From a bacterium (GTDB lineage Bacteria; Patescibacteriota; Patescibacteriia; JBAXGH01), in contig JBAXGH010000003.1 in the NCBI GenBank assembly GCA_037139515.1, forward strand, positions 12,800 through 76,799: a DNA stretch of 64,000 nucleotides. The letters run 5' to 3'. Shown one piece after another: positions 1 through 64,000 of the stretch. Every line of letters starts with the position of its first letter. Positions within the stretch are counted from its first letter, which is position 1. The notes beneath the pieces were generated by a model. That model had not been told where the DNA came from. It made no database searches and was given only the letters and a program-made list of their open reading frames with translations. The position numbers and the translations under genes are program-made.

Positions 1-410
1 AACGATGAGCTGACCGCGACAACCGAAATCACGAAAAACATGTCCCCACTTCCCTGTTCTACGAGCGCCGTCGTGATTGCCCAAGCAAGCGCCAGATAAA
101 AAGTTGCGCGCTCAACTGGTTTATAATTCCCAAATCTGTCGAGCGCCCAAATCAGAATGAGCGTCAGAAAGAACATGAGCGACGCCGTTGATGCCTGGAC
201 GATGCGTGTATTCAGAAGCGCGTAGAAGAACGATGAGACGAAATAGGCCATACTGACCACGAACGGCAGAAATGCAATTGCTTCGGCTGAGCGCTTCTCT
301 GACACGGTGCAAAACTGTTTCCACATCCCATAAGCCTGTAGGATCCCAACGGCAAGAGTCAGCATTGCAATCAGCGTTGCTGGATTCCAACCAAAGTTTT
401 CAAGCTCCAT
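1..410 (-). CDS. Hypothetical polytopic membrane protein, partial (C-terminus lies beyond the window start)
   Basis: ATG at 408-410 (minus strand) opens a stop-free frame running to position 1. It encodes a strongly hydrophobic, multi-helix sequence (MELENFGWNPATLIAMLTLAVGILQAY...). The ORF-track entry 121..390 is in a different frame and is not protein-like. Confidence 0.4.
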   Translation of the reverse strand, partial: MELENFGWNPATLIAMLTLAVGILQAYGMWKQFCTVSEKRSAEAIAFLPFVVSMAYFVSSFFYALLNTRIVQASTASLMFFLTLILIWALDRFGNYKPVERATFYLALAWAITTALVEQGSGDMFFVISVVAVSSS

Positions 411-498
411 CTGAGCCTCCGTGAATCGCCATGAAGAGCCGATGTTTTCTACCACTATAATCCCCTTGCGTCAATCGACCATAACAAAAAACCGCGCT

Positions 499-1692
499 CT
501 AACTAGCCGCGGCCTGTGCTTGTTTTGATTTTTCGACCTTTGGGAAGGGCAAGAGTACGAGAATCAGATTTATCGCGGCAATCAGCCAGAACACTGGCTT
601 ATTGTCGCTTGTCGCAATCGCTGAAGCGACGAGTAGAAATGGGATTTCGATGATTCTCTGAGTAAAACTGATCATCGAGCCGGTTGTGGCGCGAACCTCG
701 TCAGGGATGAACCTGTTCATGCTTTCCAGGTAGTAAACATCGCGCATTTCGGAAATCACCCAGGTCAGGAACGCAATCGGCACCAGGACCCAGACATTAT
801 CGACAAGCGCGATCGTGAGCGTTCCACCTAGCGTAAATATGGTCGCGTAATTCACGAAGTTATGAGCTTTGATGCGCTTCTTGATCCAGGTAGCAAAGAA
901 GCTCCCGTGAATCATGAGAACGAGATGCGAAGTTGCATACCAGATGAGCAGATGGATCTCGGTGAAGCCGACTGCCTTGAAACGCAGGATGTACGCGGCC
1001 CAGAAAATAAGCGACGAAGTGAAACGGAGCCCGTCGTGAAGTGAAAGCATCCGAAGCGCCTCGTGTTCGACGAGCGGTCTCAAAGCGTCTCGAAGCGACG
1101 TCTTCTTTATGGGTGCTCCCGGCTCAATCAAGAACAGCGTCGGAATGAGCGCCAGCGTCATGAAGGCCGCCGTAATCCAGGCAAGCGCGTCAGAAAGATC
1201 ACCATCTGTGTACCAATATGCGAGCGGAAATCCCGTGAATGGCACAAAGATTTTGATCAGATATTTGGCGCTTGAAAGCTTGCCGTTGTTCTTGGTTACA
1301 TCTTGATTGAGTTGCCTCGACGTTTCAACGAGCAGCGCGTCCTGTGTTCCTGAGTGGAAAGCGTGACCAAGTGCCTTGGCTGATTGGATCACAAGCATCG
1401 CGATAAATCCGCTAGCAAAAGCGAAGGCTGTGTTTGCAATCGCGAAGATAGCGGTTCCGATCAAGAGTCCGCGTCGCCGTCCCAAGACATCGCCGATCCA
1501 CCCGGTCGGAATCTCGGCGACTATGGTCACAATAGTAAACGCGAGAAAGAGCAGATAGACTTCGCTTTCCGAGACACCACGCGTGATTAGGAATGCGGTG
1601 AAAATCGGGTTCAGGAACTTCGCCTCACAAAACACAGTCTTGATCTGCAAAAGCGGCAGATTCCATGCCAATTTCCTGGTGGGTTCATCCAC
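499..1692 (-). CDS. MFS (major facilitator superfamily) transporter
   Basis: 397 aa with about 12 predicted hydrophobic helices. MFS-like loop motifs are present (GWIGDVLGRRRGLLIG resembles the conserved G-x-L-x-D-R-x-G-R-R motif). Confidence 0.75.
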   Translation of the reverse strand: MDEPTRKLAWNLPLLQIKTVFCEAKFLNPIFTAFLITRGVSESEVYLLFLAFTIVTIVAEIPTGWIGDVLGRRRGLLIGTAIFAIANTAFAFASGFIAMLVIQSAKALGHAFHSGTQDALLVETSRQLNQDVTKNNGKLSSAKYLIKIFVPFTGFPLAYWYTDGDLSDALAWITAAFMTLALIPTLFLIEPGAPIKKTSLRDALRPLVEHEALRMLSLHDGLRFTSSLIFWAAYILRFKAVGFTEIHLLIWYATSHLVLMIHGSFFATWIKKRIKAHNFVNYATIFTLGGTLTIALVDNVWVLVPIAFLTWVISEMRDVYYLESMNRFIPDEVRATTGSMISFTQRIIEIPFLLVASAIATSDNKPVFWLIAAINLILVLLPFPKVEKSKQAQAAAS

Positions 1693-1781
1693 GATGTCCT
1701 CCCGAATGAAAGGTGCGAGCTAAAACCCTACAGAACAAAAACAAATACGTCAATCAAGCCGTATTTGTTTCAAAATTTAAA

Positions 1782-1964
1782 TTAAACCGCAGTACTAAGT
1801 AAATAACTTGAAGCAATTGCGCCGATCATAAGCATAAGCCAAATCGCAGCCGGAACATACATATCTTTATCATCCACAAATCCGATAAAACCCAAAAATA
1901 TCGCAATCAGTCCGGTGATTACCGCGAGTACATTCAACACGATTCTCATTACAAAGATTGCCAT
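1782..1964 (-). CDS. Small two-helix membrane protein (hypothetical)
   Basis: 60 aa, two hydrophobic helices; no homology recognised. Confidence 0.3.
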   Translation of the reverse strand: MAIFVMRIVLNVLAVITGLIAIFLGFIGFVDDKDMYVPAAIWLMLMIGAIASSYLLSTAV

Positions 1965-1986
1965 AAGGATATTATACCAGATAATT

Positions 1987-2766
1987 TTACTTGGTAAAAA
2001 TCACCCAGTTCGATTGCCGATCAGTTGCACTCTGAAGATAGCCGATTGACTTTAAATCATCAGAAACCGGATCGCGATACCAACCCTCACTCCATGATCC
2101 CATGTCCAGATTAAATGCCTCACGCACATCAAGCTCGACCAAGTCTTCGGCGAAAACTGACAGTTCAAGCAAGTCTCGCGATTCAATGATAGCCGTTGTA
2201 CCGTCTTTTAGTAGCGTTAGAGCGCGGCGCTGATACGGTGTGCCTGCGAGCATTTTCTGCGCTGACCCCTGATGAACCAATAAATGCCCTTGAATCAATG
2301 AAGCGCTGTCATTTTCCACGGTCTTTAAATAGTCTTTAGTTAAAAGTTTACCATTATTAGTTTCAAAGATATTTACAGTACCGTCTGCACGAAAAAAAGC
2401 CGCGCCATTCCATGCCTGGCGTTCGCGCGCCTGAATAATCTTGCCGTTAAGTACCACGAAGCCTTCCGGCTTGTCTGTTGGGCTTGTATAGGTGCCAGGA
2501 ACGCTCAAGACTATCTTTTCATCATTCCGGCTTGGGCGTTCGAGGCTAAGCTTCGCCGAACCTTTTAAAAGAGTAAAAATGTAGTAATCGTGTTTATTTT
2601 TAGTGTTCTTTTGTGATACTGATATAAACTTATTTGAAACATAAGAGCTCTTGCCTGCATCTGGCAAATGTTTTTCATCTTCAGCAACAACTCGTACATC
2701 AACGCATCCTGCTCCAAAAAAAATAAGCGAAGCGGTAAAGCAAATACCAGCAGTTCTTGCTCTCAT
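1987..2766 (-). CDS. Putative lipoprotein of the phosphodiester glycosidase (DUF2233/NAGPA-like) family
   Basis: N-terminal signal with a lipobox-like GAGC. The C-terminal NLDMGSWSEGWY resembles the NLDGG(G/S)S motif of phosphodiester glycosidase family proteins. Confidence 0.45.
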   Translation of the reverse strand: MRARTAGICFTASLIFFGAGCVDVRVVAEDEKHLPDAGKSSYVSNKFISVSQKNTKNKHDYYIFTLLKGSAKLSLERPSRNDEKIVLSVPGTYTSPTDKPEGFVVLNGKIIQARERQAWNGAAFFRADGTVNIFETNNGKLLTKDYLKTVENDSASLIQGHLLVHQGSAQKMLAGTPYQRRALTLLKDGTTAIIESRDLLELSVFAEDLVELDVREAFNLDMGSWSEGWYRDPVSDDLKSIGYLQSATDRQSNWVIFTK

Positions 2767-2768
2767 AA

Positions 2769-3983
2769 TTAATTTGCGACCAGGAAGTTTAACGGATTCT
2801 GAGGAACGCCGTTCGAGCGGGCTTCAAAATGCAAATGCGGACCAGTTGAAAGACCGGCTCCTGGAGTTCCAGGCGTACCTCCGGAATAGCCAATAACGTC
2901 ACCGCGCTCTACGTAGGTGTCGGGTTTTACGACCATGCGAGAAATATGCGCGTAAAGAGTTGAGATACCGCCGGAATGAATCAAAACAATATAGTTTCCG
3001 TACATCGTGGTACCAAGTTTAGCTGTACCAACATAACCGGGAGCGGCCGCATGAACAGGAGTTCCCTGAGGAGTCGCTAAATCCAAGCCTGAGTGCTCGA
3101 ACAGGCGTCTGAAAGGATAAGTTGGATCATGAAAAACAACCGTAATCACGCGGCTCGAAACCGGCCAAGAAAGCAAAGTTCCCCCGCCGATAGTGTCATC
3201 GTTTTTCTTTAATACATCTTTTAAGCTGCCTTCAAGTCGTCGAACTTGAGCTTCCGTTGCCATTTGCTCATCACGAATATCGGCGAGCAAAGCCTGGAAT
3301 TTCTGTTCCGACATGGCGGTCTGTTGCATGAGTTGGCTCTTCGCAATCTGCTCATCATCCAAAGTTGTTTTCAATCCCTGAAGCTCAGCGCGCTGATTAT
3401 CAAGCGTGACGCGCTTAGAATCAGCCTTTTGCTTTCGCACCAACATGTCGTCACGCAAGCCCTTCAAATCATGGACCGCTTCAAAAGTTCGCTCTTCGAT
3501 ATCACGCATTCTTTCAACACGATCAAAAAACTCCGAAAAAGTATCGTTGTTCAAAAGAATTTCAAGCGTTGAGGTGCCGTCTGATTCGCGAATATTGCGC
3601 ACCAGTTCAGAAACCAATGCTTTCTTCCGCGACATTTCCGAGGTCTTGATTTCAATTTGGCCCTCAAGAAGTCCAATATCTGTAATCGTACTTTCGATTT
3701 CCTGATTCAAGGCCTGGATGTCAAGTTCAGTGGCAGCTGATTTATTTTCGAGAATCGCGATTTGATTCGAAAGCGAAGCCTGCTCAGCTTCCTTTTTCGC
3801 GATTTCGTTACGATAAGCGTCGGCCTGTTTTTTAATCGAATTGATGCGGTCTTTCTTGGCGTCGATAGTATCTTTTATTTCCAGTACTTCGTCCTTAGCA
3901 GCCAAAGAATACAACGAAGCACCCGTGATTGACGCGAGGCAAAGCGCTGTAACTGCGATTTGAACTCTTAAAGAACGAAGCAT
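2769..3983 (-). CDS. M23 (LytM) family peptidase with N-terminal coiled coil (EnvC-like)
   Basis: Signal/TM N-terminus, then a long coiled-coil region. The C-terminal M23 domain carries the metal-binding block GPHLHFEARSNGVPQNPLNFL. Confidence 0.8.
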   Translation of the reverse strand: MLRSLRVQIAVTALCLASITGASLYSLAAKDEVLEIKDTIDAKKDRINSIKKQADAYRNEIAKKEAEQASLSNQIAILENKSAATELDIQALNQEIESTITDIGLLEGQIEIKTSEMSRKKALVSELVRNIRESDGTSTLEILLNNDTFSEFFDRVERMRDIEERTFEAVHDLKGLRDDMLVRKQKADSKRVTLDNQRAELQGLKTTLDDEQIAKSQLMQQTAMSEQKFQALLADIRDEQMATEAQVRRLEGSLKDVLKKNDDTIGGGTLLSWPVSSRVITVVFHDPTYPFRRLFEHSGLDLATPQGTPVHAAAPGYVGTAKLGTTMYGNYIVLIHSGGISTLYAHISRMVVKPDTYVERGDVIGYSGGTPGTPGAGLSTGPHLHFEARSNGVPQNPLNFLVAN

Positions 3984-3999
3984 GGCTTGAATTGGTAAA

Positions 4000-5469
4000 C
4001 TATTTTAATTTAGCAAGCGCTAGTTTAATCCGACGCACTGATTCATCACGGCCAAAGATTTCCATGAGTGTAAACGGCGGCGGCGATTTTTCAGCTCCGG
4101 AAAGCGCCACGCGTAACGGCCAGAAGACATCGCCATTCTGGAATCCATGGCCCGTCACCCACTCCTTAAGTATACCCTCTATGTGGGCTTCCTTCCATTC
4201 ACCTTCAATGCCTGCCAAATATTCGGAGAGCTGGGTCAAAACATTTAGAGCGATTTCGCGTGAAGATTTCTTCCAAACCAGCATTTCGACTGCATAATCA
4301 GGCAGTGTTGATAACTCTTTCAAAGCCACTGCAACATCACGAAGCGTGACAGCTCTTTCGCGCGCAGCATTAAAGGCCGCAGCATAAGAAACGAAAGCTT
4401 TTTTATTGATTTCAAGCTCTTTCAGAAATGGTTCCGCGCGTCGATCAGCTTCTTCCACACTTAAAGCGCGTAAATACTGACCGTTCAACCAATCAAGCTT
4501 GGCGCGGTCAAAAACGGCGCCGGCTTTACCCATATCGGAAAGATTGAACTCTTTGATGAGTTCCGGAAGTGTATAGATTTCCTTAGAATCTGACGGATTC
4601 CAACCCAAAATCGCGAGGAAATTGATGACTGCTTCTGATAAGTATCCAGCCTTAGCATAATCCATGGCCGCGACATCGCCCTGACGCTTTGAGAGCTTGG
4701 TTTTATCCGGATTCAAAAGTAGCGGAAGATGCGCGAATTCCGGCACCGCCCAACCAAAAGCCTCATATAAAAGAATATGTTTCGGCGTGGACGAAAGCCA
4801 CTCTTCGCCACGAATCACGTGCGTCGTCTCCATAAAGTGGTCATCGACAATTGCGGCCAGGTGATAGGTCGGGAAACCGTCTGACTTGATGAGGACCTGA
4901 TCATCAACCGTATCCGACTCAAAACTAATCGGACCACGAATCACATCTTTGAATGCAATCGTCCGGCCTGGTTCGATTTTGAAACGAATAACATTTGCTT
5001 CGCCAGCTTCAAGACGTCGCGTCACTTCTTCGGCAGACAGAGTTTTGCACAATCCGTCATATTTCGGCGGAATCTTTTGAGCTTCCTGAGCCGAGCGCAT
5101 TTGATCCAACCGATCCGCAGTACAAAAACAATGATAAGCCTTGCCTTCTTTTACAAGTTGATCAGCATACTGTTTGTACATCGGAAGACGCATTGATTGC
5201 GTATATGGCCCCTTTTCACCCTTTTCCAAAACTTCGCCATCTTTCAAATACGGACCTTCATCGTTCGCGAGTCCCGCCCAAGCCAAAGATTCCAAAATAT
5301 TTTTGACTCCGTCAGCCACAAAACGCGCCCGATCCGTATCTTCGATGCGAATAAAAAACTCACCGCCATGGTGACGCGCAAATAAATAATTGATGAGAGC
5401 TGTTCGTACTCCACCGATGTGGAGATAACCGGTCGGGCTAGGAGCAAATCTAACGCGTATTTTTGACAT
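4000..5469 (-). CDS. gltX: Glutamate--tRNA ligase
   Basis: Class I aaRS signature PSPTGYLHIGG (HIGH) and KLSKR (KMSKS). Full-length similarity to bacterial GluRS. Confidence 0.95.
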   Translation of the reverse strand: MSKIRVRFAPSPTGYLHIGGVRTALINYLFARHHGGEFFIRIEDTDRARFVADGVKNILESLAWAGLANDEGPYLKDGEVLEKGEKGPYTQSMRLPMYKQYADQLVKEGKAYHCFCTADRLDQMRSAQEAQKIPPKYDGLCKTLSAEEVTRRLEAGEANVIRFKIEPGRTIAFKDVIRGPISFESDTVDDQVLIKSDGFPTYHLAAIVDDHFMETTHVIRGEEWLSSTPKHILLYEAFGWAVPEFAHLPLLLNPDKTKLSKRQGDVAAMDYAKAGYLSEAVINFLAILGWNPSDSKEIYTLPELIKEFNLSDMGKAGAVFDRAKLDWLNGQYLRALSVEEADRRAEPFLKELEINKKAFVSYAAAFNAARERAVTLRDVAVALKELSTLPDYAVEMLVWKKSSREIALNVLTQLSEYLAGIEGEWKEAHIEGILKEWVTGHGFQNGDVFWPLRVALSGAEKSPPPFTLMEIFGRDESVRRIKLALAKLK

Positions 5470-5486
5470 ATATATTTCTGGACAGT

Positions 5487-6245
5487 CTATCGTTTTGTGA
5501 TGAATTCGTAAATAAGCGCACGAATCGGAAAGATGAAAACTGCATTAATAATTCTTCCTAGGCGTTTCGGTTCAAGATACAATCTCCAGAGCCACTCAAA
5601 CTGATTTCTCATCCAGGCAGGAGCGCGCGGCAAGGTCCCGGCAATCATCGCGAACGCCCCGCCGCAACCGATTGCGATTTTCACATCCGGCAATTCGCGC
5701 AGATGCTGCAGAATCCATTCTTCCTGCTTCTTCATACCAAGTCCAACCATCACAACACATGGTCCGACAAGTAGAAGCATATCTTGAACTCCGTCCGGCA
5801 TCGACCACCCACTTCCCTCTTTTAAAACAATAACCTGAGCCAGCGAAACAGTTTTTAAACCGGGATTTTCTGCAAGCATGATTTTTTCGGCGCCTTTGTT
5901 CGATAGCTCATCGCCACCAATTAAAACTACCGCCCAGCCATTTTCTGCGGCGATTTTCGCAATCGGCAGCAACAAATCAGAACCTGAAATTCTTTCAAAA
6001 ATATGTTTTCCGATGAGTCGACCGACGAGTTTTAAGCCGAAACCATCTGGAGTTCGAAGATCAAAACAGGCCAGTCGCGAAGCAAACTCAGGCTCGCGAA
6101 TTGAGGCAAGCAGGATCTCCGGGTTTGGAGTTGCAATCAAAGTCTGCTCTCCTTTTTGAGAACGGTCTTTAATCAGAGCGATACAATCGGCCTGGCTATG
6201 CGAAAAAATCAGTTGTCCACAAAGCTCAATTTCGCCGAGTTTCAT
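5487..6245 (-). CDS. WecB/TagA/CpsF family glycosyltransferase (N-acetylmannosaminyltransferase-like)
   Basis: 252 aa with the typical WecG/TagA architecture; conserved central GGDE-like and C-terminal blocks. Confidence 0.75.
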   Translation of the reverse strand: MKLGEIELCGQLIFSHSQADCIALIKDRSQKGEQTLIATPNPEILLASIREPEFASRLACFDLRTPDGFGLKLVGRLIGKHIFERISGSDLLLPIAKIAAENGWAVVLIGGDELSNKGAEKIMLAENPGLKTVSLAQVIVLKEGSGWSMPDGVQDMLLLVGPCVVMVGLGMKKQEEWILQHLRELPDVKIAIGCGGAFAMIAGTLPRAPAWMRNQFEWLWRLYLEPKRLGRIINAVFIFPIRALIYEFITKR

Positions 6246-6342
6246 AAGTTAGCATTATCGCTCTTTTTAGCTGTATAATCAAGTAATCAGGGGCGCGCAC
6301 AAACCCTTGACCCAATGAAAGAATTCAAGTATTATCTCCGTA

Positions 6343-6369
6343 TTAGCAGTCTAATCCCGAGAGTGCTAG
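6343..6369 (+). promoter_or_regulatory. CIRCE-like inverted repeat (HrcA operator) upstream of clpB
   Basis: TTAGCAGTC-N9-GAGTGCTAG against the CIRCE consensus TTAGCACTC-N9-GAGTGCTAA, 7 nt upstream of the clpB start. Confidence 0.55.
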
Positions 6370-6375
6370 TCGCCT

Positions 6376-9057
6376 ATGCCTATGCTTCCCCATAATTTTA
6401 CCAAGCGATCACAAGAAGCTCTTCAGCGCGCCCACGCGCTTGCTATTCGTGATCTTCCGCATGAACTCGATCCGATGCACATGCTTTACGCGCTTCTCGA
6501 TGAAAACGAGGGCACGGTCGTTCAGATTTTCGAAAAGCTTTCGATTGATATAGACACAGTGCTTGATGAACTCGATCGCCATCTCGACGCCTTACCACAG
6601 ACCCTTCAGGGTACACCGGCACCAAATGGCCAAGTCGCAATCACCCCGTTCTTCGCAAAATGCGTGGAAGCGGCTGATGCTCGCGCCAAGTCTTTCGGTG
6701 ACTCATTTATTTCAACCGAGCATCTCTTGCTCGGCATTCTTGATACCGACTGCCCGGCGAACCATGTTCTGAAACGTTTCGATATTAAAATCGAAAAAGT
6801 TTTAGAGATTTTGAAGAGCATTCGTGGTACGCAGAAAGTCGATACTCCGGAACCAGAATCCCGTTATCAGGCGCTCGAAAAGTATGGCCGCAATCTGACT
6901 GAGATGGCCCGCACTTCGAAACTCGATCCTGTTATCGGTCGCGATTCCGAAATTCGCCGCGTCATGCAGGTTCTTTCACGCCGCACCAAAAATAACCCGG
7001 TCTTGATTGGTGAAGCCGGTACCGGTAAAACCGCTATCGTCGAAGGGCTCGCCCAGCGCATTGTCGCGAATGATATTCCGGAATCTCTGCGCGATCGCGA
7101 AATCGTGGCGCTAGATATTGCAGCGCTCATCGCCGGCACCAAGTTCCGCGGTGAATTCGAGGAACGTTTGAAAGCTGTGATTCGCGAAGTTGAAGAATCG
7201 AACGGGAAAACAATTTTGTTTATTGATGAGCTTCATACCATCATGGGTTCGGGCACGTCAGACGGCGGCACTCTTGATACGGCAAACATTTTGAAGCCGG
7301 CACTCGCCCGCGGTCAGCTCAAAACCATCGGCGCTACGACCCCAAAGGAATATCAGCGCTATATCGAACGCGACAGCGCACTTGAGCGACGTTTTCAACC
7401 GGTTACCGTTGCCGAACCTAGCGTCGAAGATACCATCGCGATTCTCCGCGGTATCAAAGAAAAATACGAAGTTCACCACGGCGTTCGCATTACTGACGGC
7501 GCAATTGTAGCCGCGAGCAATCTTTCGAGCCGATACATTAGCGACCGTTTTCTACCCGATAAGGCGGTTGATTTGATTGATGAAGCCGCTTCAGCGATGC
7601 GCATGGAAATAGATTCCATGCCGGTTCCGCTTGATGAAATGAAACGCTCGCTCATGCGCCTTGAAATTGAAAAGCGCGCTCTTACGAAAGAAACAGACGC
7701 CGAATCAAAAGCCCGTCTCGCTAAAATCGAATCTGAACTTTCAAATATTTCCGAAAGAAGCCAGGAGATGGAATTAAAATGGAAAAACGAAAAAGAAGCC
7801 ATCACCGCGATTCGTGAGTCAAAGAAAAAACTAGAAACCTTAAGAACTTCTGCTGATTCGACCGAGAGAACAGGTGATCTTCAAAAAGTCGCCGAGATTC
7901 GTTATGCCGAAATCCCGGCTGAAACCGAAAAAATCAAGAAACTCGAAACTCGTTTGCGGGAACTTCAAAAGGGCCGCGGAATTTTGAAAGAAGAAGTCAC
8001 CGACGAAGACGTAGCTTCGGTGGTTTCGAAGTGGACCAAAATCCCGGTCACAAAAATGCTCGAAACCGAAGTCAATAAACTTGTTAAACTGGAAGACGAG
8101 CTCGGTAAGCGTGTTATTGGACAAAAAGAAGCCATTACGGCGCTTTCGTCAGCTATTCGCCGTTCGCGCGCAGGTTTGGCCGAAGAGAAACGCCCGATTG
8201 GATCATTCCTTTTGCTTGGTCCGACAGGAGTCGGCAAAACCGAACTCGCCCGCGCGCTCGCCCACTATATGTTCGATGACGAGCAGTCTTTGATTCGCGT
8301 CGACATGTCGGAATACATGGAAAAGCACAATGTCGCCCGCATGATCGGCTCGCCTCCGGGCTATATCGGCCACGAAGAAGGCGGGCAGCTCACCGAAACC
8401 GTTCGTCGCCGTCCGTATTCAGTAATTCTCTTCGATGAAGTCGAAAAGGCTCACCCTGATGTCTTTAATGTCTTGCTTCAGATTCTTGATGATGGTCGCC
8501 TGACTGATGCCAAGGGCCGCGTCGTGAACTTCAAAAACACCTGCATTATCATGACCTCGAATATCGGTTCAGAAATGATTCTGAACTCCGGAAAAACGCT
8601 TGAAACAATCGGTTTCGCGGCAAATAAAGAAAAGAAAGAAGAAAAAGAAACCGAGCTGCGCAAACGTCTCAATCCGATGTTGCAGGAACGCTTCCGTCCG
8701 GAGTTCCTGAACCGCGTTGACGACATCATCCTCTTCCACACGCTCACCATGGATGATCTTCTAAAGATTGTCGACATTCAGCTTGATAGGGTCCGTATTC
8801 GCCTGGCGAAGGAGCGCATGAATGTAATCTTCACCCAGGAACTCAAAGAATATCTCGCAAAGAAAGGCTTTGATCCGGCTTATGGCGCCCGTCCGATGAA
8901 GCGCCTTATCGAACGCGAAATTCTTGATCCGTTGTCAGTTGAAATCATCAAGAACGGCATCACTCCAGGAGTAACGTTCGCAATCGACTACAAGAAAGAT
9001 AAAGTCGTCGTGAATCACGCAAAAATAGACACAAGCGAAATGGTCACGGAACGATAA
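6376..9057 (+). CDS. clpB: Chaperone ClpB (Hsp100 disaggregase)
   Basis: 893 aa with an N-domain and two AAA+ modules. Walker A motifs GEAGTGKT and GPTGVGKT are present, with a long coiled-coil middle domain between NBD1 and NBD2. Confidence 0.95.
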
Positions 9058-10452
9058 ATGTGCGAAAATACCGTCATGATAAAACCATGGCGGTGTTTTT
9101 GTTTAGCGGTTGTTATTTTTTCGCTTCTCACTCCTCCCAGAGCAGAGGCTTCGGTATTTGATTTTATCGTTTCGGATGCCGACATGACTGATAGCGGCGG
9201 CATGAGCCGAGATATGCTCAAGCGCTTCCTCGCCGAACGCGGGGCGCTTTCAAAGCAAAACTTTATCGATATTGACGGTAAGAAAAAACCGGCCTATGAA
9301 ATCATCTACCGAGCCTCGGTAAAATATCAGTTGAATCCGAAATTTTTTATCGCATTATTACAGCGCGAACAAAGCTTGATTGAGGACGCGACGCTTACCC
9401 AGGATCAGCTTGATTGGGCGCTCGGATATGGGATTTGCGATAGCTGCGATAAATCTGATCCGCGGCTTTTGACGTATAAAGGATTCGCAAATCAACTTGA
9501 GAATGCCGCCCGCAGACTGCGCGAGATTTTTGATGCCGAGATTGGCTTTAAAGTAGGTTCGACTTTTAATATCGACGGTATTCCGGTGAAGCCTGAAAGC
9601 AAAGCAACCGCTGCGCTTTACACCTACACCCCTCATCTGCTCGGTAACAATAATTTTCGAGATATCTGGCGCCGATATTTCCTGATGCGATACCCTGACG
9701 GAACTCTTCTTCAACCGCGTGGAGAAGACGGCGTGTATCTGATTTATTATGGCCGGAAACGTGCCTTTGCTTCGAAATCTGCGCTCACCTCGCGCTATGA
9801 CCTGAATAATATCATTCAAGTCGCACGCAATGAGCTAGATGCTTACGAAGACGGCGTACCGATTCAATTCCCAAATTTTTCTCTACTTCAAACCGCTGAT
9901 TCGGCAATATTTTTACTCGCCGACGACACACTGCGCCCGATTGACCCGGAAACATTTCGCGCTATCGGTTGGAGTCCAGATGAGCTAATTCCGGTTGAAG
10001 CAGCTGACATAGAGAGCTACGGCATGGGCACTCCAATAAGCGCCGAGCATCCAACTATTTCCGACGAACTCGTAAGACTATCAAACGGCAACACTTTCGC
10101 GCTACGTGATGGTGTCAGACACCCGATCCTCTCTCCGGAAATTCTCCGCGACCGCTACTCTGATTCCATACCTCGAAAAATCGCGCCAAACGAACTTACC
10201 AAAACCACTCTCGGTGAACCGATACTCTTCAGAAACGGAAGCCTCATCAAAGCTCGCGGAACCTCGACGGTTTATCTCGTCACGAACGGAGCCCGTCGCC
10301 CCTTTTTAACCGAGAAAGCCTTCCGTTCATACGGATTCGAATTCCGAGATGTCGTGACCACAACCAAAGCAGCGCTTGAAATTCACGCTCTCGGAACGCC
10401 AGTTTCCATTCTTCCGCCAACTTCTTCAATCCTGACATCCCTTTCCCCATAA
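9058..10452 (+). CDS. Secreted hypothetical protein with internal ~50-aa repeats
   Basis: N-terminal signal peptide (start more likely at the M at 9076). Four recurring blocks are visible (GVYLIYYGRKRAFASKSALTSRY / TFALRDGVRHPILSPEILRDRY / TVYLVTNGARRPFLTEKAFRSYGF). Confidence 0.5.
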   Translation: MCENTVMIKPWRCFCLAVVIFSLLTPPRAEASVFDFIVSDADMTDSGGMSRDMLKRFLAERGALSKQNFIDIDGKKKPAYEIIYRASVKYQLNPKFFIALLQREQSLIEDATLTQDQLDWALGYGICDSCDKSDPRLLTYKGFANQLENAARRLREIFDAEIGFKVGSTFNIDGIPVKPESKATAALYTYTPHLLGNNNFRDIWRRYFLMRYPDGTLLQPRGEDGVYLIYYGRKRAFASKSALTSRYDLNNIIQVARNELDAYEDGVPIQFPNFSLLQTADSAIFLLADDTLRPIDPETFRAIGWSPDELIPVEAADIESYGMGTPISAEHPTISDELVRLSNGNTFALRDGVRHPILSPEILRDRYSDSIPRKIAPNELTKTTLGEPILFRNGSLIKARGTSTVYLVTNGARRPFLTEKAFRSYGFEFRDVVTTTKAALEIHALGTPVSILPPTSSILTSLSP

Positions 10453-10492
10453 CCCTTTACCCTCTCCGAGACCAGATGTAAGCTATAAGTAT

Positions 10493-11290
10493 ATGATCGT
10501 AAGCGCTCATCTTTTACCGCATAGCCCATTACTTCTTCCAAGCATCGGAAAAGAAAGAACCGAGAGCCTGAAAAACACGGTTCAAGCTATTTCCATAGCC
10601 GCGGATGAGATTCGAAAGGCTAAACCAGATACGATTATCGTGATAAGTAGTCATGGTACGGTTTATAAAGATGCTTTTTCAGCGAACATTCATGATATTT
10701 ACCAAGCTCACTTTGAAGAGTTTGGCGATTTTGCTACATCTTTTACCGCCAAACCGGACCTTGAAACTGCCGATCGTTTGAGCCGACATCTGAATCTCGC
10801 AGGCATTTCGTACAAGCAGAGTTCGGATGAAACTCTGGACTACGGAACAGCTGTTTCGCTTTCATTCCTAACACCTTTATTCGCGAAGACGAGACTGATT
10901 TCACTTTCACCTTCGCAGTTAGATGCCAAATCCCACTTCGATGTCGGGATGCATATTTCCGAGATACTGCTCGCAAGCAAAAAACGCTTTAGTATTATCT
11001 GTTCTGGCGATCTGTCACAGAGGCTCACAACGCAATCTCCGGCCGGATATTCGGCGGACGGAGCGGAATTTGAAAGTAAGCTAAAGGAAAGCATCGTTTC
11101 GCATAATGTCATGGGACTCCTAAAGCTCGCGCCCGAATTAGTCAACAATGCCGGAGAATGCTCTTACCGTCCGCTTCTCATGATGCTCGGTATCATAGAA
11201 GCCTTCCCATATCAGACGAAACTACTGTCATACGAAGCTCCTTTTGGCGTCGGTGAGCTGGTCGCGAGCTTTGAACTTGGACATAAATAA
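10493..11290 (+). CDS. Class III extradiol dioxygenase family protein (LigB/YgiD-like)
   Basis: Blocks AHLLPHSPLL, IIVISSHG, DYGTAVSL, ICSGDLSQRL and SYRPLLMMLG align with YgiD/LigB-family conserved blocks. Confidence 0.5.
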   Translation: MIVSAHLLPHSPLLLPSIGKERTESLKNTVQAISIAADEIRKAKPDTIIVISSHGTVYKDAFSANIHDIYQAHFEEFGDFATSFTAKPDLETADRLSRHLNLAGISYKQSSDETLDYGTAVSLSFLTPLFAKTRLISLSPSQLDAKSHFDVGMHISEILLASKKRFSIICSGDLSQRLTTQSPAGYSADGAEFESKLKESIVSHNVMGLLKLAPELVNNAGECSYRPLLMMLGIIEAFPYQTKLLSYEAPFGVGELVASFELGHK

Positions 11291-11297
11291 GCCGAAC

Positions 11298-12818
11298 ATG
11301 ATTGCTCACATTGCACCGCTTCGGCGCATGCCGAACAGTCTTCCGTTTTTAAGTTATCTTTTGCCGACGGAACTAGAGCCACGCATACAGCGCGGCTCAA
11401 TGGTTTTAATTCCGCTTCGTGGGCAAGATATTCCAGGACTGGTTCTTCGTTTAGAAACCGTTTCAGATGTCGCACGTCTCAAACCGATTTCAAAATATTT
11501 AGGCATAACTTTGCCGGAACATTCCGTCCTAACTCTTGAAAAGGTCGCCGAATATTTTGCGAGTACTCTGCCTTATCTAACCGATGCACTTCTGCCAACA
11601 CCGGGAAAGCGATGGAATGAGGAAATACCACCGATTGAAACTCGTAACACGAAGTTTGCGAATGAACGTCGCTTGATTGAGTTAAATCATGCCTCCGAAG
11701 AATCAACCATCCTTCGTAATTTGGCTGACGAAACGATTGCCGCCGGATCCGCCATGCATGTAATAGTTCCGAGCCTCGAAAAAGCCGGTCTTGTAGCTGA
11801 TGTTTTCGACGGTGCCTACCGGGTCGGAATCATCACTAGTGAAGTTTCTCCCGGGAAAATCTGGTCCGTTTTTATATTGGCACTCCGCGGTGAACTCGAT
11901 GTACTCATAACTACAAGACGTGGATGCCTCACGCCTATTTCGCGCCTCGGCCGCACTGTTGTACTCGACGAGGAATCGAGTGATCACAAACAATGGGATA
12001 TGAAACCACGGTATGACGCGCGTACCGTCGCGATGATAAAAGCCGAAACTTCCGGTTCCGGGTACATTGCTATTTCGATTGCGCCAAGACTCACTGCGCG
12101 ACAGACTTTAGTCAGCCAAACTTCGCTCGTAACCATTCCGAAAATTCTGGTGCACGTAAACCCGGAAACCAAAAACCCTTTTTCACAACCGACCCTTGAT
12201 GCGATTGAAGACGCTCTAGACATCGGCAAAAAAGTCGCAGTTCTTGATTCGAGTGGATTCTCGGTTCCAGTACCGGGTTCAAATCCGGCCAGACTTCCAG
12301 CACTAGCCTCCGAAGCGTCTCTTGTGATTATCTTATTCCCCGATCGAATGCTCTTCACAAACGAATGGAGTGCCGAAGAAAGAATGCACGCCGAGCTTCT
12401 TAGACTCACAAAACGCATGCGCTCCGACGCGACTCTGATTATCGTGGCGACTACCGCGCACCGTGCCTTTGCCGGCCTCTTGCCGGGTCGCCGTGACGAG
12501 TATTTCCGAAAGCTTATAGATGAACGGCAGGAACATAATTACCCTCCTTTTGGCAGTTTTATAAAATTAATCGTACAATCTGATAAATCGCTTGATGACG
12601 CAACCCAAAAAGCCATCGCGCTCGAAGCATCGTTAAAATCACCCGGCGTTGAGATGCTTGGACCGTATCCGGCGGATCCGGCAATGGTCAGAGGTCGTTT
12701 TCGCGCGCTAGCTCTGCTCCATGGAACCCCAGAAGCAATTAGAGCTGTAAAAGCAGGCTTATTTAACCTCCCTGATGAGATCCTTGTAGATATTGACCCG
12801 GAACGTATTTTCCGCTAG
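11298..12818 (+). CDS. priA: Primosomal protein N' (PriA)-like, with degenerate ATPase motifs
   Basis: The N-terminal winged-helix region matches PriA (SMVLIPLRGQDIPGLVL). TRRGCLTPISRLGRTVVLDEESSDHKQ parallels PriA GTRSALFLP..LGLIIVDEEHDSSYKQ. It sits in the conserved priA-def-fmt gene order. The Walker A position reads NLADETIAAGS and DEEH is replaced by DEES. Confidence 0.6.
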   Translation: MIAHIAPLRRMPNSLPFLSYLLPTELEPRIQRGSMVLIPLRGQDIPGLVLRLETVSDVARLKPISKYLGITLPEHSVLTLEKVAEYFASTLPYLTDALLPTPGKRWNEEIPPIETRNTKFANERRLIELNHASEESTILRNLADETIAAGSAMHVIVPSLEKAGLVADVFDGAYRVGIITSEVSPGKIWSVFILALRGELDVLITTRRGCLTPISRLGRTVVLDEESSDHKQWDMKPRYDARTVAMIKAETSGSGYIAISIAPRLTARQTLVSQTSLVTIPKILVHVNPETKNPFSQPTLDAIEDALDIGKKVAVLDSSGFSVPVPGSNPARLPALASEASLVIILFPDRMLFTNEWSAEERMHAELLRLTKRMRSDATLIIVATTAHRAFAGLLPGRRDEYFRKLIDERQEHNYPPFGSFIKLIVQSDKSLDDATQKAIALEASLKSPGVEMLGPYPADPAMVRGRFRALALLHGTPEAIRAVKAGLFNLPDEILVDIDPERIFR

Positions 12819-12832
12819 AATATCACTTAATT

Positions 12833-13312
12833 ATGCCGCGTCTAGAAGTTATCAAAAATCCAAATCCGCATCTGCGCCGAATTGCCACGCCGGTCGCGCT
12901 TGATTCGATTACCTCAAAAACCAACCAAAAGCTGGTCGACGACATGATTTTGACCATGAAAAAAGAGAACGGCGTCGGTTTGGCCGCCGTCCAGGTTGAT
13001 GTGAATCAGCGTCTGATTGTTGTACTTGATGACGATGAGCCGCTCGCAATCTTCAATCCGGAACTCTCGAATCTGTCTTTTGCTAAGGTGATGAGCGATG
13101 AAGGCTGTCTTTCGGTACCCAAGGTTTGGGGATATGTAAAACGCCACCGTTCACTTACCTGGAAAGGCTTCGATCGTGAGGGAAAAGCTATCGGAGGTCG
13201 CGCTGCTGGCTTTTTTGCCATCGTGCTTCAACATGAAGTCGATCATTTAAACGGAATTTTGTTTATCGATAAGGTCGAAAGCTACTTGGAGACCTCGAAT
13301 TCTCAAATTTAG
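12833..13312 (+). CDS. def: Peptide deformylase
   Basis: The three PDF motifs are present: GVGLAAVQ, EGCLSVP, QHEVDHLNG. Confidence 0.92.
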   Translation: MPRLEVIKNPNPHLRRIATPVALDSITSKTNQKLVDDMILTMKKENGVGLAAVQVDVNQRLIVVLDDDEPLAIFNPELSNLSFAKVMSDEGCLSVPKVWGYVKRHRSLTWKGFDREGKAIGGRAAGFFAIVLQHEVDHLNGILFIDKVESYLETSNSQI

Positions 13313-13319
13313 ACTTGCT

Positions 13320-14252
13320 ATGAAAATTGTATTTTTTGGAACTCCGGAGTTTTCACTTCCGGCCTTGAAGGCTTTGCATAATGATAAGCGTTTTGAGATT
13401 TCGCTCGTTGTGAGTCAGCCGGCCAAGCCTGTGGGACGCGAACAGGTCGTAACCGATTCCCCTGTCGCTACTTTTGCCAAAGAAAACAACTTACGACTTG
13501 CGACTCCGGAAACCCTCCGTCAAAATACAGACATTGTCGAAACGGTCAAAAATATTGCGCCGGATTTTTTGCTTGTTGTAGCTTTTGGAAAGATTATCCC
13601 AAACGAGCTTCTTGGGCTCGCAAAACATGGTGCCGTCAACATTCACCCGAGCCTACTGCCTAAATACCGTGGTGCTTCCCCGCTCCAGATGAGCATCGCG
13701 CACGGAGAAGCCGAAACCGCCGTCACAATCATGCTTATGGATGCTGAGGTTGACCACGGCGCAATTCTGGTTCAAATACCCGACCAAATCACAGAATCAG
13801 ATACCACGACCACGCTCGGCGAAAAACTCTTCAAAAAAGCAGCCGATGTTTTACCGCAAACTTTGATCGATTTTGCTTCCGGCAAGATAAAAGCCCAAAC
13901 GCAGAATCACGAAAACGCAACTTTTACCAAACTCATTGATCGCGCTGACGGCAAACTAACCTTCGATACAAGCGCAAAACTTATTGACGCCAAAAGACGC
14001 GGGTTTACTCCATGGCCGGGAGTTCACATCGAACTCGGCGATGGTTTTGTCATCAAAGTTTTGGACACCGAAGCTGTTAAATCCTGTACGGGTTTCGTGC
14101 CCGGCGCTCTTCATGAGCACGAAAACGAGCTTCACGTGGCAACCAATGACGGCTGCGTTTGGCTTAAATCGGTCCAGCCTGCCGGAAAGAACCCGATGCC
14201 GGGCGAGGCTTTTATTCGCGGTTACAGCAGGTATCTTTCGCTCCGACAATAA
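13320..14252 (+). CDS. fmt: Methionyl-tRNA formyltransferase
   Basis: N-terminal formyltransferase domain MKIVFFGTPEF... with the NIHPSLLPKYRGASP motif; directly downstream of def. Confidence 0.9.
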   Translation: MKIVFFGTPEFSLPALKALHNDKRFEISLVVSQPAKPVGREQVVTDSPVATFAKENNLRLATPETLRQNTDIVETVKNIAPDFLLVVAFGKIIPNELLGLAKHGAVNIHPSLLPKYRGASPLQMSIAHGEAETAVTIMLMDAEVDHGAILVQIPDQITESDTTTTLGEKLFKKAADVLPQTLIDFASGKIKAQTQNHENATFTKLIDRADGKLTFDTSAKLIDAKRRGFTPWPGVHIELGDGFVIKVLDTEAVKSCTGFVPGALHEHENELHVATNDGCVWLKSVQPAGKNPMPGEAFIRGYSRYLSLRQ

Positions 14253-16503
14253 CTAAAACCTCAAGCAGCAGAAGCACCGAAAGCCCAATCGGGTGATCAA
14301 GATACGGCGTTGTGGCGTGAGTCGCAAGCAAAACGACAAAGACGCCGAACGCCGCTATTTTTTTCGAATAATCAGGAATACGTGAAAGCGCGCGCCACAG
14401 AAAAGCCAGATATCCAAGAAAAAGCGCCCCACCAATCAGGCCAAATTTCAGCCAGACATCCAGCCATCCCCACTCGAAGCGCGTCGTTACAACAAGCCCA
14501 TCAGCACGTATATTGCGCCAAAAAGGATCAGGGGAAAGATAAGAAATAGACTTAGCAAAACCGGAACCAAGAATCGGGTGCTCTTTTACCGCAGCCCAGA
14601 GCGGTTTGAGTAATTCCCATCGCGCGCCGACAGCGGGATCGTTAATCGAACTATAACGGTCTACAAGCAATTTTGATAAGTTAGAACCGCCACTTACAGA
14701 TGGAATCGGAAACTTAACGACGGCAGCAAGAATCATTACGCCAATAACAAGAGACGCGACAAAACGCCAAATTGGCATGAAAATCACGCGCCAAGAGCGA
14801 TCTTTAAAAGCCCAAACAGTCAGTCCGAAACAGAGTCCGATTACCAAGCCGAGCAAAATACTTCTTGAAAGAGAAGCCACGAGCGCCGAACCAAACAATC
14901 CCAGCATCAGATACCATGAACGAGGTCTGGTTTCTTTTCGCGAGGTTAGAATCATCCAAACCATCGCGAGTCCCAGGAATAGATGGGACGGCAAAAATAC
15001 GCGATGAAAATTACCGAGCAGGCGGGTAACTTCGGCAACGCGGGTATCGCGAACCCAAATATAGGTGGCACGAATCACATCATCACCAAAATGTGAAAAC
15101 ACATAAACTAAAACCAGCGTTTTAATTGCCAGCCAGGCGGTACCAAACCCCAAAATTTCTTTTATCTTTGTGAGATTTTCAGTCTTGATACTTAGGAGCG
15201 GTAAAAGCAGCGCCAAGAAAGCGTAACCATTTGCGTCTGAAATTAATTCATTTACTGGTCGGTTATATAGGAATCCGACAACCAGTGCATAAACAATTGC
15301 GAGAATTAATAAAGTAAAACGGGCCGGGACTCTGGAAAACACGACGCGACGTCGCAGGATTTGAATCATCCAGGCGAGCATTACCGCAAGAAACATCGTA
15401 ATGCGCAACGAAACACCGGACTCGCCGTGAACTCCGAGCCCAATCATATGACCATGAGAACCAATAATGACTTCAAGCGCAATCGCAGATAACCCAAGCG
15501 CGAGCGACTGCAGCGATGCCACAAAAACACCGGCCGTAATTGCAAGAAGAATTGGAAGCGCTAGGCTTGGATATGCGTGCCCTATCCAGGAACCAGCTTC
15601 CAGAACTGCAAGAAATTCAAAAATCCGAATATGGGTTTTCGATTTTTCGATGTCTTTTTGATAATGAGTCTGAAGCCAGGCCAAAAATAAACTAATCGGA
15701 CGCAATGCCCAAAACATAAATCCAACCAGCAGACCAAAATGCTTCTGCATGTATTGCGCCATGCTGGTTGAAAAATATCTTTGCTTTTTGACGGTCATGA
15801 TTTGACCGAAACTCTGTCCACCATGATGAATCATCTCAATCTGAGGCATGAAGCGAATCGAATAGCCGGCATCTTTAGCGCGCTTCATGAAATCGACTTC
15901 CTCAAACCAGATAAAAAAACGCTCATCAAGAAGTCCGATTTTTTCCATCAAATCACGACGAAAGGCAAAGCTCGCGCCCATGACCTGATCAACTTCAGCT
16001 TCGCGAGAATAGTCAAAATCATCGGCCAGATACTTAGAAATCGCCTTCGAGTGGCGGAATAGCTTTTGCAATTTCAGACCGACAAGCAGCTGGCTAAACG
16101 GCGTCGGAAAACGTCGAACTGATTCTTGAATTGTTCGGTCAGCATTCAGAAGCCTCGCGCCAACGATTCCCAATTCAGGCCGCGAGTCGAATTCGCGAAC
16201 ATAGTTAGAAAGAGAATCGCTGATGAATTCCGAATCCGGATTTTGAACTAGAAGAATGCGCCCATTCGCGGCCTGCAGCCCCTGATTCACAGCTTTCGCA
16301 AAACCAAGGTTCTGATTATTCGCGATAATCGTTATTTCCGGATGTTCAGCGATGATTGCCGCCACAGATCCATCGCTCGAAGCATTATCGACCAGGATTA
16401 TTTCGTACGAGGCGCTCTTAGTCTGATTTTTTATCGACTGAATCAACCGAAGAACCAGCGCCTTCACGTTCCAGTTCACGATAATTACACTGATATCAAT
16501 CAT
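14212..16503 (-). CDS. Fusion of a family 2 glycosyltransferase to an O-antigen ligase/polymerase-like (Wzy_C-type) polytopic membrane domain
   Basis: The N-terminal ~250 aa form a GT2 fold (VIIVNWN, ILVDNASSDGS). The C-terminal ~500 aa have at least 10 TM helices and an O-antigen-ligase-like loop region. Confidence 0.65.
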   Translation of the reverse strand: MIDISVIIVNWNVKALVLRLIQSIKNQTKSASYEIILVDNASSDGSVAAIIAEHPEITIIANNQNLGFAKAVNQGLQAANGRILLVQNPDSEFISDSLSNYVREFDSRPELGIVGARLLNADRTIQESVRRFPTPFSQLLVGLKLQKLFRHSKAISKYLADDFDYSREAEVDQVMGASFAFRRDLMEKIGLLDERFFIWFEEVDFMKRAKDAGYSIRFMPQIEMIHHGGQSFGQIMTVKKQRYFSTSMAQYMQKHFGLLVGFMFWALRPISLFLAWLQTHYQKDIEKSKTHIRIFEFLAVLEAGSWIGHAYPSLALPILLAITAGVFVASLQSLALGLSAIALEVIIGSHGHMIGLGVHGESGVSLRITMFLAVMLAWMIQILRRRVVFSRVPARFTLLILAIVYALVVGFLYNRPVNELISDANGYAFLALLLPLLSIKTENLTKIKEILGFGTAWLAIKTLVLVYVFSHFGDDVIRATYIWVRDTRVAEVTRLLGNFHRVFLPSHLFLGLAMVWMILTSRKETRPRSWYLMLGLFGSALVASLSRSILLGLVIGLCFGLTVWAFKDRSWRVIFMPIWRFVASLVIGVMILAAVVKFPIPSVSGGSNLSKLLVDRYSSINDPAVGARWELLKPLWAAVKEHPILGSGFAKSISYLSPDPFWRNIRADGLVVTTRFEWGWLDVWLKFGLIGGALFLGYLAFLWRALSRIPDYSKKIAAFGVFVVLLATHATTPYLDHPIGLSVLLLLEVLVIVGAKDTCCNRE

Positions 16504-17207
16504 ATTCCGTGTTTACGCTTGATTATTTCGGCAGCCGCCTGATAGGCGCGGATCGTTTTTGGTTTCCAGCCCAACTTATCCCACGGAATACGATGCCAAA
16601 TCGATGGTCGCCAGGTAGAAATACCAATTTTACCGCGCGGAATTACTTTATACAGAATTTCCGGAACCCAGACTCCAACCTTACCCTGTTCAAGTAAGGT
16701 TAGCCACAAATCCCAATCATGAAAACGCTTAAGACTTTCATCAAAACGAGGTTCTGCTTCACGCCTAATCAGAGCGCTCGTGTGAACAAAATTACGTTCT
16801 TTTAGTTTTTTGACGTCAAATTCCCCGCTCGTAAACTTCTTCCAGCCAAGTTTGAAAGAACTATAGGCATAGCTCGCCTGCGGATTCTCTTCGAGCGCCG
16901 TAACGAGCTTCTGAATCGCATCCGGCTTGAAGATTAGATCAGAGTCACAGAACATCACATATTCCCCTTTCGAAAGCCTGAAGCCGGTATTTCTTGCGAC
17001 CTGAGCACCGGAATTTTTTTCCAATTTTAAATACTTAATTCGATCTCGAAATGGAGCGATTACTTTCTCGGTTTCATCAGTTGAAGCGTCATCAATCAAA
17101 ATAACTTCGAGCGGCTCACAGGCTTGAGCGAGCACCGTTCTGAGCGTCCCGGGAAGCGTTCCGGCGCTTTGCCAGGCTGGAATTATTATCGAAACTAGCT
17201 TATTCAT
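16500..17207 (-). CDS. Family 2 glycosyltransferase
   Basis: SIIIPAWQ and ILIDDASTDETEKV GT2 motifs, and DSD (DXD). Overlaps its neighbours by 4 bp, suggesting an operon. Confidence 0.8.
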   Translation of the reverse strand: MNKLVSIIIPAWQSAGTLPGTLRTVLAQACEPLEVILIDDASTDETEKVIAPFRDRIKYLKLEKNSGAQVARNTGFRLSKGEYVMFCDSDLIFKPDAIQKLVTALEENPQASYAYSSFKLGWKKFTSGEFDVKKLKERNFVHTSALIRREAEPRFDESLKRFHDWDLWLTLLEQGKVGVWVPEILYKVIPRGKIGISTWRPSIWHRIPWDKLGWKPKTIRAYQAAAEIIKRKHGI

Positions 17208-18208
17208 AAGTGCTTAAACCATTTCCAGAAGTATTGCGCTTGTCTTTTTGCCTCAAAATTTGAGGCAAATTCACGCAGTTCGCTAATCCGTGGAGCTTTC
17301 ACGCCAACATCGCGAATTGCCTGCGCTAAACTCTCGGGTGTGTGACGTATCGCATGTGCTCGAAGATCAGGGTGAATTGCTTCACGCACGCCTATTCCCT
17401 CACCACCAATCACCGGAAGACCAAAAAACTGCGCCTCCAAATACACGATACCAAAACCTTCCTTATCGGACCCGATTTCACGAGTCGGAAGGACAAAAAC
17501 ATCATGCTCAAGAAATAGCTTTATCTTCAATGCATCATCTACTCGACCCGTAAAAGTTACGCGATCATAAAATCCTGATTCCGCGGCCAGTTTTTCAAGT
17601 CTAAGTCTGTCCGGGCCGTCGCCCGCAATCGTGATTCTAGCCTCAGGCATGAATTTAAGCGCTTCGATAGCGGTATCGAAGCCTTTTCGTTCGACAAGCC
17701 TGCCTAGCATCAGCCAGCGAAGAGGCATTTCGGCTCGAAGCTCAAGCGGGGATCCGATAAGTGTCTGCGGTATCGACGGATACAAGACAATCACTTCCCT
17801 TTTTGAAAACACTTCGACGAGCTTCCGAAGAGATTCGGTATTTGCCGTTACGCCGCTTGCAAACTTCAAAATCCAGCGCAACAGAAAGCGTTTTCGTGTA
17901 TTCCCAAGAGCAAGAAAATAATCCATGCCGTGCAGAGATATAATATATTTTCTGCCGGTTAAAATTTTCAATATCAAAGCTACGGTTCCGTAAGGCAAAA
18001 CGTGGCTTATGTGCAAAACCGCATCCGGATACTTGCGAAGCTTCAGGAATAATCTCTGAATCAGAAATAACCAATGCCCTGAAAATAATTTGTCGTCATT
18101 CAACACCAAAGTTCTTTCGGCCGGCAAATTCGAATAAATACCGTAAAGATAACGGCCGATTCCTCCTCGTTCGTTTCCGTATTCCGGAGTTGCGAGGACT
18201 AATTTCAT
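17204..18208 (-). CDS. Family 4 (GT-B, glycosyl transferase group 1) glycosyltransferase
   Basis: C-terminal EGFGIVYLEAQFFGLPVI block, which is the typical E-x7-E region of GT4. Confidence 0.8.
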   Translation of the reverse strand: MKLVLATPEYGNERGGIGRYLYGIYSNLPAERTLVLNDDKLFSGHWLFLIQRLFLKLRKYPDAVLHISHVLPYGTVALILKILTGRKYIISLHGMDYFLALGNTRKRFLLRWILKFASGVTANTESLRKLVEVFSKREVIVLYPSIPQTLIGSPLELRAEMPLRWLMLGRLVERKGFDTAIEALKFMPEARITIAGDGPDRLRLEKLAAESGFYDRVTFTGRVDDALKIKLFLEHDVFVLPTREIGSDKEGFGIVYLEAQFFGLPVIGGEGIGVREAIHPDLRAHAIRHTPESLAQAIRDVGVKAPRISELREFASNFEAKRQAQYFWKWFKHL

Positions 18209-19728
18209 ACGGCTTCAACTTCTCCCGGTACAGGTGTGAGAGCAGGCTTTCGTCTGATTAATGACATGAAAGCTTCGATATCATTCTTGCGAACACCGCC
18301 AACTATCCAAAGTGCCGCTGGATATACGATCACAGCCACCAAAACAACTATCAGAATAGAAATATGACCCTTTAAAGAAGCTGCGACAGCATACATCACG
18401 GCGCTTGCAACGAGTGGACGCAGATAGGTTTTTGCGAGTTTTGAGACGTTAATCGGGAAAGCCAAGAGAACGGCTGTTAGACCTGCTATAAACATGAAAC
18501 CAAAACTTACCAAATCAGCAATAGCGGCCCCGCGCTCGCGCATCGTCGGAATCAGCCAAAAATTCAATCCGAGATTAACCACCATAACCATGCCCGAAAG
18601 GAATGTTTTTGTATTTTGACGGTGCGTGGCATTCAAGAGCGAAGCGATCGGAAATTCCAGGAATATAAATGCCAAAACCGGAACGAGCAAAGTCAGCGTC
18701 GGGATAGCAGGAGCGAATTTAGCCCCGTAAAGCGTGGTAATAAGCGGGTCCGCAACCGCCCAGATCCCGGCGACGAGCGGGAAAGCTATTGTCGCCATAT
18801 ACCATTGCGCGCGTTCGAATAGGGTCACGATTTTGTCATTATCCTTGCCATACATCGAAGCGAAGGCTGGATAAAGCCCAGCTACAAAGGCCAACGGTAA
18901 AAACTGAAAAGCATATGTGAATTTATAAGCGTTGCCGAAAAGTCCGGTCGCATGATCATCGGCGAGGCGCGAAAGCATCACGCCACCCACATAACTATAG
19001 ATTTTCACGAAAATACCGGCGAGCGTGAATGGCAAGGCGAGCTTTCCGAATCTCCAAAGCGCACCGATATCGTAAGAAAACTTTAATCGCAAATCAAGTT
19101 TACGTCTGATTACCAAATACGAAACTAAGACATTAAAAATATTCGTTGCAAGGATCGCGTAAATAACCGCGACCGGAGAACGCATTTCATACAGCAAAAT
19201 TGTGCCTAAAATGATTTGAACCGCTTGTCCAGAAAACAAAATCATCGCTTCGTATTTGAGCTGTTGAACAGTTCGAAGCGCGGCAAAAAACAAGACATGG
19301 ATTGCTTCGAAAAATGAGGAAATCGAAGCCAGTAATATCAGTTTTCGATAGTCGAGGTCGTAGTTCAGCAGCCAGGCAACGAGCGAAGTCAATCCGACCA
19401 TGACGATGCCATTCACGACTCGAAGCGTAAAAGACTTGGCGAATAAATTCTGACGATCGCTCGGATTTTGTGCGCCTTCCCGAATAAAAATATTTGTCAC
19501 GCCAAGATCAGCAACGACTGCAAACATCATTCCGAAAGTCACTGCCGCGAACACCCGTCCGTTTCCCTCAACCCCCAATAATCGCGCAATAAGTAAAGTA
19601 AAGATGAAAGCCAGAACCTTTTGAGCGATCAACCCGCCGGTATAAATTATGGTATTTTTAGCAACAGTTTGAGACATAAGTGTCTGAACATAATACACTT
19701 TTAGGCTCGCTTTGTCATCATTTATCAC
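18205..19728 (-). CDS. Polysaccharide biosynthesis protein, Wzx-like flippase (MOP superfamily)
   Basis: 507 aa, about 12-14 TM helices, with an N-terminal region typical of Wzx/MATE-like polysaccharide exporters. Sits in an operon with three glycosyltransferases. Confidence 0.7.
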   Translation of the reverse strand: MINDDKASLKVYYVQTLMSQTVAKNTIIYTGGLIAQKVLAFIFTLLIARLLGVEGNGRVFAAVTFGMMFAVVADLGVTNIFIREGAQNPSDRQNLFAKSFTLRVVNGIVMVGLTSLVAWLLNYDLDYRKLILLASISSFFEAIHVLFFAALRTVQQLKYEAMILFSGQAVQIILGTILLYEMRSPVAVIYAILATNIFNVLVSYLVIRRKLDLRLKFSYDIGALWRFGKLALPFTLAGIFVKIYSYVGGVMLSRLADDHATGLFGNAYKFTYAFQFLPLAFVAGLYPAFASMYGKDNDKIVTLFERAQWYMATIAFPLVAGIWAVADPLITTLYGAKFAPAIPTLTLLVPVLAFIFLEFPIASLLNATHRQNTKTFLSGMVMVVNLGLNFWLIPTMRERGAAIADLVSFGFMFIAGLTAVLLAFPINVSKLAKTYLRPLVASAVMYAVAASLKGHISILIVVLVAVIVYPAALWIVGGVRKNDIEAFMSLIRRKPALTPVPGEVEAV

Positions 19729-19731
19729 CCA

Positions 19732-21129
19732 CTAAACTTCATACCAAGAATATCCGTCACTTGCCGGAAGTTCGTTCTGTGAGATTGGCCCAGTCGAGCC
19801 GTTTGAGTACTTTTCCGGAGGAACATCGTGCAATTCTACGCCATTCTTAATCCCGTCAATAATTTTCCACTGCGCAATAATTTCCGGGAAACTAAGAAAG
19901 AATTTCTTCTCGCCACGAAGCACATCCAGAATCAAAGTTGCATATTCGGGCAGACAACCTTCTTCTAAACTGCAAAATATCGATTGAGTGAGCGATAAAT
20001 CCTGATAGGACTCGGTTTCCCCCACTCTATTTACTAATTTAACGGTTATCCTCTCTTCCGGAAAAAACTCAAAGATGATGCGGTTTGGCTTTTCATCCGC
20101 TTTTTGAAAATCAAACTTTTTAAGTTCGACTACGGCATATGTGCTTTTCTGCTTGCCGATCATCTTGCCCGTACGAATATAAAACGGCACCCTATGCCAA
20201 TCCAGACGATTCACAAGCAATCTGAGTGCCACGAAAGTCTCGGTTTCCGACTTGGCCGGAATGTCTTTCTCTTGCGCATAAGAATCATACTGGCCAAATA
20301 CTATATTCCTCTTTGCGCCAGAAAAATGCATCGCGCCAAGCATGGTTTCGCGTTCGCGCTGCAGACTTTCGTAGTCCTGCGTAATCGGCAATGACATTGT
20401 AAGTAGTGCGAGGAGCTGTAAGAGATGCGACTGCACCATATCTTTAAGCATCCCAACCTGATCAAAATATCCGGCGCGTTCTTTGACGCCAAATGGCTCA
20501 AAAGCCGTGATTTGAATGTTCGAAATCTCATGACCGTGCATCATGTGACTCAAGATTCGATTCGATTCCCGAAGGCGTAGGATACTGCGGACCGCAGTTT
20601 TCCCCAAATAATGATCAAGAAGATAAAATTTTTCCTCCGCGAAATATTGCGAAGCAAAATGGAATAGTTCACGCGCCGTTCCGGTGCTGGTGCCAAAAGG
20701 TTTTTCAATAATAAGGCGCAAATCATCATTCTTCTCGTAAATCGCGGCCAAATTAGCAATAATATCTTTATAAACCAAAGATGGCACTGAAAAATAGGCT
20801 AAATGAGTTAGTCTCGACTCGAATCCCGGAATCGTCTTCAAAAAATCACGATAAGCTTTGAAATTTTCAACATCGTTGTATTGACCAGCAAAATACCAGC
20901 AATGATTGAGTAGGTCAGCGAGTACTGCCTCTTTCACACTGTCCCCATAAGCAGCCCTGACACTTCCAGCGAATTCAGCCTGAAACTCCTCACGAGTCTT
21001 AGAACTTCGAGCGAACCCCACGATTGCATAGTTATCGGGCAACCTCTTGAACTCAGCCAATCGATAAATACTTGGAAAAATCTTAAGCTTAGCCAAATCA
21101 CCCGAAGCGCCAAAAATGGTAAGTGTCAT
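19732..21129 (-). CDS. zwf: Glucose-6-phosphate 1-dehydrogenase
   Basis: FGASGDLAKLKIFP NADP-binding motif and the DHYLGK active-site motif. Confidence 0.9.
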   Translation of the reverse strand: MTLTIFGASGDLAKLKIFPSIYRLAEFKRLPDNYAIVGFARSSKTREEFQAEFAGSVRAAYGDSVKEAVLADLLNHCWYFAGQYNDVENFKAYRDFLKTIPGFESRLTHLAYFSVPSLVYKDIIANLAAIYEKNDDLRLIIEKPFGTSTGTARELFHFASQYFAEEKFYLLDHYLGKTAVRSILRLRESNRILSHMMHGHEISNIQITAFEPFGVKERAGYFDQVGMLKDMVQSHLLQLLALLTMSLPITQDYESLQRERETMLGAMHFSGAKRNIVFGQYDSYAQEKDIPAKSETETFVALRLLVNRLDWHRVPFYIRTGKMIGKQKSTYAVVELKKFDFQKADEKPNRIIFEFFPEERITVKLVNRVGETESYQDLSLTQSIFCSLEEGCLPEYATLILDVLRGEKKFFLSFPEIIAQWKIIDGIKNGVELHDVPPEKYSNGSTGPISQNELPASDGYSWYEV

Positions 21130-21244
21130 ATCGGAGATGTGTGTTCTTTCTTAGTTTAACTTAAACGTCAAAGCGTACCAAGTTAATACGTAATACTACG
21201 CAAAAGAAATGCCCTAAATGTATAAATTTGCCCTGAAAATATTG

Positions 21245-21284
21245 CTTAGCCGGGCTATGCGCCCCCCTCTAGCCCGCCAAAGCA
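21245..21284. terminator. GC-rich imperfect palindrome 3' of rpsI; putative terminator/REP-like element
   Basis: GCTTAGCCGGGCTA-tgcgcccccctc-TAGCCCGCCAAAGC. An imperfect stem of about 14 bp surrounds a loop containing TGCGCCCCCC. It lies in the rpsI-zwf intergenic region. Confidence 0.4.
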
Positions 21285-21348
21285 ATTTTTCGGGCAAATG
21301 TAGGCATCAAAAAGACCACTCTTTCGAGTAGTCTTTTCGTTGTATGGA

Positions 21349-21816
21349 TTAACGCTTTGACCATCGTGGCGCCTTGCGAGCACGCTTCAAACCTGGCTTC
21401 TTACGTTCCTTTCGACGAGCATCTCGAGTGAGATGACCGCTCTTCTTAAGATTCGCGCGGTAAAGCGGGTTCAAGAGAAGTAAAGCGCGAGAAATAGCGA
21501 GTTTAGCGGCATCGCCCTGGCCTGATTTGCCACCGCCGGAGACGTCGACAACCATGTCAACCTTGTCATCCTGACCGACGGCAACGAGCGGAGCTTTGAT
21601 GGCATTCCGGCTTCCAACAGTCGTGAAATAGACTTCGAAAGGCACACCATTCACAAGCACCGTTCCCTTTCCGTTCTTGTAAAGCTTAGCAATGGCGACT
21701 GAAGTCTTTCTGCGACCGCGTCCAAACAAGTATTCGCGCGTCTTAAATTCAGCCGGCAATTCATATCGCAAAGCATCCACCTTCTTTCGCTGAATTGTAG
21801 TTTTATTATGTTTCAT
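21349..21816 (-). CDS. rpsI: 30S ribosomal protein S9
   Basis: C-terminal ...RKAPRWSKR and central S9 blocks. Confidence 0.9.
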   Translation of the reverse strand: MKHNKTTIQRKKVDALRYELPAEFKTREYLFGRGRRKTSVAIAKLYKNGKGTVLVNGVPFEVYFTTVGSRNAIKAPLVAVGQDDKVDMVVDVSGGGKSGQGDAAKLAISRALLLLNPLYRANLKKSGHLTRDARRKERKKPGLKRARKAPRWSKR

Positions 21817-21824
21817 ACCGTAGT

Positions 21825-22181
21825 CTACTTGAAGGTGAGTCGCTTGATGTAAATGGCGCGGTGCTTGTTCTTTGGGAGCATTCCCATGACGGCGTGGATG
21901 ATGACCTGTTTAGGATCTTCAGCCATGACGTCTTTCATCTGCTTCTCTCTCAAGTGTCCAGGGTACATCGTGTGATGGCGGTAAAGCTTCTGGTCCATCT
22001 TCTGACCGGTAACCTTGATGAGGGCGACGTTCGAGACCACAACTTCGTCACCATTATCAAGATGAGGCAAATATGAAGCCTTCCCCTTGCCGATAAGCAA
22101 AGTAGCAATCTTCGTAGCCAAACGTCCAAAAGGCACGCCGGCCGCATCGATTTCATGAATTTTCTTTTCCGTGATGGTCAT
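21825..22181 (-). CDS. rplM: 50S ribosomal protein L13
   Basis: L13 signature region HAVMGMLPKNK. Confidence 0.9.
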   Translation of the reverse strand: MTITEKKIHEIDAAGVPFGRLATKIATLLIGKGKASYLPHLDNGDEVVVSNVALIKVTGQKMDQKLYRHHTMYPGHLREKQMKDVMAEDPKQVIIHAVMGMLPKNKHRAIYIKRLTFK

Positions 22182-22183
22182 AT

Positions 22184-22534
22184 TTAGATAAATTCAATGC
22201 GAGCGAGCTCGGCTCCATCACCTTTGCGCGTCGACATTTTGATGATACGGGTATAACCGCCGTTTCGATCTTTGTAGCGCGCACCAAGGTCATTTAAAAC
22301 CTTAAGTACAGCCGCTTCAGTAAGAAGATAGCGCGAGAGATAGCGACGAGTGACAAGAGTATTGTCACGTCCACGGGTAACCAAACGCTCGACGATCGGA
22401 CGAATTTCCTTCGCGCGAGCGACGGTGGTCGTCATTTTTTCGTCAACTACAAGAGATGTCGCAAGTCCGCGTAGAAACGCTTTGCGCGACGCAGCTACTC
22501 TACCAAATTTTCGGCCCTTTCGGAGGTGGCGCAT
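22184..22534 (-). CDS. rplQ: 50S ribosomal protein L17
   Basis: MRHLRKGRKFGR... N-terminus typical of L17. Confidence 0.9.
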   Translation of the reverse strand: MRHLRKGRKFGRVAASRKAFLRGLATSLVVDEKMTTTVARAKEIRPIVERLVTRGRDNTLVTRRYLSRYLLTEAAVLKVLNDLGARYKDRNGGYTRIIKMSTRKGDGAELARIEFI

Positions 22535-22543
22535 ACTTGTTTA

Positions 22544-23323
22544 TTATTCTTCGGATTCTGATTTCTTTTTCTTCTTAGGCTTCTCTTCCTCGGAACCGGT
22601 TGCCGGTTCAATCGAGTCAATAGGGGCCGGAGCGCCGAGTGGCGCAAGAAGTGAAAAGTAGTCGATCAATATTTTAGAAGCTTCGCGAACGGCCTCTTCC
22701 GGCGAGATGGTTCCGTCCGTGTCGATCGTCATGACGAGCTTATCGTAGTTCGTGATGTCGCCGACGCGGGCGTTTTCGACGCTGTATCCCACATTCTTGA
22801 GTGGCGAATAGAGAGCATCGATCTGAATCATTCCGATTTCGTTCTTCGATTTGGTGTCGCGATCCTCAACCGCGCTATATCCGCGGCCACGAGAGACGAC
22901 GATTTCCATTTCGAGGTTCGAATCTTTGGAAGTAAGGCTTAAAAGATGCAAATCAGGATTGACGATTTCGACGAGCGCATTCTTTTCAACATCAGCTCCG
23001 GTTACTTCGGTTTCACCGCTCGCCTTGATAGTTAGGCGAACTGGCTCATCCGAGAATAGTTTCAGACGAAGCATCTTCAGGTTGAGAGAAAGCTCGAGGA
23101 CGTCTTCAGCAACACCGTCAATGGAAGTAAACTCATGTGGCGCGCCCTTAATCTTGAAGGAAATAACGGCGGCACCCGGGAGGCTCGATAGCAAAACACG
23201 TCTGAGCGCGTTTCCTACCGTAGTACCATAACCCTGGAAACAAGGCTCCATCACTAAATTGGCCTGGTTGGCCTTCTCGCCCTTTTCAAACGAGATTTTC
23301 GACGGAAGAAGAATGTTTTCCAT
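22544..23323 (-). CDS. rpoA: DNA-directed RNA polymerase alpha subunit, short form (N-terminal domain only)
   Basis: The alpha-NTD dimerisation/assembly region is clear. The protein ends after about 230 aa in an acidic/lysine-rich tail (EEKPKKKKKSESEE), with no recognisable alpha-CTD. It is positioned rpsD-rpoA-rplQ as usual. Confidence 0.85.
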   Translation of the reverse strand: MENILLPSKISFEKGEKANQANLVMEPCFQGYGTTVGNALRRVLLSSLPGAAVISFKIKGAPHEFTSIDGVAEDVLELSLNLKMLRLKLFSDEPVRLTIKASGETEVTGADVEKNALVEIVNPDLHLLSLTSKDSNLEMEIVVSRGRGYSAVEDRDTKSKNEIGMIQIDALYSPLKNVGYSVENARVGDITNYDKLVMTIDTDGTISPEEAVREASKILIDYFSLLAPLGAPAPIDSIEPATGSEEEKPKKKKKSESEE

Positions 23324-23454
23324 AGATGAAGTCCCGATACAATCGGGAAAGTTTACTTCATTAACAACGATTATAATAGCTTGCTAGATGCCAGCTATTA
23401 GTTCTGAGCTCCGAACTTTCAGAGCCTAGAACTAATAGCCGGCACTCAATCACT

Positions 23455-24069
23455 CTATCTGCTATACAATTCGACGATGAGCTTAGGATCAAAGATTTGT
23501 TTAAGGTCTTCTCCGATTGGAGCGTTCAAAACCTTTCCTTCGCGCTTTTCAACATTGAGCGAGAGCCAGCCCGGGGTCTTCACAACCTTGAGACGCTCTT
23601 CTAAACCGTTGAAAATCTTTTTCGACGAACGGTTTTCTTTGATACCGATTACATCACCAGGAACAGTCATTGCGGACGAGATGTCGCAAAGCTTCCCGTT
23701 AAGCGTGAAAAATCCGTGTCCAACCATCTGGCGAGCCATACGACGAGTCTGAGCAAAGCCTAAGCGGTAAACCACATTGTCGAGACGCATTTCGAGGGTC
23801 TGGACGAGGTTTACGCCGGTATCGCCTACTTTCTGAGCAGCAGCTTCGAAATATTTGCGGAACTGACGTTCCAAAATATTGTAGTGCCACTTCGCCTTCT
23901 GCTTTTCGCGCAACTGAATGGCGTAACCAGAAAGCTTCTGATTGCGACGAGTCGGTCCGTGCACGCCAGGACCAAATGGGCGTCGGGTGACTGGGCATTT
24001 CTTTGAAAGACAAATCTTCTCTCCAAGAGCGCGGCAGTGTTTGTGTTGTGGTGTAAGATCGCGTCCCAT
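23455..24069 (-). CDS. rpsD: 30S ribosomal protein S4
   Basis: Full-length S4 similarity, including the Zn-ribbon-like CRALGEKICLSKKCP region and the S4 RNA-binding domain. Confidence 0.9.
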   Translation of the reverse strand: MGRDLTPQHKHCRALGEKICLSKKCPVTRRPFGPGVHGPTRRNQKLSGYAIQLREKQKAKWHYNILERQFRKYFEAAAQKVGDTGVNLVQTLEMRLDNVVYRLGFAQTRRMARQMVGHGFFTLNGKLCDISSAMTVPGDVIGIKENRSSKKIFNGLEERLKVVKTPGWLSLNVEKREGKVLNAPIGEDLKQIFDPKLIVELYSR

Positions 24070-24078
24070 AGGTATTGC

Positions 24079-24513
24079 TTAGATTCTTCGCGGCTTCCGA
24101 GCTCGGCAGCCGTTATGTGGAATCGGAGTGACATCTTTAATCGAGAGAACGTTCAAACCGTTGGCATTCAAAGCGCGAATAGCGGAATCACGTCCGGCGC
24201 CAACGCCTTTCACAAAAACCGTTACATCTTTGAGTCCGGTTGCGGCCGACTTTTCAACCAAGTCCTTCACAACCATCGAAGCGGCATACGGGGTGGCTTT
24301 CTTCGGACCGGTGAAACCTACCTTGCCGGCAGATGACTGACCGATTGAGTTGCCGTTCGCATCCGTGAATGTAACAATCGTGTTGTTGAAAGTGGCGTGA
24401 ACATAGGCTCGACCGACGCTGACAGACTTAACCGCCTTCTTTTTGCGGGTTCTAGCCGGAGCAATCGCAGCCGTAGGCTTTGTTTCTTGAGTTTTGGTTT
24501 CAGGAGTTGCCAT
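24079..24513 (-). CDS. rpsK: 30S ribosomal protein S11
   Basis: S11 core ...HATFNNTIVTFTD...GSRKSTPYAAS-like blocks; ends ...ARKPRRI. Confidence 0.9.
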   Translation of the reverse strand: MATPETKTQETKPTAAIAPARTRKKKAVKSVSVGRAYVHATFNNTIVTFTDANGNSIGQSSAGKVGFTGPKKATPYAASMVVKDLVEKSAATGLKDVTVFVKGVGAGRDSAIRALNANGLNVLSIKDVTPIPHNGCRARKPRRI

Positions 24514-24516
24514 ATA

Positions 24517-24903
24517 CTATTTCTTTTCAACCTTGCTTCGACCGCTGCCCATCGTGCGGCGAACGTTTCCGCGAACGGTTCGAGAATTGGTTTTAGTACG
24601 CTGACCACGAACCGGGAGACGACGCATGTGGCGAATACCGCGGTAGGAACCAATTTCCTTAAGACGTTTGATGTTCGACATGATGTCGCGACGCAGTTCA
24701 CCTTCAACACGGTAGTTCTTTTCGATGTAAGCGCGAAGCTTATCTTCTTCGTCCGGGGTCAAATCTTTAACACGTCGCTGACCATCGAGTCCGACGGCGG
24801 CGATAACTTCTTTGGCACGGGCCGGGCCAACGCCAAAAACATATCTGAGTGAGATGAAAAGTGGTTTCTCTTTCGGAATTGTGACGCCAGCAATACGTGC
24901 CAT
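24517..24903 (-). CDS. rpsM: 30S ribosomal protein S13
   Basis: MARIAGVTIP...KRV..AL..IYGVG-like N-terminus. Confidence 0.9.
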   Translation of the reverse strand: MARIAGVTIPKEKPLFISLRYVFGVGPARAKEVIAAVGLDGQRRVKDLTPDEEDKLRAYIEKNYRVEGELRRDIMSNIKRLKEIGSYRGIRHMRRLPVRGQRTKTNSRTVRGNVRRTMGSGRSKVEKK

Positions 24904-24917
24904 AGAGGTGTTTGCGA

Positions 24918-25031
24918 CTAGCCTTGTCGCTGTTTATGTTTCGGAGTCTTACAGATAACGCAAATTCGACCATTGCGACGAAGCACCTGGCAATCACGGC
25001 AGATTTTTTTGACGGAAGCTCGTACCTTCAT
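24918..25031 (-). CDS. rpmJ: 50S ribosomal protein L36
   Basis: Not in the ORF track. The reverse strand encodes [37 protein letters not shown], near-identical in pattern to bacterial L36 (C-x2-C-x12-C-x4-H), between rpsM and infA. Confidence 0.8.
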
Positions 25032-25065
25032 AATCTCCAATAAAAAACTCGCTCATTCGCGAATA

Positions 25066-25281
25066 TTAGAATCGATAGACGATTCGACCCTTAGTCAAAT
25101 CGTAGGGGCTCATTTCAAGCTTCACCTTATCGCCGGCAGTAATGCGAATTTTGTTCATTCGCATCTTTCCAGAGAGGTGAGCAATAATTTCTTGCCCATT
25201 GTCAAGCTTAACGCGGAACTTTGCGCCCGGGAGCAATTCATCAACTGTTCCGGACATTTCGATGAAGTCTGACTTAGCCAT
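25066..25281 (-). CDS. infA: Translation initiation factor IF-1
   Basis: [71 protein letters not shown] is a canonical IF-1 S1-like fold sequence. The track ORF is N-extended; the start is taken at the conserved MAK. Confidence 0.9.
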
Positions 25282-25455
25282 GTATTGGGGGACAAAATTG
25301 AGTAGCGCAAGTATACGGAAGTTCGTTTTTTCTGTCAAACACGTGGGTTTCGAGTTGTCAACAACCCATCACTTTCGCGAGATTTAGCCAAATTTGCATG
25401 AAAATACAATATTTTCATCAACTCTCCTAACAACAAAGCGATTATAGCACGTTTT

Positions 25456-25770
25456 TTATGCTAGAGCCCACATATCTAGGGCAACTTCTTCGTAGGGATG
25501 TACTTTTTTGATTGCCACAATCACTTTATCAGTCAGCGCGGCGTCGCAAACGAATTCAATCCGCTCCTCCTCGACCTGTTCAAGCTTACCCACTTGTCCA
25601 ATCGCTGGATGCGCGCCATCTTCCGGCTTGAAACGTCCGACGCCACGACTAGAGAAAGTACAGAATGAGTAGTTTCCTATTCTTCCCCCGCCCGCGAGGC
25701 CAATCGCCTCTCTCACAGCATCCGCATGAGACAGCGGTACGAAAACAACGATTTTGTATTTGAAAGTCAT
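25456..25770 (-). CDS. Small conserved hypothetical alpha/beta protein (possible PII/CutA-like or Nif3-insert-like fold)
   Basis: 104 aa, with the pattern G-x-G-R-I-G-N-Y-S-F-C and G-V-G-R-F-K-P. The family is not confidently recognised. Confidence 0.35.
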   Translation of the reverse strand: MTFKYKIVVFVPLSHADAVREAIGLAGGGRIGNYSFCTFSSRGVGRFKPEDGAHPAIGQVGKLEQVEEERIEFVCDAALTDKVIVAIKKVHPYEEVALDMWALA

Positions 25771-25810
25771 AAAGCTGACTATTACGAAAAATATTCTGTA
25801 TTCACGACAC

Positions 25811-25838
25811 TTTCAAGATCCCTCGGATTCGGGATGAC
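25811..25838 (-). repeat. Inverted copy of the dispersed ~28-bp repeat GTCATCCCGAA(G/T)CCGAGGGATCTTGAAA
   Basis: The reverse complement of 25811-25838 is GTCATCCCGAATCCGAGGGATCTTGAAA. That is 27/28 identical to 53466-53493 and shares the core with 55755-55777. Confidence 0.6.
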
Positions 25839-25860
25839 GCAGGGAACCGAAAGGAAGGCT

Positions 25861-25944
25861 CGAGGCGAGCGATTTTGGTCGTACTCTGCGCCGGACACTG
25901 CGCCCCAACGTGTCCGCCGCAGAGTACGCCAAACCGCGCTCGCG
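25861..25944. repeat. Long GC-rich imperfect palindrome 3' of alaS
   Basis: Inner stem GTACTCTGCGCCGGACAC / GTGTCCGCCGCAGAGTAC (18 bp, 1 mismatch) with loop TGCGCCCCAAC. Outer arms CGAGGCGAGCG...GGTC / GCCAAACCGCGCTCGCG extend the pairing. Confidence 0.55.
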
Positions 25945-25958
25945 TATCATCGTATTGG

Positions 25959-27824
25959 TTATTCTTGTATTAGTCCTCCGACGATGGCCTTGATTCTTCG
26001 AATTCCTGCCGAGCTCGCTTCTTCCTTCAATATCTTGAACGATTTTAGCTCACCGGTATGAGTCACGTGCGGCCCGCCGCAAATCTCTTTGGAGAAGCTT
26101 CCGATTGAATAGACCTTAACCTTATTTCCGTATTTATCCTCGAATAGGCCCATAGCACCATCTTTCTTAGCCTCTTCAACCGTCATTTCCTTGAAAGACA
26201 CTGGAAGGTCAAGCGCGATCTGCTCATTAACGATTTCTTCAACCCGCTTGAGCTGCTCCGGAGTAACCTTTGTCGGATTCGGGAAATCGAAGCGCAATCT
26301 TTCTTGTGTGATATTTGATCCTTTCTGCTCAACGTGGGTTCCGAGAACCTGACGCAGAGCCGCCTGCAACATGTGCGTTGCCGTATGAAGCATGGTCGAT
26401 TCACGCGAGTGATCAGCGAGACCTCCGGTGAATTTCTGTGCTGAACCGGAACGCGAGAGATCCTGGTGCTTCTTGAATTCGGCGTTAAAGGCTTCTTCAT
26501 CGACCTTCATCCCCTTTTCAGCGGCGAGTTCTTTGGTAAGTTCGAGCGGGAATCCGTAGGTTTGATATAAAAGAAACGCGTCTTCGCTCGTAAGCTTACC
26601 GGCATGCGCAAAAATCTTTTCAAATTCTTTTTCGCCGTTTTCAACGGTGACATTGAATTTTTCTTCTTCCGCGAACAGTTCTTTTAATATGTGCTCACGA
26701 CGAGTTTCGATTTCCGGGTAAACGTCTTTCATCAAATCGATATACATGGAGGCGACCTTACCGATGAAAGCGCCCTGCAAACCGAGAAGGCGCGCATGGC
26801 GAATAGCTCGACGAATAAATCGGCGCAAAACATAACCCTGCTCGACATTCGAAGGCACGACTCCGCGCGGGTCACCCAAAACAAAAGTGGCGGCGCGAAT
26901 ATGATCGGCGACAATTTCCATCGATTTCGTTGTCATCGAATCTGATCCGTATTTTTTGCCGGTGCTATCTTCGAGGAACTTGATTACCGGCGCGAAAATT
27001 TCAATTTCGAAAATAGATTTTTTTCCTTGGGTCATCGCAGTCAGTCGCTCAAGTCCCCAACCGACATCAACGTTCTTGTGTTCAAGCGGCACAAATTTGC
27101 CTTCCTGGTTTTTGTTGAATTCCATGAAGACATCATTTCCAATTTCGATGAAGCGGCCGCAATCACAATTCGGATGACAAAACTCACCGAACTTTTTATC
27201 GTGCGTCTTGCCGGTGTCATAAAAGATTTCAGTGTCCGGACCACATGGACCAGTTAAACCTGCCGGACCCCACCAGTTTTTTGATTTTGGATATTGGAAA
27301 ATACGATGACCGTCATCAATGTTCGGATTCTCAGCTGGAGCCAAAGTTGCATCAATGCCGACGCTCTTGAATTTCTCTTTCCAAATGCCTACCGATTCTT
27401 CATCACGAGGCGCATCTTCATTGCCCATGAATACACTCGTATATAGTCGCGACGGCTCAAAGCTCAACTCTTGAGTGAAAAATTCAAAAGTCCACGGAAT
27501 AATATCTTTCTTAAAATAATCTCCAAGCGACCAAATACCAAGCATTTCAAAAAACGTGGTGTGACGAGAATCGCCGACATCTTCGATATCCTGGGTACGA
27601 ATACATTTCTGCGAATTCGTAAGTCGAGTACCAGCGGGATGCTTCTCGCCGAGCAAATATGGAACGAGCGGATGCATACCGGCGGTTGTGAATAAAACCG
27701 TCGGATCATTTTCCGGAATCAAAGAAGCAGAAGGCAAAACGGCATGCATGTGGCCCTGAAAGAATTTTAGAAAACGCGAGCGAAGTTCTTTGGCAGTCAT
27801 AGTATTAGTTTTGTTTGTGTACAA
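25959..27824 (-). CDS. alaS: Alanine--tRNA ligase, short form (catalytic, tRNA-recognition and editing domains; no C-Ala domain)
   Basis: N-terminal class II AlaRS core (FTTAGMHP, QKCIRTQDIEDVG, FFEMLGIWSLGDYFK). The editing-domain HxxxH block is HTATHMLQAALRQVLG, with CGGPHV near the C-terminus. It is 621 aa against about 870 typical. Confidence 0.9.
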   Translation of the reverse strand: MYTNKTNTMTAKELRSRFLKFFQGHMHAVLPSASLIPENDPTVLFTTAGMHPLVPYLLGEKHPAGTRLTNSQKCIRTQDIEDVGDSRHTTFFEMLGIWSLGDYFKKDIIPWTFEFFTQELSFEPSRLYTSVFMGNEDAPRDEESVGIWKEKFKSVGIDATLAPAENPNIDDGHRIFQYPKSKNWWGPAGLTGPCGPDTEIFYDTGKTHDKKFGEFCHPNCDCGRFIEIGNDVFMEFNKNQEGKFVPLEHKNVDVGWGLERLTAMTQGKKSIFEIEIFAPVIKFLEDSTGKKYGSDSMTTKSMEIVADHIRAATFVLGDPRGVVPSNVEQGYVLRRFIRRAIRHARLLGLQGAFIGKVASMYIDLMKDVYPEIETRREHILKELFAEEEKFNVTVENGEKEFEKIFAHAGKLTSEDAFLLYQTYGFPLELTKELAAEKGMKVDEEAFNAEFKKHQDLSRSGSAQKFTGGLADHSRESTMLHTATHMLQAALRQVLGTHVEQKGSNITQERLRFDFPNPTKVTPEQLKRVEEIVNEQIALDLPVSFKEMTVEEAKKDGAMGLFEDKYGNKVKVYSIGSFSKEICGGPHVTHTGELKSFKILKEEASSAGIRRIKAIVGGLIQE

Positions 27825-27874
27825 GATAATACGCTATGATAAAGTATCAGTAAACATCTTATAGGGAGGTCGTC

Positions 27875-28030
27875 TTGACTAAGCCAAAAAATGACAGAGC
27901 TTACCACTGCTTCCTCATCACGATAGCGGTTCTGGCGCTCATTTGCGTCGTCGTCGGACTGTCTATGGATGAAGAGTCTTTGCCGCGCAAGGCTCAGGCG
28001 TCTCACGGAGTTGACGTGCTCATTCCGTGA
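27875..28030 (+). CDS. Possible small single-TM protein (about 51 aa) with a strong Shine-Dalgarno
   Basis: AGGGAGG sits 5 nt before a TTG start. The product would be MTKPKNDRAYHCFLITIAVLALICVVVGLSMDEESLPRKAQASHGVDVLIP. It is not in the ORF track (too short), and its 3' end overlaps the mnmA 3' end on the opposite strand. Confidence 0.25.
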   Translation: MTKPKNDRAYHCFLITIAVLALICVVVGLSMDEESLPRKAQASHGVDVLIP

Positions 28031-29084
28031 TAATACCGCCACCCAGCACCTTTTCGCCTTCGTAGCAGACGACCGACTGTCCGACAGCTGGAGCCCACTC
28101 CGGCTCGTCAAAAACGATTCGATCTTTGAAGAGCGTGGCTGGCGCTAGCGGTTCGCGATAACGAATTCGCGCTTCGACCCGCATCCCATCATGAACGGCG
28201 CATAACCAGTGCTCATCAGCAATCCGAATCTCGCGTTTCAAGAGCGCGGGATCTTTTTTATCATCGGTAACCTTAATCGTATTCGTTGAGACATCACGGC
28301 CGCAAATATAATATTCGTGTTCAATTCCTAAATTCAAACCATGTCTTTGGCCAATCGTATAATATTGAACGCCATCATGTGTTCCGATAATTTTTCCGTT
28401 CATATCGATCACATTCCCCTGTTTTGGCTTGATACGAGTGGCTAAAAAATCATGCATTTTTACTTTTCCAACAAAACACAAACCCTGAGAATCTTTTTTC
28501 TCGGCGTTTGGTAGATCAGCTCGACGCGCAACTTCACGTAACTCAGGCTTGGTTAAATGACCAATCGGAAACAGGGTTTCGCGCAAAACTTCAGGCTTGA
28601 TGCGATATAGAAAATATGTCTGATCTTTATTCTGGTCGACAACTTTCATCAAATTCCCGTTTTTTGCCTGCGCATAGTGGCCCGTCGCAATAAAATCAGC
28701 ACCTAAACGCTTAGCCTCTTTATAAAAGGCATCAAACTTGATTTTTTCATTGCACATCACGTCCGGATTCGGAGTGTGGCCTCGGGAATACTCTCGGTCC
28801 ATGTATTCCACAACATCGCGCTGGTATTCGGCCTCGAAATCGAAAGTTAAGAACGGAATACCGAGCTTTGCTGCGACGCGCTCGGCGTCACGGCGTTCAC
28901 CGCGCCATTCGCACTCGCCGTTCGCATTTTTGGTTTCAGACCAGTTTTTCATGAAAACGCCGGTGACGTCATAACCTGCTTCGACCAATAAAAAAGCTGC
29001 AACGGAGCTATCAACTCCGCCGCTCATCGCCACAAAAACTTTTTGTTTATTTTCCGCCATCGATTTTTCGTGAATATTTTGCAT
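28020..29084 (-). CDS. mnmA: tRNA-specific 2-thiouridylase MnmA
   Basis: PP-loop VAMSGGVDSSVAA, catalytic Cys region (GLCFVGKV), and full-length MnmA similarity. The true start is probably the internal MAENKQK... (about 29060). Confidence 0.9.
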   Translation of the reverse strand: MQNIHEKSMAENKQKVFVAMSGGVDSSVAAFLLVEAGYDVTGVFMKNWSETKNANGECEWRGERRDAERVAAKLGIPFLTFDFEAEYQRDVVEYMDREYSRGHTPNPDVMCNEKIKFDAFYKEAKRLGADFIATGHYAQAKNGNLMKVVDQNKDQTYFLYRIKPEVLRETLFPIGHLTKPELREVARRADLPNAEKKDSQGLCFVGKVKMHDFLATRIKPKQGNVIDMNGKIIGTHDGVQYYTIGQRHGLNLGIEHEYYICGRDVSTNTIKVTDDKKDPALLKREIRIADEHWLCAVHDGMRVEARIRYREPLAPATLFKDRIVFDEPEWAPAVGQSVVCYEGEKVLGGGIITE

Positions 29085-30381
29085 TACAAGCAGCCTCTAT
29101 TGCTACGCGCTCACTCGCCCATTTTGGCTTATCGACACCAAGCGTAGAAGCTGAAAACGGATCGAAACGACGTCCTTTGATCGAAAGCTTAATATAGAAT
29201 TCCTGAGCCGGGAGATTAATCATGTCACGTAATTCAACCTGCGGCGAAAATTCTTTTTCAAGAAAAGCTGCATCTTCGGCGCTCACCTGGAAAGAAATCA
29301 AAGTCGCGACGTTTCCAAGCATCGAATGTTTGAGCGCCGGAGCGAGTTGCCCGAGATACTGATTTGAAGCCGTAATGCAGACACCATATCGACCAGCCTC
29401 GGAGAGAAGTGCAAGGAAAGAATCGGTTGCGACGTTCTGAAATTCATCAACGTAAAGATAATAATCCGCTCTCGTACCAGCCGCGTTCACACCACGGCGC
29501 AAAACTGCTCGCTTGAACATCGCGAGAAACAGCGAGCCAAAAATCGAGGCGTTGATATCGCCGAGCGCGCCTTTTGAAACCGTCACGAGCAAAATCTTGC
29601 CGTCACGAACTGCCGCTTCAATATCAATTTTGTTTTCGGCACCAGAAAATACGGCGTGCAAAGCCGGATGCGACAAAAACGATGTCAGCGTATTGATAAG
29701 CGCCGAAACCGCCGTACGATCTTCGGAAGTCGTCCAATTCACAAAATCATTCTGCCAAAAACGTTTGACCATGCCGTCCTGCACTACCTCCAATACCTTG
29801 GTTCGATATTCGGCGTTCGCGATAAAAGTCAAAAGATTCACAAAACTCGCTTCCGAATGGTCGAGGAGTGCGAGAAGCGCAAATCGAAGCAAATGCTCGG
29901 CGCGCGGATTCCACTGCGCTCCGAACAAACGAGAAAATACCTCTACAATGCCGGCGACCACGTGATGGCGCTCAGGAACAGGAATATTTGAAAGCGGATT
30001 CCAGGCGACAGGGTTTTTGTGATCAGAAGGATTCAAAACAATCACGTCGCCGATTCTTTCTTTGGGAATAAAATCAATCAAATCGTTAACCAGATCCCCG
30101 CTCGGATCGACAACGCAAATACCGTGACCATAATAAATATCGGAACGAATCAGATGTTCGAGCAATTTTGTCTTACCAACACCGGTTTTTCCGATGACAT
30201 ACATGTGGCGACGGCGATCCTCGCGCAAAACGCCAAAAACTTTGCGGTCATCACCAAGCCCGGCGCTTGAATTGGTCTCAGCGAAAAAACTGGCTTCGGC
30301 AGCCTCAGCGGCTTCCGGAGTTGGGATATTTTTCGGCGGCTCAACGTGACGAGCTATTTCCAGGTCATCAAACGATTCCAT
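29047..30381 (-). CDS. VirD4/TraG/TrwB-family (T4SS coupling-protein-like) P-loop ATPase without a transmembrane anchor
   Basis: Walker A VIGKTGVGKT and Walker B YLYVDEFQN. The T4CP-like SEAGRYGVCITASNQYLGQL block (R-x-Y-G ... Q-x-x-x-Q-L) is present, and the protein is paralogous to the upstream gene. Confidence 0.6.
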   Translation of the reverse strand: MESFDDLEIARHVEPPKNIPTPEAAEAAEASFFAETNSSAGLGDDRKVFGVLREDRRRHMYVIGKTGVGKTKLLEHLIRSDIYYGHGICVVDPSGDLVNDLIDFIPKERIGDVIVLNPSDHKNPVAWNPLSNIPVPERHHVVAGIVEVFSRLFGAQWNPRAEHLLRFALLALLDHSEASFVNLLTFIANAEYRTKVLEVVQDGMVKRFWQNDFVNWTTSEDRTAVSALINTLTSFLSHPALHAVFSGAENKIDIEAAVRDGKILLVTVSKGALGDINASIFGSLFLAMFKRAVLRRGVNAAGTRADYYLYVDEFQNVATDSFLALLSEAGRYGVCITASNQYLGQLAPALKHSMLGNVATLISFQVSAEDAAFLEKEFSPQVELRDMINLPAQEFYIKLSIKGRRFDPFSASTLGVDKPKWASERVAIEAACNAKYSRKIDGGK

Positions 30382-30415
30382 GAGACTTCAATTAGCCGAT
30401 TACGGCTTATTTATG

Positions 30416-32269
30416 TCACCACGGAAACACATTTGAGGACTTTTGTGAAGACTTGGCTGAAGTTTCAGGTTTTTTTGGTTCTGGAGCTGGGCTTTTTGGC
30501 GCAATTGCAGGGGTTTTTTCGTGAGGTACCGGTTTGTGGGCTACATGAGGCTTAGGAGCTGGAACCGGTTTTGCCGGAGCAGGCGCCTCGTCCTTTACGA
30601 TTCTAATCTTTCCACCAAACTCACCGTTTTGCCCTTTTGGGATAACTTTTAATGCCGGTTTTACATGAGAAACCGGTTTTGCAGGCAACGAAGATTTTAC
30701 CGGAGCTGCCACAGCTTTGCTCTCAACTTTCGCGGGCTTTGCGTCCTTCATTAGAGCCGACAATGAAACCGTTTCATTTGGCTTGGCTGGTTCCAGAGTC
30801 ACTTCGACACTTTCGATTCTTGGAGGTTTAACCGGAGTATGCGCAACGGGTGTTGGCTTCGTGAAGGCTGGAGCCGCATGCGCAACAGGAGTTGGCGGAT
30901 GTGGAATTGCAACAGGAGCTGCAGCAACAGGCTTAGCCGCCACAGGTCGCGACTCATCAACATAAGATTCGGACCACTGCACAATTTGCTTTTCAACCTC
31001 GGCACGATTCTTTGAATAAAGTCTACGACTTGTATTGATAATCAAATCCAAAAGTTCCGTACTCGGTTTGCCAAGCGGCGGAAGCGTATTTGCTGAAAAT
31101 GGCTTCGAAGTTACGCCGTCTATCAAAAGCTTCAGGTATATTTGATGATTTGGAATATTCACCAAATCTTCCGGCGTAAAGTCAGGCATGAATTCCGCTT
31201 CCATGAAAGTCGCATCATCAGTACCGACGCGGAAAGTCAGAATCGACCCGACATTGCCGAAGACCGCATCAGCAACTTCTTCTTCGAGCTGTTTGATGTA
31301 TTGATGTGCAACAATCAGATTTAAACGATACTTACGCGCCTCAGACAAGATATTTGCGAAAGATTCCGTGGCAAAGTTTTGGAACTCATCGACATACAGG
31401 TAAAAATCACGGCGATCAGCTTCCGGCATATCGACGCGTTCCATAGCCGCGAGCTGAATCTTCGTAATCAACATGCCGCCGAGAAGGCGTGAAGCATCTT
31501 CACCAATTCTGCCTTTGGAAAGGTTGATAACTACGATTTTTCCGGTATCCATGGCCTCGCGAATATCGAAAGTCGATTTCGTTTGCGCCACAATATTTCG
31601 GATAAGAGTCGACGACAAAAACTGTCCGACTTTATTCTGGATCGGAGCAATCGCCTCTTTTTGAAACTTCGGTTCCCAGCGTTCGAATTCATGAAGCCAA
31701 AATGATTTTACGACCGGATCCTTTACCGCGCTAATCACGATTCTTCGATAGTCTTTATCTGACAGCAAACGGTTGATACCGAGAAGGGTTGAATTCGGAT
31801 AATCCAAAAGCGCCAGAATACAGTTATTCATGATGTGTTCCATGCGGGCGCTCCAAACATCAGGCCAAATCTTCTTGAAAACGCCCATCAAACCGGCACC
31901 GATCAGGAATTTTTGTTCTTCTTTTTTCCATTCGAGCACATTGAACCCAACCGGATGCTCAATATCAGCCGGGTTCACGTAAATAACGTCATTCTTGCGC
32001 CATTCAGGCACGAAACCGATAATCTTTTCCGAGAAATCACCATGCGGATCGACGAGCGCCAAACCGTGACCGTTCTGAATATCCTGATACATCAGGTTTT
32101 CGAGCAGCGTAGTTTTTCCGGTGCCGCTTTTTCCGAGAACATACATGTGACGGCGACGATCTTCGGTCTTGATACCGAATCTGCGCAATTGATTACGAAA
32201 ATTAGTGGCCGCGAAAAGCGTTACTTCGTTCGGATGCACGTTCAGGTAATGATCTTTGAAATCCATCAT
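30416..32269 (-). CDS. VirD4/TraG/TrwB-family (T4CP-like) P-loop ATPase with a long Pro/Ala/Lys/Val-rich disordered C-terminal tail
   Basis: Walker A VLGKSGTGKT, Walker B FYLYVDEFQN, and SEARKYRLNLIVAHQYIKQL. The last ~170 aa are low-complexity PAxKPV repeats (coordinates about 30416-30950). Confidence 0.6.
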   Translation of the reverse strand: MMDFKDHYLNVHPNEVTLFAATNFRNQLRRFGIKTEDRRRHMYVLGKSGTGKTTLLENLMYQDIQNGHGLALVDPHGDFSEKIIGFVPEWRKNDVIYVNPADIEHPVGFNVLEWKKEEQKFLIGAGLMGVFKKIWPDVWSARMEHIMNNCILALLDYPNSTLLGINRLLSDKDYRRIVISAVKDPVVKSFWLHEFERWEPKFQKEAIAPIQNKVGQFLSSTLIRNIVAQTKSTFDIREAMDTGKIVVINLSKGRIGEDASRLLGGMLITKIQLAAMERVDMPEADRRDFYLYVDEFQNFATESFANILSEARKYRLNLIVAHQYIKQLEEEVADAVFGNVGSILTFRVGTDDATFMEAEFMPDFTPEDLVNIPNHQIYLKLLIDGVTSKPFSANTLPPLGKPSTELLDLIINTSRRLYSKNRAEVEKQIVQWSESYVDESRPVAAKPVAAAPVAIPHPPTPVAHAAPAFTKPTPVAHTPVKPPRIESVEVTLEPAKPNETVSLSALMKDAKPAKVESKAVAAPVKSSLPAKPVSHVKPALKVIPKGQNGEFGGKIRIVKDEAPAPAKPVPAPKPHVAHKPVPHEKTPAIAPKSPAPEPKKPETSAKSSQKSSNVFPW

Positions 32270-32275
32270 AGGTTT

Positions 32276-33835
32276 TTATACGAAAGGAAGATTTTCAGGG
32301 ACTTCTTGCGACGGTTCTTCGTGACCACCGTGGCCACCGCCATGTGATTCTTGTTTCGGTTCCGGAGATCCGTGCGCCGCCGCATCTTTAATCTGAGACG
32401 GGAAAAGCATATCTTCGCGGAACGGTACATTCGACGGCGGTTCTGAGCGCTTAGCCTCAATCTTGCGAAGCAAAGGCGACTTAATCAGCGCCGTCGGGAA
32501 ATGCCAAAGAGTCGCGAGTTCTTCCGTGCACATTATGTACGGCGCGGCGGCGGTTCCGATAGAACGTCCGCGGAAATTCGAGAACATATTCATGGTACGA
32601 ATCGGGGCCGGACGATAAAAACCAAACGTCAGATAATACGACCAGATTCCCTTGTGCCAAGAATAATCTGATTTTATCGCCGACGGCCAGTGACGCCCAA
32701 AACTGTTCAAGTTATGCGAAGCAAACCCAGCTAATGCCGCCGATAACTCGCTCAAACGCGCACCTCCCTTTCCGGCACCCTTGGGAGCAAGATAGGCCGC
32801 ACGCATCTTGGTCTTGAAGCCAACCTTAGATGCTTTCATCGAAAGGCCGTCGAGTGCTTCTTTTTCGAGTGGCGTAAAAGCCATTTTTACAGTTTTTTCG
32901 TCTTTTTTTACTTCTGATCCCTTCGCACCAAAAAATGTGTGAACTACAAGTTCCACCATATTATAGGCCTCGCTCACAAAAAGCTTGATGAGACCCGGAG
33001 CGTGTTTTTCTTCTTTAACAGGAATGCCAGCGATTTTTGCAATCAAGGCTTCAGAAGTCTTCTTCCATTCACTGTCAGCAGGTGTTATGGCGAGCTGAAA
33101 ACTCAATAGCTCACCCTGACCGAGTTTGTTCATGACTTCAATTACATGTGCGAGCGGATCCTTGAATTCACCAATCAGCTTATCCTCAAAAAAAGGCCAA
33201 GTTCTGATTGGATAATTATCTTTATTGGTCATGACAAACTCCGTTCCCGCCATGTCGTACTCCTCATTCGGCCATTTTCGCGGATAGGCATCAACATAGT
33301 CTTCGACCTGCTGGATTTCGGCAAGCGGATACTCGCTATAAACGGCAGCTTCCACCAAATCCCTAATTTTATCGCGACATCGAATATAGTAATGAATATG
33401 CCCCTCATGCGAGACAATTTCAAAAGACATTCGATTCGGTCCCCAGCCTTTAACATATTTCGGAATAAATTGAGGCTTTCCACCAGTACCCCAGACCATT
33501 GCGAAAATATTTTCAATAGCCTTTGGTGATTGTTCATTCAGGCGCGGAACTTCAACATTCAGCAAGATATAAGTTTGAGCGTGCTCCCACTTCTCTTCGA
33601 GCCATTCAACCCAAAGATGCTCAATCGTAACAATCGAAAATACCACTACGATTATCCAGCCGCCGTTCAAAAACAAAAACCAGCCGGCCGAAATTGGGTT
33701 CGTCGAATGAGCTGGCATCTCGTTTAAGACGCCCAATACGTGCTGGTACAGCGCATTTAAGAAATCTAGAATAAACATAGTTGACTCAAGACTTACGGCT
33801 AAAAATTGCGGTAAAACATTAAATTTATAACGCAT
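32276..33835 (-). CDS. Membrane-anchored hypothetical protein, first gene of the ATPase module
   Basis: N-terminal hydrophobic segment (GWFLFLNGGWIIVVVFSIVTI), a large soluble domain, and a Gly/His-rich C-terminus (HGGGHGGHEE). It ends 7 bp before the downstream ATPase gene. Confidence 0.45.
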   Translation of the reverse strand: MRYKFNVLPQFLAVSLESTMFILDFLNALYQHVLGVLNEMPAHSTNPISAGWFLFLNGGWIIVVVFSIVTIEHLWVEWLEEKWEHAQTYILLNVEVPRLNEQSPKAIENIFAMVWGTGGKPQFIPKYVKGWGPNRMSFEIVSHEGHIHYYIRCRDKIRDLVEAAVYSEYPLAEIQQVEDYVDAYPRKWPNEEYDMAGTEFVMTNKDNYPIRTWPFFEDKLIGEFKDPLAHVIEVMNKLGQGELLSFQLAITPADSEWKKTSEALIAKIAGIPVKEEKHAPGLIKLFVSEAYNMVELVVHTFFGAKGSEVKKDEKTVKMAFTPLEKEALDGLSMKASKVGFKTKMRAAYLAPKGAGKGGARLSELSAALAGFASHNLNSFGRHWPSAIKSDYSWHKGIWSYYLTFGFYRPAPIRTMNMFSNFRGRSIGTAAAPYIMCTEELATLWHFPTALIKSPLLRKIEAKRSEPPSNVPFREDMLFPSQIKDAAAHGSPEPKQESHGGGHGGHEEPSQEVPENLPFV

Positions 33836-33922
33836 TTATTATAGCACACGCAAAAACGGAAAAATATCACCGCTTGACTGCGGACTGATTTTTAGCTTAT
33901 ATTGCTAATCAAGGAGGCCATA

Positions 33923-34366
33923 ATGTCAGGGGAAAAGAAGCTTTCCGACGTACCCGTCATCATCAACAAAGTTCCGAAAAATGGTTCAAAGACAGCCCAT
34001 GAAGCATTGGAGCGCGTTCTCGATACCTTTGCGTGCTCGATTGATAGACATGGTGTGCATTGGATCGCGAAGCCCGAACACGCCGCGCGAAAGAATGAGC
34101 ACGGCACTATCTCAACGCTCTACATCAAGCTACACGCATTGCATCGCGGTCACGCAGTGCGCTATGTCTTCGATGAAAGCGGAAAAGCAGAACTCTGCAC
34201 GAGGTCCGGACCTCAAATCCAGTTCTCTTGGCTTGAGGCACTGGAGCATGCCCGCAAGATCATCTGCGACGAGCTCCGCAGTACCAAGATTGAAGAAGGG
34301 CAAGAGCCGAACACCGAAGATCGCCTTCTCGAGCTCAGAAAGTTCGAGGACATGCAATTCATCTAG
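33923..34366 (+). CDS. Hypothetical protein
   Basis: AAGGAGG Shine-Dalgarno upstream of an ATG at 33923 (the track ORF begins earlier, at 33902). No homology recognised; followed by an intrinsic terminator. Confidence 0.4.
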   Translation: MSGEKKLSDVPVIINKVPKNGSKTAHEALERVLDTFACSIDRHGVHWIAKPEHAARKNEHGTISTLYIKLHALHRGHAVRYVFDESGKAELCTRSGPQIQFSWLEALEHARKIICDELRSTKIEEGQEPNTEDRLLELRKFEDMQFI

Positions 34367-34388
34367 AAGCACCTTGCCCGCAAACCAA

Positions 34389-34425
34389 ACACCGCTGACC
34401 CAATCGGGACAGCGGTGCTTTTTTA
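34389..34425 (+). terminator. Rho-independent terminator
   Basis: CACCGCTG-acccaatcggga-CAGCGGTG followed by CTTTTTTAT. Confidence 0.6.
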
Positions 34426-34439
34426 TCGTGTGATTTGTA

Positions 34440-35342
34440 CTAACGCTTTTTCTGCCAATCGACAATGAGAGGAGTTGCAAGGAAGATAGATGAATATGTA
34501 CCGGATGCGGCGCCGATGATAAGCGCGAGTGCGAACGACTTGGTTGAATCTCCGCCGAACAGGAAAATAGCAACGAGAGACAAGATGACAGTCATCGAAG
34601 TGTTGATGGAACGAACCGCCGTTTGGCGAATCGAAACGTCGACAATTTCGGCGACGGTACCGGAAGTCTTGGTCATGTTTTCGCGAACACGGTCGAATAC
34701 CACGATGGTATCATTAATCGAATAACCAAGAATCGTAAGGATTGCAGCCACGAATGCGCCGGTAACTTCAAGGTTAGTATAGTGGCCGAGAACCGCAAAG
34801 ACGCCGATTGGAATAATGGCATCATGAACGCCGGCTAAAACCACGAGCACACCATATTTCCAGGCTTCGATACGACCACTCACCTTTCGGAAAGCCCAGG
34901 CGATATACAGACAGATGAGGAGAAGCGTAAAGAAGACGGCCCAAAGTGCCTTGGAACGAAGTTCGGCACTAATCGAAGGTCCGACGGTTTCAAAACGGAC
35001 TTCATTCGAATCCGTCCACTGCTTTTTGATGGCAGCCGTAAGAGCGGCGTGCTTAGTCGAATCAAGTTCGGCCGTTCTAAGAATAACTCCTCTTTCGGTC
35101 GTAACGATGCCAGCATCAACGCCAACCGTCTTGGCAGCAGCAACAACTTCGCTCGAAATCGGGGAATTCGCCATTGAATACTCAACGAGCGAGCCGCCGG
35201 TAAATTCGATGCCGAGCTTAAGTCCCCAGGTCATGAAAGCGAAAATCGAAAGCACTACGGCGATTCCGGAAAGGGCGTACCAATATTTTCTGATCGTAAC
35301 TACGTTCATAGAAGTTATTTTTTCTTGGCGCCGTAGAGCCAT
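34440..35342 (-). CDS. secF: Protein-export membrane protein SecF
   Basis: Six-TM SecF with the characteristic GIEFTGG block near the N-terminal periplasmic loop; overlaps secD. Confidence 0.9.
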   Translation of the reverse strand: MALRRQEKITSMNVVTIRKYWYALSGIAVVLSIFAFMTWGLKLGIEFTGGSLVEYSMANSPISSEVVAAAKTVGVDAGIVTTERGVILRTAELDSTKHAALTAAIKKQWTDSNEVRFETVGPSISAELRSKALWAVFFTLLLICLYIAWAFRKVSGRIEAWKYGVLVVLAGVHDAIIPIGVFAVLGHYTNLEVTGAFVAAILTILGYSINDTIVVFDRVRENMTKTSGTVAEIVDVSIRQTAVRSINTSMTVILSLVAIFLFGGDSTKSFALALIIGAASGTYSSIFLATPLIVDWQKKR

Positions 35343-37345
35343 TCTTTTTTAGCGAATTCGAAGCCGGAAACGAAGCGGAGAATTGAACGGGTCACGGTAA
35401 TCGCCGAGAACATCGAAACGATAACACCGATTGCGAGCGTCAGAGCGAAACCCTTAATAACCGAGGAGGTGAAATAGAAGAGCACAAAAGCGGCAAAGAG
35501 AGTTGTGATGTTGCCGTCCCAAATACTCGACCAAGCACGGTTGAAGCCTTCGTCGATTGCGCTAAGCAACGATCGTCCGAGACGCAATTCCTCGCGCATA
35601 CGCTCGAAAATCAACACGTTTGCATCGACTGCCATACCTACGGTTACAACGAAACCAGCAATACCGGAAAGCGAAAGCGTAACCGGGAAAAGTTTATAGA
35701 TGGCGAGCACAACGCTCGTATAGAAGAGAAGCGAGATGACCGAAATCACACCCGGCAAGCGATAGAAAAGAATCATGAAGAGTGCGACGAGCAGGAACGC
35801 AACAGTCGCAGCCTTCATCGACTTTTCCAAATCGGCGGCACCGAGCGTCGGACCGATTGTCGATTGCGAAACCAGCTTAATCGGCACCGGCAAGGCACCG
35901 GCGTTCAAGCGACGTGCCAAAGTCTTCGCGGTTTCGATCGAGAAGTTGCCGGTAATTTGCGCTGATCCGCCATCGATTTCTTGCTGGACAACAGGGGCAC
36001 TGATTTCTTTTCCGTCCAGGAAAATCGCAATCTGTTTACCGACCCAAGCTTTCGTGAGTTCGGCGAATTTCTTTCCACCTTCAGCTGAGAACTTCAAAGA
36101 AACCTGAGGTTCGCCGGTACGAGAATCAAACTGAACCGTAGCGGATTCCAAATCCTTACCGGAAAGATTGGTATTTTCCCAAGGGTCGGACGCGTTAATA
36201 ATGCCTGCCGTTTTCGCGATTTTAATAACAGATAATTTATATTCAGGCAAAATCACGTTCGGGCGTGAACCGGACTTCAAAATCAGGTGATAACCAAAAT
36301 CGGTAAGAACCGGTTCTTTAGTGATGGTATTCACGTACATCGGGCGAACCGCGGTTGCGAACGAATCAACCATTGTAACCGGGAAGAACCAACCCAAGCT
36401 TCCACCGGAATTAACAGCGCCTGGCTCGGTTGAGTTTTCAGAAGCAAACTTGGCAAAATTTGCCGGTGTGAGCTGTGGAACCAAAGCTTTAATCTTCGCG
36501 TAAGCTTCTTCCTTGGTTGTTTCTTTATCGCAATTCGAGGCGCCCTTGAAACAAATCAAGATATGCGAAGCCTGAACCTCGCGCTCGGTGCGTCGGATAT
36601 CATCAACCTTAACAATCCAATACGCATCTTTAGTTTCGATGAGCTTCGGCATGAGCTCGCCCTTCCAAGCGTTCTGACTCGTGATTTCCTGAACAACTTC
36701 GGAATAGGCCGCGGTCATTTTATTTACGAATACTGTCTCACCACCCTTTTCTTTGGTGGCCGCGTCTTCGGAAACTTCTTTAGCAACCGTCGCAAAAACT
36801 TCACGCTTTACTTTTACGCGATCCAAAGCGGCTTCAGCTTTTTTGAGAGAAGCAGCGTTAGCTTCGTCAGTCGCCTTTTTATCAATCTGTGCATCCGGTG
36901 ACTTCGGTGTCTTGAATTCCAAAACCGGAGTTTCGCCAATTTGCTTAATAGCTGATTCAACATCGGAAACACCAGCGAGTTCTACATTAATACGCGAAAC
37001 GCCACCGGCTGAAGCCGTTTCAACAAGAGGTTCAGCGACGCCAAAAGCATTCACACGACGTTCGATAACGTCTCGGGTACCGAGAAGAGCTTCGGTTTGA
37101 TCCTTAGAAGGAATTTTTGAAAGGTCAGCTTCGTAAATCAAATTCGCGCCACCCTTCAAGTCTAAGCCGAGACGAAATGGCACGTCCCAATAATCACTGA
37201 TTCCGAGATGAGCCGAGCGAGCCGCGCCGGCCATAACATTCCAAGCTTTCGGATAATTCAAAAAACCTGTGAATAAAAACACCACTACAAGTGCACCGAG
37301 GGTCATGTATAACTTCCGGCGTGAGGACGTTTGCGGCTGGGCCAT
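35315..37345 (-). CDS. secD: Protein-export membrane protein SecD carrying an inserted parvulin-type (PpiC) peptidyl-prolyl isomerase domain
   Basis: SecD blocks are present (LGLDLKGGANLIYEADL, and the C-terminal SecDF TM bundle with AVDANVLIFERMREE). In the periplasmic region there is a PpiC/parvulin signature: ASHILICFKG ... GGSLGWFFPVTMVDSFATAV ... GYHLILK. Confidence 0.85.
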   Translation of the reverse strand: MAQPQTSSRRKLYMTLGALVVVFLFTGFLNYPKAWNVMAGAARSAHLGISDYWDVPFRLGLDLKGGANLIYEADLSKIPSKDQTEALLGTRDVIERRVNAFGVAEPLVETASAGGVSRINVELAGVSDVESAIKQIGETPVLEFKTPKSPDAQIDKKATDEANAASLKKAEAALDRVKVKREVFATVAKEVSEDAATKEKGGETVFVNKMTAAYSEVVQEITSQNAWKGELMPKLIETKDAYWIVKVDDIRRTEREVQASHILICFKGASNCDKETTKEEAYAKIKALVPQLTPANFAKFASENSTEPGAVNSGGSLGWFFPVTMVDSFATAVRPMYVNTITKEPVLTDFGYHLILKSGSRPNVILPEYKLSVIKIAKTAGIINASDPWENTNLSGKDLESATVQFDSRTGEPQVSLKFSAEGGKKFAELTKAWVGKQIAIFLDGKEISAPVVQQEIDGGSAQITGNFSIETAKTLARRLNAGALPVPIKLVSQSTIGPTLGAADLEKSMKAATVAFLLVALFMILFYRLPGVISVISLLFYTSVVLAIYKLFPVTLSLSGIAGFVVTVGMAVDANVLIFERMREELRLGRSLLSAIDEGFNRAWSSIWDGNITTLFAAFVLFYFTSSVIKGFALTLAIGVIVSMFSAITVTRSILRFVSGFEFAKKEWLYGAKKK

Positions 37346-37448
37346 AGAGATTATTCAGCAAATACGGGCCTTTTTAAGATGGGCACAGTATAGTGATTGA
37401 AAAGCAAAAAGGCAAATTACCTTTCGGGCAATACGCGAGCGCTGATTT

Positions 37449-37502
37449 GGGCGTGTGTGTGGCGGGCACGTTGGGGGCGCAGTGCCCGGCTCACACACGC
37501 CC
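37449..37502. repeat. GC-rich imperfect palindrome 3' of glmS
   Basis: GGGCGTGTGTGTGGCGGGCAC - gttgggggcgcag - TGCCCGGCTCACACACGCCC, about 20-bp stem with 2 mismatches. The loop is the reverse complement of CTGCGCCCCCAAC, the same loop motif as at 25899-25909. Confidence 0.55.
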
Positions 37503-37637
37503 AATATCGCTCGCTTCGAGCCAACACCTTTCTGCTTGGCTTTTATCACCATCAACGTGTGGGACGGAAATAAACACACAAAAAATCCCGCGACGGATTT
37601 TTCACTTCCATCGCGGGTACGCTACTTTCAACACACT

Positions 37638-39488
37638 TCACTCCACCGTCACGCTCTTCGCCAAGTTTCTCGGCATATCCGGGTCGTGACCTCGCTTCAC
37701 CGCCATGTGATACGCGAGCAGCTGCAGCGGGATCGTCGCGAGAATCGCGTCCGTGACCGGTGAACCGCCGGATGGAATCCGGACTTCAAAGAACTCCGGA
37801 ACCTCCTGCAGGTCTTCGCTCGAAATCACGATGACCTGCGCGCCGTTCGCCTTGAGTTGCCGAATCGTGAGCCGCGTCTTTTCGAGCAATGAATCACTCG
37901 GGCAGAGCACGACGCACGGCGTGTCTTTCTCGATGAGCGCGAGCGGTCCGTGTTTCAACTCCCCCGCCGCGTAGCCTTCCGCATGAACGTAGGCGATCTC
38001 TTTCAGCTTGAGCGCGCCTTCGAGCGCAATCGGGTACATGTAGTCTCGCCCGATGTAGAACATTCCGCGTGTGTCCTTCAGGAAAGCCGCCAAGTCTTCC
38101 ACCTTCTTCGAGGCGGCAAGACCCTGAAGCAACTTTTCAACCTTGTGCGGCAGGCTCATGAGAGCTGCCACAATCCTCTGACCCTCAGCGAGCGAGAGTC
38201 CGCACGCACGCCCGAGGTATAGCGCGATTTCGGCCATGACCGCGAGCTGGCAAACGAACGCCTTGGTCGAAGCCACGCCGATTTCAAATCCAGCATGCGT
38301 GTACACTCCCCGTTTGCACTCGCGCGCAATCGAGGATCCGACCACATTCACGATGCCGAATGCCTGCGCTCCCCGGCGCTTGGCTTCCCGCACCGCTTCG
38401 AGCGTATCGTAGGTTTCGCCCGACTGCGAGATGGCGAAAACCACCGTTCCTTCCGGCATCGCAACGTTCGAGTAGCGGAACTCGCTCGCGAACATCACGC
38501 GCACCGGAATCCGCGCCAAATCCTCGATCATCTTCGCGCCCACAAGTCCGGCGTGATAAGCCGTACCGCAAGCGAGGATGATGATATTCGTAGCTCCCGC
38601 GAGAACCGCTTCGTGATTCCGAATGCCGCCGAGAATCGCAAGCCCGTCATACGAATCCAGACGCCCGGCGAGCGTGTCCCGAAGCACCTTGTCCTGCTCG
38701 TTGATTTCCTTCAGCATGAAGTGAGGGAAACCACTCTTCTGGATCTCATCGACCGTGAGATTGATTCTCTCGACCGAACGCGCGACCTGCACGTTTTCAA
38801 AAGTGCTGATCCGGTACGAACCGCGCGCTCCGAGAACCGCCATCTCACCATCTTCCATATAGATGACTTCTTTCGTGTGCGCCACGATCGGACTCGCGTC
38901 CGACGCGACAAAGACTTCGCTTTCTCCAATCCCGAGCACAAGCGGGCTTCCAAATCGCGCCGCAACCAAGGTATTCGGAATCTGCGAATGCATCACGACG
39001 ATGCCGAAGGTCCCGCGGAGCTGCTTCACCGTTTCGCGCACCGCTTCCACGAAGTTCGCGCCTGCGACCATATATGACTCGATGAGATGCGCGATCACTT
39101 CCGTATCAGTTTCCGAGGTGAAAACGTGCCCCGCGCCTTCGAGAGCCTTCTTAAGCGCGACGCAGTTTTCAACCTGTCCGTTGTGCACAACCTGAATCTC
39201 ATTCGTGCAGTCGGCGTGCGGATGCGCATTCTCTTCCGTCTTGCCACCATGCGTCGCCCAACGGTTGTGTCCGATGCCGTAGGTTCCCTTCAGCTTCTCT
39301 TCCTCCGCGATGGCACGAATCTGCGCGATTGCGGTCTTTCCAACCGCACGAATTTTCCGCAACTCCAGTCCCCCATCACCAATCGCGATGCCCGCCGAAT
39401 CATACCCTCGGTACTCGAGCCTTTTCTGCCCATCCAGAATAATGGGCCAGGCTTGTTTCTCACCAATATATCCGACCACTCCACACAT
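37638..39488 (-). CDS. glmS: Glutamine--fructose-6-phosphate aminotransferase (isomerising)
   Basis: MCGVVGY N-terminal Ntn Cys, two SIS domains, and the C-terminal ...LAKSVTVE. GC content is about 58% against about 45% in flanking genes. Confidence 0.95.
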   Translation of the reverse strand: MCGVVGYIGEKQAWPIILDGQKRLEYRGYDSAGIAIGDGGLELRKIRAVGKTAIAQIRAIAEEEKLKGTYGIGHNRWATHGGKTEENAHPHADCTNEIQVVHNGQVENCVALKKALEGAGHVFTSETDTEVIAHLIESYMVAGANFVEAVRETVKQLRGTFGIVVMHSQIPNTLVAARFGSPLVLGIGESEVFVASDASPIVAHTKEVIYMEDGEMAVLGARGSYRISTFENVQVARSVERINLTVDEIQKSGFPHFMLKEINEQDKVLRDTLAGRLDSYDGLAILGGIRNHEAVLAGATNIIILACGTAYHAGLVGAKMIEDLARIPVRVMFASEFRYSNVAMPEGTVVFAISQSGETYDTLEAVREAKRRGAQAFGIVNVVGSSIARECKRGVYTHAGFEIGVASTKAFVCQLAVMAEIALYLGRACGLSLAEGQRIVAALMSLPHKVEKLLQGLAASKKVEDLAAFLKDTRGMFYIGRDYMYPIALEGALKLKEIAYVHAEGYAAGELKHGPLALIEKDTPCVVLCPSDSLLEKTRLTIRQLKANGAQVIVISSEDLQEVPEFFEVRIPSGGSPVTDAILATIPLQLLAYHMAVKRGHDPDMPRNLAKSVTVE

Positions 39489-39618
39489 CGTTGCCTCCGC
39501 GCCACACTGAGTGGCAAAAGAACTGCGCCGCCCAAGCTACCGCACTTGAATACGAAAATCAAGCGCAGTAGAATGCGAGAGAAATCCCTTTCCCTCTAAC
39601 CCTTAACCCTATATCCTC

Positions 39619-40383
39619 ATGTTGAAGCTTTATTCCTGGAACGTGAACGGTATTCGTGCGGTAGAAAAGAAGGGTTTTTTAAATTGGCTCCATACCGAAA
39701 AGCCTGATGTACTAGGAATTCAGGAAACTAAAGCCCACGTCGATCAGCTTTCGCAGGCCGTGTTGCATCCCGATCAATACGAATCCTATTGGTCGAGCGG
39801 AGTTCGCCGCGGTTATAGCGGAACCGCCGTTTTCACACGCGTCTCCCCTATTTTATGCATGACGGACTTTGGACACCTGGCGCTCGACGGCGAAGGTCGC
39901 ATCGTGATGCTCGAATTTGAAAAGTTTTTCTATTTCAATGTTTATTTTCCGAACGGTGGCTCGGGCGAAGAGCGTCTTCAATATAAATTACGATTTTATG
40001 ATGAATTCCTGAAACTTGTCGAAAGTTTCCGCAAACAAAAACCGATTGTGATTTGCGGTGATGTAAACACGGCGCACAAGCCTGAAGATCTGGCGCGCCC
40101 GAAGGAAAATGCAAACACTTCCGGCTTTATGGCTATTGAACGTGATTGGCTTGATAAACTCGAGAGCCACGGTTATATCGACGCTTTCCGCTTATTCCAT
40201 GAAGGCAATGGCTATTATTCCTGGTGGGATATGAAAACCAGATCGCGTGAAAAAAATGTCGGTTGGAGAATCGATCATTTCTGGGTTTCGACGGAACTGA
40301 AAAAGCACATCGTGAGTGCCGATATTCACCCGGATGTGCTTGGTTCAGATCATTGCCCGATTTCGCTCAAGCTTTCTTTGTAA
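39619..40383 (+). CDS. xth: Exodeoxyribonuclease III
   Basis: MLKLYSWNVNGIRA... EEP-family AP endonuclease motifs through the C-terminal SDHCPI. Confidence 0.9.
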   Translation: MLKLYSWNVNGIRAVEKKGFLNWLHTEKPDVLGIQETKAHVDQLSQAVLHPDQYESYWSSGVRRGYSGTAVFTRVSPILCMTDFGHLALDGEGRIVMLEFEKFFYFNVYFPNGGSGEERLQYKLRFYDEFLKLVESFRKQKPIVICGDVNTAHKPEDLARPKENANTSGFMAIERDWLDKLESHGYIDAFRLFHEGNGYYSWWDMKTRSREKNVGWRIDHFWVSTELKKHIVSADIHPDVLGSDHCPISLKLSL

Positions 40384-40747
40384 AATCAAGCGCAAGCGAA
40401 TTGATGCAATATCTTTTTCCGGTCGGCGCCGGACCATCTTCAAAAACATGGCCGAGATGCGAACCGCATTTGGCACATTGAACTTCGGTACGCAGCACAC
40501 CCATGGAAGCGTCAGGCACTAGTTTCACCGATTCTACGCGAGTTAAATCGTAAAACGAAGGCCAGCCGGTACCGGACTCGAACTTCGTCTCCGAATCAAA
40601 TAGCCGTGTGTCACAAACGACACAGGAATAAACCCCTGTGTCTTTGTTATGCAGCCATTTTCCGCTCCCCGGCGGCTCGGTACCTTTCAAAAAGCAAACA
40701 TTATATTGCTCCGGAGTCAGTTTTGTTTTGGCCTCTTCCTGATTCAT
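40367..40747 (-). CDS. msrB: Peptide-methionine (R)-S-oxide reductase MsrB
   Basis: CxxC...CxxC zinc site and catalytic C-terminal GHLGHVFEDGP / RYCINS. The start is taken at the internal MNQEE (the track ORF extends to 40819). It overlaps the msrA stop by 4 bp. Confidence 0.85.
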   Translation of the reverse strand: MNQEEAKTKLTPEQYNVCFLKGTEPPGSGKWLHNKDTGVYSCVVCDTRLFDSETKFESGTGWPSFYDLTRVESVKLVPDASMGVLRTEVQCAKCGSHLGHVFEDGPAPTGKRYCINSLALDFTKKA

Positions 40748-40749
40748 AT

Positions 40750-41286
40750 TCAAGTTTTCAGTAATTCCGCGAAACGCTTCTTGGCTTTTTCCACTTTCGG
40801 CGTGATTACGATTTGGCAATACGGTTCATCCGAGTGATTCTCAAAATAATCTTTGTGATAATTCTCGGCCGGATAGAACTTATTCAACTTTTCAAGCGTC
40901 GTCACAATCGGTTTACCGCCCGGGTGTTCGCTTTCAAGTTTCGAGATATATTTTTCAGCCAGTTTTCGCTCAGTTTCGTCCGCGTAAAAGATAACCGAAC
41001 GATATTGCGTTCCGACATCATTTCCCTGACGATTCAAACTCGTCGGATCATGCGTCGCAAAAAATACATTCAACAAATCTTCGTATGAAATCACAGCCGG
41101 ATCATAAGTAAATTTGATAGCTTCAGCATGTCCCGTTTCTCCCGTTGAAACCTGCTCATAAGTCGGATCTATAACTGTCCCGCCCGTATAACCTGGTTCT
41201 ACCACCAAAACCCCACGGAGCATCTTGAAAACCGCCTCAGTGCACCAAAAACAGCCCCCGGCAAAAACCGCTTCTTTCTTTGCCAT
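40750..41286 (-). CDS. msrA: Peptide-methionine (S)-S-oxide reductase MsrA
   Basis: AVFAGGCFWCTEAVF active-site motif. Confidence 0.9.
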   Translation of the reverse strand: MAKKEAVFAGGCFWCTEAVFKMLRGVLVVEPGYTGGTVIDPTYEQVSTGETGHAEAIKFTYDPAVISYEDLLNVFFATHDPTSLNRQGNDVGTQYRSVIFYADETERKLAEKYISKLESEHPGGKPIVTTLEKLNKFYPAENYHKDYFENHSDEPYCQIVITPKVEKAKKRFAELLKT

Positions 41287-41288
41287 AA

Positions 41289-43226
41289 TTATTTGCCACT
41301 TTCAATCGCAAGAATCGCGAGCGCGCCTTCGGCTACAGCATCATTCATGCGCGAAATCTTCAGCGCATCGCCCACGACCTGCACCGATTTCACAACACCC
41401 TTCAATTCCTCCTGCAATCCGTCATTCGAACGCGAGCCGAGACACAGAACAATCGTGTTTGCCGGAATCGTGCGCGTGCCTTTCGAATCTTCGACTGTAA
41501 CGCTCTTCTCCCCAATAGCCGTGACTTTGGTTTCGAGATTTATCTTCACCCCAAGCTTCGTGAGTCGTCCGAGTAAAAGATTTCGATCATCCGGAGGTGC
41601 TTCCATCGCGATATTCTTAGTAAACTCGACAATCGCAACCTTATGCTTGCGAACCGCGAGATATTCGGCTGTCTGAGCGCCGGCACAGCCTCCACCAATC
41701 ACAACAACTGAACCCGTAGCCTTAGATTTTCCTTCAAGCAAATCACGCGCAGTCACCACATTCTCGCGGTCGATGCCGGGAATTCCCGGAAGCGACGGCG
41801 ATGATCCGATTGCGAGTACGACTGCATCAGGCTTCAATGCTTTAACATCACTTAAACCGAAAGTCTTATTCAACTTGAGCGTGATGTGAAGTTTTCCTAA
41901 ATCACGAATCAAAGCCTTACGAAATTCCACCCAACCGTTTCTATGAGGCGCGGCACCAGCCGCATACATTTGTCCACCGAGTTTCGATTTCGCCTCGAAG
42001 AGTGTGACCTTATGCCCGCGCATGGCCGCCGTTTTTGCCGCCTGCATACCGGCCGGGCCGCCGCCAACAACAATAATCTTTTTCGATTTACCCGGCTTCT
42101 TCGCGAATTCCAATTCGCGGCCGCAAGTCGGATTCACCGTGCACAAAACATCCTGACCAGCGAACAGACGTCCGATGCAAGCCTGATTACACGCGATGCA
42201 CGGCATAATTTTATCCAACTGTCCGGCGGCGACCTTGTTCGGCCATTCCGGATCCGCGAGAAGCGTGCGCCCAATAGCGACATAATCCGCTTTTTTAGCT
42301 TTCAAAATTTTCTCGGCGAGTTCCGGCGTGCGAATCTTATTGACCGTAATCACCGGAATCTTGACGTGCTTCTTTACCGCCGCCGCCAAATCAACCAGCA
42401 CACCGTCTTTTACGGCCATCGGCGAAATCATTCTCCCCTGCGCATACGAGGCATAGTTTCCGGACGAGATATGCAAACCATCAACGCCAAGATCTTCAAG
42501 TTTTTGCGCGATTTTCACAGTATCTTTAATCATGAGGCCGCCTTTTACATCCTCCGCACCCGACAAACGCACGATGACCGGAAAACAATCGCAAACCTCG
42601 TCACGCACCGCTTCATAAACTTCCTGAAGGAAACGAAAACGCTTTTCAGGCGTACCACCGTATGAATCTTTGCGATGATTGCTGAATGGTGACAGGAATT
42701 GGGTAATTAAATAGCCGTGAGCGCCGTGAATTTCAACAAAATCCATACCCGCTTCTTTAGCGCGACGGGCTCCGGCAGCATAAGCTTCGACCAAAGTCTG
42801 AATCTCTTTTGCGGTAAGGGCGACCGGCATCTCCCCGGAAGACGGATCCGGCACGGTCGAAGGCGCCACAATCGGCATGCCAGTAACAGCCTGATGAGTC
42901 TGACGACCGGCATGATAAAGCTGTACCCCGATTTTTGCGCCGTACTTGTGAGCGGCCTTTACCAAACGCTTCAAACCAGGAACCACGGCATCTTCATGAA
43001 TCCCAAGCTCATTCGGAAAACCCTGACCGCTTTTCATGACATAGCTCGCCTCCAAAATCATCATACCGACTCCGCCGCGCGCAATAGATTCGATATGCGC
43101 AACGTAGCGGTCGTTTGCGTGACCGTTCTTCTCGGCATAATCGCGAACCATCGGCGGCATCACCAAACGGTTCTTGAGTTGCATCTCACCCATCCGACCC
43201 GACTTGAACAAAGCAGAATATTTCAT
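41289..43226 (-). CDS. NADH:flavin oxidoreductase (Old Yellow Enzyme-like FMN domain) fused to an FAD/NAD(P)-binding oxidoreductase domain (2,4-dienoyl-CoA reductase / NADH oxidase-like)
   Basis: N-terminal OYE TIM-barrel (MPPMVRDYA..., HGAHGYLITQFLSP), a CIACNQACIG Fe-S cysteine cluster, and a C-terminal Rossmann GxGxxG (VVGGGPAGMQAA). Confidence 0.8.
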   Translation of the reverse strand: MKYSALFKSGRMGEMQLKNRLVMPPMVRDYAEKNGHANDRYVAHIESIARGGVGMMILEASYVMKSGQGFPNELGIHEDAVVPGLKRLVKAAHKYGAKIGVQLYHAGRQTHQAVTGMPIVAPSTVPDPSSGEMPVALTAKEIQTLVEAYAAGARRAKEAGMDFVEIHGAHGYLITQFLSPFSNHRKDSYGGTPEKRFRFLQEVYEAVRDEVCDCFPVIVRLSGAEDVKGGLMIKDTVKIAQKLEDLGVDGLHISSGNYASYAQGRMISPMAVKDGVLVDLAAAVKKHVKIPVITVNKIRTPELAEKILKAKKADYVAIGRTLLADPEWPNKVAAGQLDKIMPCIACNQACIGRLFAGQDVLCTVNPTCGRELEFAKKPGKSKKIIVVGGGPAGMQAAKTAAMRGHKVTLFEAKSKLGGQMYAAGAAPHRNGWVEFRKALIRDLGKLHITLKLNKTFGLSDVKALKPDAVVLAIGSSPSLPGIPGIDRENVVTARDLLEGKSKATGSVVVIGGGCAGAQTAEYLAVRKHKVAIVEFTKNIAMEAPPDDRNLLLGRLTKLGVKINLETKVTAIGEKSVTVEDSKGTRTIPANTIVLCLGSRSNDGLQEELKGVVKSVQVVGDALKISRMNDAVAEGALAILAIESGK

Positions 43227-43285
43227 AGGCTTATATAGCTTTGCCTATATTGTACTCCTCGCATGAAACCCAGCCTGTGCGAAAA

Positions 43286-44017
43286 TCAGAATATTCCCAA
43301 AAACTTCCTACAAACATTCTTGCGATGAATATTTACAACTTCCAAATCTTTCGGATTTTTAAATTCCGCTTCAAATATCGGCAACAATGTCTCGGAACCA
43401 CTTTCCAACAAGACCCGCATCTCTTCGGTATAAATCGGCACGGCTACAAAAACATAAATCGTTTTTTCACCGGTTTCTATTTTCATGAATTCATCAGACA
43501 TGACAAGCGACGGAAGTAACAAGAACCCGCTGAATTTGGTATTTGACGCCACCGGTTCCGCCGGATTGCCGTTCGGCATGCTGTGATAACCCCAAAGCCA
43601 GGTTTTGTACCAGTGCGGTAGCGTCGCGAGCTTTTTCAAATGCCTGATCGGCCAGTAATTATTTTCGTCGCGGAAAGATTCCTGATCGAGTTTCCAATCG
43701 GCCGGCAGAAACATGGCGATTTCGGCGTATTTGCAGTCCTGAGCATCTTCCGGCGCATTCATGGCGCGCGAGCTCATGCCGCTTGTCATCAAAATATTAA
43801 ACGGACGACCCTCCCCGGGCTTCACCATGAAAACATCAATATGAACCACGTCTGAAACAAATTCGTGAAAAACCGAAACGCCTTCATCGCCGAAAAATTT
43901 CCGTAGATGATCTCCAACCACGTCACTCGTATCGGATTCTTCCGGAGTCACATAATTCTCATCGGTTCTTTCTTGGTGCCTGATAATTTTTTGCCCAGGT
44001 TTTTCGTCATTCTGCAT
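43286..44017 (-). CDS. SUFU-like (Suppressor of fused) domain protein, possibly an orphan immunity-type protein
   Basis: Blocks NILMTSGMS, TKFSGFLLLPS and VAVPIYTEEMRVL resemble SUFU-domain blocks (HYISFGLSD, TPFGVVTFLQ, VGVCTEEL). Confidence 0.5.
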   Translation of the reverse strand: MQNDEKPGQKIIRHQERTDENYVTPEESDTSDVVGDHLRKFFGDEGVSVFHEFVSDVVHIDVFMVKPGEGRPFNILMTSGMSSRAMNAPEDAQDCKYAEIAMFLPADWKLDQESFRDENNYWPIRHLKKLATLPHWYKTWLWGYHSMPNGNPAEPVASNTKFSGFLLLPSLVMSDEFMKIETGEKTIYVFVAVPIYTEEMRVLLESGSETLLPIFEAEFKNPKDLEVVNIHRKNVCRKFLGIF

Positions 44018-44026
44018 ATTGCGAGA

Positions 44027-44587
44027 TTATATTTTCGAAATATTTCTTAAATATTTACGATGCTGCCTGGCATCCGGGCTGAATCTTTCTACGTGAGCCC
44101 AAAAACGAGGTGAATGATTGAATTCTAGCAGATGACAGAGTTCATGAATAACAAGATAATCGGCGACCGGGGGCGGCATAATCGCGATTTTATAATGGAA
44201 ACATAAAGTTCCGGTACGCGAACACGAACCCCAGCGCGTGCTTTGATTGCGCACCGAGATTTTTTTATATGCAACCCCAAGTTGCGGCGCAAAATAGGCT
44301 ACGCGTTCACAAGCGATGGCAAGTGCGCGCTTGTGATGAAGCTTGTAATCCGTTTGTTTTTCAGTGCGAGTTTTTCCTCCCCGGGCGCGATACTTCTCGA
44401 GCGCGTTCAAAATCAACTCAGCTTTAGATTGAATAAAATCCTCGGCGGCGCGAAGACTTGCCCGCATCGGCATCGAAAAAAGCACCGTCCCGTCATCGCG
44501 AATTCGCAAACGCAAAGAACGCGACCAACGTAATCGCTTAAAATCAACTTCCACATCGTATCCCGATAGACTAATTATTTTCCGCAT
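44027..44587 (-). CDS. YgjP-like (DUF45) M48-type zinc metallopeptidase
   Basis: HELCHLLEFNHSPRFW zincin HExxH-plus-NHS motif, characteristic of the YgjP family. Confidence 0.7.
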   Translation of the reverse strand: MRKIISLSGYDVEVDFKRLRWSRSLRLRIRDDGTVLFSMPMRASLRAAEDFIQSKAELILNALEKYRARGGKTRTEKQTDYKLHHKRALAIACERVAYFAPQLGVAYKKISVRNQSTRWGSCSRTGTLCFHYKIAIMPPPVADYLVIHELCHLLEFNHSPRFWAHVERFSPDARQHRKYLRNISKI

Positions 44588-45806
44588 GTAAAATCGGTTC
44601 CACGCCTAACAATTTATCCAACTCAACAACTTTTACTTTGAAATTTTCAAGTTCAGAGGAATCAATCGGCCCGGTTGACGGGAACTTCTCCAATAACGGA
44701 TTGATAAGCGCACCATTTTTCACCATTTCATAATGCAGATGCGGCCCGGTTGAAAAACCAGTCGATCCGACATAGCCGATTATTTGCCCCTGCTTCACTC
44801 TCTGCCCGGCTTTCACGATAATCTTGCTTTGATGGCCGTAATGCGTGGAATATGTCGCGTTGTGACGAATATTGGTGTAATTGCCATATGCTCCATTCCA
44901 TCCAGCTTTTACAATCGTGCCATCGGCGGTTGCGCGAATCGGAGTTCCTGTAGAAGCGGCGTAATCAATCGCACGATGTTTGGTGGCCGTATTAAATGCT
45001 GAAACGTAACGCATACCCTTCGTGAAACCGGAAGTTATATATTTGAAAGCAAGCGGCGCTTTCAGGAACATTTTCTTGAGCGAAGAACCGGTTTCGTCGT
45101 AATAGCCTTCTTCGCCACTCGCATTCGCATAAAGATATCCGCGGAACTCTGTACCAGCATTTGTATATTCGGCGCTCAGAACAGCTCCCGGCATCACGTA
45201 TTTTCCGTCGCGATACAATTCTTCGTACACGAACTTGAATTTATCGTGGGCGCGAACATCCTGCGCAAAATCGATAGTCCACTCAAAAACGTCGGCAAGT
45301 CCGATAATCGCGCGCTCATCGATACCGGATTTGAGCCCGGCTTCGTATAAAGAAGATTCGACCGTGCCACTCGCGGTTTTTTGGCGAATTTCGTATTGAA
45401 TTTTCTCGCGCACCGCTTGCCAACCGCCGTCTACGCGATTCACGTGCAATTCCTCTTCCACGCTGATCGCGTAAATCAAACCTTTGAGCTGTTTTGTTTC
45501 GGAATCGCGTATCAAATCAATATTTTTACCCAAGCGAACTTTTGCCAGGTCATAAACCTCTTTTGAAGCGTTATAAATTCCGTCAATATCGATTGGCACA
45601 ACGCCTGCATCAGACATCAAAGTGCTAAAGGTAGATTTTTCGGTCACCGGCACAGCTTCTACGAAATCACTGGGCTTTTTTACTTCAATTATTTTTGCCA
45701 AATTATTATTTTCTTGCGCCAAAGGTGTCACACGCTTTGAGAAAAGATAAACTCCCCCGGCCAAAACCGCAATCACGAATATGAATATCAAAATTGATTT
45801 TTTCAT
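44571..45806 (-). CDS. Membrane-anchored M23 family peptidase
   Basis: N-terminal TM, and a C-terminal M23 domain with GPHLHYEMVKNGALINPL. Confidence 0.8.
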   Translation of the reverse strand: MKKSILIFIFVIAVLAGGVYLFSKRVTPLAQENNNLAKIIEVKKPSDFVEAVPVTEKSTFSTLMSDAGVVPIDIDGIYNASKEVYDLAKVRLGKNIDLIRDSETKQLKGLIYAISVEEELHVNRVDGGWQAVREKIQYEIRQKTASGTVESSLYEAGLKSGIDERAIIGLADVFEWTIDFAQDVRAHDKFKFVYEELYRDGKYVMPGAVLSAEYTNAGTEFRGYLYANASGEEGYYDETGSSLKKMFLKAPLAFKYITSGFTKGMRYVSAFNTATKHRAIDYAASTGTPIRATADGTIVKAGWNGAYGNYTNIRHNATYSTHYGHQSKIIVKAGQRVKQGQIIGYVGSTGFSTGPHLHYEMVKNGALINPLLEKFPSTGPIDSSELENFKVKVVELDKLLGVEPILHAENN

Positions 45807-45842
45807 TCACTAAAAATAGCACGCAAAGAATTGTTCAGCAAA

Positions 45843-46412
45843 TCAAATATCAATTTTTCTAATGATGATTCTTCCCATGGCCGCCACCCCTTCATTACGC
45901 TGCATCTCATCAGAACAGTTATTTAGTACAACAAGCTTACGCAGCTTATCTGCTTTTCGAATAAGCGGTAAAGAGAATGGCCTAAATTCGTTCTTCACTC
46001 TTTGTCTAAATAACTGGCTCATATTGTTTGTAGAGTCACCAGGTCTCTTGCCTCGACTTATATATCTGCGTTCAGCCTCACTTGTTTTGACTCGGATATA
46101 TATTACAACGCTAACTTTAAAACCAAGTATACCGAGCATTTCTTCAAGCCACATGTTTCCGCTTTGATGAACAGGGCTAAAATCCAAAACAAGTCCACCT
46201 AAATACTTCCCTGGCAGGCGAAGGAGTTCGAGTTCCAAAAATGCCGTTGCCAGATCGTGCGTCTCTGGTAACACTCCGGACAACCTTCCAGCCCGAAGCA
46301 CATCACCCATCGAAAGGAACGGAATTCGTAAGTATTCCGCTATTTCCCGACCGACAGTTGTTTTTCCTGAACCAGGCATGCCTAGAACAAGAATTACCGG
46401 CTTTTCTCGCAT
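45843..46412 (-). CDS. P-loop nucleoside/nucleotide kinase-like protein (adenylate-kinase superfamily)
   Basis: Walker A LVLGMPGSGKTTVGREIA; size and layout are consistent with NMP-kinase-like proteins. Its substrate is unknown. Confidence 0.5.
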   Translation of the reverse strand: MREKPVILVLGMPGSGKTTVGREIAEYLRIPFLSMGDVLRAGRLSGVLPETHDLATAFLELELLRLPGKYLGGLVLDFSPVHQSGNMWLEEMLGILGFKVSVVIYIRVKTSEAERRYISRGKRPGDSTNNMSQLFRQRVKNEFRPFSLPLIRKADKLRKLVVLNNCSDEMQRNEGVAAMGRIIIRKIDI

Positions 46413-46439
46413 GTATTTTATGATATTACTATAATCACA

Positions 46440-46475
46440 ATAAAAAAAGCCACGCCTTTGAGACGTGGCGAGCTC
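46440..46475 (-). terminator. Rho-independent terminator (minus strand) downstream of the radical SAM gene
   Basis: On the minus strand: GCCACGTCTCAAAGGCGTGGC followed by TTTTTTT. Confidence 0.6.
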
Positions 46476-46478
46476 CGA

Positions 46479-47366
46479 TTATGGCATCTTGCCATAGCAA
46501 GCGAGTCGCTCGCGGATGTAGAGTTCAAGCCTACGAAGGTGCGCTTCATGCTGTTTGATGAACATAGCCTCGTCGAAAGCACAGATATTCATCGAAAGCG
46601 GTGCGCTATTGCCGATGGCAAGATCACCACTCGGGAGAACAAAGACCTTGTCCACATAACGCTCCGTATAGTTCGGAGCTACGATACACCCTCGCGGAGC
46701 AACACGCTTCACATCCTCCACGACGGTGCTAAACAACTGCTCTGAAATACCGTAACTATCGAACACGCTAGCGCCCATGCCGTGAGGCCGAAATTGGTAA
46801 AGGCGCCAAATGTCGACACGAATGTTCTCAAGAAGCTTCGCGATGCCAACGACGGAATGGGCGTTCACACTGGAAACGACCGTCGCGATCTTGATGGTTC
46901 CCTTGAACCCTGACTCCGAGAATAGTTTCGCTATCCAGAGGTTATGAGGGAGCAGATGTCCAACGTCGCGCATAACAGCTTGCACATCTTCCATTGAGGC
47001 ATCAATCGGAAGGTGAAGCATATCAAGCTTCGGCGCGATCCTCTGCACATCCTCTGGTGCGAGCAACAAACCGTTCGTATTGAGAGAGGTATAGATACCA
47101 CGAGATTTCGCAAACTCGATTAAGTCAAAAACAGCTTCCTTGAACAACAAAGGCTCGCCGCCACCTATGGCGATACCCGGAATCGTCATGTGCTTAAAAC
47201 TCAATGACGATTCAAGAAAACGCTTCAGTGCAATGAAATCAACGTGTCCCTTGACGGCTTTACTATTGATGCACATCGCGCAATTGAGCTGACATGCTTG
47301 CGTGATCTGAACATCAAGTATTGCCGTTCTACCTAATCCGGTGAAGATAGGAGAATTATTGACCAT
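46479..47366 (-). CDS. Radical SAM enzyme (single 4Fe-4S, no SPASM tail), function unknown
   Basis: CQLNCAMC (CxxxCxxC) and the GGGEPLL SAM-binding glycine motif. The start is taken at MVNNSPIF... (the track ORF extends to 47438). It lies in a GC-rich island. Confidence 0.75.
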   Translation of the reverse strand: MVNNSPIFTGLGRTAILDVQITQACQLNCAMCINSKAVKGHVDFIALKRFLESSLSFKHMTIPGIAIGGGEPLLFKEAVFDLIEFAKSRGIYTSLNTNGLLLAPEDVQRIAPKLDMLHLPIDASMEDVQAVMRDVGHLLPHNLWIAKLFSESGFKGTIKIATVVSSVNAHSVVGIAKLLENIRVDIWRLYQFRPHGMGASVFDSYGISEQLFSTVVEDVKRVAPRGCIVAPNYTERYVDKVFVLPSGDLAIGNSAPLSMNICAFDEAMFIKQHEAHLRRLELYIRERLACYGKMP

Positions 47367-47479
47367 CGTTCTCTCCCTCGCACAATCATCCGATATTCGG
47401 ATGATCACCTGTATTCTTAGTACACTACTAGAAAGCACCCGTCAAATATCCGTAACAAGCTTTACGCAAAACATGAGAT

Positions 47480-47506
47480 AAAAAATCAGGACCCGTCGGG
47501 TCCTGT
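47480..47506 (-). terminator. Rho-independent terminator (minus strand)
   Basis: On the minus strand: CAGGACCCGACGGGTCCTG followed by ATTTTTT. Confidence 0.55.
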
Positions 47507-47523
47507 GACTGGCGCGACGAGGT

Positions 47524-48117
47524 TTAGTCGTCGTGGTATTCGATGAGGCAGAAAGAGCCTTGGGTCAGCTGGCCCGGCTGTTCACCGAGCAAAAGCTTGA
47601 AGCGCGTGAGCGGATTCGCGAAATGCAGACGAAGCGCCGTACCGTGCCCAACGATGACCGGAACCGTTTCCTGGCTCGCGAGAGCATCACGATGAACCCG
47701 ATGGAAACCATCTTGATACCGCTTGCGCACCTGGTCAGCATTCTCCCCACCGATCTGGGTGAAGTCGAAGCCGTCCGAACTCGTTCGATAGCATTCCTCA
47801 GGGAAACGCTCGTGCGCGGTCCCCTTGGTAAGACCGGCCATCTTCCCAATGTCGACTTCTCCAAACTTGGCCTCTTGAATTACCCGCGAACCAGTCTGGA
47901 ACGAAATCAGATTTCCGGTGCGCAACGAACGAATCAGAATCGAAGTCCAAACAGTACCAGCGCGACAGTTGTCGATTCCGGCGATTGCCCGCCCAAGCGC
48001 GCTCGCCTGCATTTCCCCCTTGGCATTCAAATCAACGTCTTGAATGCCGCTGTAGATTCGCTTGGCGTTGTTGTCAGTCTCGCAATGCCTCGTGATGATC
48101 ATGCGTGTTTTTCGCAT
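47524..48117 (-). CDS. Histidine phosphatase superfamily (phosphoglycerate mutase-like) protein
   Basis: IITRHCETDNN is the RHGE(S/T)xxN catalytic motif. The start is taken at MRKTRMII (the track ORF extends to 48177). Confidence 0.7.
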   Translation of the reverse strand: MRKTRMIITRHCETDNNAKRIYSGIQDVDLNAKGEMQASALGRAIAGIDNCRAGTVWTSILIRSLRTGNLISFQTGSRVIQEAKFGEVDIGKMAGLTKGTAHERFPEECYRTSSDGFDFTQIGGENADQVRKRYQDGFHRVHRDALASQETVPVIVGHGTALRLHFANPLTRFKLLLGEQPGQLTQGSFCLIEYHDD

Positions 48118-48255
48118 GTCTTTCTCCTCTCCTGTGTGGGATTCTCGGAATTTAGCAAAATAAGAACGATTTAGCAACAGGCTCTATACTTAGGCAAAAA
48201 AATCCGGCCTGACTGCGAGGTGCAGCCTGGCCGGGTGAAACTTGGGCGCTTCGGA

Positions 48256-48603
48256 TTACACAATCGCGTGATGGACGACGCCGTCCCTGCACACGCAGAG
48301 CAGCATCCGCACATGAACCTGGGTACACCAGCTCATGTGCTTTTTTGTGTATTCATCGACGATCTTCGCGACCTTTTCCCTGACGGCCGCGGGCGCATCA
48401 GTTGGCATCCGAGCATCAAGGTCAAGGTCGATGAAGACCGTGAGCTTCGTAGCACCAGAGTACTCGGAAAGAACATGCACGCAAACTTCCGGCTTGAATT
48501 CCGGAGTGCTGAGGCATTGCTGCATGGCATCTTCCAGGCTATGCCGAAGTGCGCGCTGTTCTCCGGCTGACGGCAAACCGTAAACGCGAATCACAACCGC
48601 CAT
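48256..48603 (-). CDS. Hypothetical protein
   Basis: 115 aa in the GC-rich island; no family recognised. Confidence 0.35.
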   Translation of the reverse strand: MAVVIRVYGLPSAGEQRALRHSLEDAMQQCLSTPEFKPEVCVHVLSEYSGATKLTVFIDLDLDARMPTDAPAAVREKVAKIVDEYTKKHMSWCTQVHVRMLLCVCRDGVVHHAIV

Positions 48604-48621
48604 CTTCGCCTCCTTCCGCCG

Positions 48622-49176
48622 CTACGGAACTTGAATCCGCTTGGCCTTGTCGATGTTCACGGTACCGCGGTACAGAACATGCGGCACGAGATGATATCGC
48701 CGAAACTTGTCTCCCACTTTCAGGCTTCGGAAATACGCCCGGGCGGCTTCGGGGAGAGTCTTTCCGTAGGCTACAAGCGCTCCCGACGTGTACGGCACGA
48801 ATTCGTCGTCCGAGAACTCCTCTTCATTCGCGTTCGGAGCCTTGGAGTAGACGAAGATTTCGAGCTTCTTCGGATCGAAGTGCCGCGTGTCGATTTCGAA
48901 GAAATCGCGCGGGAAAGGCTTTCCGGTATGCGCGACCTCCTCCCAGATCTCAAAAGGGTGAACTGGGCAGAAGTGCAGAACATCGTTCCAGAGGCAGTTG
49001 CCGAGCGCCTTGATATGCCGACGCATGAGCCACTCACGATCGTTCTGATCCTCAATTGGAAGGTACTTCGCAAGCGCTTTTGCGTGAGCGTCAGGCGCTA
49101 CTTTGAGTAGCTCATTCAGCGGAATCAGCTCTTTGCCGACCATTTCCGACGGAACCTCATGGTAAAGAGAAGCCAT
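48622..49176 (-). CDS. Hypothetical protein
   Basis: 184 aa in the GC-rich island; no family recognised. Many overlapping antisense ORFs here are compositional artefacts. Confidence 0.4.
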   Translation of the reverse strand: MASLYHEVPSEMVGKELIPLNELLKVAPDAHAKALAKYLPIEDQNDREWLMRRHIKALGNCLWNDVLHFCPVHPFEIWEEVAHTGKPFPRDFFEIDTRHFDPKKLEIFVYSKAPNANEEEFSDDEFVPYTSGALVAYGKTLPEAARAYFRSLKVGDKFRRYHLVPHVLYRGTVNIDKAKRIQVP

Positions 49177-49330
49177 GTTACACCTCGCTTTCTACCTGCT
49201 TGTCCGGGCGGAATCATATGTAATTTTCAGCGAAATGTCAATAATCGCTCACAGACTTGACAAAATCGCGATTTTTAGCTTAAATACGAGGCGGATAACC
49301 TTTACCAAAACCCCCGAAGGGAGGCCGAAA

Positions 49331-49906
49331 ATGCCGCGTTCATTCAAGCTTTACATGTTCCGTGAAAGTCAGGTGGGGGTCGAGCCATACCAATACTCGC
49401 TTTCACCCCATGGTTTCAACCTGGCACGCCAAATCGGCGGCCGCTACCTGAAGGATTGCGATTTCACCGATTTCATCATACCGGGGACGCTGCGTTGCAT
49501 GCAGACCCTAGGCGCCATGAGCGAAGGTGCCAAAGACTGGACAACGGGTTTGATTCGGCACGAACCCAAGCTCCTTAGCCGGAAGCACAAAGAGCTGAAG
49601 GAACTCATCAGCGAGATTGAGAGCGACAACCTCAATGTTCTCATGAGGTCGGAGCCGAAGCTTTTCAAGGCGTTCCAGACCGAACTCATCGTCACGCTCT
49701 GGAAGACACTGCGCGAGATGAAGATTGAGACCGATAGCAGAGTCTTGATGATTGTCCACGACGCGCAAGCCGAGAGCATCGTGGAGGCGCTCACGGAAAA
49801 GGTCATCGACCCGCTCAAGCACTGCGAGGGGTTGATGCTCAACATGAGCTACTCCTTCTGGCGAATCGACGCCACGAAGTTCCCAACAGAGTTTCGAAGC
49901 ACCTGA
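49331..49906 (+). CDS. Hypothetical protein (possibly a degenerate histidine-phosphatase-like fold)
   Basis: A GGGAGG Shine-Dalgarno sits 9 nt upstream of the ATG at 49331. LYMFRESQ and IVHDAQAESIVEAL loosely echo RHGE and the second-His blocks of histidine phosphatases, but the catalytic residues are not conserved. Confidence 0.4.
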   Translation: MPRSFKLYMFRESQVGVEPYQYSLSPHGFNLARQIGGRYLKDCDFTDFIIPGTLRCMQTLGAMSEGAKDWTTGLIRHEPKLLSRKHKELKELISEIESDNLNVLMRSEPKLFKAFQTELIVTLWKTLREMKIETDSRVLMIVHDAQAESIVEALTEKVIDPLKHCEGLMLNMSYSFWRIDATKFPTEFRST

Positions 49907-50024
49907 ACCAGCCCACCCCGCACGAAGCCCCCGGTCCAACTCGGATCTGGGGCTCTTTATTTACAAATAAAATATCCCGCCGAAGCACGAGGCCGCAGCG
50001 GGGAGAAGCACGGTCGAAGGAGCG

Positions 50025-50585
50025 CTACTGCACATTCATCTCCGCCGCATCGAAGAGTCGCGTAAAATAACTCGCGAATCTGCGGATGATGCGTTCAGCG
50101 TCGGAGCGCGAAATCGGATAGCCGGCGGGCGTGACTTCGACACCGAGAAGGGACTTCCAAAGCCAGTCAAAAGTCCCGTTTTTTCTTTCGATGTGAGCGC
50201 GCCAGGGATCCTCGACGGGCTCTGCCACGGAATCGTCCAGGATATCCCAGCCGACGCCGATCAGGTCGCACTCCGTCCCGATTGGCTTTCCACAGCCCAG
50301 GCTCACAAAAACACCGGTCGAGCCGTCTTCAGAATCGGGGTTCACCTCGCCATAGACGCAAATCTTGTATTCGCCCTTCCTGACTTCGTAAAGGACGGTT
50401 GAATGTAGCTCGAAGTCGGGTGTGAGCTTGGCGCAGGAAAATTCGTCAACAAGCCCAACCTGCTCGTTCGTGCCTGGCACTGCGCTATTTGCATAAGGTC
50501 CAATCCGCACACCCTCCGAGCGAAGAATTTCGAAGACCTTCTGGAGATTCTTTGAAACCCGGTCCCAGTCTTCACGGCCATTCAT
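50025..50585 (-). CDS. Hypothetical protein
   Basis: 186 aa, acidic; no family recognised. Confidence 0.4.
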   Translation of the reverse strand: MNGREDWDRVSKNLQKVFEILRSEGVRIGPYANSAVPGTNEQVGLVDEFSCAKLTPDFELHSTVLYEVRKGEYKICVYGEVNPDSEDGSTGVFVSLGCGKPIGTECDLIGVGWDILDDSVAEPVEDPWRAHIERKNGTFDWLWKSLLGVEVTPAGYPISRSDAERIIRRFASYFTRLFDAAEMNVQ

Positions 50586-50740
50586 CGATACCTCCTTTGT
50601 CCACGAGAAAATTACGGTTTTTCCGGGGTTGTGTCAAATTAAGGACAGCGCACCTGACCGCCTTGACAAAATACTCCTTTTTGCATAGGTTGACCCAGTC
50701 CGCTGTTCGCTAGTTCACTGACAACGAAAGGAGTTTCCCC

Positions 50741-52363
50741 ATGCTCGAAGTCCTGCTCATTGCCCAGATTCTCACGCTCACAACCGACGATGTGCTCCCC
50801 GAAGTCATCGACCTCTTCACGAGTGGTCGCAAAATCCAACAGCATGGCGTCACCCGAATGATGGGCTATGCGAAAAGCAATGAGTCCCGTGGCGTCGCAG
50901 CGAAAAACAGCGATGAGCTTCGCAAAGTCAACGGTGACTTTCGAATTCACGGCAATCTCTTTTGTGAACCAACAAAGGTCAAGCTCGGAAAATGCAAAGC
51001 CAACAGCTTCGGCTTCACTGGCTCCATTGAACCGCTGCGCTATCTGACGATGTCTGAGGAATCCTATCTGCGAGGAGATGTCGTCATCTGGTACTCGCTT
51101 TGGCATGACGAGGCTGCGCAACAAATCTATTTGGGGGTGTCGTTCGTTTTCACCGATGCTGTCCAGCCGGATCCGACATTCACTGGCCTCAAGACCGCCT
51201 ATGATTTGCTCCTCGACATCAAAACGATGGAACAGAGAGCTCATGTCGCCAATCTCATCCTGGAAATCATCTACGGCCACAATGATAAACAAACCATAGA
51301 CGATGCCTGGAGAGCTTTTGGTTCGCCCTTCAACGTCTTCAACGGCAGAACCATCAGGTTCACGGAGAAAAAAGGCGTTAGCCTTCTCGTCGCCCGCAAA
51401 AAGTACAAAAACCACGTCGATGAAATCCTGGACCAAGCTCCGGTTGCAATCGGCGGGTATTTCGGAAGATTCTTGCCGGGTGAAAGTCACGCCTTTGTCG
51501 GCTATGAAAGCCCGGAAGAGCTTCTAGCCGATTTAGAAAACAATCCTTCCGACGGAGGCACAGCTGAGCTTCTGATTGCCCTTGACCACGATGACGCGCG
51601 CCGATCGATCATCATCACGGTACACGAAAACAATTCTTCACAGGACACGCTCGAAGCGGCTTCGCATAGAGATTCGCTGCCGCTCGTCGCCTATATTCGC
51701 CTGCCGATGACAAATGAACGTGAAGGCGCGATTGCTCAGGACGTGGTTTCGACGCTGATTGAAGGCCCCAAGCTGAATGATGGGCCAGCGCTTAGAACTG
51801 TTCTGTACAACACTTCTCCGATTCAAATCGGTAGCGTGGACGGACAGGAAGAGACATCTGTGCTTAGCTGGATTGCAAGCCTCGCTATCATACTCACGGT
51901 CATCATCGTGATTTGGCGCGATATCGCGAGGCGTACGAAAAAACCGCTCGCTCCGGTGAACGAAACCAAAAAGCTTCCGGAACCGGTCGACTCGGCCGCG
52001 GTTCAAGCAGCTGCACTCGCCGAACGCGAACGCAAGCTTGAAGAGCGACGACGCCGTCAGGAGGAAGAAGCTCAGGCGCTCGCGAACAAGAATTCGCCAC
52101 CCGCACCAGAGCCTCCGATTACGCTTGCGGATATCAAGCCGCTCCGCGATAGGCTCGTGAAATACCTTGAGGACCCTGATCTGTCTGAAGAGGCCCGCGA
52201 AACCTACGAATTCCAGCTCCGACGCGCGGACGAGGAAGACCGCCTCCCGCGCAAGAAGAAGTTCTTCGAGTATGCGGTGAGTCGGATGCCAGTTGAGGAA
52301 CCCGAGGCCGAGAACGACGATTCTGAACAAGGTCCTGATTCAAACCCCAGCCAAACGGCGTGA
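50741..52363 (+). CDS. Hypothetical single-pass membrane protein with a charged coiled-coil C-terminus
   Basis: GAAAGGAG Shine-Dalgarno before the ATG. One TM (VLSWIASLAIILTVIIVIW) splits a ~390-aa N-domain from an ER/K-rich tail. The antisense ORF 50639..51490 is treated as an artefact. Confidence 0.45.
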   Translation: MLEVLLIAQILTLTTDDVLPEVIDLFTSGRKIQQHGVTRMMGYAKSNESRGVAAKNSDELRKVNGDFRIHGNLFCEPTKVKLGKCKANSFGFTGSIEPLRYLTMSEESYLRGDVVIWYSLWHDEAAQQIYLGVSFVFTDAVQPDPTFTGLKTAYDLLLDIKTMEQRAHVANLILEIIYGHNDKQTIDDAWRAFGSPFNVFNGRTIRFTEKKGVSLLVARKKYKNHVDEILDQAPVAIGGYFGRFLPGESHAFVGYESPEELLADLENNPSDGGTAELLIALDHDDARRSIIITVHENNSSQDTLEAASHRDSLPLVAYIRLPMTNEREGAIAQDVVSTLIEGPKLNDGPALRTVLYNTSPIQIGSVDGQEETSVLSWIASLAIILTVIIVIWRDIARRTKKPLAPVNETKKLPEPVDSAAVQAAALAERERKLEERRRRQEEEAQALANKNSPPAPEPPITLADIKPLRDRLVKYLEDPDLSEEARETYEFQLRRADEEDRLPRKKKFFEYAVSRMPVEEPEAENDDSEQGPDSNPSQTA

Positions 52364-52404
52364 CCGTACGGCTGGTTTTTTATTAAACGAAGATGCGCAA
52401 TGAT

Positions 52405-53232
52405 TTATTTTCGCGTATTAAGTTTTTTGTTTTCTGACTGTTTTAAAAAATTATGTGCAGTGACGATGGATCTGCCGAGTCGAGCTTCAAGCTTTTTGCG
52501 CGCACCGCCGGCAATTTCGCCGCCAACCAGCGCATCATCTTTGAGCTTTGATACGCCTTTTGAATCCTCGACGCGATGAATTTCGGTCGTGGCGCGCTCT
52601 CCGAGCATATTAAAAATCAGCTCTAAATCATTCATGTGATCCCGCAGGCTTTCGCGTTTCAAACCTTTCAAATCCTTATATTCGCTTGGTGTGACGCCGA
52701 AAGTCGCTTTTGAAATCTCAGCCGTCAGAATCTCAAAGTCGCGATCTTCCTCCGCGCCACGGTTCTTCCATTCATCAGTCAGTTCTTCACGAATCGCGAT
52801 ACCGCGGAGGCGCTTTTCAATCCAACCCTCGCTATATCCTTTGAGTTGATACAAAGCACGGGTGCGCTTGGTAGCCAGTTCCGGATCCTCGATTTCCTGG
52901 ACGCGTTCATAGCCGACTTTAGCGAGCCAACGTTTGAAAGGCTCGGCTTTCGGGGAGTGAATGGATTGAATAAGACGGAAGACACTTTCGGTATTGGCAC
53001 AATTTATTTTTTGCGCGCCCCCGACGGTTTGAATATCAAGGGGGGTGGCAATTTGCCCCCACCCTTTAGAAAGTTCCGGATCACGCCGTCGCATGTCTTT
53101 CAGATATCCCTCGGGTTGAACCGAGTCTGTCAGCGCCGCCACAATATCAACGATCACAAACCACCATTCGTTTTGATGAATAGTTTTTCTGATTTCTTTG
53201 CCCTTGAAAAGTGATATTTTGATGTGTTGCAT
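52405..53232 (-). CDS. Bro-N / DinD-like (DNA-damage-inducible protein D family) protein
   Basis: N-terminal KGKEIRKTIHQNEWWFVIVDIVAAL is a KilA-N/Bro-N-type motif. The C-terminal region parallels E. coli DinD (ELKEHNK-like helices, GYSEGW, GERATTEI). Confidence 0.5.
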   Translation of the reverse strand: MQHIKISLFKGKEIRKTIHQNEWWFVIVDIVAALTDSVQPEGYLKDMRRRDPELSKGWGQIATPLDIQTVGGAQKINCANTESVFRLIQSIHSPKAEPFKRWLAKVGYERVQEIEDPELATKRTRALYQLKGYSEGWIEKRLRGIAIREELTDEWKNRGAEEDRDFEILTAEISKATFGVTPSEYKDLKGLKRESLRDHMNDLELIFNMLGERATTEIHRVEDSKGVSKLKDDALVGGEIAGGARKKLEARLGRSIVTAHNFLKQSENKKLNTRK

Positions 53233-53355
53233 ATATTTGTTTGAAAAAACACAAATAAGAGCTGGAAAATATTTTCCACCCCCTCAACACGAAGATAATT
53301 ATATCGCTGTCTATTTTTGATGCAAAGAAATACTGTGGATATACACTCTACCTCT

Positions 53356-53487
53356 TAGCTGTCACCCCGAGCCCTCCTATGCTGTCATCCTGGACCTCGC
53401 CGTCGTCATCCCGAAGCCCCCCCGCTGTCATCATGGGTCTCCCCGTCGTTACCCCGAGCCCCCTGCTGTCATCCCGAAGCCGAGGGA
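53356..53487 (+). repeat. Tandem array of six degenerate ~22-bp repeats (consensus about GCTGTCATCCCGAAGCCCCCC)
   Basis: Units start at about 53356, 53379, 53401, 53422, 53444 and 53462. The last unit, TGTCATCCCGAAGCCGAGGGATC (53465-53487), is identical to 55755-55777. Confidence 0.7.
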
Positions 53488-53500
53488 TCTTGAAATGTGG

Positions 53501-53761
53501 TTATAGTTGTAGCAGTTCCGGCAAACACTCCCCTTTTTTGTTGTTTATTGCGATAAGATAGAGGTCCTCAACTTTGGCGCGAGCCCACGGCGTTTTGCGC
53601 AAAAACACGAGACTCGATTTGATGCTCGGGTTCGTGGTGAAACACTTGATTTTGATTTTTCTACCCAGCTCTTCAAAGCCAAAATGCTCCACGAGATATT
53701 CGAGGATCATGAGCAGGGTTTTGCCGTGTAACGGGTCTTTTTGAGTAGAAATCGGGTTCAT
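53501..53761 (-). CDS. DUF2132 (VF530-like) family small protein
   Basis: KDPLHGKTLLMILEYLVEHFGFEELGRKIKIKCFTTNPSIKSSLVFLRKTPWARAKVEDLY matches the conserved DUF2132 core (KDPLHG..TLE...L...YGWEEL...I.I.CF..DPSIKSSLKFLRKTPWAR.KVE.LY). Confidence 0.6.
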   Translation of the reverse strand: MNPISTQKDPLHGKTLLMILEYLVEHFGFEELGRKIKIKCFTTNPSIKSSLVFLRKTPWARAKVEDLYLIAINNKKGECLPELLQL

Positions 53762-53876
53762 GGGGAGACTATATCATGAGCAGTGTGGATCACGAAAGCG
53801 CCCCAATCATGGCATTGACTAATACCAATAATTGCGCTAATCTCCGCCATGGATTCACAAACAAAGGAGTTCCGCC

Positions 53877-54698
53877 ATGCAGAGAACGCAAGCACTTGAA
53901 CAACTCAAGGAGTTCCGGGATTACACAATCGCTGACGATATAAGGCAGTGGATTCGACAGATAGAAGAAAGACCCGCTGACGCTGCACGTTACGCTCCGG
54001 AATTCTGGCCCAGGTTTAGCGCCACCATGAAGAAGCTGATGTACGCAAGCAGCTTCATCACCATCGCTCTTCTAATCATCGCCGGCCTTGTGAAGTCACC
54101 AGCCGACATAGAAGCTATGCTGCGTCATGGATTCTCCGGAGTCGTCATCGTCTCTATGTGGTACGCACTTCACACGATTCTTACACGTGCGACAAAGAAG
54201 AATCGGGAAGACGCCCGACGGAAATCGCAAGCGCGGATCGAAAGCAACCCGGCGTACGTCCGGGCCAAGCGGATGCTTCTCGCGATTGCTGAGTTTGAAA
54301 GACAGCGCGAACAATTCCTGATGTTTTCCGAAGTCAGAGAAATGGGACTCGCGAGGCAGAGCGATGAGCTGTACGAGCGCACGGCCGACAGACTCAACCG
54401 TTTTCTTGGCTCACTCAACCGCATGAGCAGGATGATGAGCTACTCAAGCCTAGAGCGACTCTACGAGCTGTACGAAAATCGCCAAAACGCAAAGCTCGAC
54501 GGTTCGGATGCTGAGGGCCGTGAAGCGATGCGCCTCATCATGGCGGAAGGCAAGAAGGGTTCAGAGCTGCCGCTCCTCGAGTTCGAGGATCTGGAGAGGA
54601 TTCTGGAGGATGAAGATATCTTCCGCGAGATTGAGGCCGACAGTCTGGAAAACAGGATTGCGGCTCTCAAACAGCCGCCGGAAGAGAATAAAGATTGA
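53877..54698 (+). CDS. Hypothetical protein with central TM helices and an Arg/Glu-rich C-terminal region
   Basis: 273 aa with two hydrophobic helices (FITIALLIIAGLV, FSGVVIVSMWYALHTIL); no family recognised. Confidence 0.4.
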   Translation: MQRTQALEQLKEFRDYTIADDIRQWIRQIEERPADAARYAPEFWPRFSATMKKLMYASSFITIALLIIAGLVKSPADIEAMLRHGFSGVVIVSMWYALHTILTRATKKNREDARRKSQARIESNPAYVRAKRMLLAIAEFERQREQFLMFSEVREMGLARQSDELYERTADRLNRFLGSLNRMSRMMSYSSLERLYELYENRQNAKLDGSDAEGREAMRLIMAEGKKGSELPLLEFEDLERILEDEDIFREIEADSLENRIAALKQPPEENKD

Positions 54699-54769
54699 TG
54701 TAGCTCGTGACAAGATACGAATCGCCCGCGGCGCTTGGCCCCGGGCGATGTTTTTTATCTGGTTTTTCT

Positions 54770-55642
54770 TTAGACGCCAATTTTCCAAACATTCTTTTCA
54801 AGGAATGCCTCGATGGTTTGTCTTTTAGCTTTATTGATCAAACTTGAATGTGAGATTCCGCTCATCTTTGCGTGTTCGGCGAGTGTCATAATTTTTTTTC
54901 CTTCTAAATACGCTAACCGTTTATGGTAGCTACTCGTGAGCGCCTTCCCCACCATTTCTTCCATAATAACGGTCGCGCCTTTCGTATCAAATTCTCTGAA
55001 CGCTTCGTAATATTTGCTCCTATCAATAAACTTGATATTCACGGGCACAAAACCTTCACGAATCAATAAATAGTTATTCAGCACCCGACCTATTCGACCA
55101 TTTCCGTCAACAAACGGATGCGTATACTCAAAAGTCAGATGCAGCCTGGCGATACGTTTAATGATGCTTTCGTGGCTCGAAGCCCCGTATTCGATCAGCA
55201 TTTTTTGGAGACGCTCAGTAATTTCTTTCGGATTTGGAGCAATATGACTTCCGACACGTACAAACTCATCATCTTTTCTGAATCTTCCGGCAACATCATC
55301 GCGAATATTCGAAATCAGCATTTTGTGCAAAAAAAGCATCACATCGAGCGTCAACTCCTGTTCTTTAGCCCGAACATCTATATACGAAACAACGCGCGCC
55401 AGATTCTTGGCTTCAAAAATCTCACGTTCAGTGATGTATCTATCCAAGTCGACTTGAAGAAGAATCTTTTCAGTTTCTTCAAGCGTCAGTGTACTATTCT
55501 CGATGGCATTTGAGTTATAGACCTGCTCCGCCACCTCGGCTTCAGAAATAAGCTTAATCAAAGCATCTTTTCCTTGAGCTGCTTTATAGTATCTTTCGCG
55601 CAAAGAATTGATTTTACCAAATACATTGAGTGTTTTAGCCAT
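54770..55642 (-). CDS. Fic/DOC family protein (class II, N-terminal inhibitory motif), probable AMPylase
   Basis: Fic active-site motif HPFVDGNGRIGR. The N-terminal SNAIEN matches the (S/T)xxxE(G/N) inhibitory helix, and there is a C-terminal wHTH-like region. Confidence 0.85.
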   Translation of the reverse strand: MAKTLNVFGKINSLRERYYKAAQGKDALIKLISEAEVAEQVYNSNAIENSTLTLEETEKILLQVDLDRYITEREIFEAKNLARVVSYIDVRAKEQELTLDVMLFLHKMLISNIRDDVAGRFRKDDEFVRVGSHIAPNPKEITERLQKMLIEYGASSHESIIKRIARLHLTFEYTHPFVDGNGRIGRVLNNYLLIREGFVPVNIKFIDRSKYYEAFREFDTKGATVIMEEMVGKALTSSYHKRLAYLEGKKIMTLAEHAKMSGISHSSLINKAKRQTIEAFLEKNVWKIGV

Positions 55643-55731
55643 ATACCAGGATTATACACGATTTTCACGGTTTTGTCCACATAAACGTGAAAAGCATGGT
55701 TTTTAAGCCATGTTTTCACGGTTATGATGAT

Positions 55732-55777
55732 CGTTGTCATCCCTGCCATCACGTTGTCATCCCGAAGCCGAGGGATC
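55732..55777 (+). repeat. Two-unit copy of the ~22-bp repeat, ending in the same 23-bp sequence as 53465-53487
   Basis: CGTTGTCATCCCTGCCATCA then CGTTGTCATCCCGAAGCCGAGGGATC. Positions 55755-55777 equal 53465-53487 exactly. Confidence 0.7.
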
Positions 55778-55785
55778 CAGTCACT

Positions 55786-56256
55786 TTAGTTATCAAAAGT
55801 AAACCCAAAGCCTCCCCCGCGAAGAAAAATAATGAATTCCTTTATCAACTCCACAGAGATTCCCCTGTTTGCCGAAACGAATCCACCTTCAGTCATTCCT
55901 TCGACGAGCAATATCGGCATTTTGGTTTTGGCCGAGCTTTCAATATCACCAGGCAATTCGATAAGCATTCGTTCCAGAGCATCAGCCCAGTTTTTGGCGT
56001 CGTCAGCAAAGATGCTCTTTGTATATTTATAGTCTATCGGATCGTAATCATTTTCATATCTGCCGACTCTCGCCCACTCATCCCACGAACTTCTCCCCGG
56101 AAGAGTTCCGGCTGATTTCCAACCATTCTCCCGCCCCAGCCTCAAAAGCTCGTTCCAGACATTATAGTGACAATCGAAACAACGCCTATGTGATTTTATC
56201 GGAGTCTCTCTTGGATTCTGAACAGTTTCATCCCACGTTTCTACGATAAATGCCAT
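55786..56256 (-). CDS. Hypothetical protein
   Basis: 156 aa, Trp-rich; the C-terminus is encoded partly by the repeat sequence. No family recognised. Confidence 0.35.
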   Translation of the reverse strand: MAFIVETWDETVQNPRETPIKSHRRCFDCHYNVWNELLRLGRENGWKSAGTLPGRSSWDEWARVGRYENDYDPIDYKYTKSIFADDAKNWADALERMLIELPGDIESSAKTKMPILLVEGMTEGGFVSANRGISVELIKEFIIFLRGGGFGFTFDN

Positions 56257-56660
56257 ATATTTGATTTTACGCGATTATTAAGACCAATGTTCTTCCACGG
56301 GAAGATGTTTAGCCGACCCGTTCGACGTTTGGAGGAACGCAAAAAGTGGCCAAGAGATTTGACCCGATGGCACATGAATGCCCCGGATGAAATCTCCCAA
56401 CCACTTAAGTGATCAGTCTCGGTCTCATTTATGGTTTCCAGCAGATTTCCCTGGTTGCCTACCCACGAGCCTGCGTTTATGGCGCAAAGCTGTGGGAATG
56501 AGTCGAGGTTCGCATGACTTTATGCGCGAACTACATCTCTTTTTTACTTCTTACTTGGAGAGTATACGGGGGAATTGGGGGCTTGGCAAATCATTTGCCA
56601 TAACATAATCATGAATTTGACAGATTCTTATCCGGCGACAATGCCTCGCATCCATAAATA

Positions 56661-57017
56661 TCAACGAGTGCGCCGATACGGCTTCAGTCCATCAATTTGT
56701 TGTTGAAGCCGAAGCTCGGTTTCAGCTTGACTTTTTCTTACCTGCGTCATTTCTTCGAAATACTTCGACCATGTATCGTTCACTTCATTAGTAGATCGCG
56801 TGTGAAAGAAGATAACCTCAACCGCAACTGTAACCAGGATTAGAAACGCTGCAAACAATACCGCGTAAACTACGTTTCGATTTTCGCCCTGTTGCTCTTT
56901 AATATCTACCCTAATGGCTGTAACTTCTATTGCGAGAGACTTAAGTGCTGCCTCGGTGAGAGGAATTGTCGGTGGTGTGTTTGAGGGCAAGTTCGGATCA
57001 GAGGTACTTGTAATCAT
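56661..57017 (-). CDS. Small single-TM protein, last gene of the defence operon
   Basis: 118 aa with one TM (VVYAVLFAAFLILVTVAVEVIFF). It overlaps the upstream gene by 4 bp (translational coupling). Confidence 0.45.
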   Translation of the reverse strand: MITSTSDPNLPSNTPPTIPLTEAALKSLAIEVTAIRVDIKEQQGENRNVVYAVLFAAFLILVTVAVEVIFFHTRSTNEVNDTWSKYFEEMTQVRKSQAETELRLQQQIDGLKPYRRTR

Positions 57018-57241
57018 ACGCCTGATTGATAAAAGCCTTTTATAACCAAAACGCTCCCCTGATCCTCTCCTGCGATATCAAGATTTTTATATTCCTGAAA
57101 ATTGACACCGCCGAGAGCAACGCCGGAGCCAAAAGAGACTCCGGGGCCGACTATAACCCCGTTCACATTAATCGCCCGTAGAGGCGTAAGCGTCCCATCA
57201 GGATTCTCCTTAAAAACAGAAAAGAATCTGTATCTCGTCAT
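57014..57241 (-). CDS. Small hypothetical protein, third gene of the defence operon
   Basis: 75 aa, Gly-rich (GPGVSFGSGVALGG). It overlaps the methyltransferase gene by 4 bp. Confidence 0.4.
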   Translation of the reverse strand: MTRYRFFSVFKENPDGTLTPLRAINVNGVIVGPGVSFGSGVALGGVNFQEYKNLDIAGEDQGSVLVIKGFYQSGV

Positions 57242-60200
57242 AAAGTTGTTTGCACTATACTCAAACGTCCGTTAGATTTTTCTAAATTAACACCCGTTTC
57301 TAATTCTGCGAGCTGATTCAGCGTGAGCCCGAGAGCACTTTTTAGTCCAAAGACAGCATCAAGCAATTGACATTCGATACTATTAAATTCCTCGCGTACT
57401 CTTAAATATGATTTGCCCTCTTCACCGTCAGATTCTCTCTTTAAGTGAAGAACGATCGACTCGCTCTCTTTGGTAATATTAACAATCTGACAATTATCCC
57501 TATCTAGAAAATCCGACGCACCCTTGAGCGTATGTGCGACGTCTCCAACACGAAACAATTCATTTATTTTCATAAAGTGTTTTTTATTCTCGATGATTTC
57601 TATTTCTGCAGGAGTAAAGCCGTAGAGTTCATAAACCATATGATCGATCTGATTTTCAAGGATATCAGTATCGGCTTTAGAATTGGATTGTTTCATAACT
57701 ATAATCTGGTCAACAATCAATTCAATCTGAGTGGAAATCTCTTTTTGTAGTGGTGAATCTATTATTGGAACCCGCACCTCTCGTAAGTGCCTAGGGTAAA
57801 AGTGCAAACCATTCGCAAACAGCTCTGCAAAATACCACGAGGACACCCTACAGTTTAAAACTCCGAGCATGTATCTAAGACTGTACTTTCTCGAATTTGA
57901 TATTTTTTCATCAGTAAATACGGATTTCAACTGACGATATTTCAATCCTCTTAGGATGTAATATGGAACGGCGTTTATGAGTGCGTCATTATTATAAAGC
58001 CCATTAGTATCCAACACCGCCTGTATTCCAGATCTGCCGACTATGTTTTTTACTATAATCTTTTCAGCCTCAAAAAGTTCTGGAAAAACAGGAGCTTTGT
58101 GCTTCTCTGGCTCGTAACTTAAGTACTTAATTTCATTTATTGAGTATCGATCGAAATATTTTCCCTCAATATACATCTTGAGCCCGGGCGAAAACTGATC
58201 CCTGATATATTCTTCTTTCTTTATCTGGTTCACAGTACTATGAAGTTCTGCACCTTTTGAAATATATAAAATATCGTCCATTACTATAGATAACGACTGA
58301 ATCTTCTTTAACAGCTTGATTTTATCTACAGACAGACTGATCTTAAAGTTTCTCTCTTCATTAAGCTTAAAGAATTTCGTATTTATTTGGGTCATTTTCA
58401 GTTCATCAAGTCTTGGAACATCCCCACTTTCATGAAAATAGATATTTAAGTCATAGTCATGCCGCTGTTGAATTTTTTGTATCAATGTAATTTGAGTATC
58501 AACCATTGCTGACTTGAAAACTCTATATGCAGAGAAATCGATTAGACTTATTATTTTATAGCCCAAAAAAATATTTCTAATTCCCTGGCCATATGATTGA
58601 GCCATCCATTTGTTGCTTGTTATATAAGACAGAACGCCTCCATCCTTAAGCAGATTGAGTCCGCGCTCATAAAAGATTATGTATAAATCATAATGTCCAT
58701 TCGCACTTAAATAGTTCTTCTCGAAATACTTTTTTAATAGGTCATCTATCTTCCAGATGCTTACATACGGCGGATTGCCGATTACAATATTAAAACCTTT
58801 CACACCAAACATGAACTCAGCGTCAAAAAACTGACACGAATTTTCACTATCAAATGGTAAATAGGTTTTCAACTGTTTAGTTTTTTCCGACGACCCGAAT
58901 AGACCTTCCTGCTGTTGTTGCAAAGACAAGAAGTCTGCTTTCAATCTTTTCTTTTTAGTAATGCTTTCCGTTTTAAAATATTCGTCTCGAATAGCCTGTA
59001 TCTCTTTAGCGAGATGAGTAGAATTATCACCAAGCATGACTGCGCTCTTTCCTGTTTGAAGAGGTAACAACGTATTCGCACACACGAACTTGAAATCCAA
59101 GTTCGGCAACGGTTCGATGCCCATGTTTTTTGCTTTTGGATTTAGTTCTTCATCAACTAAGATGGAAAGCCATGCTCGGAGGCGGGCAATATCTATTGCC
59201 ATCGGCTCGATGTCGACGCCGTAGAGGTTATTTTTTATAATCGCGAGCTTGGTTTTATAGACATCAAAGCGCGTTTCAAGGCGCTCATATATTGAAAGCA
59301 TGAGCTGCAACATACCCATCGGAAAGGCACCGGAACCGCAGGCGGGGTCGAGGATCTTCGCATCATCCAGCGCGTCAATCAGATATTTCTTATAGGGTGT
59401 AAGGTCTTCTCGATAATTACGGTTATCAAACTCGTGCTCTTTTTTGTCCAAAAGCAACTCAAGTATATGGGAGCGCTTATTATCATCCGGCAACTTCCCC
59501 TCCAAATACGCGCGCATGCTCTCGCGGCACATGTAGTCTACAATTTCACGCGGGGTGTAAAATGCACCTTTCGCCTTGCGCGCCTGCTCGCCAGCTTCAT
59601 CCGTCTGCTCGGCAAGTAAGTTCTCAAAAATGCGCCCTAACATCTCCGGATCGATGGCGACTTGCTGAAACGTACTCGTGCTTTCGTCTGTCGTAAAATT
59701 ATATTGATTGAGAGCCGCAAAAAAACGATCAAAATAATCTTTCGGAAAATTAATCTTCGTTTCACCGAAGTGATCCGTTGGGCGTGGCTCAAAAAGCCCG
59801 CCGTTCAGATATGGTGTCTCTGTATCCGTTGAGAACAAGTGTTTTGGTGTTTCAACTTTACCAAAAAGATCACGTTTGACGCCGGATTGGCGCTCACGAT
59901 CTTCTAATGGGGTATTTAAGACCTGAAAAAAAAGTTTTTCGAGTTTTGCGCGGTAGTATTCTGACGAGGCTATGCTTTCGGTCTCAAAATATTTATGAGC
60001 ATCAGCAATAATTCCCTTTCGCCGCAGGAACCAGCAGAAGATTAAACGACCAATAAGGCGGTTTGCAAAGAGCCGCGCATGTTTCTTATCAAAAATTTCT
60101 TTTGTCGACACATGCTCCACGAGCTCCGCGAAGAATCCAGCAATTTCCTGATAGAACTTTTTATTGAGCGGTTGCAGGTCAAAACTCTGCCAGATCATCC

Positions 60201-60765
60201 CGTGAACTTCAGCTTTTTTTGTAAAATCAAAAGGACCTTCCCATTTTGCGAGAATCTCTTGTTGGGTGACGGTTAACGCTCCGTGTAACTCGAGGGTACG
60301 GATTGCGTATTTGTTAGAAAGCACGAGAACGACACGATCTGCCTCTTTTGGAACGATAATGTCAACACCAATCGGCTCATGCGCAAAAAATGGTTCATCC
60401 TCAAAGTTTGGAGTCAATGCAACGACGGCTGAAATGATGCGTTTGGAGGTTTTTTGTACCCAATACAACTTAAAATCAAGATTTTTGCCATTCCCTTCAG
60501 CAACCTTGTAGCAGGCGCGACGATCACTAAACCCAGCCGCCTCCATAAACCAACCCGCATGATCACGGATCTTTCCCTTTGAATCATTAAAAGGCTTTGG
60601 AGAAGTATCTGCCGCAACACCAAAAAGACCCGAGATTGCATTCGTCACCTCAAGAGCATGAGCAAATGATGGCTCGGCAGACAACTTCAAGAGAGCCTCC
60701 TGAAGCAGTTTTAACTTTACTGGAATATTATTTGTTGTCCTTGGCATAATAGAGGATTCCCTCAA
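57238..60765 (-). CDS. Type IIG/PglX-like N6-adenine DNA methyltransferase (gamma class) with a large N-terminal helical region and a C-terminal target-recognition region
   Basis: MmeI/PglX-type helical linker blocks are present (LIGRLIFCWFLRRKGII, FFQVLNTP, YLNGGLFE). Methyltransferase motifs follow: GAFYTPREIVDYM, ILDPACGSGAF (motif I), NIVIGNPPY (motif IV), then about 450 aa of putative TRD. The N-terminal PD-(D/E)xK-like region appears degenerate (LDFKLYWVQK). Confidence 0.8.
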   Translation of the reverse strand: MRESSIMPRTTNNIPVKLKLLQEALLKLSAEPSFAHALEVTNAISGLFGVAADTSPKPFNDSKGKIRDHAGWFMEAAGFSDRRACYKVAEGNGKNLDFKLYWVQKTSKRIISAVVALTPNFEDEPFFAHEPIGVDIIVPKEADRVVLVLSNKYAIRTLELHGALTVTQQEILAKWEGPFDFTKKAEVHGMIWQSFDLQPLNKKFYQEIAGFFAELVEHVSTKEIFDKKHARLFANRLIGRLIFCWFLRRKGIIADAHKYFETESIASSEYYRAKLEKLFFQVLNTPLEDRERQSGVKRDLFGKVETPKHLFSTDTETPYLNGGLFEPRPTDHFGETKINFPKDYFDRFFAALNQYNFTTDESTSTFQQVAIDPEMLGRIFENLLAEQTDEAGEQARKAKGAFYTPREIVDYMCRESMRAYLEGKLPDDNKRSHILELLLDKKEHEFDNRNYREDLTPYKKYLIDALDDAKILDPACGSGAFPMGMLQLMLSIYERLETRFDVYKTKLAIIKNNLYGVDIEPMAIDIARLRAWLSILVDEELNPKAKNMGIEPLPNLDFKFVCANTLLPLQTGKSAVMLGDNSTHLAKEIQAIRDEYFKTESITKKKRLKADFLSLQQQQEGLFGSSEKTKQLKTYLPFDSENSCQFFDAEFMFGVKGFNIVIGNPPYVSIWKIDDLLKKYFEKNYLSANGHYDLYIIFYERGLNLLKDGGVLSYITSNKWMAQSYGQGIRNIFLGYKIISLIDFSAYRVFKSAMVDTQITLIQKIQQRHDYDLNIYFHESGDVPRLDELKMTQINTKFFKLNEERNFKISLSVDKIKLLKKIQSLSIVMDDILYISKGAELHSTVNQIKKEEYIRDQFSPGLKMYIEGKYFDRYSINEIKYLSYEPEKHKAPVFPELFEAEKIIVKNIVGRSGIQAVLDTNGLYNNDALINAVPYYILRGLKYRQLKSVFTDEKISNSRKYSLRYMLGVLNCRVSSWYFAELFANGLHFYPRHLREVRVPIIDSPLQKEISTQIELIVDQIIVMKQSNSKADTDILENQIDHMVYELYGFTPAEIEIIENKKHFMKINELFRVGDVAHTLKGASDFLDRDNCQIVNITKESESIVLHLKRESDGEEGKSYLRVREEFNSIECQLLDAVFGLKSALGLTLNQLAELETGVNLEKSNGRLSIVQTTL

Positions 60766-63700
60766 CAGTATCAGGAGTCATGACCGGTCGAATCTCGGAA
60801 TTCGTGAGTTTAGCTAGAACGATGATCTCCTTCAGTTTCTCATGGTAGGGCATATTTTCTCGGCGTGCCTTTATAATGTCTCTTGTGAGTTTCCGCATCT
60901 TACCATCATCAATCACATTTCGAGTACCGAAGCCAGCCTGCACCGACTGGATATCTTCGGCGGAATATTGTAACTCATACAACGTGCGTAGAATTTCTGT
61001 TTGCTGGCCAACTGGAGCGCCCGGCTCATCTTCGTCGTGGTACGCACCAATATTCCTCGCAGTAATCTCAGCGATCCGGGCACGGTCTATGGAAATCTGG
61101 TCTTTATCATGAGAGCCGTCTTCCGAAGTCGCTCTAATCCATTCCAGCGCTTGCAACGCCGTCACCGCCGCAAACCGCTCACCAGTTTTTTCCATCTGGG
61201 CAAATTGCATGCCGATTGGATTACCCCGATCAAGCAGTCGCGCGCAAGCGAGCACATCCGGACGATCACTTCCGATGTGTTTCCGGCTCGGCAAAACTCC
61301 CCACTTTCCCCTTGGAAGATTATAGATATGTTGCTTATACCCTTCTGAATTTTCTGGATTCTTATCGAACTTCTTAAGGTCGAAAATGTATTCATCTTCA
61401 GAAAGTAAAAAGTCCGCGCTCGATTCCAGCTTCGTGAATGCAGCTTTTCGAACCTCGGAATCTTCGCTATATACATCCTCGAGACTATCCGTGTACTCAA
61501 TCGGGTTTGGTAATTCGGTAAGTACCGATTGATCCGTGCCGATCGTGAATCGGATCAATTCAATCTTGCTCTGCAAGCGGCCAACAAGCCGCAAATAGCC
61601 TTCGAGCTTTTCTTCTGGACTCATGTTGTACACATAGACCGTGCTATGCGTCGAACCAAGACGATTCACACGACCATTGCGTTGAATCATACGCACTGGA
61701 TTCCAATGAAGGTCGTAGTTCACGATCACACCGCAATCCTGCAAATTTTGACCTTCAGAGAGCACGTCCGTGGAAAAAAGATACTGAAGTTCGTGTTCGC
61801 CCGTACCGATTGTGTGATTTTTAGAATTCGGGGAAAAACGCGCCGCGAGGTCATCTGCACTCTCGCGGTTTTTAGAGGAAACGAAAGCGGAGTTCTCTTT
61901 AGTGATAAGTTTGGTGAATTCGGGCAAGTTCTTTTCAAGATATTTGATGGTATCCGCAAAGTACGAGAACACCAAAACCTTGCCTCCCGCAACATTTTCT
62001 TTCCGTAATTTTTCAAGCAACTCTATGAACGAACGAAGCTTAGTATCGTCGGCTTCTACGATAGCGAGCTGCCGCAGAAGATGCTTAATGATCAAGCGCT
62101 CCTTCCCCATGTCCGCACCAAGCTCTTGGGCTGCATAGTTATTAGCGCCGATTGTATCAAGAATCAATTTATCATCCGCCTCCACAGCATCATCGTGTTC
62201 AATATCTTCATCTTCTTCGGCCAACATCTGTTCGAGTGCGTCCATGTCCTTTAAGCTCACAATTTTATCCTTTGCTACGCCGGCCTGAAACATATCTAAC
62301 TTACGATCGTATGCCTCAAGTGATGTTCGGAAGGCGAAAATAGAAGATTCCATTCGCTTCAAAAATATGGTACGCAAAATTCCGTACATTCCCATCTGGA
62401 GCTGTAAATCACGCCCCTCCTCCGAACCGAGCTTCAGCGCCTTGATCTGCTCAGGCGTTTTACCGTAAAACTTTGTCTGATAGATTCTCCATCGATATGG
62501 AATAAATCCCAACATGAGCACCATCTGATAAATAAAATACATTGGCGATTCACTCGCAAGTTCCTCGGTGCTTTTGAACTCCTTTACATTATCGAGCTGA
62601 TCAAGTGGATGTAGTAGACTTTTGCAGTCGTTAAAAATCGCCTCAGGGGTTGCTGCATATATCTTTTCCAGAGGAAGGAAACCGGATTCCAGTGCGAGAA
62701 TCTTTTTTCGAGCATCGGGATGAAAATCGTATTTTTGGTTTTCGGGCACAGAAGCTGGAAAACTCATCTTCTTTCCGTCGAGCGTGAGAAAACCATATTC
62801 TTTCTCAATGCCTTGGCGAGTACGTCGAACGACAAAATGGCGGATGATGGGCATCATCGTCTGTCGAACATAGTCATAATCGATTGTTCCGCCCCTCGTG
62901 ACATCCTGACGAATCTTTTTTTCAAGATTTTGGATCGCTTGGTAAAAGCTCACCATGCTCGTTTGCTTAGTTTTATGATCCACAAGCGGAATTTTGAAAA
63001 CATCCTGGTCGCCACGCGCTCCCAAGAGAATCTGATTTGTGATATCGCTTAATTGATTGTTGATTGGGGTCGCCGTAAGCAGTAAAACGTGCGCCTTTGG
63101 ATTTTGTCGCATCCATGCAAGAAGCTGTTCGTATCGCTGGCCAGAAGTACGTCGCAGGTTGTGCGATTCATCAATAACGAAAAGTGAGACGCTCGCGATA
63201 CGGTCGAGTTTCTGCGCCTCTTCAATCGCTCCCTTATTCTGAAAAACCCGAGGTTCAAAGTTCATCACGCCCTGCGTGAGCAGCTCTTGCGTCCATTGTT
63301 TTTTGAGCGATTTTGGACAAATAACTTCCACGCGCATTTTTCCCTCGCTTCCATCAAGGTACTGCTTCATCACTTCGATCGCAGTATAGGTTTTTCCTAA
63401 ACCAACTGAGTCAGACAGCATTGCAACTCTGTGCTTGTTGATGCGCCGCAAGAGCGCCTGTACGTTCTTTTTTTGAAAATCCATCAACTCATGCGCTCCA
63501 CGAATCGTAGATTGAACCGCTTCATCCTCCAACTCCTCATGATAAATCTCAAAAAGGGTCTTTATGTACATCTCGTATGGACTAAAAAGCTCATCACCAA
63601 TTGGAGATTCGCCAAGAATCTCTACAAATTTTCCGTCCCAATGTTCAGTTGTTTCGTCATTCCAAAGCTCATCAAACCAAAATAGATGTCCGACTTCCTG

Positions 63701-64000
63701 CGACTCAGTTAGTGGCCTTGAAAGGACGACTCGAAGATCGGATTCCAACGCATTAAGCTCAGTATTTTGCGTCAGTCCATTTTTTGTAAAGTTCGACGAA
63801 CCAATTATGCCCACCGCTTGATCAGACTGGTAGCCACCAAAAATATAACACTTGGCGTGAAGGAACGCTTTCCGATACACCCGAACTTCGAGCTGACCAG
63901 AGTCAATCATTTCCTTAATCCTCACTACCGTTTCTTTCAATTCGGGACGAGGACCGATTCTTTCAAGGTCATGGAAAAAGTCTTGATCGGGGTAATCAAC
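60728..64000 (-). CDS. Phospholipase-D (HKD) nuclease domain fused to an SNF2-family helicase; N-terminus extends beyond the window end
   Basis: HKD motif HAKCYIFGG...GSSNFTKNGLTQNTELN. SNF2 motifs: I DSVGLGKT, II VIDESHNLR, III LLLTATPINN, V/VI FSTDVLSEGQNLQ ... QRNGRVNRLGS. The frame is open upstream of the ATG at 63940 right to position 64000, so the gene is partial. Confidence 0.8.
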   Translation of the reverse strand, partial: VDYPDQDFFHDLERIGPRPELKETVVRIKEMIDSGQLEVRVYRKAFLHAKCYIFGGYQSDQAVGIIGSSNFTKNGLTQNTELNALESDLRVVLSRPLTESQEVGHLFWFDELWNDETTEHWDGKFVEILGESPIGDELFSPYEMYIKTLFEIYHEELEDEAVQSTIRGAHELMDFQKKNVQALLRRINKHRVAMLSDSVGLGKTYTAIEVMKQYLDGSEGKMRVEVICPKSLKKQWTQELLTQGVMNFEPRVFQNKGAIEEAQKLDRIASVSLFVIDESHNLRRTSGQRYEQLLAWMRQNPKAHVLLLTATPINNQLSDITNQILLGARGDQDVFKIPLVDHKTKQTSMVSFYQAIQNLEKKIRQDVTRGGTIDYDYVRQTMMPIIRHFVVRRTRQGIEKEYGFLTLDGKKMSFPASVPENQKYDFHPDARKKILALESGFLPLEKIYAATPEAIFNDCKSLLHPLDQLDNVKEFKSTEELASESPMYFIYQMVLMLGFIPYRWRIYQTKFYGKTPEQIKALKLGSEEGRDLQLQMGMYGILRTIFLKRMESSIFAFRTSLEAYDRKLDMFQAGVAKDKIVSLKDMDALEQMLAEEDEDIEHDDAVEADDKLILDTIGANNYAAQELGADMGKERLIIKHLLRQLAIVEADDTKLRSFIELLEKLRKENVAGGKVLVFSYFADTIKYLEKNLPEFTKLITKENSAFVSSKNRESADDLAARFSPNSKNHTIGTGEHELQYLFSTDVLSEGQNLQDCGVIVNYDLHWNPVRMIQRNGRVNRLGSTHSTVYVYNMSPEEKLEGYLRLVGRLQSKIELIRFTIGTDQSVLTELPNPIEYTDSLEDVYSEDSEVRKAAFTKLESSADFLLSEDEYIFDLKKFDKNPENSEGYKQHIYNLPRGKWGVLPSRKHIGSDRPDVLACARLLDRGNPIGMQFAQMEKTGERFAAVTALQALEWIRATSEDGSHDKDQISIDRARIAEITARNIGAYHDEDEPGAPVGQQTEILRTLYELQYSAEDIQSVQAGFGTRNVIDDGKMRKLTRDIIKARRENMPYHEKLKEIIVLAKLTNSEIRPVMTPDTVEGILYYAKDNK

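Follow-up and report, generated by a model that had tools for sequence, protein, structure and literature searches.

A short dispersed hairpin repeat is probably a short-stem, NTS-like member of the Ssn-related motifs

The closest described counterparts of the repeat analyzed here are the NTS of Neisseria (encompassing dRS3), which are defined as CGTCATTCCCGCGMAVGCGGGAATCYRG and belong to a wider class, the Ssn-related motifs or SRM (Chenal et al., Nat Commun 2025, PMC11893778). Their biochemical partner, SsnA, is a 94-aa single-domain GIY-YIG protein that binds NTS on ssDNA only, and on one strand only, and that cuts a few nucleotides upstream of the motif (PMC11893778). Cleavage requires the three nucleotides (GTC) that precede the palindrome, and binding depends most of all on the C that directly follows it (PMC11893778). 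Most ssn genes have their motif on their flanks, the CDD family cd10448 defines Ssn, Rickettsia is listed among the SRM-rich genera, and the overlapping dRS3 is the integration target of Neisseria filamentous phages (PMC11893778).

The window, which is the whole 64,000-nt stretch of DNA analyzed here, carries the 22-mer GTCATCCCGAA[G/T]CCGAGGGATC three times, at 25817-25838 (minus strand), 53468-53489 (plus strand) and 55756-55777 (plus strand), while 100 dinucleotide shuffles of the window yielded 0 matches (chance expectation, 0). The full 28-mer, GTCATCCCGAAGCCGAGGGATCTTGAAA, occupies 53468-53495 (plus strand) and occurs a second time at 25811-25838 (minus strand) with one mismatch, a G to T change in the loop; the 22-mer core, GTCATCCCGAAGCCGAGGGATC, appears again at 55756-55777 (plus strand), or as 23 nt when the T before it is included. 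These measurements confirm the 28-mer family of the preliminary description, with its three window copies, one inverted, and its 27/28 identity, as well as its 23-nt portion at 55755-77, which is the T plus the 22-mer core. It had placed one 28-mer correctly at 25811-25838, but the other, given as 53466-53493, lies at 53468-53495.

Copy 1 (25811-25838, minus strand; GTCATCCCGAATCCGAGGGATC followed by TTGAAA, with the G to T loop variant) is intergenic, with alaS on one side and, on the other side, a 104-aa gene that lies ahead of infA and rpsM; its pyrimidine-rich 5′ flank at 25839-25850 (minus strand) reads cggttccctgc. Copy 2 (53468-53495, plus strand; GTCATCCCGAAGCCGAGGGATC followed by TTGAAA) is intergenic as well and begins 5 nt past the stop codon of a minus-strand VF530 gene. 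Copy 3 (55756-55777, plus strand), where the 22-mer core runs into CAGTCA, lies between a 156-aa ORF, whose 3′ end faces it, and the 5′ end of a minus-strand Fic gene. A fourth copy, GTCATCCCTAAGCCGAGGGATCTT, has one mismatch and is found 296 nt to the left of the window's start on the same 87-kb contig (L027; ENA ERZ27300037 k141_428766, whose positions 1581-65580, reversed, are the window). The source encodes an AlaRS of 596 aa and has a ribosomal operon of compact form, a gene content that suggests a CPR/Patescibacteria-like organism.

Copies 2 and 3 are located within a defence/mobile island (52405-60765) that contains genes for Bro-N, a VF530 DNA-binding protein, Fic, several orphan ORFs, a PLD-SNF2 helicase and a ~1150-aa MmeI/Eco57I-like type IIG restriction-modification enzyme, and GC content is down to 0.40-0.43 at 56-60 kb of the window. 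The presence of two copies in a defence island is reminiscent of the clustering of Neisseria NTS around variable genes. We also compared independent short-read contigs of the same population (SRR7053541, Logan; L001, L026 and L100) with the window at 53470, ~25887 and 55778, respectively, and observed that two of them end precisely at copies 2 and 3, and that the third ends ~50 nt away from copy 1. Because multi-copy repeats break assemblies in this way, the breaks fit a high copy number, either in the genome or in the community.

The element is composed of GTC, a 5-bp stem with arms ATCCC and GGGAT, an 8-nt loop (GA-AGCC-GA) and a final C. The small hairpin proposed for its core therefore exists, but with the 5-bp stem ATCCC/GGGAT rather than a 6-bp GATCCC/GGGATC. 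Folded as DNA, the hairpin has a free energy of -2.8 kcal/mol, which is not better than shuffled sequences; consequently, folding energy alone gives no argument for structure. Covariation does. Across 765 kb of collected sequence, all 126 matches to GTCAT-N3-GA-N4-GA-N3-ATC have complementary triplets, and these are of five types (CCC/GGG, GCT/AGC, GTC/GAC, CCT/AGG and CTC/GAG). When any loop length is allowed, triplets are complementary in 182 of the 601 matches, compared to 9.4 expected, and the variant series with a free loop comprises CCC/GGG, CCT/AGG, TCT/AGA, GTT/AAC, GCT/AGC, GTC/GAC and TCC/GGA, with inner loops GA-AGCC-GA, GA-GCGAAGC-GA and GA-GCAAAGC-GA. The covariation of the stem triplets, with a constant GTC before them and a constant C after them, supports a hairpin that is under selection. 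Both ends, GTCAT and ATC, recur with covarying triplets across the sister variants, and the GTC gives the element its orientation. Every variant in the GTCAT...ATC frame is closed by GGGAT-C or by the corresponding covarying sequence, with no other 3′ base seen; as the search patterns prescribed the 3′ C, this shows consistency and not independent conservation.

The order of GTC, palindrome and C in the window repeat matches the functionally mapped layout of the NTS. Like NTS and SRM, it starts with (C/T)GTCAT, its palindrome begins at AT and a C stands after the palindrome; it is likewise oriented, dispersed in multiple copies and clustered, and it shares a repeat-gene-repeat layout with a ~95-aa single-domain GIY-YIG gene. 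It also forms an imperfect, hairpin-forming palindrome within the 20-50 nt that characterize an SRM, with a 5-bp stem and compensated triplets. Moreover, a near-canonical Neisseria-type NTS, CGTCATTCCCGCGAAGGCGGGAATCCA, stands immediately beside 22-mer copies in three contigs (L030, L034 and L065), and a one-base variant of it stands beside the copy in L045. None of the three window copies matches the published SRM string, HGTCWYN(0-2)YYVSBRHN(0-5)WNVSBRGN(0-2)RNCYNB, because its inner stem positions require S-B-R. That string was hand-built from 29 genomes (PMC11893778), and therefore the mismatch limits how far the repeat is an SRM as the paper defines it, and not the match in architecture.

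We scanned one genome per GTDB species (596 Gb) for the 22-mer with its loop position free and found 25 exact copies in 23 genome loci, compared to ~0.3 chance matches expected in 596 Gb by our own arithmetic. Eleven exact copies are on two contigs of a Candidatus Harrisonbacteria MAG (nzgw427), which is not the source of the window, as its copies are spaced differently, and the further hosts are three Saccharibacteria MAGs, six Acidobacteriaceae MAGs and one Ruminococcus MAG. A metagenome scan provided 62 additional contigs with the 22-mer, mostly from one sample (Ga0194060), and contig L044 contains 7 copies in 13.5 kb. The repeat is present in many dispersed copies, above chance, in the window, on the Harrisonbacteria contigs and on L044. 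The Ruminococcus-type contigs (L009, 7338-7359; L031, 1645-1666) have an exact 22-mer that codes for GSLGFGMT in an AddA-type helicase; since these matches fall on the conserved LGFG motif of the helicase and are without the family's flanks, they are probably coincidental.

In total, 118 copies were gathered, and their aligned contexts have unique flanks and sharp borders. A T is found at position -1 in 99 of the 118, and the family-wide 5′ flank is YYYYTGTT, a pyrimidine-rich run followed by GTT. The tails differ by lineage: TTGAAN in the window and in Ga0194060 (41/118 copies), TC.. in Harrisonbacteria and TGCAGT in Acidobacteriaceae. The suggestion that the repeat is REP-like is borne out, insofar as its copies are scattered, have a defined orientation, form hairpins and stand in unique sequence, and the wider search for copies and conservation that was called for yields exact copies well outside the window. 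A coincidental resemblance or a duplication confined to this locus, for which one could cite the mere three copies in the window and the coincidental look of the L009 and L031 matches, has a negligible probability given the empty shuffles, the excess of exact copies, the flank preferences shared among the 118 and the exact copies in both genomes and metagenomes. The outcome that would have spoken against the preliminary description, no copies elsewhere and no conservation, is not the one observed.

The data also links the repeat to a protein. Six-frame motif search and Pfam gene lists revealed no GIY-YIG gene in 72 kb of source contig, made up of the window and the adjoining 8 kb, and six-frame motif search revealed none up to 4 kb away from the 25 copies in genome loci. 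Among the metagenome contigs, three have a GIY-YIG gene near an exact 22-mer (L033, L086 and L072). The L033 gene sits between inverted copies, one 77 nt upstream and the other 48 nt downstream, and the downstream copy has the G to T loop variant of window copy 1. A further gene, on contig L090 from another sample, was found via the protein, which is 88% identical to that of L033; here, the 22-mer copy on the 3′ side of the gene is the same as in L033, and a loop variant is on the 5′ side. The variant form of copy 1 accompanies the GIY-YIG genes of both L033 and L090. In L086, four copies are found within 640 nt, the ATG of the gene begins 6 nt after ...GGGATCTTGAAT, and a five-unit half-unit array resembles the array of the window. 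In this most tightly wrapped gene (L086, 2074-2361), the codon for the conserved Gln of REKQLK is replaced by an internal TAG, and the gene is a pseudogene or contains a sequencing error. In L072, the 22-mer is 210 nt upstream of the gene and other GTCAT-hairpin types are closer, so that a cognate pairing of nuclease and 22-mer is putative.

The partner proteins of L033, L072 and L086 are 95-101 aa long, with PF01541 as their sole match (E-values of 1e-13 to 1e-16). The GIY-YIG catalytic residues, including Tyr, Tyr and Glu, are retained, with Y8, Y18, R28, H32, E65 and N84 invariant, and the spacing of 47 from Tyr18 to Glu65 is equal to that of Y17/E64 in Nm SsnA. Their closest PDB relative is a UPF0213 protein, 1zg2, at an E-value of only 3e-4. 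A database search with the L033 protein returned 318 homologues, typically ~95-130 aa long and several of them on very short contigs, including one named from a Patescibacteria MAG. Ssn-like genes with related sister hairpins were found in L091, L092 (a Patescibacteria MAG) and L097 (another MAG), and no hairpin was found near the L094 homologue. When all ORFs within 600 nt of the 118 copies were clustered all-against-all, GIY-YIG was the only small, normally rare family to recur, and no transposase or integrase was recurrent. The earlier proposal of a recombinase or regulator binding site goes in the right direction as to a protein site, but what accompanies the repeat is a small nuclease of the GIY-YIG type and neither a recombinase nor a regulator. 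Taken together, we consider that the repeat is probably a short-stem, NTS-like member of the SRM and a putative ssDNA site for an Ssn-type nuclease encoded elsewhere.

Several steps would follow from this assignment. When the GTCAT strand becomes single-stranded, during replication, repair, DNA uptake or conjugation, it would fold into the small hairpin. A small single-domain Ssn-type GIY-YIG endonuclease would then bind the hairpin and cut a few nucleotides upstream, putatively ~4 nt 5′ of GTCAT by analogy with Neisseria SsnA (PMC11893778). The cognate nuclease of this genome would be encoded outside the 72 kb of source contig, and its activity may modulate recombination or incoming ssDNA, as in Neisseria.

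Two behaviors of the repeat are present here and not in the description of the Neisseria system (PMC11893778): upstream arrays of half-units and in-frame insertions within genes. Directly upstream of copy 2 is an array of five degenerate half-units of 20-23 nt (53361-53467, plus strand), each with GTCAYCCCGAGCC, a C/T-rich stretch and GYT, for which TRF reports a period of 43, equal to two units, with 78% matches; a single degenerate half-unit, GTCATCCCTGCCATCACGTT, is upstream of copy 3 (55736-55755, plus strand). Across the family, degenerate 5′ half-units of ~20-24 nt, composed of GTCATCCCGRGC, a C/T-rich stretch and GTT, stand ahead of 38 of 113 copies, in numbers from one to five, and in no case come after a copy; a GTCAT-like start is located 17-24 nt upstream of 29 copies. 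The half-unit array of L086 is at 2430-2546. The array is less stable on folding than its shuffled counterparts (z = +1.9), and tandem arrays receive no mention in PMC11893778.

About 15% of the copies are within long open frames, where the in-frame 22-mer is translated as VIPKPRDL, HPEAEGS or SLGFGMT. In an IleRS gene (L060, 2229-3038), alignment with the Thermus structure 1ILE places a 27-residue insertion at the element, between YPFE and FPADFIAEG, and the insertion is made up of decayed half-units and the core. Other in-frame copies were observed in LeuRS (two, L080), a class I aaRS (L032), Dus (L011, 3151-4218), a UvrD-like helicase (L011, 5619-8000) and ABC-F (L007, 3735-5192); pairwise alignment of the L007 ABC-F gave no clean insertion. 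One could read the arrays of half-units, together with the copies inserted in frame into essential genes, as footprints of GIY-YIG-driven copying, with Ssn/SRM being an ssDNA-based mobile element that has a GIY-YIG 'transposase' and colonizes CPR and Acidobacteriaceae. We regard this speculative extension as unlikely. If it were true, the identical 22-mer in different phyla would mark recent horizontal spread.

Mobility of a more conventional kind would involve another enzyme, with the repeat as a mobile element or an attachment site. A DDE transposase could mobilize it as a MITE, a Y1 transposase of the RAYT/IS200 type could mobilize it as a REP, or an IS110/Piv-type integrase could use it as a target. 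The copies are indeed dispersed and clustered, form mosaics with other hairpin repeats and occur within genes, and dRS3 in Neisseria offers a precedent as a phage integration target (PMC11893778). However, a target-site duplication of 3-6 nt was found at no tested boundary, the length is only 22-28 nt, and transposase or integrase families do not recur beside the copies, where GIY-YIG is the sole specific recurrent partner. A collection of 2.9 million viral contigs held 0 exact copies. We also joined the flanks of every copy and searched for empty sites, which returned filled sites only. A conventional mobile element is therefore very unlikely, and the MITE-like label, in particular, lacks support in view of the short length, the missing target-site duplication and the lack of a transposase among the recurrent neighbors.

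The hairpin could alternatively act at the RNA level, as a REP-like terminator, 3′ stabilizer or processing site that is independent of any nuclease. Stem covariation is also compatible with an RNA hairpin, many copies are intergenic, and copies 2 and 3 are just 3′ of minus-strand ORFs. Yet the stem is not followed by a T-run but by TTGAAA, CAGTCA, TC.. or TGCAGT, a terminator scan found nothing at the element, and the hairpin is weak. With respect to neighboring genes, the GTCAT strand has the same orientation 75 times and the opposite orientation 55 times (p = 0.095), which is no significant bias; copies are found at both 5′ and 3′ gene ends, as well as in the open frames described above. 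Rfam searches gave nothing relevant, either for the whole window with gathering thresholds or for the three sites with a cutoff of E ≤ 1, and no tRNAs were found in the window. Finally, a plain hairpin would leave the invariant, asymmetric GTC...C flanks unexplained. We hold a function in RNA to be quite improbable, and the structured RNA motif that had been suggested is not supported, given the absence of an Rfam match and of a strand bias, and the in-frame copies inside genes.

A promoter or regulator site, with the TTGAAA tail serving as a -35 box or the palindrome as the binding site of a transcription factor, draws on copy 1, where TTGAAA, a 17-nt spacer and TATTTT (window 25788-25816, minus strand) form a sigma-70-like arrangement ~20 nt upstream of the ATG of the 104-aa gene, and on the frequency of TTGAAN tails (41/118). 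But only 3 of the 40 scorable TTGAAN copies have -10-like hexamers at 16-18 nt, the same as at other offsets; copies 2 and 3 are directed into the 3′ ends of convergent genes, the L086 gene starts at an ATG just 6 nt past the element, and some copies are inside coding regions. As a general explanation, a regulatory site is highly improbable; the TTGAAA of copy 1 may be an exapted outward -35 box, which does not generalize to other copies.

Next to copy 1 is a ~80-nt GC-rich hairpin (25865-25943). The GC-rich palindrome that had been noted beside this copy is accordingly real, but it belongs to a separate repeat family. Its second window copy (37435-37514) has no adjoining 22-mer; the termini and loop are conserved between the two, and the stem differs and is fully compensated. 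The family plan is GCGAGCGCGGTTTGG, a variable stem, GGCGGRCA, the loop, TGYCCGGC, the complementary variable stem and CCAAAATCGCTCGC. More than a dozen copies were found in metagenome contigs, with stems that vary between copies and are always compensated; copies were observed in L030, L032, L040, L048, L064, L066, L080, L085 and L087. The ~80-nt hairpin often adjoins the 22-mer, on either side, and the two form BIME-like mosaics. It matched no known family, and Rfam gave sub-threshold miRNA models only on the long palindrome.

Assignment to the NTS-like SRM places an anonymous repeat of a CPR-like small genome in a family with a known biochemical partner, and it broadens the Ssn/SRM system by lineages and by a motif shape that are outside the published search pattern. 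It also supplies natural repeat-gene pairs (L033 and L086). On the current view, CPR bacteria rely on taking up DNA; the dynamics of their genomes could therefore be influenced by an ssDNA nuclease that acts at defined hairpins to edit DNA during entry or replication. Neither half-unit arrays nor insertions in aminoacyl-tRNA synthetases are described for the SRM family, and both may hold clues to how such repeats multiply. The repeat is of moderate interest, and chiefly for its host range and its array and in-frame behaviors.

Among other known systems, REP/BIME sequences and their RAYT (Y1 HUH) transposases combine short, oriented extragenic palindromes, mosaics, a partner gene flanked by its own repeats and the recognition of ssDNA hairpins. 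The window repeat is similar in its oriented short palindromes, its mosaic clusters, its repeat-flanked partner gene and its putative recognition as an ssDNA hairpin. Unlike REP/RAYT, its partner is a GIY-YIG nuclease and not a Y1 transposase, no RAYT-like neighbor recurs among the 118 copies, and its 5′ signature is GTC(AT), compared to the GTAG of REP. Rickettsia palindromic elements (RPE), reportedly described by Ogata and colleagues in 2000, are said to be ~100-150 bp long and specific to Rickettsia. They share with our repeat a palindromic form, reduced host genomes and the tolerance of in-frame copies by housekeeping genes (in our case those for IleRS, LeuRS, Dus and the UvrD-like helicase), and RPE and SRM, with RPE compared by description only, may be related, as Rickettsia is SRM-rich. 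Stable DNA mini-hairpins of the d(GCGAAGC) type have reportedly been characterized by Hirao and colleagues. The sister variants with a GA-GCGAAGC-GA or GA-GCAAAGC-GA loop resemble them, which fits a structure at the DNA level, whereas the window variant has the shorter GA-AGCC-GA loop.

The comparison with Neisseria is the closest, with further differences. The stem of the window repeat is 5 bp, compared to 7-8 bp in the NTS, and encloses the conserved GA-AGCC-GA loop; unlike the NTS-ssnA-NTS arrangement, the window itself is without a nuclease gene; and the hosts are CPR/Patescibacteria-like organisms and Acidobacteriaceae, neither of which appears in the text of PMC11893778. The repeat is real, conserved and structured, and it is not a new kind of system.

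Follow-up and report, generated by a model that had tools for sequence, protein, structure and literature searches.

A conserved DUF8128-ATPase gene pair of Patescibacteria resembles a split, membrane-tethered VirB4/VirD4-type NTPase

Introduction

What do ATPases of the coupling-protein type do when they have no membrane segment of their own and are encoded among housekeeping genes? Three adjacent genes in a patescibacterial contig raise this question; the whole stretch analysed, 64,000 nucleotides, is called the window here. The original prediction took them for a three-gene module, a stand-alone, stripped-down translocation device that is not a described system.

A VirB4-based chromosomal T4SS has been reported in 2,417 of 3,035 Patescibacteria genomes (80%), and T4CP homologues in 96%, at about two copies per genome (PMC12102498). 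The same 2025 survey counted 5,713 orphan VirD4-type homologues in 2,918 of the 3,035 genomes, 148 of them near virB4, and its authors remarked that the orphans may be exapted (PMC12102498). In Southlakia the T4SS locus has no recognisable coupling protein, and a t4cp homologue is dispensable although the T4SS is essential. The N-terminal TM domain is essential in TrwB, PcfC and MobB (PMC7431656). For the DNA-translocation operon of phages, whose coupling ATPases are dispensable in the laboratory, it was argued that membrane attachment must come from a separate protein.

Results

The three minus-strand ORFs of 519, 617 and 444 aa were confirmed in the ORF list, and the coupling-protein motifs quoted for them are present (Table 1). 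The genes are tightly packed. Between the DUF8128 stop and the start of the 617-aa ATPase we measured 6 nt, where 7 bp had been given, and 34 nt separate the two ATPase genes. The neighbours alaS, mnmA and secDF, as named in the original prediction, were recognised through tblastn matches to loci with genes assigned to these Pfam families; rpsD/K/M, infA, glmS and xth were also read from translations of the window. Outside the module, the window's ten largest ORFs gave no VirB4, VirB6, relaxase or integrase, and tblastn with the fused paralogue described below found no further copy. The module has a GC content of 0.470 and the window one of 0.477.

Table 1. Positions of the features in the window
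Feature	Position	Strand	Remarks
secD-secF	34440..37345	-	conserved synteny partner, upstream; context only; orthologous genes Pfam-annotated
DUF8128 (PF26449) membrane adaptor	32276..33835	-	maximal ORF, 519 aa; homologues bear precomputed PF26449 tag
Single N-terminal hydrophobic (TM) segment of DUF8128	33599..33697	-	aa 47-79 of 519-aa ORF; KD19 maximum 2.32
First PPxN[LIV]P copy, EPPSNVPF	32420..32443	-	end of DUF8128 globular domain
Second copy, VPENLPFV	32279..32302	-	extreme C-terminus of DUF8128, after Gly/His-rich linker; candidate docking peptide
617-aa ATPase ORF	30416..32269	-	ORF list
Group-A TrwB/VirD4-like motor domain	30980..32269	-	aa 1-430 of 617-aa ATPase; Pfam TrwB_AAD_bind, TraG-D_C, T4SS-DNA_transf, DUF87
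Walker A GKSGTGKT, 617-aa ATPase	32111..32134	-	aa 46
Walker B FYLYVDEFQN, 617-aa ATPase	31376..31405	-
C-terminal tail of 617-aa ATPase	30416..30979	-	~197 aa, Pro/Ala/Lys/Val-rich (P36 A30 K25 V23); ends NVFPW
444-aa anchorless TrwB/VirD4-like ATPase	29047..30381	-	long-branch group-B member; Pfam; NJ tree
EPPKNIPTP	30316..30342	-	near N-terminus of 444-aa ATPase; same linker motif as DUF8128 C-terminus
Walker A GKTGVGKT, 444-aa ATPase	30169..30192	-	aa 64

Of 75 species-level genomes, 65 have a 617-type (group-A) orthologue directly after DUF8128 on the same strand, and 10 have no ATPase next to DUF8128. Two loci (L086 and L087) have a group-A ATPase without adjacent DUF8128. SecF is encoded upstream, in the same orientation, in 50 of the 62 genomes that could be evaluated, and mnmA and alaS are likewise conserved nearby; we treat secDF as synteny context only. 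Among the 65 genomes with the pair, about 60 have no 444-type gene at the locus, and the tandem arrangement is confined to the lineage of the window (the window, L038, L050 and L088). What is conserved is a unit of two genes, DUF8128 and the ATPase of the 617 type, and not a module of three. DUF8128 itself is carried by at least 578 species genomes and forms 3,945 clusters at 50% identity. The set is a chromosomal core feature of Patescibacteria, at least in the classes ABY1 and Paceibacteria. No T4SS gene was linked to the module in about 85 loci; the survey for T4SS genes elsewhere gave one module-carrying genome that is VirB4-positive.

Group-A orthologues from 68 genomes have a median identity of 63.7%, compared with 47.2% for SecD, 52.4% for AlaS and 44.5% for MnmA, and they also exceed SecF. 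An identity of 64% across classes indicates very strong purifying selection on the group-A motor. Conserved housekeeping synteny, native GC content and the lack of integrase or relaxase among the ORFs inspected argue that the module is not part of an integrated conjugative element, a location the original prediction had named as one that would speak against it. It is a vertically inherited, two-gene chromosomal unit off any mobile element.

Both ATPases are coupling-protein-like, of the TrwB/VirD4 type, as judged from their sequences. The TrwB_AAD_bind profile scored 58 bits for the 444-aa and 46 bits for the 617-aa protein (cutoff 20.5), and the best matches among PDB sequences were TrwB and DotL. 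By score the motor is VirD4-type and not VirB4-type: AAA_10 (11 bits, cutoff 27.5) and P-loop_TraG (11 bits) scored low on it. DUF87 was marginally over its cutoff for the 617-aa ATPase, and FtsK_SpoIIIE stayed under its cutoff of 24 at 11-12 bits; the assignment is to the TrwB family and not to HerA/FtsK only. The PADLOC profile mad8 also matched (E=4e-17 and 9e-15). The Walker motifs are intact, with YLYVDEFQN in both proteins, and the motifs RKY...AHQYIKQL and RYG...SNQYLGQL were found in the two ATPases, which are paralogues (37% identity over 386 aa, E=5e-97). As predicted, neither has a TM segment; their hydrophobic 19-mer maxima, 1.02 and 1.39, lie below the Kyte-Doolittle threshold of 1.6. 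The tail of the 617-aa ATPase is probably disordered, judging from its composition. Orthologous group-A tails are variable (median 198 aa). In most of them two CxxC are present and the last residues are KPGQxI[KR]F; in the window's lineage the end is [VI]FPW.

The upstream protein belongs to DUF8128 (PF26449), a family without characterised function. In public annotation (P0001) it starts at the second ATG, position 33778, giving 500 aa. A TATAAT just 5' of the first ATG favours this shorter form, and the start at 33778 is the likelier one. An N-terminal TM segment is present in 78 of 84 homologues. The tail is Gly/His-rich and contains HGGGHGGH. When the AF2 model (pLDDT 81.8) was compared with the PDB by Foldseek, the top 12 matches were all TrwK/VirB4 (probability 1.0), and against BFVD it matched phage G gp156 (2e-16) and the VirB4-like gp155 (5e-6). 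The DUF8128 profile had no match among PDB sequences, and hhalign gave no alignment with gp155; support for the relationship comes from Foldseek probabilities and from colinearity, and not from the sequences. The predicted structure suggests that the globular alpha/beta domain of DUF8128 is similar in fold to the VirB4 N-terminal domain.

A widespread paralogue of about 850 aa (e.g. P0205) combines a DUF8128-like domain and an ATPase in one chain. Its DUF8128-like domain aligns with DUF8128 at an hhalign probability of 99.7% (E=3.5e-26), and more than 120 clusters carry PF26449 together with PF10412. Identity to the window proteins is 41% for its ATPase domain and about 22% for its DUF8128 part. 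In 118 of 120 fusion paralogues an N-terminal TM segment comes first, next an R/K-rich stretch and after it the ATPase, a topology indicating that the DUF8128 domain is cytoplasmic; the residues after the TM segment of the window's DUF8128 are acidic, not basic, which counts against this. The natural fusion argues for a physical partnership, and together with the adjacency in 65 of 75 genomes it strongly supports the proposal that the upstream protein supplies the membrane anchor. The fusion is sometimes found in the same locus as the split pair (L052). Its conserved neighbourhood is uvrB-dus-corA-x-fusion-dnaX, and it also adjoins uvrD and rmuC.

In a model of the fusion paralogue (pLDDT 84.4), a prediction for a protein 41% identical to the window's 617-aa ATPase, the ATPase half superimposed on TrwB with TMt 0.62-0.67 and an rmsd of about 5 Å over about 430 columns. 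The full-length model matched TrwK/VirB4 in Foldseek (E=1e-14 over 900-960 columns), with a sequence identity of 10-11% and a low global TM of about 0.3.

A short sequence motif, PPxN[LI]P, marks the split point between DUF8128 and ATPase. It lies within the last 12 aa of DUF8128 in 54/84, 52/86 and 86/142 proteins. In fusion paralogues (99 of 120) and group-B ATPases (108 of 120) it is located 38-49 aa before Walker A, and it was absent in 72 group-A ATPases. The window's DUF8128 has two copies. Group-B relatives of the 444-aa protein adjoin dnaJ in L086 and L087. The 444-aa gene represents a third paralogue class, which has no anchor and as a rule lies apart from the DUF8128 pair. Neighbourhoods differ by class: secDF for group A, dnaK/dnaJ for groups A and B in L086 and L087, and dnaX/uvrB/uvrD/rmuC for the fused class C.

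Relatives also occur in Bacillus phages (phrog_5156, phage G gp156 and SPO1 gp27.4), at only 22-29% identity. The C-terminal half of phrog_5156 matched the window ATPases (E=4.7e-61 for the 617-aa protein) and its N-terminal half DUF8128 (E=2.2e-13); the N-terminus of gp156 is DUF8128-like (hhalign 97.7%). In SPO1 the neighbour of the phage gene is a Replic_Relax nickase, in phage G a VirB4-like ATPase.

Discussion

Like the T4CPs (TrwB of R388, VirD4, TraD/TraG, DotL), the window ATPases have an all-alpha domain inserted in the nucleotide-binding domain, the Pfam families TrwB_AAD_bind, T4SS-DNA_transf and TraG-D_C, and a variable C-terminal tail as in TraD and DotL. Unlike them, they have no N-terminal TM domain, the anchor being a separate protein with a large VirB4-N-like module, and the genes are unlinked to relaxase or T4SS: they are core genes of three ancient paralogue classes, not plasmid or ICE cargo. 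With VirB4 (TrwK of R388) they share the order of a membrane-associated N-terminal domain and a RecA-like motor, and VirB3-VirB4 fusions and TrsD, a separate protein remotely homologous to the N-terminal portion of VirB4 (PMC12102498), are precedents for shuffling this region; however, the window motor is VirD4-type by score, is split from its N-terminal domain in two polypeptides, and has no neighbouring VirB3, VirB6 or VirB8. The ATPases of the phage operon (0305phi8-36 orf201, SPO1 gp27.4, phage G gp156) are likewise TM-less and VirD4-like with a large non-TM N-terminal domain, but they are single chains without a TM helix, whereas the window version is split, membrane-anchored, chromosomal, highly conserved and without an adjacent nickase. 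The fused paralogue of the same phylum agrees in domain order, PPxN[LI]P linker and N-terminal TM segment, and differs in being one polypeptide in another neighbourhood. HerA and FtsK-SpoIIIE pumps share the P-loop superfamily, and HerA structures were among the Foldseek matches, yet the window genes have neither a NurA partner nor an FtsK gamma domain, and their TrwB-family scores are clearly higher.

Building on the directly supported homology, architecture, fusion, synteny and conservation, we regard it as somewhat more probable than an even chance that the core is a two-gene operon for a membrane-tethered NTPase in two pieces, which falls in the VirB4/VirD4 branch of the FtsK-HerA superfamily and has a tentative T4SS role. 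DUF8128 would provide one TM helix, a cytoplasmic VirB4-N-like domain and a flexible tail with the PPxN[LI]P end, and the TM-less 617-aa protein a TrwB-like motor (nucleotide-binding and all-alpha domains) and a long tail. We infer, by analogy with TrwB and VirB4, that a motor hexamer is held at the membrane by DUF8128, whose C-terminal peptide may dock in the place that the motif takes in cis in fused paralogues. By hydrolysing ATP the motor would drive a macromolecule's passage or gate it, and substrate or partners might be recruited through the variable tail in the manner of T4CP tails. The 444-aa paralogue, with the linker motif in cis, may be a soluble accessory or enter mixed rings. Most likely, though with low confidence, the pair would serve the chromosomal T4SS of the phylum as the coupling or energising ATPase that it otherwise lacks, and the substrate would somewhat more likely be DNA than protein. 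In line with both suggestions, the phage relatives stand beside a nickase or VirB4-like ATPase and the fusion beside dnaX, uvrB, uvrD and rmuC; patescibacterial T4SS loci mostly have no nearby T4CP, which is consistent with the T4SS link.

The same architecture could instead serve a T4SS-independent housekeeping translocase or remodelling motor at the membrane, its T4CP homology reflecting ancestry only. Such a motor might handle DNA (segregation, uptake, repair-coupled export) or act in protein or envelope traffic with SecDF and DnaK/DnaJ. We consider this possible, if rather doubtful. It would fit the excess of T4CP homologues over VirB4, with only 148 of 5,713 near virB4, the exaptation remark, the non-essential t4cp homologue of Southlakia beside its essential T4SS, a group-A conservation above that of SecD, SecF, MnmA and AlaS, and the housekeeping neighbourhoods of all three classes. 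However, TrwB/VirD4 proteins are not known to function in the absence of a T4SS-type or conjugative partner (general T4CP knowledge; PMC7431656), reduced genomes can conserve gene order without a functional link, as mnmA and alaS illustrate, and MAG incompleteness inflates the VirB4-negative count. The modelled VirB4-N-like fold of DUF8128 also suggests docking to VirB3/VirB8-type partners.

The self-contained device of one anchor and two different motors now seems unlikely. The tight, same-strand packing, the same trio in three other loci of the window's lineage and the two docking-motif copies on DUF8128 speak for it, but most genomes with the pair have no third gene at the locus, and the 444-type class, normally unlinked, carries its own motif in cis. 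DUF8128 has a single TM segment and the module includes no polytopic channel-forming membrane protein, so a translocation pore must come from elsewhere; most Patescibacteria have a VirB4-based T4SS elsewhere in the genome, as does one genome with the module. That the genes are a domesticated or decaying mobile-element or phage remnant, or a HerA/MADS-like anti-phage ATPase, we think highly improbable. The Bacillus-phage relatives and the mad8 match point that way; against it stand intact Walker motifs under very strong purifying selection, native GC and the same chromosomal position in dozens of species genomes, without integrase or relaxase nearby. Moreover, DUF8128 had no PADLOC match, and further components of MADS or another defence system were not found.

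As to novelty, the orphan VirD4-type homologues were already reported in 2025, which qualifies the original claim, while we found no partnership of DUF8128 with an ATPase in the literature; this partnership, the split, fused and headless trio of classes and the VirB4-like N-domain appear to be undescribed. Read as a split, membrane-tethered NTPase, the two proteins would rebuild from two pieces an architecture that elsewhere is one protein.

Gene content and setting of the module

The original prediction had described three co-directional genes, for a membrane-anchored protein and two ATPases, and these were found where it had placed them; the first two are separated by 6 nt instead of the 7 bp given there. 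The membrane protein is identical to the public entry P0001 and, like 75 of 84 homologues, bears a precomputed PF26449 (DUF8128) tag, on which the family assignment rests. P0001 begins at the second ATG (500 aa), and this start is consistent with a TATAAT immediately 5' of the first ATG. The window DUF8128 protein contains a single strong hydrophobic segment (aa 47-79, Kyte-Doolittle 19-mer score 2.32) and a tail including HGGGHGGH, in line with the transmembrane (TM) segment and Gly/His-rich tail first noted. Both ATPases carry the Walker A, Walker B and R-x-Y...Q-Y-x-x-Q-L motifs. They are indeed paralogues (37% identity across 386 aa), and neither has a hydrophobic segment (19-mer maxima 1.02 and 1.39).

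Features of the window described in the text
Feature	Position	Strand	Remark
DUF8128 membrane protein, 519 aa	32276-33835	-	maximal ORF
Second ATG of DUF8128	33778	-	start in P0001
617-aa ATPase	30416-32269	-	ORF
444-aa ATPase	29047-30381	-	ORF
Hairpin	29023-28999		in mnmA
AlaS, 621 aa	25959-27824	-	TTG start
154-aa ORF	33902-34366	+	secF-DUF8128 gap
Promoter-like site	33874-33903		directly 5' of 154-aa ORF
SecD, 676 aa	35315-37345	-	PpiC-type rotamase domain inserted
High-GC segment	48000-52400		GC up to 0.53-0.54
540-aa ORF	50741-52363	+	no Pfam match

Read translations and orthologue annotations identify the neighbours as housekeeping genes (rpsD/K/M, infA, alaS, mnmA, secF, secD, glmS and xth), and the biggest other ORFs of the window encode ClpB, PriA, GltX, G6PD and polysaccharide-synthesis proteins. 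VirB4, VirB6 and relaxase were not found among these largest ORFs, as predicted, and relaxase or VirB genes were found neither in the window nor flanking about 85 related loci. The whole 64-kb window contains no tRNA and no Rfam family. GC content is 0.470 in the module and 0.477 in the window, which together with the fixed chromosomal position and the housekeeping flanks speaks against location on a mobile element. Promoter and terminator scans gave a signal no better than in shuffled sequence; a strong hairpin was dismissed because it falls within the stretch of mnmA that encodes the conserved SGGVDSS.

Other features of the window were also recorded. The 154-aa ORF occupies the 600-bp gap between secF and the DUF8128 gene on the opposite strand. 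It has no match in Pfam, NCBIfam or PHROG, nor by tblastn across 85 related loci, and is either a lineage-specific orphan or no gene. In the related loci L001 and L004, the annotation of the SecD orthologues places Rotamase between SecD_1st and SecDF_P1_head; such a SecD-foldase fusion is unusual and appears to be common in these genomes. AlaS is short for a bacterial enzyme, which typically has about 870 aa; AlaS of L001 is annotated at equal length, and the truncation is thus conserved. The segment of raised GC (about 0.47 elsewhere) could be foreign or unusual, and long opposite-strand ORFs overlap the 540-aa ORF.

The ATPases resemble type IV coupling proteins

In agreement with the predicted likeness to coupling proteins, both ATPases passed the Pfam cutoffs of TrwB_AAD_bind (58.0 bits for the 444-aa and 46.4 bits for the 617-aa protein; cutoff 20.5) and T4SS-DNA_transf (32.7 and 25.8 bits; cutoff 20.1). 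Their best solved relatives by sequence are TrwB, ranking first, and DotL, and NCBI and JGI annotate them as T4SS DNA-binding-domain or VirD4 proteins. An assignment to HerA or FtsK only, which had been named as a possible refutation, was not obtained: FtsK_SpoIIIE scored 11.5 and 12.4 bits (cutoff 24) and HerA_C only 11 bits, below the TrwB-family scores. Since the FtsK/SpoIIIE motor profile stays below cutoff and no TM segment is present, the proteins are not FtsK/SpoIIIE-type motors, and the lack of a neighbouring NurA-like gene likewise argues against a HerA-NurA system. DUF87 matched the 617-aa ATPase with 33.5 bits, nested within stronger TrwB-family matches. The VirB4-type signature was missed (AAA_10, 11.1 bits, cutoff 27.5; P-loop_TraG, 11.3 bits, cutoff 25.8), and TIGR00929 gave a local match only. 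NCBIfam identities as TraD, CedD, CedB or VirB4 were rejected as local P-loop matches far under the cutoffs. The PADLOC profile mad8 also matched the ATPases (E=4e-17 and 9e-15), and DUF8128 and the module neighbours showed no defence-system match; assignment to MADS defence was discarded.

Like type IV coupling proteins (T4CPs), both window ATPases contain a nucleotide-binding domain with Walker A and B motifs that is recognised by T4CP profiles. However, most T4CPs carry an N-terminal TM domain in the same polypeptide, which is essential in TrwB, PcfC and MobB (PMC7431656), whereas the window ATPases lack one, as do 120 of 120 relatives of the 444-aa protein (group B, below). T4CPs, which recruit substrates to a T4SS channel, are also linked to relaxase and/or mating-pair-formation genes; no such linkage was found for the ATPases in the window or in the flanks of the related loci.

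DUF8128 and one ATPase form the conserved unit

A DUF8128 profile search of 1.84 billion representatives yielded 3,945 clusters at E≤1e-3 and 1,251 at E≤1e-30. At least 578 carriers were counted with one genome scanned per species, and all named homologues come from Patescibacteria MAGs. No mention of the family was found in the literature searched. Many carrier genomes (L008, L012, L018, L020, L023 and others) bear the titles "uncultured Gammaproteobacteria", "Candidatus Binatia" or "Acutalibacteraceae"; because their secDF-DUF8128-ATPase-mnmA-alaS synteny and identities match Patescibacteria, these titles are probably submission-name artefacts.

Synteny was surveyed in 80 species-level loci. 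In 65 of 75 evaluable loci the gene directly after DUF8128, on the same strand, is an orthologue of the 617-aa ATPase; secD-secF lies upstream in 50 of 62, and mnmA and alaS often lie further downstream. Among the loci examined, the tandem second ATPase is confined to the window and three others (L038, L050 and L088). Thus, synteny holds for the pair and not for the trio, and the conserved unit is DUF8128 plus the 617-type ATPase. This split motor ranks with the best-conserved proteins of its neighbourhood, with a median identity to the window protein of 63.7% (AlaS 52.4%, SecD 47.2%, MnmA 44.5%, SecF 44.2%, DUF8128 33.9%).

Split, fused and headless ATPases

A neighbour-joining tree divides the ATPases into three classes. 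Group A is the 617-type class adjoining DUF8128; group B comprises soluble proteins of about 480-500 aa, with the 444-aa ATPase as a long-branch member; in group C, DUF8128 and the ATPase are fused. One such fusion, an 856-aa protein of locus L052, aligns with the DUF8128 profile over residues 42-417 (hhalign 99.7%, E=3.5e-26) and is a TrwB_AAD_bind ATPase over residues 433-785. The fused family is large: over 120 clusters (90% identity), with proteins of about 850 aa, all have PF26449 and PF10412. It has a conserved chromosomal gene order of its own, uvrB-dus-corA-small ORF-fusion-dnaX...uvrD-rmuC. An N-terminal TM helix is present in 118 of 120 fusions, and an Arg/Lys-rich stretch follows it in both N-termini read (n=2). 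As the ATPase must be cytoplasmic, the globular domain of DUF8128 would be cytoplasmic as well. The natural fusion indicates that DUF8128 and the ATPase belong together, and with the adjacency of the split pair it strongly supports the membrane protein as the predicted anchor.

The conserved small ORF directly upstream of the fusion (173-193 aa; L089:8409-8990 and L090:8414-8935 in the two loci) has no Pfam match and is possibly an additional partner. Group B adjoins dnaJ, near dnaK, in L086 and L087. In these Paceibacteria-type loci (L086:1-9630, L087:3316-9556), the group-A and group-B genes lie 2-3 kb apart with rsmE between them and dnaJ after group B, and in L086 dnaK precedes the group-A gene. 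DUF8128 is not adjacent to the ATPases in either locus; a 568-aa protein 3' of the group-A gene of L086 was rejected as DUF8128-like (hhalign 0.1%).

A short linker motif, [PA]Px[NDE][LIVM]P, marks the point at which the architecture is split. It occurs 38-49 residues ahead of Walker A in 99 of 120 fusions and 108 of 120 group-B proteins, is absent from 72 group-A ATPases, and lies within the last 12 residues of most stand-alone DUF8128 proteins (54/84, 52/86 and 86/142). Two copies occur in the window DUF8128, EPPSNVPF and, at its end, VPENLPFV; in the 444-aa ATPase the motif is EPPKNIPTP (aa 14-22). This distribution indicates that the group-A pair is the same architecture cut just after the motif and that group B is a "headless" version keeping it. 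We infer from these sequences that the terminal peptide of DUF8128 may dock on the ATPase.

Most group-A orthologues carry a probably disordered, Pro/Ala/Lys/Glu-rich tail of about 200 aa, usually with a treble-clef zinc finger. Across L006-L087 most tails have two CxxC pairs and end in KPGQxI[KR]F(D) (e.g. L012:5006-6763, L086:1692-4109), the finger being zf_Tbcl_2 of Pfam in L086 and L087. In the window, L088, L038 and L050, whose group-A ATPases form one clade, an [VI]FPW ending replaces KPGQxI[KR]F; these lineages coincide exactly with those having tandem group-B genes. The tails of the window and L088 proteins lack the zinc finger.

Structure models relate the module to VirB4 and VirD4

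The AF2 model of the window DUF8128 (mean pLDDT 81.8, pTM 0.75) consists of an N-terminal helical segment, an alpha/beta domain and a disordered tail. With Foldseek against the PDB, the top twelve matches were all chains of TrwK, the VirB4 protein of R388 (best E=8.7e-5, probability 1.0, TM-score about 0.3). Among predicted viral structures it matched Bacillus phage G gp156 (2e-16), proteins of phages JL and Slash, and gp155 (5e-6). The fused-paralogue model (pLDDT 84.4, pTM 0.68) aligned with full-length TrwK/VirB4 over 900-960 columns (E=1.1e-14, probability 1.0, TM-score about 0.3). Its ATPase half superposed on TrwB (TrwBdeltaN70) with a TMt of 0.62-0.67 over about 430 columns (rmsd about 5 Å, 17% identity), followed by HerA, DotL and Cagβ; this TrwB-like fold was seen on the fused paralogue, whose identity to the 617-aa ATPase is 41%. 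In the model seven helices separate Walker A from Walker B, so that it shares with T4CPs an all-alpha domain inserted in the nucleotide-binding domain.

Searched with the DUF8128 profile, PDB sequences gave no match even at E=10, and neither did the VirB4-like gp155 by hhalign; hence no sequence-level bridge between DUF8128 and VirB4 is visible. The predicted relation of the N-domain to VirB4 is structural only, with low global TM-scores. As modelled, the motor is of the coupling-protein type, and the overall layout, a membrane-associated N-domain followed by a motor, would correspond to the N-terminal domain and C-terminal RecA-like ATPase domain of VirB4. Here this layout is divided between two proteins.

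Relatives in large phages

The PHROGs family phrog_5156 (824 positions) matches the 617-aa ATPase with its C-terminal half (positions 405-809, E=4.7e-61), DUF8128 with its N-terminal half (positions 78-285, E=2.2e-13) and the 444-aa ATPase (E=5.5e-39). The two halves thus form one phage protein, and the window match is colinear but split over two genes. ATPase relatives were found in 44 phage genomes, mostly of large Bacillus phages. In phage G, the 825-aa gp156 carries an N-domain resembling DUF8128 (hhalign 97.7%) and lacking a TM helix, and adjoins gp155, a VirB4-like ATPase with P-loop_TraG and AAA_10 domains (L091, 90859-93336 and 89194-90843). As DUF8128 found nothing by tblastn in 50,697 phage genomes, its phage link is visible via profiles and structure only. 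In SPO1 (L092, 92636-95356), gp27.4 lies immediately upstream of gp27.3, a Replic_Relax nickase; a weak match of the gp27.4 N-domain to DUF8128 (68.7%) was not relied on. Pathria et al. (2012) named the arrangement in phages 0305φ8-36 and SPO1 a "DNA translocation operon", composed of a relaxase, a TM-less VirD4-like coupling ATPase and separate membrane-binding proteins, and dispensable in the laboratory (PMC3357382). The label "MsbA-like lipid A export permease", given in databases to gp156 and several relatives, appears to be a misannotation.

Discussion

The module belongs to the VirB4/VirD4 branch of ATPases as a split member, probably tethered by its adaptor, and is a core feature of Patescibacteria, a major bacterial phylum. 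Quiñonero-Coronel et al. (2025) surveyed 3,035 Patescibacteria genomes and counted 5,713 VirD4-type T4CP homologues in 2,918 of them, with just 148 homologues close to virB4, and VirB4 in 2,417 genomes; in Southlakia the T4SS is essential and the T4CP homologue is not, and according to the authors exaptation cannot be ruled out (PMC12102498). One carrier of the module, GCA_004297215 (class ABY1), is listed there as VirB4-positive. Wang et al. (2023) described the Southlakia T4SS locus without a recognisable coupling protein. Given their NCBI and JGI annotation, the window ATPases almost certainly belong to the 2025 count, so the original statement that the system is not a described one does not extend to the ATPases themselves. 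It does stand for the adaptor and the architecture, which appear to be new: we found no earlier account of the partnership with DUF8128, of the linker motif or the split, fused and headless classes, of a VirB4-like fold in DUF8128, or of the synteny with secDF and the relatives in phages.

We lean towards a mechanism in which DUF8128 would tether a hexameric TrwB-like motor at the cytoplasmic membrane face by means of three elements: a TM helix, a VirB4-N-domain-like module and the terminal peptide. The long variable tail of the motor would recruit substrate or partners, the 444-aa paralogue would be a soluble accessory, and the partner machine may be a chromosomal T4SS encoded elsewhere, our weakly held first choice, or none. 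We hold the architecture with more confidence than this reading as a whole, and the role with less. The phage contexts and the dnaX/uvr/rmuC context of the fused paralogue hint weakly at DNA as substrate; the contexts with secDF and dnaK/dnaJ could just as well point to protein. A housekeeping translocase that works independently of any T4SS is possible but rather doubtful; T4CP homologues being more prevalent than VirB4, the extreme conservation of group A and the housekeeping neighbourhoods speak for it.

The self-contained three-gene device that was originally proposed is improbable, because most loci lack the third gene and the module contains no polytopic channel protein. We regard a mobile-element remnant or a defence system as very improbable: the chromosomal position is fixed, GC is native, the motifs are intact and conservation is strong, and the mad8 match was judged generic ATPase homology amid housekeeping neighbours. 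More speculatively, and unlikely on present evidence, the module could represent a third lineage beside VirB4 and VirD4, with a VirB4-type N-domain on a VirD4-type motor, forming an ancient, near-universal and T4SS-independent membrane translocase of Patescibacteria. If so, it might serve, for example, DNA or protein exchange with the host cell or envelope biogenesis alongside SecDF, and coupling proteins would have arisen from a VirB4-like ancestor via loss of the N-domain.

Patescibacteria account for a large part of bacterial diversity and are host-dependent, with genomes of about 1 Mb. These reduced genomes keep about two coupling-protein-like ATPases each, on which the sole published remark is possible exaptation. 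Our analysis sorts them into three old classes, with the adaptor split off, fused or missing. The adaptor is the uncharacterised DUF8128, predicted from models to combine a membrane anchor with a VirB4-like N-domain, and a structural role is thus proposed for a family of about 4,000 clusters. Peptide tethering, a membrane hexamer and substrate recruitment by the tail are testable hypotheses that follow. With relatives in large Bacillus phages, the module may connect the type IV secretion ATPases VirB4 and VirD4 as an evolutionary bridge, and is informative for T4SS evolution and CPR biology.

What the first reader, a model, noticed from the sequence alone, without database searches (positions are those of the whole stretch)
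35315..37345. SecD carrying an inserted parvulin (PpiC) peptidyl-prolyl isomerase domain
Within the periplasmic head region of an otherwise canonical SecD there is a clear parvulin signature: ASHILICFKG…GGSLGWFFPVTMVDSFATAV…GYHLILK. Normally PrsA/SurA/PpiD-type parvulins are separate proteins that act on substrates emerging from SecYEG. A covalent SecD-PPIase fusion would couple translocation to folding. It may reflect genome streamlining in a lineage with few standalone periplasmic chaperones.
Basis: partly seen in the sequence, partly recalled or inferred. Interest (0 to 1): 0.6.

Follow-up and report, generated by a model that had tools for sequence, protein, structure and literature searches.

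The report
SecD with built-in tandem parvulin foldase
In this candidate-phyla-radiation bacterium the protein-export subunit SecD has two prolyl-isomerase (parvulin) modules built into its outward-facing head, one nested inside the other, so a folding helper is wired directly to the secretion channel; many related genomes share the arrangement, but I found no paper describing it.

Summary
ORF 35315-37345 (minus strand, 676 aa) is a bona fide SecD, followed by secF. About 244 residues (148-391) are inserted between the first strand of the P1 head and the rest of the head. Pfam finds Rotamase_3 at E 2e-28.

It is not an assembly artefact. The 120 best database homologues, 31 GTDB species representatives and several CPR lineages carry it.

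- The insert holds two parvulin modules.
- The canonical module (255-362) keeps both histidines, the acidic residue and the proline pocket almost invariantly.
- The other module (150-252) is circularly permuted. Its beta1 strand (365-378) lies after the canonical module, so one parvulin is nested in the other.

Evidence for the permutation: a motif match, a single-module variant with an intact 'GYHI…HILI' order, the top-ranked covariation pair (243-373 of 224,785) and the AlphaFold model.

Inferred function: a translocon-tethered foldase/holdase riding on the proton-driven P1 head. It is a covalent version of the SurA–SecDF contact proposed in E. coli and of the PrsA-like dome on the Mycoplasma translocon.

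Databases call the protein plain "SecD". Verdict: new variant of a known kind, moderately high interest.

The parts
35315..37345 (-). secD, whole ORF (676 aa), identical to NCBI MEI7741112.1 'protein translocase subunit SecD [bacterium]'
37256..37330 (-). TM1 helix (res 6-30)
   Evidence: AlphaFold model helix 6-30; the position matches TM1 in SecD homologues
36905..37198 (-). N-terminal part of the P1 domain (res 50-147), ending in the invariant strand P-x-LEFK (140-145) just before the insert
   Evidence: Pfam SecD_1st 90-147; aligns to Tth SecDF 33-120; invariant columns
36590..36898 (-). Parvulin module 1, body alpha1 to beta4 (res 150-252). It is circularly permuted and degenerate in this protein: W243 stands in place of the beta4 His, and 'GGETV' in place of 'GGDLG'
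   Evidence: hhalign of mod1 against mod2: 99.2%, E 2e-19; residue statistics; sequence
36260..36583 (-). Parvulin module 2 (res 255-362), canonical beta-alpha3-beta-alpha-beta2 order with H261, S305, E307, L317, M325, F329, H353. It also carries an extra Cys pair, C265/C272 (codons 36551-36553 and 36530-36532)
   Evidence: Pfam Rotamase/Rotamase_3; conservation; Foldseek TM 0.83, rmsd 2.3 A to SurA P2, PrsA and Pin1; sequence
36212..36253 (-). Strand ILPEYKLSVIKIAK (res 365-378): the displaced beta1 of module 1, which returns after module 2 to pair with module 1's beta4 (241-251)
   Evidence: motif parallel to mod2 beta1; variant B has 'A-x-HILI' at this place; covariation of 243-373 ranks 1st, 241-375 4th and 251-368 13th of 224,785 pairs; long strands 241-264 and 351-377 in both AlphaFold models
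35855..36181 (-). Remainder of the P1 head and return to the base (res 389-497)
   Evidence: Pfam SecDF_P1_head 392-487, profile positions 19-114; aligns to Tth SecDF from residue 160
35366..35854 (-). TM2-TM6 (res 498-660), with D574 in 'GMAVDANVLIFER', which aligns to 'GAAVDGNVLSFER' of Tth SecDF
   Evidence: Pfam SecD_SecF_C; alignment; D574 invariant
34440..35342 (-). secF (300 aa); overlaps the end of secD by 28 nt, so the two probably form one operon
   Evidence: TIGR00966 262 bits against a cut-off of 160; Pfam; coordinates

Best explanation
SHOWN: This is the SecD subunit of a SecDF proton-driven export motor from a Patescibacteria/CPR bacterium. Its extracytoplasmic P1 head carries a ~244-residue insert directly after the first head strand (LEFK). 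The insert is a nested pair of parvulin domains with the order [alpha1..beta4 of module 1]-[complete module 2]-[beta1 of module 1]. Module 1 is therefore circularly permuted. The permutation puts the chain's entry and exit points side by side, which suits insertion into a loop, and module 2 sits in the beta4-beta1 hairpin of module 1. Module 2 keeps the parvulin catalytic set (two His, Ser, an Asp/Glu, and the Leu/Met/Phe proline pocket). In this particular protein module 1 has lost both histidines (W243, V373). Related CPR lineages carry a single permuted module with both His intact (variant B), or the double form with a highly diverged module 1 (variant C).

INFERRED: As a secretory chain leaves SecYEG, the P1 head captures it, as proposed for SecDF in general. 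The attached module 2 catalyses prolyl cis/trans isomerisation, and module 1 acts as a non-catalytic binding or spacer surface, much like SurA P1. Because the insert rides on the head, it would travel with the proton-motive-force-driven swing of the head, moving the foldase from the channel exit to the release position.
For: Architecture. Not an artefact: the same layout occurs in all 120 best homologues, in 31 GTDB species representatives and in at least 25 full-span clusters at 50% identity. Two modules: hhalign 99.2%, E 2e-19. Permutation: motif parallel; variant B 'GYHI…loop…HILI'; 243-373 is the top covarying pair of 224,785, with 241-375 (4th) in the same antiparallel register and 251-368 (13th) nearby; H/H, N/R and aromatic/aliphatic pairings; AlphaFold pLDDT 89.9 (full protein) and 87.2 (insert), with continuous strands 241-264 and 351-377. 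Catalytic competence of module 2: H261 119/120, H353 120/120, S305 119/120, E/D307 119/120, M325 118/120, F329 120/120, and the same in 31 GTDB loci; fold match TM 0.83, rmsd 2.3 A to SurA P2, PrsA and Pin1. SecD itself looks functional: TIGR01129 is above cut-off, D574 is invariant and secF is adjacent. Functional precedent: E. coli holo-translocon binds SurA, and AlphaFold places SurA's two parvulin domains on the SecDF P1 head (PMC9987972); M. pneumoniae SecYEG-SecDF carries a dome of PrsA-like PpiC lipoproteins, with substrate density touching the one catalytically conserved PpiC domain (bioRxiv 10.1101/2025.04.25.650208).
Against: There is no biochemical evidence for PPIase activity or substrate binding. 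The window's own copy departs from the family consensus at several conserved module-2 positions (D316S, E330A, F334R, G339N, E347L), so its activity could be reduced. pTM of the full model is only 0.56 and I could not read the coordinates, so the placement of the insert relative to the head groove and to SecY is not established. Parvulin domains can be catalytically silent yet still useful (SurA P1, PpiD). Whether these genomes lack stand-alone PrsA-like proteins was not tested.
Confidence: 0.75

Rival explanations
1. Assembly, frameshift or gene-calling artefact that merged a prsA-like gene with secD.
For: None found.
Against: SecD sequence lies on both sides of the insert within one open frame. 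The identical protein is in NCBI and ENA from separate records. The same architecture appears in 120 of 120 top hits from JGI, ENA, NCBI and Logan assemblies and in 31 GTDB species representatives. Junction residues are conserved (LEFK invariant, W389, T392, L394, G396).
Confidence: 0.01
2. The parvulin modules are catalytically silent and serve only as an enlarged substrate-holding or structural surface of the P1 head (PpiD-like or SurA-P1-like holdase), with no prolyl isomerisation.
For: Module 1 in this protein has lost both His (W243, V373). The window's module 2 carries several non-consensus substitutions. From general knowledge of the family, PpiD's parvulin domain and SurA P1 are inactive yet functional, and PrsA/SurA chaperone activity does not strictly need PPIase activity.
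Against: The complete catalytic set of module 2 is nearly invariant across 120 homologues and 31 GTDB species. Variant B keeps both His in 7 of 8 cases. That degree of conservation is hard to explain without selection on the active site.
Confidence: 0.18
3. The insert has a role unrelated to client folding, for example gating or regulating the SecDF proton cycle, anchoring to the cell wall or S-layer, or contact with a host cell in these episymbionts.
For: CPR bacteria have unusual envelopes and lifestyles. secDF is syntenic with DUF8128 and VirD4-like ATPase genes, which hints at links to other surface machinery.
Against: No feature of the insert other than the parvulin fold was detected. Active-site conservation points to peptide substrates. 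The known partners of the SecDF P1 head are unfolded preproteins and parvulin chaperones.
Confidence: 0.05

Closest known systems
Canonical SecD/SecDF (T. thermophilus SecDF, PDB 3aqp, 5yhf; D. radiodurans 5xan)
   Same: TM1, P1 base and head, and TM2-6; the conserved TM4 Asp (D574); an adjacent SecF. Best sequence and fold matches.
   Different: About 244 residues holding two parvulin modules replace about 39 residues (Tth 121-159) just after the first head strand. No solved SecDF has a recognisable enzyme domain there.
SurA (E. coli, PDB 1m5y) and its proposed docking on the SecDF P1 head (PMC9987972)
   Same: Two tandem parvulin domains, one inactive and one active. It is the top structural match for the insert. 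AlphaFold places SurA's P1 and P2 on the SecDF P1 head, the same pairing seen here.
   Different: SurA is a soluble periplasmic protein with an N-terminal chaperone domain (SurA_N), which is absent here. Its parvulins are not permuted. The association with SecDF is non-covalent and transient.
PrsA of monoderm bacteria, and the PrsA-like Mdp dome on the Mycoplasma pneumoniae Sec translocon (bioRxiv 10.1101/2025.04.25.650208; 10.1101/2024.09.05.611430)
   Same: A membrane-tethered parvulin foldase at the outer face of a single-membrane, genome-reduced bacterium, physically coupled to SecYEG-SecDF.
   Different: PrsA and the Mdps are separate lipoproteins with SurA-like N-terminal domains, and the coupling is by complex formation. 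Here the parvulin is part of the SecD polypeptide and lacks the SurA_N-type domain.
PpiD-YfgM at the SecYEG lateral gate (PDB 8zht; PMC9643414)
   Same: A membrane-anchored protein with a parvulin fold positioned at the translocon exit. It is a structural hit.
   Different: PpiD has its own TM anchor and a catalytically inactive parvulin, and it is not part of SecD.

Membership tests
SecD (TIGR01129 / Pfam SecD_1st + SecDF_P1_head + SecD_SecF_C) | Family model scores above the curated cut-off | tested here: met
   TIGR01129 394.1 bits against a cut-off of 244.4; three Pfam SecD domains above their cut-offs
SecD (TIGR01129 / Pfam SecD_1st + SecDF_P1_head + SecD_SecF_C) | Topology: TM1, a large extracytoplasmic P1 domain, then five TM helices | tested here: met
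   AlphaFold helices 6-30 and 503-660, with a beta/alpha domain between them; Foldseek top hits are SecDF structures
SecD (TIGR01129 / Pfam SecD_1st + SecDF_P1_head + SecD_SecF_C) | Conserved TM4 aspartate of the proton pathway (Tth D340 equivalent; its role is recalled from the SecDF literature) | tested here: met
   D574 in GMAVDANVLIFER aligns to GAAVDGNVLSFER; invariant in 120 homologues and in 30/30 GTDB loci
SecD (TIGR01129 / Pfam SecD_1st + SecDF_P1_head + SecD_SecF_C) | Partner SecF encoded alongside | tested here: met
   secF at 34440-35342, TIGR00966 262 bits against 160; the same order occurs in L081
SecD (TIGR01129 / Pfam SecD_1st + SecDF_P1_head + SecD_SecF_C) | PMF-dependent stimulation of protein export | not testable with these tools
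   Needs biochemistry or genetics
Parvulin PPIase (Pfam PF00639 Rotamase / PF13616 Rotamase_3) | Family model scores above the cut-off | tested here: met
   Rotamase_3 99.7 bits against 22.5; Rotamase 92.2 against 21.7
Parvulin PPIase (Pfam PF00639 Rotamase / PF13616 Rotamase_3) | beta-alpha3-beta-alpha-beta2 fold | tested here: met
   Module 2: DSSP order in the models; TM 0.83, rmsd 2.3 A to 4g2p, 2jzv and 4tns. Module 1 has the same elements, but beta1 is supplied from after module 2
Parvulin PPIase (Pfam PF00639 Rotamase / PF13616 Rotamase_3) | Two active-site histidines, an acidic or Cys residue, and the Leu/Met/Phe proline pocket | tested here: met
   Module 2: H261, E307, L317, M325, F329 and H353 are present and near-invariant. 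Module 1 of this protein does NOT meet this (W243, V373), although 22 of 120 homologues keep H/H there
Parvulin PPIase (Pfam PF00639 Rotamase / PF13616 Rotamase_3) | Measured prolyl isomerase activity | not testable with these tools
   Needs an enzyme assay
PrsA / SurA / PpiD chaperones | N-terminal SurA_N / trigger-factor-like chaperone domain flanking the parvulin | tested here: not met
   No SurA_N-type Pfam hit in the protein at E<=1, whereas stand-alone relatives P0121 and P0123 carry PF13624 and PF09312. The protein works like these chaperones but is not a member
PrsA / SurA / PpiD chaperones | Independent polypeptide with its own signal peptide, lipobox or TM anchor | tested here: not met
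   The parvulins are internal to SecD

The most novel reading that the evidence does not exclude
The parvulin pair is mechanically coupled to the SecDF proton cycle. Proton flux would swing the P1 head and with it open, close or reposition the foldase, giving an energy-driven bind-isomerise-release chaperone cycle outside the cytoplasm, where no ATP is available. On this reading, the circular permutation and nesting are the adaptation that transmits head motion rigidly through continuous beta-ribbons (241-264 and 351-377).
Probability: 0.2. Interest if true: 0.85.

Novelty: new variant of a known kind. Interest (0 to 1): 0.62.

Why it matters
How proteins leaving SecYEG are handed to folding factors, and what SecDF's moving head actually does, are still open questions. 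Current models for E. coli (SurA docking on the P1 head) and Mycoplasma (a PrsA-like dome on the translocon) rest on low-resolution maps and predictions.

A natural, widespread covalent fusion of exactly these two partners is 'Rosetta-stone' evidence that the SecDF head and parvulin chaperones work together. It also offers a single-polypeptide system in which that coupling could be studied by structure and mutagenesis.

The fusion suggests how ultra-small CPR bacteria economise on envelope proteostasis. The permuted, nested parvulin is an instructive case of how a domain whose termini lie far apart can be adapted for insertion into a loop. I found no description of a circularly permuted parvulin in the searchable literature.

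Tried and rejected
- Single-sequence scan of GTDB genomes with the insert found nothing. An alignment-based scan succeeded.
- Single-sequence homologue search with the insert alone returned only 3 stand-alone parvulin proteins, because of the word index, and told me little.
- Rfam found nothing in the window.
- The promoter/terminator scan around secDF was no better than shuffled sequence and was not used.
- I considered whether strand 365-378 might belong to the missing first 18 positions of the Pfam P1-head model rather than to module 1. I rejected this because of the HILI motif in variant B, the H/H covariation with 243 and the antiparallel covariation ladder.
- I considered the SecD strand LEFK (142-147) as module 1's beta1. 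I rejected it because it is invariant and aligns with the corresponding VLEFR strand of insert-free Tth and Deinococcus SecDF.
- Nine literature searches found no description of a SecD-parvulin fusion or a permuted parvulin. The library lacks most subscription-journal papers, so absence is not proof.
Full report
**1. Observation**

The window has one uninterrupted ORF at 35315-37345 on the minus strand (676 aa). A second ORF at 34440-35342 (300 aa) overlaps its end by 28 nt.

Pfam places these domains in order along the 676-aa protein:
- SecD_1st, residues 90-147
- Rotamase_3, 244-355 (E 2e-28; 99.7 bits against a cut-off of 22.5)
- Rotamase, 261-355
- SecDF_P1_head, 392-487 (profile positions 19-114)
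- SecD_SecF_C, 490-659

NCBIfam TIGR01129 (secD) scores 394 bits against a cut-off of 244, in two stretches that flank the parvulin. The downstream ORF is SecF (TIGR00966, 262 bits against 160).

Against T. thermophilus SecDF (3aqp), residues 57-149 align to 33-120 and residues 394-670 align to 160-437. About 244 residues therefore stand where Thermus has about 39, directly after the conserved strand '(V/I)LEF(K/R)'.

**2. Not an artefact, and which lineage**

- The identical protein is deposited as MEI7741112.1 'MAG: protein translocase subunit SecD [bacterium]'.
- All 120 best homologues (47-71% identity; JGI, ENA, NCBI and Logan assemblies) carry the same set of SecD and Rotamase Pfam domains. 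Where they are named, they come from Uhrbacteria, Parcubacteria or the 'Patescibacteria group'.
- I scanned one genome per GTDB species with an alignment spanning flank, insert and head, then classified the hits with module-specific HMMs. Three forms appeared:
  - Variant A (31 loci): SecD-N, module 1, module 2, head, TM. Found in Uhr-, Magasanik-, Falkow- and Parcubacteria.
  - Variant B (8 loci): SecD-N, one module, head, TM. Found in Komeili- and Buchananbacteria and others; 553-618 aa.
  - Variant C (3 loci): module 2 preceded by a barely recognisable module 1. Found in Peri-/Peregrinibacteria and Gracilibacteria.
- An exhaustive profile search of 1.84 billion cluster representatives found at least 25 clusters (50% identity) among the best 150 that match flank, both modules and head in one stretch. 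Another group showed the variant-B pattern.
- Some carrier MAGs are labelled Gammaproteobacteria, Binatia or Lysobacteraceae. Their SecDs group with the CPR ones, so I regard the labels as doubtful. I did not check them.

**3. Anatomy of the insert**

The alignment of 120 homologues shows two parvulin-like modules.

*Module 2 (residues 255-362)* has the canonical order beta1-alpha1-alpha2-alpha3-beta2-alpha4-beta3-beta4 (DSSP of the models). It superimposes on SurA P2, S. aureus PrsA and Pin1 at TM 0.83 and about 2.3 A. Its active-site set is almost invariant among the 120 homologues:

| Residue | Conservation |
|---|---|
| H261 | 119/120 |
| S305 | 119/120 |
| E/D307 | 119/120 |
| L317 | 117/120 |
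| M325 | 118/120 |
| F329 | 120/120 |
| H353 | 120/120 |

Most of the same residues hold in the 31 GTDB loci: H261, E/D307, F329 and H353 in 31/31, S305 in 30/31 and M325 in 24/31.

*Module 1 (150-252)* is homologous to module 2 (hhalign 99.2%, E 2e-19), but the match starts only at alpha1. It has no N-terminal beta1 strand.

**4. Circular permutation and nesting**

Four independent lines show that the missing beta1 of module 1 is the strand after module 2 (residues 365-378, ILPEYKLSVIKIAK).

1. Its family profile, E-Y-x-[VL]-S-[R/H]-I-L-I, mirrors the beta1 of module 2, E-V-x-A-S-H-I-L-I, position by position.
2. Variant B SecDs contain a single parvulin written as alpha1 … 'FGYHII' (beta4), a short loop, then 'A-[SR]-HILI' (beta1), then the P1 head. 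The beta4 His is present in 8 of 8 and the beta1 His in 7 of 8. This is a plainly permuted parvulin with an intact catalytic set.
3. In an APC-corrected mutual-information analysis of the 120-sequence alignment, 243-373 is the strongest of 224,785 residue pairs. Pair 241-375 ranks 4th in the same antiparallel register (i + j = 616), and 251-368 ranks 13th.
   - Positions 243 and 373 correspond to the beta4 and beta1 histidines.
   - They change together: H/H 22 times, N/R 41 times, aromatic/aliphatic about 14 times.
4. Both AlphaFold models (full protein pLDDT 89.9; insert alone 87.2) draw two unusually long continuous strands, 241-264 and 351-377. These would be the beta4 of module 1 running into the beta1 of module 2, and the beta4 of module 2 running into the returning strand.

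The insert is therefore [alpha1..beta4]1-[beta1..beta4]2-[beta1]1. A complete parvulin sits in the beta4-beta1 hairpin of a permuted parvulin, which in turn sits in the SecD P1 head.

A structural rationale (inference): in a normal parvulin the N- and C-termini lie at opposite ends of the sheet. Starting the domain at alpha1 and ending it with beta1 brings the two ends together, as insertion into a loop requires.

Variant A differs from variant B by exactly one parvulin-length repeat. Either an internal tandem duplication (B to A) or a deletion (A to B) would explain this. I did not resolve the direction.

In the window's protein module 1 is catalytically dead (W243, V373, 'GGETV' for 'GGDLG'). 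In 22 of 120 homologues it keeps both His and D194, so those proteins may have two active sites.

**5. SecD itself looks functional**

- All SecD family models pass their cut-offs.
- D574 in 'GMAVDANVLIFER' aligns with the Thermus TM4 aspartate motif and is invariant.
- secF is adjacent.
- No second secD and no other parvulin lies in the 64-kb window (HMM search of all six frames).

**6. Mechanism**

*Shown:* a parvulin pair with a conserved active site is covalently embedded in the extracytoplasmic P1 head.

*From established knowledge:* crystal structures show the SecDF P1 head adopting several orientations (F, I and super-F forms; PDB titles). The head is proposed to bind emerging preproteins and to move in response to proton flow (as summarised).

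*Precedent:*
- E. coli holo-translocon binds SurA, and AlphaFold consistently docks SurA's P1 and P2 parvulin domains on the SecDF P1 head (PMC9987972).
- In genome-reduced M. pneumoniae, SecYEG-SecDF-SecA carries an extracellular dome of PrsA-like PpiC lipoproteins. Substrate density contacts the one catalytically conserved PpiC domain (bioRxiv 10.1101/2025.04.25.650208).

*Inference:* in these CPR bacteria the same partnership is hard-wired. The head captures the chain leaving SecYEG, module 2 isomerises prolyl bonds, module 1 gives extra binding surface or rigid spacing, and the head's proton-driven swing carries the client away from the channel.

*Main rival:* the modules act only as a holdase. 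The strict conservation of the active site argues against this, but only an enzyme assay can rule it out.

**7. Comparison with known families**

- The protein is a member of SecD. All testable defining features are met.
- Module 2 is a member of the parvulin family.
- The protein is not a PrsA, SurA or PpiD. It lacks their SurA_N-type chaperone domain and is not a separate polypeptide. It probably works like them.
- No solved structure combines the two. Foldseek returns SecDF entries first, then SurA, PpiD-YfgM and PEB4.

**8. Novelty**

Public databases already hold hundreds of these sequences, and precomputed Pfam hits show the Rotamase domains. They are named simply 'SecD'.

Nine full-text searches found no paper describing a SecD-parvulin fusion, a CPR-specific SecD architecture or a circularly permuted parvulin. 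The library omits most subscription-journal papers, so the absence is not proof.

I rate it a new variant of a known kind. Both parts are known; the combination, the nesting and the permutation appear undescribed.

**9. Limits**

- No coordinates were available, so inter-domain geometry, the Cys-Cys distance and the orientation towards SecY are unknown. The full-model pTM of 0.56 also warns against trusting domain placement.
- The streamlining hypothesis (loss of stand-alone PrsA) is untested.

Noticed in passing
window 36530-36553 (codons for C272 and C265), minus strand: Two cysteines in the beta1-alpha1 loop of module 2 (H-I-L-I-C-x6-C) are invariant in the 120 closest homologues and present together in 23 of 31 GTDB variant-A loci. 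They are absent from variant C and from some Uhrbacteria ('HILVAYSGAERA', 'HLLIQWAGAQSA'). This may be an extracytoplasmic disulfide or a redox switch next to the active site. The distance between them could not be measured.
   Followed up: partly
window 29047-33835, minus strand; L081 13255-17154: Directly downstream of secDF lie a 519-aa protein with no Pfam hit (32276-33835) and two adjacent VirD4/TrwB-like coupling ATPases (30416-32269 and 29047-30381), followed by mnmA and alaS. The 519-aa protein is 37% identical (E 5e-93) to a DUF8128 protein that sits in the same place after secDF on a 1.5-Mb CPR contig, where a VirD4-like gene and mnmA also follow it. The linkage secDF-DUF8128-VirD4-like is thus conserved.
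   Followed up: partly
L012 2464-5553; L039 2272-5331: In a Magasanikbacteria locus and a Peribacteria locus, the parvulin-bearing SecD is fused in frame to SecF (1030 and 1020 aa, with a second TM-bundle hit). These are single-chain SecDF versions of the chimera.
   Followed up: no
L001, L003, L005, L006, L008, L015, L016, L022-L024, L026-L029, L034, L035: MAGs labelled 'uncultured Gammaproteobacteria', 'Candidatus Binatia' or 'Lysobacteraceae' carry CPR-type SecD with the parvulin insert. This probably reflects placeholder or wrong taxonomy labels, or contaminating contigs.
   Followed up: no
proteins P0141, P0142, P0146, P0147 and others: Many stand-alone proteins of 340-430 aa match the parvulin profile in three separate stretches (triple-parvulin proteins). 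They score as high as the fused SecDs. Their origin and role were not examined.
   Followed up: no
window 35315-35342: secD and secF overlap by 28 nt in different frames, which suggests translational coupling. Database entry P0001 starts SecD 13 codons downstream of the first ATG (663 against 676 aa), so the true start codon is uncertain.
   Followed up: no
window 40750-41286 and 41289-43226, minus strand: A peptide methionine sulfoxide reductase (msrA) lies next to a large OYE-type flavin / pyridine-nucleotide-disulfide oxidoreductase fusion (645 aa). This is another protein-repair and redox pair close to secDF.
   Followed up: no
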